Shown here in pieces: positions 1 through 19,414 of a stretch of DNA of 19,414 nucleotides. How positions within the stretch are numbered: position 1 is the stretch's first letter; each line of letters starts with the position of its first letter. The translations under genes were made by a program, and so were the position numbers. Under the pieces are notes generated by a model. That model was not told the DNA's origin, searched no databases, and saw only the letters and a program-made list of their open reading frames with translations. Source of the DNA: Oopsacas minuta (taxonomy: Eukaryota > Animalia > Porifera); assembly GCA_024704765.1 (NCBI GenBank), contig JAKMXF010000116.1:1-19414 (forward strand), written 5' to 3'.

Positions 1-621
1 AATTATGATAAAGCAAGGGCAAGTATAAAGAAATCTCCATTTATTGAATATTTGGTAACTGATGTCTTAGATAACCGAATAGTAGGTTATCTATAAAAGT
101 TTTGAGTTATGGTTAACTCTTTTTCTTTATACAACATTTCATAAACCCTATTGAATGTCAGGTCTCTATTATTTTCAGATTTCTCTCCCATTGATAGTCA
201 CTAGTTACATGTATTTGTAGCAATTTTATTCAGAATGGATCCGTATTTACGTAGGTATTATGTTTTCTTCCAATCAATCATATGTGAATTTATTCGCAAA
301 GTATATTTGCCGATCACCCTTGACTAATTACACATTATGGTAACGCATATGGATTATTGGCATATCAATTGTTTGATCTTCTTGAGTCAACTAAGATTAA
401 ACAGTTGATATTGCCAGAAATCTATATGCGCTACTATGATGTGTAATTAGTCTGTTTACTACAAATCTATAGACTTGACTCAAACAAGCCAGTTTTCAAC
501 GTAAATTTCTCAAAAACTTTTGAATATTTTAACATAATATTTTAATTCAACACATGATCGTCCATACAGCAGAAATACATGTCCGTGAGGTAAAGAAAAA
601 ATAGTTTGATTAAGTATACTG

Positions 622-797
622 AATTCATATGTGAACTACTGCTGGTTAGATGCATCAATTTCTATTAGAAAAAATCAAAGTTCATAAAATATGAATTCAT
701 TTTCAGAAACGTCAGTATCTCTTCTTTCGAATGCTTCAAAAATATTTATATTTTACCATGGTAAGTTAGTCAAATTCATGGTTGAAGTACTGCTGGT
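622..797 (+). repeat. Pair of 25-nt imperfect direct repeats, 151 nt apart
   Basis: 622-646 aattcatatgtgaactactgctggt vs 773-797 aattcatggttgaagtactgctggt, 21/25 identical. Confidence 0.55.
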
Positions 798-1795
798 AGA
801 ATATTCAGCTAACTTCACACTCGTCAAAAATACTCCATAAGACAAAAAAACAGAAGTAAAAAGACAAATAATCCGTTTTTATATATATGCGAATTTCGAA
901 TAAACAATTTTTACACTGACTTGACGCCAAAAACCCGATGGAACAAATACTCGGTGTCAAACTAGACTGATTTCAACTATATACCCACTGCTTTCTTCCA
1001 AAGACATTTGTTCGCCCCTATGGACAATGATTTCCAAAAGTGAAGTTACTCCGTAAATGAAGCTCTAGTATTTTTATTTTGAATATAATGAATTTCATTT
1101 GCATGATGCCAATTTTATTGAAATATACAGTAAATTCAGTAAATTCTTGTTACTCATTCTGTTATTTTGTTAGAAACAGGACCTCCTCTCATCGATTATG
1201 TACCAGTACTACTGTAACTCTACTCTAGGTTGGGAGATGCTGGACTCTTGTATAATGATAATTCAAAACTGCTATTTTCATTGCGTAAACAAAACTGATT
1301 TCTAATTCAATTATTTGGTAAGATGATCAGTTTAGAATTTGAGAGATAAATTAATTAGTACATTGATTATGGAACTTAGCAAATATACATTTCAAGGATA
1401 GTTGCAATATTGGGTAGAAATATAATGAAACTACAAATAAGTTGATGTCAGCCCTCTATTTTGACGAGTAACACGTTATTAGATTTTGTCCATTTACAAT
1501 TGAAATTCTTCCTATTACTTTGTGTCAAAGTGGGTGAAGTTTATTGACCAATTATAGATGAATTTATGCTATGTATCTTAGCCTAAGCTAGAAATTATTG
1601 ATTGATTAATGATATTTCGATGATACTGATTGTAAAACTACAAAAATCCAATTATACTTATACGTATAATTACCAGTGATTATTTGTCATTTGAGTATGG
1701 ATAGCAACAGGCAGTATAGTTGTACTTTATCGTCCTCCTGCTGGTCTCAAGGTTTTATACCTAGAACCTGATAGTAATTGTTGCGTATATACTAT

Positions 1796-1822
1796 CAGTG
1801 GTACTCGGATAAGATCTACCTC
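1796..1822 (+). mobile_element. pogo/Tigger-like TIR relic (copy A)
   Basis: CAGTGGTACTCGGATAAGATCTACCTC matches 4711-4737 at 21/27 positions. A CAGT-start is typical of pogo/Tigger-type TIRs. No partner end found. Confidence 0.4.
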
Positions 1823-1847
1823 TTTGGAAAACAAAAATAAATACAAA

Positions 1848-2019
1848 CAATACACCCTCATTAATCCGAACATCACTATTCGAATTGTAAATAATTCCTT
1901 CGGTTAGTGAAATATATCGGAACGATAAAAAGGATCTAGGAGTTTATTTTTGAAGGGTGTACAGACGATGAAAAGGCTGACCTTTAAAGCATTTCCAAAG
2001 GATTAGCTAAGGTGTATTG
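1848..2019. mobile_element. 172-bp MITE, pogo/Tigger (TcMar)-like
   Basis: Left end CAATACACCCTCATTAATC (from 1848); the right end reverse-complements to CAATACACCTTAGCTAATC and is followed by TA (2020-2021). The first ~65 nt align with the start of the 16004-16267 element. Confidence 0.6.
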
Positions 2020-2236
2020 TATTGTCTATGTAGTGTAGGAGTTAGTATCCGATTAGATATTTTATGAAAGTATGCATTTACCAATTACTACTGTAATTAG
2101 ATTAGAATCTCTTAACTTTGCTTGTTTATGGGAGGCCTTAGAGGCTTAGACAATTTTTATGTTGATATGAAGAATTCTAAAACCAAAATTCATTGTCATA
2201 TAGAAACAGTTTTTATATACTCTTATGACAGATAAC

Positions 2237-2320
2237 TTCGATATAACCAGAGTTCGATATAGCAGGTATAATTATACGGTGTGTTTGAGGCATTTCGATA
2301 TACAGTTGTCCCTCGCATAA
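2237..2320. mobile_element. Cluster of pogo/Tigger-like terminal relics
   Basis: Three copies of TTCGATATA (2237, 2253, 2294), followed by TA-CAGTTGTCCCTCGCATAA (2301-2320), which looks like a TIR start. Only a weak candidate partner end near 2518-2536. Confidence 0.35.
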
Positions 2321-2916
2321 ATGTCGTAATATTTCAATCACTGGACAGACCCAAATTTCCCCTGAACTTTAATATATTAGGGCCACTTCATATGTTCAAA
2401 CAGCTATCCTTTCAACTAAATGCAATTTTTTACGGGACCAATTTGGGCTTAAAGTCCTCAAAGACAGGCACCTCAATTTTACAACCTCCCAAATCCGATA
2501 AATGCAACTATCTTCACCATTAGCGAGACTGCTATAGTTGCACAGGTAGTGCCTAAGCTTTATGGATTACTCAAGGAATTTCAAAAACATTCAAATATCC
2601 ATATCTGAGTTACGTATTCTAACAATCTTTACTAAATCTCACATTTTGTTCTATAAAATTTTGATAGTTACAATTAATTACTGTACTAAAATTTGTACCC
2701 TAGGTGTGATAATGCTGACGTAATTCTCCAAATTTCGCCTAAACAAGATGAACGATGGTCGTTTGAACTTATTAGTCCTTATGCGTCCAAATATATTCCT
2801 CATGTCTGAAAAACAAAGAATTTTACTTTTGAGGCCACCTGTTACTGTACTCTGTGGGAGTATATCTACAGTATATTTAACAGGCTATGATTATAATCTG
2901 GGTTTATCCAGATTTG

Positions 2917-2987
2917 TGTGCCTCAAGTAATATTACCAGTGGCATGTGTGTAGCAGTATTGAGGCACAGGAAGCAATTGCCTCCCCT
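2917..2987. mobile_element. Harbinger-like terminal relic with 10-bp inverted repeat
   Basis: CAG|TGGCATGTG at 2937, then GAGGCACAGGAAGCAATTGCCTCCCC. TGTGCCTCAA (2917-2926) and TTGAGGCACA (2959-2968) are a perfect inverted repeat. GCAATTGCCTC recurs at 16322-16332. Confidence 0.35.
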
Positions 2988-3167
2988 CGTATTAGAGCTT
3001 CTCCATATCTTTCTATTACAATCTCCTGACTCCTCTCTTCAGGATCACTATTTACAGCCCAGAGTACTACACTGAATCACATAAATTACCTTGGATGATA
3101 AAATATTGAAGTATCATGCTTTAGATTATAATGGATAATCCATGGATCGTATAGATCTATTGTAGAA

Positions 3168-3215
3168 CAGTGTTTCCAAACTAGTGGTCCTCGGAAGTAT
3201 CTCATTCGGCCACGA
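3168..3215 (+). mobile_element. Solo hAT/Charlie-like terminus
   Basis: CAGTGTTTCCAAACTAGTGGTCC resembles Charlie-type TIRs (CAGTGTTTCCCAAAC). The preceding 8 nt, TTGTAGAA (3160-3167), resemble the NTCTAGAN target consensus. No matching right end seen. Confidence 0.35.
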
Positions 3216-4710
3216 ACTGCCTCTTTTGCATTCATTTATATTTATCATTAGGTTTCTACTTGTTAACCATTAAAACTACTCTGAATTATAATAATCTTAA
3301 CGTCAGGATAGGATGTGGCATATGCAGAGGCATCTGTTCAAATTTGAACCAAATTTTGAAATCTCCAAAGTTGTTGCTTTTGTTTGTTGGGGTTTGGAGG
3401 GATTTTTGGATGTAACATGTTGCATGAAAATCGGAACATGTTATATTTCTTACAACAATTTTTCATGTAGGAATTCGTCCACATTCTCAGGGTTTTACTT
3501 CTAAAATAGTATTCTCTTTTTCATACGCCTGGGCTATACATATTGTATTAGACATGGAATCGAGTGTTTGCACAATTTTTGTACGCTTAGAGATACATAT
3601 GTGCATATTTTCAAGCTGAAATTATACGTACATACTCGGGCAGCATACACCTGGACCCTGGATAATATTACAAACTTTGATCAAACAAAAAGTTGCATTG
3701 TGTATGGTGAGCTTCATTATAGATGTTTATCTACAAATTCTTAAAAAATTGTCTAGAAAAATTTGATATGGTTCCTGAGTTATTGCGTAGAAATCTTGAA
3801 AATGACCATATATGGGCATATTCATGATTGTGACACAGAAGAGACATCATATCAAAGTGTACTTCAAGACAGTAGCGTAGACACGGTAGGGTCTCATAGG
3901 TAACTAGTATTACATATAAGCAATAGAAAATACGAACTCTTGCTCTCGGCCAATATTTATTGGTAGGTACTGCTCACATGACTCGAAAAGTATTGCAGCG
4001 GATGAGATGTTCCGCATAACTCTTCATGATGTTGATTTATGAATTTCCTAAAGAATGATAGAATAATGCAGAAATACTGAAAATGTTGAAATCTCGATTA
4101 TGATCCGTCCCCCAAAGAAACATTAATTGTATTGCTACTTGTATTATGCAAAAAGTACTTCTTTCGATTTCCCCCAAGAAATATATTTTTGGAAATCTCC
4201 TCATTGGGCTAACTGCAGAATTATAAATGTTTCACGCCGTATTTACGTGTATACTATTTTTTCAAAGCTGATAGACGTTTAGGGTGTCCAGGACATGTAA
4301 AGAATTTGTGAAATTATTGTCTATTTGCATGGCTTATCCAAATTTTACAAATAAGATATCTTTGTGACGCTGGAGCCATATCTTGGATAATTATCTAATA
4401 TAACTATTGGATATATATCTCAGGTAATCGAATCTAAGCAACTCAGTTATTTAGAAAATTTCATCGTTAGGCCATGTAAACTAAATTACTTCTCATTCGG
4501 AATTTCCACAGAAAATTGGATGGCGGACGGTATTTGACATTTATTTTGTGTTGGCTAATTATTATGTAAAGATTTTGACCATTCGAGTATTCCATTACAT
4601 TCTCTCTGGCATTAAAATATTGACTATTTCAACTATACAAGTATTGCACAATATGTGATCAAAGAATTATCCTGAATTCATACTGTTAAAACGCGATTTA
4701 TCTGTCTATA

Positions 4711-4737
4711 CAATAGAACTCGGATAAGACGTACTTC
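4711..4737 (+). mobile_element. pogo/Tigger-like TIR relic (copy B)
   Basis: TA|CAATAGAACTCGGATAAGACGTACTTC; 21/27 identical to 1796-1822. Confidence 0.4.
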
Positions 4738-4946
4738 AGTTAATACGTACTAATTTTGTAGATATGATCTTTCTCAGAATAGTCCAAATTTGCCTGCTAT
4801 TTATATTATTTTAATGTGTAATTAGATTCTTCTGATTGAATCTGTCTATAAGACATTGAATATTATTTTGCAAAATTTAATATTTTGCTGATGCACAATT
4901 TAACAATATGCAATGTATAAGCAAGCTATAGCTATTACATGTTACC

Positions 4947-5279
4947 CTAAGCATCATAGTAAGCTTCATTCTCTTCATAGAGATCCAAAAGAGCTAAAAA
5001 TTCTAAATCAATGATTTGTCCTCTCAGAAATTCTACTTCTTGAAGAAGAGCTTCATATTCTAGTAGCAGAGAATCTCTCAGTACCTCGAGACGTTTTTCT
5101 TTTGATTTCTTCTTTTGCCTTTGATCTTTATTGTATTTACACATTTTAATAAGTCGTCGAGATTGTTTTACATTCCTTGCCTCATCTGTTGTTAATCTTT
5201 TATCCTTTATCAAGCGATTTAGCTCTTTGATGCCCATGGTAGCTATGTTATTATTATTATTTGAAGCTATCATTACCAT
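4947..5279 (-). CDS. Small Maf-like bZIP protein (110 aa) with divergent basic region
   Basis: IATMGIKELNRL..LTTDEARNVKQSRRLIKMCKYNKDQRQKK aligns in register with the Maf extended homology and basic region (LVSMSVRELN...KQRRRTLKNRGYAASCRIKR). Leucines at 64, 71, 78, 85 and 92 form five heptads. Single ORF with an acidic tail. Confidence 0.85.
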   Translation of the reverse strand: MVMIASNNNNNIATMGIKELNRLIKDKRLTTDEARNVKQSRRLIKMCKYNKDQRQKKKSKEKRLEVLRDSLLLEYEALLQEVEFLRGQIIDLEFLALLDLYEENEAYYDA

Positions 5280-5306
5280 AATTCGAGGTAAACATAAAAT
5301 TCAGCT

Positions 5307-5315
5307 CTATATATA
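5307..5315 (-). promoter_or_regulatory. Possible TATA box for the Maf-like gene
   Basis: TATATATAG on the minus strand, 27 nt upstream of the first ATG. Short motif in AT-rich DNA, so weak. Confidence 0.2.
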
Positions 5316-6553
5316 CCGTATAACGTGGTGTCTTGGGTTCTTACATTAAATACTCTATATGAATCAATTAGTGTGAGGTTTCTAAACATGACTACTCTAA
5401 TAGCTGGAGATTTATATTATACACCTTATTAGTGCCAGGATTTATTCATCAGACATCAAAATAAGATTATTTCATTTATAGACTGAAGAGTATTGACCAT
5501 TTGACAAACTAAAATGAATACTTTATACAGAGTTAATTCATAATTACTGGCATTAGTGACATCGTTCTCAGCTTTTACCAGAGCATAATAATTAGTATAA
5601 TATGTGTCAGACAAGTAATAACGTTGGGAGAAAATAGTGAAGTATGTACCACACATAATGGTTATATAGAACGCAATTCCCCTGGTACTAAGTTAATTAT
5701 CTATCAATCTGTAATACATATTATAATTTCCATTATTCCATTTTCATTAGCACTACTCCATCATTATGTTTGAAACAGATGAACTTATTTGTTTTCTTCT
5801 CAATGTCTTAATGGAATACCACACAAGAACAACGTTTCAATGAATTTATTACCCATTGACTAAGCTAATTGATTTTGCTAATGATTTGTATTGTGTGGAC
5901 TAGTGAGTTAAGAATTATTCTAAATTTAAAATTATATTTACACTTAGCTATACAATTAGAGACGTTGAGCTTGAGATATGCATGTAAGCTACAATGATTG
6001 CTTCTGGCCAATGTCTGTAATTATCTCAATTTCAGAAGGAAAAGTGATCACCATTATTCTAGAGAAAGAAATTTGTTGGTTCTTGTAAATAAATCTTCGC
6101 CCACATCGCCGAGCGACAAATACACAGCCATTTGATAATGAACAAATGGACATAGTTGATCATAGGTTTGAAAGATGATAGAAGTACAATTAAAATTATG
6201 ACCCATTGCAATTCAATTGGTGGAATTGTTGACCGAACTCTAACAAGGCTTATCTTGGCATTTTTACTGTACCAACTATAGTATAGTATAGTGGCGCAGT
6301 TCTAAATGGGTGACTTTCTTAGTCGGTAGGTAGGATGTTTATATGTGTTCGCTCTCCTGTTCACACCTTTGGAGATTAAGACTCGAAATTTCTAATGTGT
6401 ACTCATAGTAACATCTAGTTATGCACCTGACACTTGAAATTATTTGATGTGTATATTTTCACACCTTTTAGGTGATTAATCATATTTCCATACATTTCTA
6501 TATAAAATTCAAAAGAATGCTAGAGATTAGGTTTCAACATGTTATCATGGGCT

Positions 6554-6709
6554 CAACAGACATATAGAGGTAATCAAGTACGCCGAATCCGATTTTCGCA
6601 TTTTCAAGTATGTTCTTCTTATGAATATAAAGTAAACAAATAATTGAAATATCATACACGTAGATAATTGCTCGCAACAGACATCTGAGGTACCAAATTA
6701 AGCTGAATC
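6554..6709 (+). repeat. Two diverged direct repeats about 120 nt apart, probably DNA-transposon subterminal motifs
   Basis: 6554-6589 caacagacatatagaggtaatcaagtacgccgaatc vs 6675-6709 caacagacatctgaggtaccaaattaagctgaatc. An inverted copy of 6567-6592 lies at 9163-9188 (22/26 identical). Confidence 0.5.
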
Positions 6710-8970
6710 TGGTGGATTTGAGATTAATTAAACAATAGTTAAGTATATGTATTTAAAACTCTACAATTTTTTTGGCCAATTTCTGAGATAGTAAATATAA
6801 ATTGACAGTCTCAGAAATGCTTTTTGACTTTCCTGTACTTCTTATCTATGGTTCAGGCCTGACCACTTTCCAATTTTGCTGCCTCCGGACCTGTAAAGAC
6901 TTATCGATACTTAACGGTTTATATTTGCAAACTATTCCCTAATCAAAATCTCATCAAAAATAGTTTTCTTAGCAAATCTGTCAGTAAATGATCCAATTTT
7001 GAGAATTGAGATTCTGTAACGAGTCAATTTATATAATAGGATCTAAGGCTGTTTCCGTACAAATATCAAAAATTATAATGTTCGCACTTTCCAGAGTTAT
7101 AGTAGTTACTAGTAAGGACACGGACTACTAGAATACACAGATGTGACAAAGTCAACCACAGAGAGGAATGCATAGACTGAACATTGATTTACCACAACTA
7201 CAGTCTTACTTGGATTTTTTTATTGAAATATCCCGCTGAGGGACAGTAGTACGTATATCTAATGACAGAAACTTTATCTCTTTCCTCCTTCATCTAGTTC
7301 ATAGTACAATATTTTGATTACCTACCATAAACCATGCATATTGTAATCTATATCATTTCCTATACATTATTAATATTCAATAAGGAATCAGCAGCCCTAC
7401 TATTGATTGACTTGCTAGTAGTCTCACCAGGTTGAGTCTTCACAGTTAGCTCTATTCATTAGTAGATTGCCATTTATGGAAACATAGACTGGCTGCAATT
7501 GATTCCCAGAATTCAAGCTCAACCGAGGAGGATTAACATATTACTATAGTAACATGACCTCACTGTTCCATCTTGACCCTCATTGTGTTCAGTTAATGTT
7601 TTCATTACATATATAAACTGTAGTGTATGCTTTCTCTTAAGATTTCTAAATTAATTGGTTTTATTTCTGTGTTCAATATACATACAAGTAAGTATTCTAA
7701 TTATATAATTCTTGTTTCCTTCAATTACTAGCACATCACTAGTTCACTTACCTGTTACTTCTGACAGGAGGCACCTGTATAACAACCACTTTATTAGTTA
7801 TCTTATACATTCCAGATTCTAGGCCTTGAGCATGATTCAACAACTTGAGCACATTTATTGCATTTAACTCTACTATTGTTCTAAAATTCTGATTTTCTAT
7901 AAAAGTGTGTAGTTATTTCTAGATGAGGTGCTTTCTAAAAAAATGACGTCGCCCAAAAAACAACCGCAAAGCGCCTTTGTGCAGGTTCCACACGCATTAG
8001 TGCAAAGTTTTAGAAAACAAACTCAAATCTGAGGTAGTCATCATACTGAATTGTTGGTTCTATATTAAATAAATTAATCTGTTATTTTTCATTTATCCAA
8101 ATATACTTTAATTATGACGTCATTATCTTTCCATTCAAAAAGTTTGATGAAGCTATTGACTTCTAGTTTGTTACTATTATACTAGACAAATATTGAATAG
8201 ATTAATAGTTTTATTGTGTTTTATTGAAAAAAGTAAGGTTAATTCTGAGATCCTGTCTGACCTTTCAGCAGCCATTTCATTGCCTTACATATTAAGTTGA
8301 TTACATTCTAGTTTCCACCAATTGGTGGTATTAAGGTATTCAAGTCAATTATCCGTTAGAATCATCATTTTATCACTACTAATTTACCACATTTTCTTTA
8401 TTACGAGCGTTTGGCTCGTCGCATTGTGCCTTGAGGTATCCATTATTCTCCAAATTGACGGCCCCTTTGAGTAGTATAATATATATATTTAGAACAATGT
8501 AATTCACAATTATACAATTATTTATTTATATTCATTATTATATTAGCTCTCAATAATTTGGGTTTCTAATTCCCTTTTAGCAGTACGGTGATTAATTTCA
8601 TTTTTTCCATATGACAGAATCAGTCCTACAATCTAATTATGTATAATTTCATTTATAAGTCCATTGCCTGCAATATACAATTCTGCATAATTCAGAATTA
8701 TCAATTAATGTAAATTACCGTGATTTAACAAAGGTCACAGACATACAGACAATCAATAAACGATATTTGACATTACAGATTATTACAATTATCTAAGATA
8801 TTAAATATTTCTACAAAATTTCATTCCATATTGCTGCCTCATAGTGAAATTTATTAGAATTAGCATGTACGTATTATTTAATTAGAGTTTAATGTTTAAA
8901 AATGAAGGAATCTACGCTTGTTAGTGATACATGAATAAGCCCTACACTCAACTTCGAGACATTCTAATTC

Positions 8971-9045
8971 CGAGCGCGCTTCGCTTGCTCGCGCTACAAG
9001 GTTGTGAACACTTTGTGTCCACACTCGGGCCTACTGCCCTCGAGT
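8971..9045. repeat. Two GC-rich hairpins in AT-rich DNA, probable non-autonomous transposon remnant
   Basis: 8971-8991 cgagcgcgcttcgcttgctcg (CGAGC/GCTCG outer stem, GCG-ctt-CGC inner stem). 9023-9045 actcgggc-ctact-gccctcgagt (8-bp stem with a 2-nt bulge). Confidence 0.55.
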
Positions 9046-9162
9046 AGATAAACTCATAATCTTAACCGTAGCAAACATGACCCTGCCATAATTTTTAAAT
9101 CTCCTTACTTATGTCCCCAAAAGTGAACAAATATTTAGGGAATGTTGTTAACAACACTATAT

Positions 9163-9188
9163 TCGGACTCAGCATACTCGATTACCTC
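9163..9188 (-). repeat. Inverted copy of the 6567-6592 motif
   Basis: tcggactcagcatactcgattacctc vs the reverse complement of 6567-6592, tcggattcggcgtacttgattacctc; 4 transitions. Short enough that chance is not fully excluded. Confidence 0.45.
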
Positions 9189-11100
9189 AGTATAACCATT
9201 GATATGTTTCCACCACAATTTTGATTTACCATATATTCATAAAAACAACAATAAATTTACATATGATAAACTTGCAAAGGCGAAATTCGTATTCAGCGTA
9301 CGTAGTTCAAATAATGCACTAATTACAAATGCTGATGCTTTATCTGCCCTCTACAAGCATTCTTAGGGGTGTATAGCAATGGAATGTTCTCTTCCTTGAC
9401 CTAATTGATTAATGAAATTAGTTTTTGAAAGATATTCTAGATCCAGTCTTCACATATTGTGGTTTCTACATTCTAATAAGTAACTAACTAAATCTATATT
9501 ACTAGTGTACATAAGAGATATTCCAGCAACCTATTTAGTGACGTGAATTATGAAGTTGCTGGGGATTTGTATGCAGCAACCTAGGTAACTGGTTAGAAAC
9601 CTACTAAATTATTGAATATGAGTAATACTATTTCTTGGGTTTTTATGAATACTGGTGGCTTAGTTACGAACATTGCCAAAGATGGAACCGATAGAGATTT
9701 TCTTGGCCTAACCCAACCGGTCAATCCCCCCCAGCTAACAATATATACAAGTATAATGGGAAAATAATATTTCATGAAAGTATGGATTAAATATTATAGG
9801 TATAAACCATATTGAATGGAATCTTGACCGGTACCCCACCCGGCCGGTTCCATCTCTGGTCTTGAGTCATTTTAACGACACAACTAGTAAAAAATTCATG
9901 TAGGAAACTCTTATAAATTCATTAGGGTTCAAAAATATCTAGAATTATAGTAACACAATTTGAAAGGTAACTCATTCTTTGGTTACACAAAATCAGCCAG
10001 TCAAACTAGACCGGCCGGTCATGCAGAACCGGTTTCATCTCTGAACGTTGCACTCAAGACATATCGATATGTTCCCCGTAGCCCTATGATATTACGAATA
10101 CTATGTGACTATTACAAATGATCTATTATTGCTCGTCCCTGAGTTTACACATTAATTTATATATATATATCATTAATGTAGGTTGATAACCTTGTATCTC
10201 TTAGGTAAACATTCAAACTCTAATCTATCTGTTCTCGTTTATAACCAGATAGTGAATCATAAACGTTTGCAATACATTTATGCATGTCTTGCTCAGTAAT
10301 ACAATTTTTCCTATAAAAGAATTCTATTCCCTAATAAGGAATAAACTGACTAAATTCATACAGCATTGTAGATCATTAGCTATTGTTGAATTTGTCTAGC
10401 AGTGCATATGCATTCTGGTTTCTAGTTCAAATTCTCGTAATCTAGTACATTTCAAACCATAATTTCCTATCTGTAACTGATAATCGGCCGAGTGATACCC
10501 AGTAAATCTCTCCAAATAGTCATCTGATGTAAACCAAAGCCATCTTACATCAGGTTGTTAAATAAGGCAGCAGTTGCGTTGGTTATTCAGAAGCCCTTTT
10601 ATGTTTTATCACATATTCTACACTACAGGCAACCAGATAACTTCGTTCCTAGTTTTCTATGTGCATATATATGCCTTGCATTTAGATGGAAGCAAGTTTA
10701 ATTTTTGCTTCTTTCAATTTATCACATATATAGACACACATATAGTGTATAAATAAATCTGAACCTACTACCTCAGCTGCCGCATAACACATGTTCAATT
10801 CAAAACTGCAAAGTTGTATGACATCTTTTTGTTCAGGGAACTTTTGTGAAATTCGCACAACGCCTCAGTCCTTTGTTCTAACTAATGCCTATAGTGACAG
10901 ACTTGTACACACGACCTGTAGCATATAGATCACCTTACAGGTATATAAATGCCCTTATCAGTGTTTCTTACATTGCTCTGGTTATTACGCGATTGTTGTT
11001 TATAAGATTTTACAATTATTTGTCTCAACAATATTCTGATTTACGGAATTTTATTCAAAATATATATTAGTTGATTTGGCTAATAGATTAAATTGTGAAT

Positions 11101-11133
11101 TATTCTCTCTAGCTACTACTTCTCATGGTTTGA
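11101..11133 (+). promoter_or_regulatory. Likely 5'UTR splice acceptor plus a 2-codon uORF before the RhoGEF start
   Basis: Pyrimidine tract tattctctctAG ends at 11112. ATG GTT TGA at 11125-11133 is in frame with, and 3 nt before, the main ATG at 11137. Confidence 0.4.
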
Positions 11134-11136
11134 AAC

Positions 11137-14100
11137 ATGCAAGCTCTGCATAGACCAAATCTTACAGATATTGATTTGTCGTCTCACGCCGGATTCGGAG
11201 ACTCGATGAGCCTCCCTACTACACCGGATCGGACGAGATCAAAACCATTTCTAAAACCAAAACCTAAAAACATACCAACCTCAGTTCTCAGAGGTACTAT
11301 AACTAACTCTATAACAGATTCTCGTATTGAGTCAGCTCGTGCTGTATCCATGCTACCTACCGTTCCTCTCTCAACCGACTCAGCTTCATCACAGCTCTCA
11401 GAAGACAGTACCTACAATCCGTCAGAGACACAAATGGACAGTCCCAATCGTGTTTCTCAGTACCCCGCTTTCAGGTCTCGTCCCCTTGTTGCTCATAGAT
11501 CATTTGATATGATCGGGGGTGCAAGAGACAGCTCCTCGTCCTCTACCCAGCTAAGTGAAGCGGAGCCTCCAGATGTCCTAACCCGGTCTATATCTAACCA
11601 GGAGACCGTTCCTACTGACGTCATACCGTCACCTAAACCACGCCCCTCTGCTAATTCCCCCTCTCCCCTCCTCTTGATGGACAGACGCTCTCGTGTTCAG
11701 GATCTAGTCTCTAAGTTCGATGCTATCTCTCTCAATACGTCACGGGCTGGAGTACCAGTCATCCCAGGTAAGGGATCTCCTCGGAGATGTGTCAGCGCTA
11801 TGACCCATCGAGAGGATCATCCTGTCCAGCCCTCCCCTCCCCCTCAGAACAAGAATGTTCGCCCTCCTAAAGCTAAAGACGAGGAAATTAAAATCAAACG
11901 AAATAAATTCTTTAATCGTAAATTCTCACCAAAAACCAAGATAGACACGCGAGAAGACAGTCCCTCCCTGAACCGTAGAACTAGTATCCTAGACTCTCCT
12001 ATAGTAGAAAGGTCTGAGAGTCTTTACGAGAGTAAAAGTCTAGACAGAGCAAGTATGAAGAAATCTAGAGATAAGAAGAGGAAGGAAAGTTTCCTCAACT
12101 TTATCACCGGAAGTCCGAAGAATTCTACCAGTGATTTGACTGAGCCCGCTCCTACCTCTCCTCCATCCGGAGAGATTCTAAACGGAGAAACAAACACACC
12201 AGAAGCTAAGAAGAAAACAAAGAAAGTTAAAGGCAAGAATATAATGAAGAATATGCTACGTACACATAAAAATACAGCTAAACAGAATAGTAATGAGGAT
12301 CTGAGCAAGGAGCAGAACAAACACAAGAAGAAGCGGAAACAGGTTGAGATAGTACCAAATAATTCAGCTGACTTTGAGAATACAGTAGAGATACAAATCG
12401 TTAAACAGGACACAAGTAAGAGTTCTAAATCGGAAACGAAGAATGATAAAAAATCTAGAAAGAGCTCAGTAGATAAATCACAATCTTTCCAGCCGATTTG
12501 TTCAGAATCATTCTACACAGATCTGGACGATATAGAAGCTAATCGCAGATCCTGGATAGATCCCTATGATTCCCCTCTCTCCCAAAAACGACCCGGCTCT
12601 AAGCGTGACTCCGCTTACGACAGCGAACAGTCCCGAGGAGACAGTGCCATCCAGGAGCCCCACCGCCTCACATTCAAACCCTCCCTAGCCGATGAAATTC
12701 TAGAACAGGTGGGTATACACAGAGACTCCTTAGTTGTAGTTAATGACATGTACGAGAGCATATCTCTGAGTGACAGACCTACTCCCATAAGTCTAACCGA
12801 TGAGGATCAGAATTCATTCAACTCTGATGATGACTCACACAAGACTCCAGTGGAATTTGACTATACCAATGATCCTCTCATAAACGCCCCTGCTGCTCCA
12901 TTAGCCCCCCTCCTTACATCAGATGACATGTATGATGATATTATAGTACGGGAGATACCTTGTGATAGTAAGTTTAGTGAGACAGAGGCCTGTGTATCAG
13001 TAGAGCCCTGTAGCAACACGCTTACACCTGTCACGCCTCTCAACGGCTCGGTCAGTCCCTCTCTTATTTATGAGAACTTCAATGACTCAGTAGAAGAAGG
13101 TATACCTTCCCGCAGTTACTCGGATTCAGCTGCTAACAGCAGTTTCCTCTACGACCTGCCATATGAGCCCTCTGACAAGAGACACACCCTCACTAGTCAG
13201 CCCCGTCCCTCCCTCTTCAAGATATCTCCCCTAGAAACCTCTCTGGAGCTAGATCTGTATGAATCTGTAGAGGTGTCACGCGATATGATACCCCGATCAA
13301 ATAACGCAAAACCGATGCTATCTGCTCCATCTAGTGTATCTCACAAGTGTGACGTAACCATTGATAAGGAGCACCCACAGACCTCTAGTAACCCACCAAA
13401 ACGACCCTCTACCATATTCACTACAGACACAACCTCGTTATACAGATCTACTGGTATAGCCTCTGTAGAAGCACTGATACTCGAAGCTAGCATTGCTTGT
13501 AAGAAGAAGTCATTTGGTGAGAATACCACTCCTGCCGTGTCTAATAAGGAGGTAGCACCTAGAATTGAAAATGTTCCTAGTCAGGAAAAGCCAATCCCAG
13601 AGGCTGAACCCACCCCACGTGCTTCTGAAGGGGACAGTTTCTCTGACAGCTCTGACAATGAGATGGAATCCATCACAGATTGGTCCCTTAGAGACCGCTC
13701 CTCCTGCTCTTCTCCTGTCTCTATAGAAGAAATAATATCATCTGTCAGAGTGATATACAGCTACAGTGCTCAGTTCCCTGACGATATCTCCCTGAAGGAA
13801 GGGGACATTATCAACGTGCTAGATACCACTGATCCTATGTGGTGGATAGGCAGACATAGCATTACTCTACGTAGAGGATATTTCCCATCCTCCTATGTAG
13901 AGCCCTATACACAGGAGTTATTGGATGTTTCTTTCGATGAGGACACGATCTATTTAGACATCTGTCCTGAGGAAACCATCTCTCCTCAGAGTAACAAATC
14001 TCACCTCAAGAGACGGAGTGCAATTAAACGCTCTAAATCTAACGTATCTGACTCCAGCAGCAAGCCTGCAGTTTCTAAGCTTTCTCAGGATGAGATGCGG

Positions 14101-15297
14101 TATAGAGTTATAGAAGAACTGGTCAGTACTGAACGTAACTTCCTAAAATCTCTGAAGATAGTAATCAAATGCCGGGATGAGTGTGTTAAGAGAGTAGGAA
14201 CACTCCGGCCTGATTCTCTCTTCACTACAATAGAGATACAGCAGGTATTCAACAATATTGAAGAATTGTATCATTTCGAAGAGATATTCTTAAGAGAACT
14301 TAATGAGTGTGTTAAAGAATATAAATACGAGTCTTCAATGGTTGGGAATCTGTTCGTTAGGCACGAGCAGGGATTTAAAGACGTATATATTCCATACTGT
14401 AACAACCAGACTGTGTCCAGCTGTAGGCTGAGTATGTTAATGGAGGACACTCGTCATCTCCAGTTCTTCAGGAGCTTCACAGTACTAACCACTGAGGATA
14501 AGTTGCCCATTGAAGCGTACCTGCTTAAACCTGTCCAGAAGATTTGTAAGTACCATTTACAGCTGAAGGAACTACTGAAGAGTACCTCGCCCTCTCACCC
14601 TGATCATCCACATGTGGAGCAAGCATTAGAGGTTATGAAGGGAGTTACTGCTAATATTAACGAGAAGAAGCGTCGTATTGACAATCTGCCCACTATCCTA
14701 AGCCTCCAGCACTCTATAGACAACTGGATTGGCCCTGACATACTCGACAATTCCACTACATTACTGCAGTCTGGTAAACTGTATAAGATATCTAAAGGAC
14801 ATTCTCAAGAGAGGAAATTCTATCTATTCGATAATCTCTTGCTCTATTGCAAGGAGGATGCTCTACGTACTCTTAAAATGAAAGGTAGAATTACATTGAA
14901 TGAAGAGAATATTGTTAAAGACTTGGATGATGATCAATTACATCACAACGGTATCCCGCTAAAGAATGCATGGAAAATTATTAACCGTGTTAAAGACAAG
15001 GAATATATTATCTACACCAAGGATGCTAGAACCAAACGGGACTGGTTGGATGGATTCAAACGTGAGAGAGAAATGGTTGGGAAAGACAAGCTTGATAACT
15101 TTAAGATAGCACCACGTGATTTAGAAGATGCTTTGTTTGTAATAGATTGCAACAAAAAGAGGAAGAAGAAGGGTAATACAGCTCGTACGAAAAGTATCGG
15201 TTTCGAATTTATCCAAAAATCACGCTCTTTAGGCAAAGAGAAGAGTAAACCGGAAATACTTAGTTCTGCTGACGTTGTTCATTCAATGGCTACTTGA
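11137..15297 (+). CDS. Dbl-family RhoGEF, SH3-DH-PH, ARHGEF4/ARHGEF9/SPATA13 (Asef/collybistin)-like
   Basis: Uninterrupted 1386-codon ORF, visibly more GC-rich than its flanks. It has a canonical SH3 (YSY...WWIG...GYFPSSYV), DH (EELVSTER...LLKPVQKICKYHLQLKELLK...NINE) and PH (FYLFDNLLLYCK...KRDWLDGF), with about 870 aa of Ser/Pro/Lys-rich N-terminus. The in-frame stop at 11131 fixes the start. Confidence 0.96.
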   Translation: MQALHRPNLTDIDLSSHAGFGDSMSLPTTPDRTRSKPFLKPKPKNIPTSVLRGTITNSITDSRIESARAVSMLPTVPLSTDSASSQLSEDSTYNPSETQMDSPNRVSQYPAFRSRPLVAHRSFDMIGGARDSSSSSTQLSEAEPPDVLTRSISNQETVPTDVIPSPKPRPSANSPSPLLLMDRRSRVQDLVSKFDAISLNTSRAGVPVIPGKGSPRRCVSAMTHREDHPVQPSPPPQNKNVRPPKAKDEEIKIKRNKFFNRKFSPKTKIDTREDSPSLNRRTSILDSPIVERSESLYESKSLDRASMKKSRDKKRKESFLNFITGSPKNSTSDLTEPAPTSPPSGEILNGETNTPEAKKKTKKVKGKNIMKNMLRTHKNTAKQNSNEDLSKEQNKHKKKRKQVEIVPNNSADFENTVEIQIVKQDTSKSSKSETKNDKKSRKSSVDKSQSFQPICSESFYTDLDDIEANRRSWIDPYDSPLSQKRPGSKRDSAYDSEQSRGDSAIQEPHRLTFKPSLADEILEQVGIHRDSLVVVNDMYESISLSDRPTPISLTDEDQNSFNSDDDSHKTPVEFDYTNDPLINAPAAPLAPLLTSDDMYDDIIVREIPCDSKFSETEACVSVEPCSNTLTPVTPLNGSVSPSLIYENFNDSVEEGIPSRSYSDSAANSSFLYDLPYEPSDKRHTLTSQPRPSLFKISPLETSLELDLYESVEVSRDMIPRSNNAKPMLSAPSSVSHKCDVTIDKEHPQTSSNPPKRPSTIFTTDTTSLYRSTGIASVEALILEASIACKKKSFGENTTPAVSNKEVAPRIENVPSQEKPIPEAEPTPRASEGDSFSDSSDNEMESITDWSLRDRSSCSSPVSIEEIISSVRVIYSYSAQFPDDISLKEGDIINVLDTTDPMWWIGRHSITLRRGYFPSSYVEPYTQELLDVSFDEDTIYLDICPEETISPQSNKSHLKRRSAIKRSKSNVSDSSSKPAVSKLSQDEMRYRVIEELVSTERNFLKSLKIVIKCRDECVKRVGTLRPDSLFTTIEIQQVFNNIEELYHFEEIFLRELNECVKEYKYESSMVGNLFVRHEQGFKDVYIPYCNNQTVSSCRLSMLMEDTRHLQFFRSFTVLTTEDKLPIEAYLLKPVQKICKYHLQLKELLKSTSPSHPDHPHVEQALEVMKGVTANINEKKRRIDNLPTILSLQHSIDNWIGPDILDNSTTLLQSGKLYKISKGHSQERKFYLFDNLLLYCKEDALRTLKMKGRITLNEENIVKDLDDDQLHHNGIPLKNAWKIINRVKDKEYIIYTKDARTKRDWLDGFKREREMVGKDKLDNFKIAPRDLEDALFVIDCNKKRKKKGNTARTKSIGFEFIQKSRSLGKEKSKPEILSSADVVHSMAT
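13744..13905 (+). other. SH3 domain of the RhoGEF
   Basis: VRVIYSYSAQFPDDISLKEGDIINVLDTTDPMWWIGRHSITLRRGYFPSSYVEP. Confidence 0.92.
14089..14667 (+). other. DH (RhoGEF catalytic) domain
   Basis: Conserved CR1 (EELVSTERNF) and CR3 (LLKPVQKICKYHLQLKELLK) and C-terminal NINE. Boundaries approximate. Confidence 0.93.
14761..15063 (+). other. PH domain
   Basis: LLQSGKLYKISKGHSQERKFYLFDNLLLYCK ... NAWKIIN ... KRDWLDGFKR. Boundaries approximate. Confidence 0.9.
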
Positions 15298-15573
15298 ATA
15301 ATTCACGGACCAATGATAGAGATGTATATTTTATACTTTATTTTAGTTAAATGACTGATTGTTGTACAAATTGTATTCATTGATTGAACTAATTAATTAT
15401 TGTCAACTGGGTGAACAGATATTTCTTGCAATTTCTTTATCACTGTTGAATATGCTATGATTAATATTCATGATATAATTTCAAAATACTCACATTTTTA
15501 AGGGTCGAATATACATAATTGTTGTTATCTCAGTGTTAACGAGCTTTGGGGTCGTAATTTATTGATATTTATT

Positions 15574-15612
15574 CAGGGAAGTCGCCATGGGGGAATTGGG
15601 GGAAATGCCCCC
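15574..15612 (+). mobile_element. Harbinger-like left-end relic
   Basis: CAG|GGAAGTCGCCATGGGGGAATTGGGGGAAATGCCCCC: G-rich terminal style like the adjacent element, with no partner end. Confidence 0.35.
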
Positions 15613-15639
15613 TTTCATAAACTCAAGCTTCATGTCCTG

Positions 15640-15762
15640 TAGCGGATCCAGGGGGATATAACCCTCCCCATCAGGATAATCCTACACGTGAATGTTTGAA
15701 ATTGAACCATTATATGTTGAGTTGCACTGAAATATTCACCAAATTCCCCCCTGGATACGCCA
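15640..15762. mobile_element. 123-bp PIF/Harbinger-like MITE
   Basis: 16-bp TIRs, TAGCGGATCCAGGGGG (15640-15655) and CCCCCTGGATACGCCA (15747-15762), with 2 mismatches. CTG flanks both sides (15637-15639 and 15763-15765), matching the 3-bp CWG target duplication known for animal Harbingers. Confidence 0.75.
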
Positions 15763-15929
15763 CTGAATATGATATACATTACTTTTGTGCCCTGTAAATT
15801 TTTTATTTTTGATTTCTAGTTTCACGGAGATTATCGATGATAGATTTCAGTTTGAATTAGAATTATATTTCTTAGTACAAGCAGGTAACGTATTTTCTTT
15901 CTTTGATTTCTATTTTACAGATTACGTAT

Positions 15930-15942
15930 CAGGGGTGTAGCC
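15930..15942 (+). mobile_element. Short Harbinger-like end relic
   Basis: CAGGGGTGTAGCC; short and solo. Confidence 0.25.
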
Positions 15943-16003
15943 GTGTAGGAGTAGGTGTTAATGTTATCTAAAATTCTTGGGAGCATTCATATAGTACGTA
16001 TTA

Positions 16004-16267
16004 CAGTACACCCTCACTAATCCGGACAGCACAGTTCTAATTGCAAAATAATCCGTTCGGATTAGCGAAATGAATATTGTAGGATCTAGCAGCCCATCTT
16101 TTCCAAAAGTAATACAATTGATGAAAGTATTGCCAACACATGTAATATAGTATTAGATATTTATCTGCAATAAAATTGGATATATATTTGTCATTTTATA
16201 AATTTTAGACAATTTTCCATAGATTGTATAAGCCTTAGGCAATGTTCTGATTAGCGAAGGTCTACTG
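16004..16267. mobile_element. 264-bp pogo/Tigger (TcMar)-like MITE
   Basis: TA|CAGTACACCCTCACTAATC ... GATTAGCGAAGGTCTACTG|TA: 19-bp TIRs with 3 mismatches, TA on both flanks, and an internal subterminal CGGATTAGCGAA (16058-16069). Related to 1848-2019. Confidence 0.72.
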
Positions 16268-16618
16268 TATTAGCATAACGAGGTATTATTTGTGTTCTTT
16301 TAATGACGAAACAAGAGCTTTGCAATTGCCTCTGCATGCTTCCCTTATGAACCAAGCCAGTACAACACTATAATATCATTCGCGAAGATTTGTATTAATT
16401 TTCGTTCCCTTAATATGAAGTCTTTTGAATATACTAGTAATAATTTTGGTCCCACTGGGTTTCACAATAAACGACCCTAACTATAATCCATTTTAGCTAA
16501 TTAAGTTAGCTTTATCCTAGAAACCTAGACTTATGTATACGATTCTCCTTGCTCAAGGGGTAGTAAAATAATTTTTGCAGATTTCTATTTCGCGATTCTA
16601 CAGTAGAACTGGTTATAA

Positions 16619-17932
16619 ATGCAGGTAGAAAGGAACTTGGTGTTATTCAGGGGTGTGGACAGTGTTAAGAGTTCCCTAACAGATCTAATATTCGGACAAG
16701 ATAACGTAAGAATATCTCCTCATGGCAGAGAAGTGAGAGCATCAAGTTCATGTTTGAGAATATTTGAAACCAATTCAGATGATAGAGAGTTATGTTTACA
16801 TATTTTGAGATCACAAACATTAGAGACCTGTTTTGTTGTTGTTATTGACATAACTAAAAGTACTGAGTTTGTTAACAAATTAGAAAGTTTGAAACATTTG
16901 TCTGATCACCTAGCTGACTGGTCATATTCCCTATTTGGCAATTGTTTGATTACCTTTACTCACACCAATGAGCTAGCAGCTGGAGTTGATAAACAACAGC
17001 TGGTGGATAGAGAATTTGGAGAGATCTTATCTCTAGTGAATAGGAGGTATATGTTCGTAAATTCTACTATTGTGACACAGGAGAATAGAGATAGAGTGTT
17101 AGATGAATTGTTACATCTTTCTAAACCTATTTTGACAATTCTCTGTTATGGAAACAATGAGTTTACAAGTGGGGAACTACAATTCAATTTAACTGAAGAA
17201 AAGACTCGAAATATTCCTTATCGTATTTCCATTCATCACGCTCCAGATCTCGATCTCTCTAATGCATTCACACAACCTGTCTACACACCAGAACTTGCCC
17301 GATTAATTAGACAACCAGACCGGATCAGAATAGGAGTATCAGTATTCTTAATCCTGATTAGCTTGGATAGTATTTTCAGTCAATCAATGTTTGATCTAAT
17401 TACAGATATACCAAATCTACATGGGTTAAGAAATGAATGTAGTGAGTATTTTTGGAGCAAAGCTGTAATAGCATTTGATACGAATGGACATCCTAACCCT
17501 GAGGAGATGATAAGACTCTCTATTAATGGTAATGATGGAATTAAGAATATGGTTAATAAAGTAGGAGGAAAGTATGTTTATCTTTCTCAAGTCAGGCTAG
17601 ATGCTTTAATGAATGATTTATTGGTTCAAAGTCAAAAAGTAGGACTGATTAATCAGAATAATGAATTCATTGGTGGAGGAGATGTTAATGGAAGAGCTCT
17701 ACGAGTTAAGAAATCATTCCTGCCAACAATGTGGAATGCTTCTTCACTAGAGTTATATGTTTTTTTTCTCTCTAAAGTATTGTGCTTTTACCGGGTATAT
17801 GTATTTCCAATATCTTGGAGATCAATAATATCGAGATTTTTGAAAATTTTCAAAAACAAAAAGCTACCTTCCCTTTTCCGTCTACTCATTCAATTCTTTA
17901 AATTTCACATTTCCAACCATGTTCAGTGTTAA
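16619..17932 (+). CDS. Tandem AIG1/GIMAP-like double-domain protein 1, probable pseudo-GTPase; C-terminus uncertain
   Basis: RNLVLFRGVDSVKSSLTDLIFG resembles the AIG1 LVLVGKTGSGKSATGNTILG. Also LITFTHTNEL (G4 region), LVNRRYMFVN, and a second repeat with GVSVFLILISL..FS, FWSKAVIAF and MVNKVGGKYVYL. In-frame TAA immediately precedes the ATG. Clearly paralogous to 18578-19414. The last ~60 codons may read into intron/repeat DNA. Confidence 0.78.
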   Translation: MQVERNLVLFRGVDSVKSSLTDLIFGQDNVRISPHGREVRASSSCLRIFETNSDDRELCLHILRSQTLETCFVVVIDITKSTEFVNKLESLKHLSDHLADWSYSLFGNCLITFTHTNELAAGVDKQQLVDREFGEILSLVNRRYMFVNSTIVTQENRDRVLDELLHLSKPILTILCYGNNEFTSGELQFNLTEEKTRNIPYRISIHHAPDLDLSNAFTQPVYTPELARLIRQPDRIRIGVSVFLILISLDSIFSQSMFDLITDIPNLHGLRNECSEYFWSKAVIAFDTNGHPNPEEMIRLSINGNDGIKNMVNKVGGKYVYLSQVRLDALMNDLLVQSQKVGLINQNNEFIGGGDVNGRALRVKKSFLPTMWNASSLELYVFFLSKVLCFYRVYVFPISWRSIISRFLKIFKNKKLPSLFRLLIQFFKFHISNHVQC

Positions 17933-18028
17933 TCTCTATTTCGGATCCTCTTACGTTTTTTAATATATTTGTTACTATTCTTGATTGTGTTTAGAATATT
18001 CAATTATGAACCTGGCCTGGTTAATATA

Positions 18029-18057
18029 CAGCAGAACCTCGAGCCCTCGATTATCCG
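18029..18057 (+). mobile_element. Internally deleted pogo/Tigger-like left end
   Basis: TA|CAGCAGAACCTCGA followed by CCTCGATTATCCG. Confidence 0.4.
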
Positions 18058-18410
18058 TGTGAAAAGAAATATTCCAATTATTATTTTTGTGATTGACAGG
18101 AATGTAAATCTGCTTGTCAACTTCTAATTAAACGATATCATAATGTTAGACCAATATTCAGTTCGATATTGTTAATACTTTAATTTGGAATTCTTTTTAT
18201 TGATTACAGCAACACGTATCGTAATATGATAGACCTATGGCAATCTGTTAATTCATTAATTAACACCAAATTGGTAACATGATTTAGAATTTTTGACAAA
18301 GAACAGAAGTTCATAACATTATTGTTCAGATATGTAGATTGTGAATTTGAACTAGACATACTTTCAATCATAATGTTTTATTGTATTGACATCAAGACAG
18401 CCCCATTACA

Positions 18411-18576
18411 GTAAGTATAATTTGCATGGAAATTTAGACATTGGCTGAATTGATGGGAAACTCAGAAACAAGTTTGCCAAAGCAGGAAACAAAGCCAACA
18501 CCTCCATTACCCGTACAAACCCCGCCACGTAAGGTTACACTAATTCCTTCGAAAGAAATTTTGATCGCACTTTCAG
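18411..18576 (+). other. Candidate 166-nt GT-AG intron upstream of GIMAP-like gene 2
   Basis: Donor ACA|GTAAGT at 18411 and acceptor TTTCAG| at 18576. Splicing joins ATG 18373 (MFYCIDIKTAPL, phase 2) in frame to MNNIK. Confidence 0.4.
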
Positions 18577-18581
18577 CATGA
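18453..18581 (+). CDS. 42-aa ORF MGNSETS...PTPPLPVQTPPRK..., overlapping the next start (ATGA)
   Basis: MGNSETSLPKQETKPTPPLPVQTPPRKVTLIPSKEILIALSA*. It fits MGxxxS/T and is Pro-rich. The stop TGA (18579-18581) overlaps ATG 18578. Confidence 0.3.
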   Translation: MGNSETSLPKQETKPTPPLPVQTPPRKVTLIPSKEILIALSA

Positions 18582-19414
18582 ATAACATCAAATTTGTATT
18601 GGTTGGAAGTCACAATTGTGGCATGAACTCTTCTTTACGAATGATGTTAGAACAGACTGGTATCAGTTCTATTAATGTGGAATGTTTGAAGGGTGAATTA
18701 TTGGATGCTAAAACTAAGTTTATAAAGCTACTACAAGACAAATCATACCACACAGTGTTCCTTATAGTAATTCCAATAACATTGAGAGTGCTACCAGTGC
18801 AATGGTTAGTTTGGCTGAAGACTGAATGCAACAATTTGACTCTTTCATCTGTTAACCTTTTCAGGAATGCAATCATCATATTCACTCATGCTGACAAGGT
18901 TAGCCCAACTCTTGATATTGACTTATTGAGACAACATGTGAAAGAGATGTGTATGATTGAAGAGTGGGATTATCTGCTTAGCTGTGTTTATGGCCGTTTT
19001 GTCTGTGTAAACTCAATCTTACAAGAATTAGAATACAGACGTAAAATTGTGAATGAAATTATTCAAATTTCCAAACCATCTTACTCAATCTTGATCCATG
19101 GGAACAATCATGCAAATTCTTCAATATTATTCACAAAATTACAATTATCCGAATGGAATAATGTGATTGAATTGGAAGATATACGAATGAAGTTCTATTT
19201 CTATCCAGATCTTGATCTATTCCAGGGATTACAACAACATGATTGTGGAGATATTATCAGGAATTTGATTGGTAACCCTGTGTACCATGGTCAGGGCATC
19301 ACTCTCATTTTACTCTTAATCAGTCAGGAAGAGATATTCTCCAGAGACATGAAAGAGATGATAACTGATCTTCCACACAACGAACATTATCGGATGGACC
19401 ATAAAACTGATAAG
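18578..19414 (+). CDS. Tandem AIG1/GIMAP-like double-domain protein 2 (3' partial), probable pseudo-GTPase
   Basis: I translated it by hand: 279 codons, no stop before the window end. MNNIKFVLVGSHNCGMNSSL...LFRNAIIIFTHADKV...VYGRFVCVNS...ISKPSYSILIHGNN...YPDLDLF...GITLILLLISQEEIFSRDMKEMITDLP. It shares LFxN, FTH, VNS, SKP, GNN, PDLDL, LIS, IFS and ITDxP with ORF 16619-17932. Confidence 0.82.
   Translation, partial: MNNIKFVLVGSHNCGMNSSLRMMLEQTGISSINVECLKGELLDAKTKFIKLLQDKSYHTVFLIVIPITLRVLPVQWLVWLKTECNNLTLSSVNLFRNAIIIFTHADKVSPTLDIDLLRQHVKEMCMIEEWDYLLSCVYGRFVCVNSILQELEYRRKIVNEIIQISKPSYSILIHGNNHANSSILFTKLQLSEWNNVIELEDIRMKFYFYPDLDLFQGLQQHDCGDIIRNLIGNPVYHGQGITLILLLISQEEIFSRDMKEMITDLPHNEHYRMDHKTDK

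Follow-up and report, generated by a model that had tools for sequence, protein, structure and literature searches.

The window, which is the entire 19.4-kb contig C116 of an assembly of the glass sponge Oopsacas minuta, contains two neighboring single-exon genes, ORF1 and ORF2, that encode what are, by motif, tandem-domain GIMAP-like pseudo-GTPases. According to our overall account, to which we assign a probability of about 70%, the two form a tandem pair from a lineage-restricted branch of the AIG1/GIMAP family, are dead by nucleotide-binding motif, are under weak selection, and act as non-catalytic partners. The family consists of three types, A (the clade of ORF1), B (the clade of ORF2), and C. 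In both ORF1 and ORF2, two tandem GIMAP-fold domains are followed by a conserved EFIGG linker and a long helix, and the protein ends in a hydrophobic tail, which is weak in ORF1. The features of the locus are as follows.

16619–17932, + strand: ORF1, A-type tandem GIMAP-like pseudo-GTPase by motif; 437 aa, single exon, complete
16619–17125, + strand: ORF1 domain 1 (aa 1–169); predicted G-domain fold with degenerate motifs
16649–16672, + strand: degenerate P-loop of ORF1, RGVDSVKS (aa 11–18); the family consensus is GxVDSGKS
17126–17692, + strand: ORF1 domain 2 (aa 170–358); predicted GIMAP fold lacking a P-loop (CYGNNEFTSGE); the conserved EFIGG motif comes after it
17693–17929, + strand: C-terminal helical tail of ORF1; amphipathic, moderately hydrophobic, model pLDDT below 50
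17933–18577, no strand: intergenic spacer between ORF1 and ORF2; 89–91% identity to the matching spacer of contig C183
18578–19414, + strand: ORF2, B-type tandem GIMAP-like pseudo-GTPase by motif; first 279 of 449 aa inside the window
18578–19075, + strand: ORF2 domain 1 (aa 1–166); predicted GIMAP fold (AF2 pLDDT 79, pTM 0.78)
18605–18628, + strand: dead P-loop of ORF2, GSHNCGMN (aa 10–17); Walker Lys replaced by Met and Ser/Thr by Asn
19076–19414, + strand: N-terminal two thirds of ORF2 domain 2, with HGNNHANSS, PDLDL, and ITDLP; cut by the contig end

The preliminary description of this DNA had pointed out that ORF2 is absent from the ORF track. This is indeed the case, and only because the frame runs off the contig end, as the track omits such ORFs. 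From 18533 onward, the frame has no stop codon before the window ends, and its first ATG, at 18578, corresponds to the start Met of the homologues. The last 99 nt of C116 recur without a mismatch at the start of contig C45 (99/99, compared with 95/99 for C183), indicating that ORF2 continues on C45 and that the full protein has 449 aa. In the public annotation, this gene is divided into two partial proteins, P0018 (258 aa) and P0022 (177 aa). Both assembly and annotation can thus be corrected: C116 and C45 abut within ORF2, and one gene has been annotated as two partials. It had also been suggested that the array may continue past the window; what continues there is ORF2 itself. The structure of ORF2 was predicted from the window part only, and the C45-joined sequence was kept out of the fold, family, and database searches. 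C183 is a paralogous or allelic contig relative to C116.

ORF1 and ORF2 lie head to tail and share the double-domain architecture originally proposed for them, with a BLASTP alignment that is collinear over both domains (31% identity over 225 aa, E 3e-26). The shared motifs SKP (17120 and 19070) and PDLDL (17243 and 19205) are located exactly where they had been reported, and GNN lies at 17150 and 19100 and ITDxP at 17399 and 19361. The two-domain assignment is based on structure, since the sequence alignment of domain 1 with domain 2 by hhalign is not significant (E 0.24), though it is in register. For ORF2 domain 1, an exhaustive VIA search of 48,161 PDB representatives placed GIMAP7 at the top (Z 14.5, rmsd 2.6, 151 aa), followed by GIMAP4 (Z 11.6), with all remaining matches at 10.5 or below. 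For ORF1 domain 2, whose well-predicted core (aa 241–330) has pLDDT values of ~70–92, the best seven VIA matches are all GIMAP2, GIMAP1, GIMAP7, or GIMAP5, with Z values of 13.5–15.3 over 165–174 aligned residues. In both cases, the predicted domains share with these vertebrate proteins the G-domain fold and its helical extension. ORF1 domain 1 is modeled less well (AF2 pLDDT ~47–66), and its VIA matches are the G domains of FeoB, Nog1, and EngB (Z 12–12.8) rather than GIMAPs. The structure searches thus ranked GIMAPs first for ORF1 domain 2 and ORF2 domain 1, in keeping with the original assignment. Taken together, the models support the presence of two GIMAP/AIG1-type G-domain folds in each of the two proteins.

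These searches also bear on whether the pair belongs outside AIG1/GIMAP, to another TRAFAC double GTPase of the EngA/Der or Toc/septin kind that merely resembles GIMAPs. In Foldseek, both domains align to the double GTPase EngA/Der, and EngA/Der/YphC proteins are the top whole-model matches; together with the FeoB, Nog1, and EngB matches of ORF1 domain 1, Toc33 at Z 9.9 for ORF2, and the lack of a direct Pfam AIG1 match, they could be taken in its favor. EngA/Der proteins likewise contain two tandem TRAFAC G domains, and the whole-chain matches stem from this arrangement of two G domains in one chain. However, they superimpose poorly (TM ~0.24; TM 0.22–0.26 and rmsd 17–18 Å across the Foldseek matches). 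Moreover, EngA/Der proteins serve ribosome assembly in bacteria or organelles and carry a KH domain along with two active P-loops, while the P-loops of the window proteins are dead, no KH-like segment is present in them, and their C-terminus is helical and hydrophobic in the model. An EngA/Der identity was rejected on these grounds. Since the domain-level searches put GIMAPs first by a clear margin and the profile and motif evidence given below also points to AIG1, the chance that the proteins belong to another TRAFAC group is minute.

The assignment as AIG1/GIMAP-like thus holds by fold and, as described next, by ancestry, the pair descending from bona fide AIG1 paralogues, yet not by a direct Pfam match. 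Neither ORF1 nor ORF2 matches Pfam AIG1 (PF04548) at E values up to 1; the sole Pfam match of the window proteins, a sub-threshold Mab-21_C match of ORF2, was treated as noise. Weak AIG1 matches are present in 7 of 15 family members (best E 2.7e-5), all falling on the equivalent of ORF1 domain 1. Against a cutoff of 27 bits, PF04548 gives 44–64 bits for C-type paralogues and 37 bits for a B-B fusion on C166 that has ~80% identity to ORF2. Profile A1 was built from the A types plus ORF2, and profile A2 from the B types only. A1 matches the Pfam-positive C-type paralogues of the same genome with E values of 1e-46 to 1e-60 over profile positions ~65–366, tying the window proteins to AIG1 genes of the same clusters. 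Against PDB sequences, phmmer gave no match for ORF1, A1 found no GIMAP and only a marginal Ypt51 (E 0.05), and A2 found no GIMAP and nothing meaningful, while the best match of the joint profile was GIMAP7 (E 7e-5). In ESM-Atlas, 30 of 30 neighbors are AIG1 proteins, with GIMAP8-like proteins as structural neighbors. The AIG1-typical FTHxD(E)L motif and a hydrophobic strand are conserved; the motif has its counterpart in FT(H/R)xD(E)L, the G4-type motif of vertebrate GIMAPs, and the strand may correspond to the one in their conserved box between G3 and G4. The stretch LVLQLGRYTEEE of GIMAP7 aligns with this strand and a short motif after it, although the residues differ; the aligned segments are FVVVIDITKSTEF in ORF1 and FLIVIPITLRVLP in ORF2. 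On sequence grounds, ORF1 and ORF2 are homologous to bona fide AIG1-domain proteins.

The family profile was searched against the O. minuta genome (61.46 Mb in 365 contigs, figures that agree with PMC10280926) and gave 22 matches, which are clustered. The best named matches are LOD99_9493 and LOD99_11184 of O. minuta, the former being the closest named relative of ORF1 (64% identity). In the tree, clade A (support 100/99) and clade B (100/100) together form the sister group of the C types, and a long branch carries the terminal subclade of ORF1. Because each of the two clades also contains sequences from other assemblies, the duplication is old, as had been suggested. The C-type paralogues (e.g., those on C119, C133, and C166) have the same single-exon, two-domain design with a dead second domain and are grouped in clusters of the same kind. 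An A gene followed by a B gene is also found at three other genome sites, on C183, C23, and C362. This adjacency was rejected as a universal rule, as one other assembly has a B type between C types.

Canonical G1 (GxxxxGK[ST]) and G3 (DxxG) motifs are missing from all four window domains, a point absent from the preliminary description. In ORF1 domain 1, Arg and Val stand in for the two Walker-A glycines, G3 reads FETN instead of DxxG, and G4 reads FTHTN instead of FTHxD, i.e., its Asp has become Asn. In ORF2 domain 1, G3 is CLKG and G4 is FTHAD, in addition to the dead P-loop. All B types, including those of other assemblies, show G-x4-G-[M/I/V]-[N/A/V], and the Walker lysine is missing from every B-type sequence examined, in three assemblies. 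The A types lack DxxG, and most of them retain GKS. Domain 2 is without a GK[ST] P-loop in every family member and bears GNN in ORF1 and ORF2. Unlike the window's A and B proteins, C types retain a canonical P-loop (GKxxxGKS/T, with GKS) and DxPG in domain 1, and they often start with MG. Judged by motif, all four window domains are nucleotide-dead, and the loss of the canonical motifs throughout would make the two proteins pseudo-GTPases rather than GTPases.

One could instead suppose that they are working nucleotide binders with non-canonical P-loops and genuine GTPase or ATPase switches. In IRGM-type GTPases of the IRG family, known as GMS proteins, Met takes the position of the Walker Lys, and nucleotide is still bound. 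In line with such a supposition, ORF1 retains Lys17 and Ser18, ORF2 retains the G-x4-G spacing and the FTHxD G4, and the surroundings of the P-loop are predicted as a normal strand-loop-helix. The losses, however, go further. ORF2 lacks not only the Walker Lys but also the Mg-binding Ser/Thr and the G3 Asp, the two Walker glycines of ORF1 are gone together with its DxxG and G4 Asp, and no P-loop-like sequence is found in domain 2 of any member, all of which makes nucleotide binding by these proteins highly unlikely.

Chance ORFs are excluded: at the local base composition, P is ~3e-14 for an open frame spanning 437 codons and ~7e-10 for one spanning 294. The two genes might nevertheless be young, functionless relics of a birth-and-death family whose frames happen to be still open. 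Indeed, dN/dS values between recent copies are 0.56–1.27, with ~0.6–0.9 as a rough range; the B copies are not significantly below 1, and the bootstrap intervals of ORF2 versus C183 and C166 reach or exceed 1. The ORF1 lineage decays stepwise, from GKS to GKQ (C362/C23) and then to RGVDSVKS with the G4 Asp-to-Asn change, and its terminal subclade sits on the long branch mentioned above. Stop codons occur in sister copies on C362, C119, C44, and C188, and when 0.05 substitutions per site are simulated under neutrality, the ORF2 frame stays open in ~8% of runs. The dN/dS values of the recent copies and the stop codons in neighboring copies indicate that part of the family is decaying. Yet the deeper comparisons are significantly below 1: 0.61 (0.46–0.80) and 0.44 (0.32–0.58) for ORF1, and 0.26 (0.19–0.34) for ORF2 versus C23_B. 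In neutral simulation of ORF1 (dS ~0.5), ~15.6 stop codons are expected and none of 2000 replicates stays open. Furthermore, B-type proteins of other assemblies that are only 50% identical have retained the dead P-loop and the hydrophobic tail, are full length, and strongly conserve the domain-2 motifs, and clades A and B each cover several assemblies. A purely relic status is therefore unlikely. The purifying selection that had been claimed for the pair is borne out by the deeper comparisons and the kept frames, but it is weak, as seen from the recent copies; both frames are kept open by weak purifying selection.

With regard to membrane attachment, the two tails differ. With the C45 continuation, ORF2 has a hydrophobic stretch of ~50 residues (aa 377–427; Kyte-Doolittle maximum 2.9), with PVTLP at its center, and this PVTLP is common to the B types of other assemblies. 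We read this tail as a putative hairpin anchor. It matches the C-terminal hydrophobic anchor of the membrane-anchored GIMAP1, GIMAP2, and GIMAP5; GIMAP2 has two hydrophobic segments. In the ORF1 tail, no 19-aa window exceeds a Kyte-Doolittle value of 1.6, and its function as a membrane anchor is uncertain.

The motif-dead, weakly selected proteins proposed here would no longer be switches. Probably, they are non-catalytic, membrane-anchored partners of active paralogues. They would act at the membrane as scaffolds, caps, or regulators and would contact the active C-type paralogues through the GIMAP G-domain interface, these partners being encoded in the same kind of clusters. Such a partnership would have a parallel in the heterodimers of GIMAPs or in the GMS proteins that, lacking the lysine, regulate IRG GTPases. 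The GMS proteins have Met for the Walker Lys (G-x4-G-M), are membrane-bound, and regulate canonical GKS paralogues of the same family. Only the Lys-to-Met replacement is shared with ORF2; the B types also lose the Ser/Thr. IRG proteins form a separate GTPase family, and the best structural matches listed for the ORF1 and ORF2 domains in Foldseek or VIA include no IRG chain. Membership in the IRG GMS group, which has the IRG fold with a GX4GMS P-loop, was accordingly rejected, and a regulatory role in the sponge family is a possibility drawn by analogy only. Judging by how the family behaves, the proteins may plausibly serve immunity; membrane remodeling, also put forward for them, is a candidate role.

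A narrower proposal, that the lysine-less B types and DxxG-less A types are dedicated trans-acting regulators of active GIMAP-like paralogues, is rather doubtful. In the A types, the alignment position of the GIMAP7 Arg103 finger is occupied by an invariant Lys; they might donate a basic finger through this Lys or, alternatively, cap or guard membranes like the IRGM GMS proteins. If true, an independent system of active GTPases and dead regulators would exist in one of the earliest-branching animal lineages, and in a lineage from which GIMAPs were long said to be absent.

Vertebrate GIMAPs and the sponge family are alike in being clustered, tandemly duplicated, fast-evolving genes. Unlike the vertebrate proteins, ORF1 and ORF2 have two domains per chain, lack canonical G1 and G3 motifs, and do not match Pfam AIG1; they share an identity of only 10–19% with the vertebrate GIMAPs. 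Tandem AIG1-type G domains in one polypeptide, as in ORF1 and ORF2, also occur in the GIMAP8 and GIMAP8-like proteins of vertebrates. The three domains of GIMAP8 are described as potential GTP-binding domains (PMC4201521), whereas ORF1 and ORF2 each have two, both dead by motif, plus a hydrophobic tail. GIMAP8 is not known to have a membrane anchor. To call the pair an undescribed lineage-specific system, as had tentatively been done, is too strong, given that multi-G-domain GIMAP8 is known and that single-exon AIG1 gene clusters in the glass sponges Aphrocallistes vastus and O. minuta are the subject of a brief remark in the genome paper on Aphrocallistes (PMC10282587). Dead AIG1 subfamilies are not described there. 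Together with at least 22 related genome matches, the locus shows that a GIMAP-like family has diversified in a glass sponge, consistent with that remark. Within it, weak selection has retained entire subfamilies whose G domains are, by motif, all nucleotide-dead, one of them dead in all assemblies sampled, and such conserved dead subfamilies fit the growing picture of pseudo-GTPases as regulators. With single-exon genes in a 61-Mb genome, they offer a simple system for the GIMAP scaffold without the switch.

The branch is fast-evolving and so far known only from O. minuta and close relatives. In the other assemblies, A and B types are placed among Pfam-positive AIG1 genes, and an 86% identical COX5A gene adjoining a syntenic AIG1 cluster suggests that these assemblies are akin to O. 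minuta. Short ENA contigs with A types, considered as possible transcripts, turned out to be metagenome scaffolds.

The window is AT-rich, with a GC content of 0.30–0.35 apart from one gene, contains very few long ORFs and is eukaryotic by look. It ends with two frames on the same strand:

16619–17932, + strand: ORF1, 437 aa; motifs SKP at 17120, GNN at 17150, PDLDL at 17243 and ITDxP at 17399
18533 to the last base of the window, + strand: open frame of ORF2, first ATG at 18578, 279 aa visible in the window; motifs SKP at 19070, GNN at 19100, PDLDL at 19205 and ITDxP at 19361

Given the base composition, open frames this long have chance probabilities of ~3e-14 (ORF1) and ~7e-10 (ORF2); chance cannot account for them. 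The two proteins are collinear, with 31% identity over 225 aa (BLASTP, E-value 3e-26), and every motif of the tandem pair reported in the preliminary description was found where that description had placed it. The second gene is indeed absent from the ORF track: its frame is open to the last base of the window and was missed because it runs off the contig end. Window positions 19316–19414 are identical (99/99) to the first 99 nt of C45, a 54-kb contig of the same genome, but match the paralogous contig C183 at only 95/99 positions. The window, which is all of contig C116, and C45 abut within ORF2, and the frame carries on into C45 to give a 449-aa protein; in the public annotation this gene appears as two separate partial products, 258 aa and 177 aa long.

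The nearest named relatives are the O. minuta hypothetical proteins LOD99_9493 (64% identity) and LOD99_11184 (43%). When the O. minuta assembly (61.46 Mb, 365 contigs; PMC10280926) was searched with a family profile built from ORF1 and its database relatives, 22 matches were obtained, clustered on contigs C119, C362, C116, C23, C166, C133, C44 and C183 and single on C10, C45 and C188; several copies contain stop codons. Three types can be told apart from motif tables and a maximum-likelihood tree:

C type: domain-1 G1 GKxxxGKS/T and G3 DxPG, both canonical; often an MG start; outgroup to A+B in the tree
A type (clade of ORF1): G1 GxVDSGKS in most members; G3 FE[T/P/L/A/I] replaces DxxG; support 100/99
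B type (clade of ORF2): G1 G-x4-G-[M/I/V]-[N/A/V]; support 100/100

In the tree, A and B are jointly sister to the C types, and domain 2 (…[Y/H]GNN…) is without GK[ST] in all three types. Because the A clade and the B clade each include sequences from other assemblies, the split between them is old, in keeping with the old duplication initially proposed. On contig C166, a 769-aa open frame (325–2631) consists of two B-type units fused in frame, yielding four dead G-like domains; this fusion has 80–84% protein identity to ORF2 and no hydrophobic tail, and a canonical C-type AIG1 gene lies directly upstream of it.

A Pfam scan of the ORF1 and ORF2 proteins gave no AIG1 match, and PDB sequence searches with a profile of A types plus ORF2, or with a B-only profile, returned no GIMAP. 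The C types are Pfam-positive for AIG1 (44–64 bits; cutoff 27), and the family profile matches them with E-values of 1e-46 to 1e-60. Weak AIG1 matches occur in 7 of 15 family members (best E-value 2.7e-5), and the C166 fusion, ~80% identical to ORF2, reaches 37 bits, above the Pfam AIG1 cutoff. With a joint A+B+C profile, the best PDB sequence match is GIMAP7 (E-value 7e-5), spanning all of domain 1; ESM-Atlas neighbours are all AIG1, and structural neighbours are GIMAP8-like. On these comparisons, homology of the window proteins to AIG1 by descent is clear.

Predicted structures agree with this membership. The AF2 model of ORF1 has a mean pLDDT of 66, with much of domain 2 (~aa 240–320) at ~87–92, and the seven best structural matches of modelled domain 2 (aa 170–358) are all GIMAP chains (Z 13.5–15.3); for domain 1, whose model is poor, the matches are to TRAFAC G domains of a generic kind (Z ~12–12.8). 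An exhaustive comparison of the ORF2 window-part model (pLDDT 79, pTM 0.78) with 48,161 PDB representatives placed GIMAP7 first (Z 14.5, rmsd 2.6, 151 aa) and GIMAP4 second (Z 11.6), all others scoring at most 10.5. The best whole-chain Foldseek matches are the double GTPase EngA/Der, with a TM score of only ~0.24; these matches mirror the presence of two G domains in a single chain. A non-TRAFAC fold, held in the preliminary description to contradict its AIG1/GIMAP reading, was not what the structure searches gave, and the GIMAP fold matches together with the profile link to the C types uphold that reading.

The nucleotide-binding motifs of the window proteins are as follows:

ORF1 domain 1: G1 RGVDSVKS, both Walker glycines replaced; G3 FETN; G4 FTHTN, Asp to Asn
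ORF2 domain 1: G1 GSHNCGMN; G3 CLKG; G4 FTHAD, kept
ORF1 domain 2 and ORF2 domain 2: no P-loop

All four domains are thus dead by motif and have probably lost nucleotide binding. Within the subclade of ORF1, the P-loop reads GKS on C119, GKQ on C362 and C23, and RGVDSVKS in the window copy, a decay that looks stepwise. B types lack both the Walker lysine and the Mg-binding Ser/Thr; their G1 pattern is seen in O. minuta and also, at 50% identity, in two further assemblies, and the lysine-less P-loop is common to all B-type sequences examined from the three assemblies. By analogy only, the Lys-to-Met P-loop of B types resembles that of the IRGM GMS regulators, in which Met stands in place of Lys. 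All A types keep the Lys of 'D(I/V)(T/N)K' (Lys80 of ORF1, 'DITK', window 16856–16858), which a profile alignment puts, as a single-column observation, at the Arg103 catalytic finger of GIMAP7; at this column the C types are without a basic residue, and the B types carry Leu, Arg or Trp.

Neutral simulation of ORF1 over half the dS to its nearest paralogue gave ~15.6 expected stop codons, and 0 of 2000 replicates stayed open. The dN/dS values (bootstrap 95% intervals in parentheses) are 0.61 (0.46–0.80) for ORF1 against the A-type copy on C362, 0.44 (0.32–0.58) for ORF1 against that on C119, and 0.26 (0.19–0.34) for ORF2 against the B-type copy on C23. For ORF2 against the recent C183 and C166 copies they are 0.56–0.93, with intervals reaching 1, and the A-type copies on C362 and C23 give 1.27. 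Constraint on both frames is therefore real but weak and birth-and-death-like, some copies dying. The purifying selection initially suggested holds in that frames are kept open and dN/dS is below 1 in deeper comparisons, but it is weak, and the intervals for recent copies reach 1.

Three further loci repeat the A-then-B order seen in the window:

C183 1–7680: 89–93% nt identity to window 17599–19414; A-type 3' end, spacer and B-type gene
C23 pair: 79% nt identity for the A gene and 69% for the B gene (against window 16619–19410)
C362 pair: 78% nt identity for the A gene and 67% for the B gene; B copy broken

The C183 copy, broken by a ~5.8-kb insertion with a 323-aa ORF weakly matching a hAT-dimerisation domain (E-value 0.01), may be a haplotig that has diverged or a segmental duplicate of recent origin; C183 and C116 end at one and the same homologous position. 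Among the duplicated pairs, A genes (78–79% nt, dS ~0.5) are much more alike than B genes (67–69% nt, dS ~1.2), which would be unexpected if each pair had been copied as a unit; the A genes may have undergone gene conversion, or the B genes may have changed faster. In other assemblies, genes of the A and B types are surrounded by Pfam-positive AIG1 genes of the same orientation. Because COX5A on the ENA contig L025 (16204–16716) shares 86% identity with its O. minuta counterpart (C133:169300–169806) and adjoins an AIG1 cluster, as in O. minuta (~7 kb from the C133 cluster), the assembly of L025 probably comes from a related sponge in which the cluster is syntenic. The position of this cluster is conserved and its content differs, with a B type on L025 and only C types seen on C133.

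Residues 377–427 of the joined ORF2 form a ~50-residue hydrophobic stretch (Kyte–Doolittle maximum 2.9) with a central PVTLP, common to B types of other assemblies, and may be read as a hairpin-type anchor. The ORF1 tail is amphipathic, with hydrophobicity below threshold. A conserved (R)EFIGG motif follows domain 2 in A and B types.

Pseudo-GTPases are already known as a class. Multi-G-domain GIMAPs are also known, GIMAP8 being one (PMC4201521). A 2022 survey did not detect GIMAPs in sponges (PMC8857920), and the Aphrocallistes vastus genome paper reports that glass sponges have clusters of single-exon AIG1-domain genes, counting among them an O. minuta gene on scaffold 133 (PMC10282587). AIG1, GIMAP and GTPases all go unmentioned in the paper on the O. 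minuta genome (PMC10280926), and our literature search found no paper joining O. minuta with GIMAP. What appears new is fully nucleotide-dead (by motif), tandem-domain, tail-bearing GIMAP-like proteins, of which at least the B type is conserved in two other assemblies, which seem to come from related sponges.

These proteins combine two GIMAP-fold domains with weak purifying selection and no canonical nucleotide-binding motifs; ORF2 adds its hydrophobic tail, and the genes co-cluster with C types. We suggest that the ancestor paired one active G domain with one dead copy and that the switch was then lost entirely in the A and B types. Bound to the membrane, these would now partner the active C types constitutively, as a scaffold, a cap or a regulator, and the partnership may run through the G-domain interface by which GIMAPs homo- and heterodimerise. 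The invariant A-type Lys at the Arg103 column is one lead that fits a partner or regulator.

Directly upstream of the pair, window 11137–15297 (+) holds a 1386-aa ORF with SH3, RhoGEF (E-value 5e-40) and PH domains and a GC content of 0.42–0.47, against 0.30–0.35 in the rest of the contig. A 110-aa ORF at 4947–5279 (−) matches Pfam bZIP_Maf (E-value 1.7e-9, 38.5 bits).
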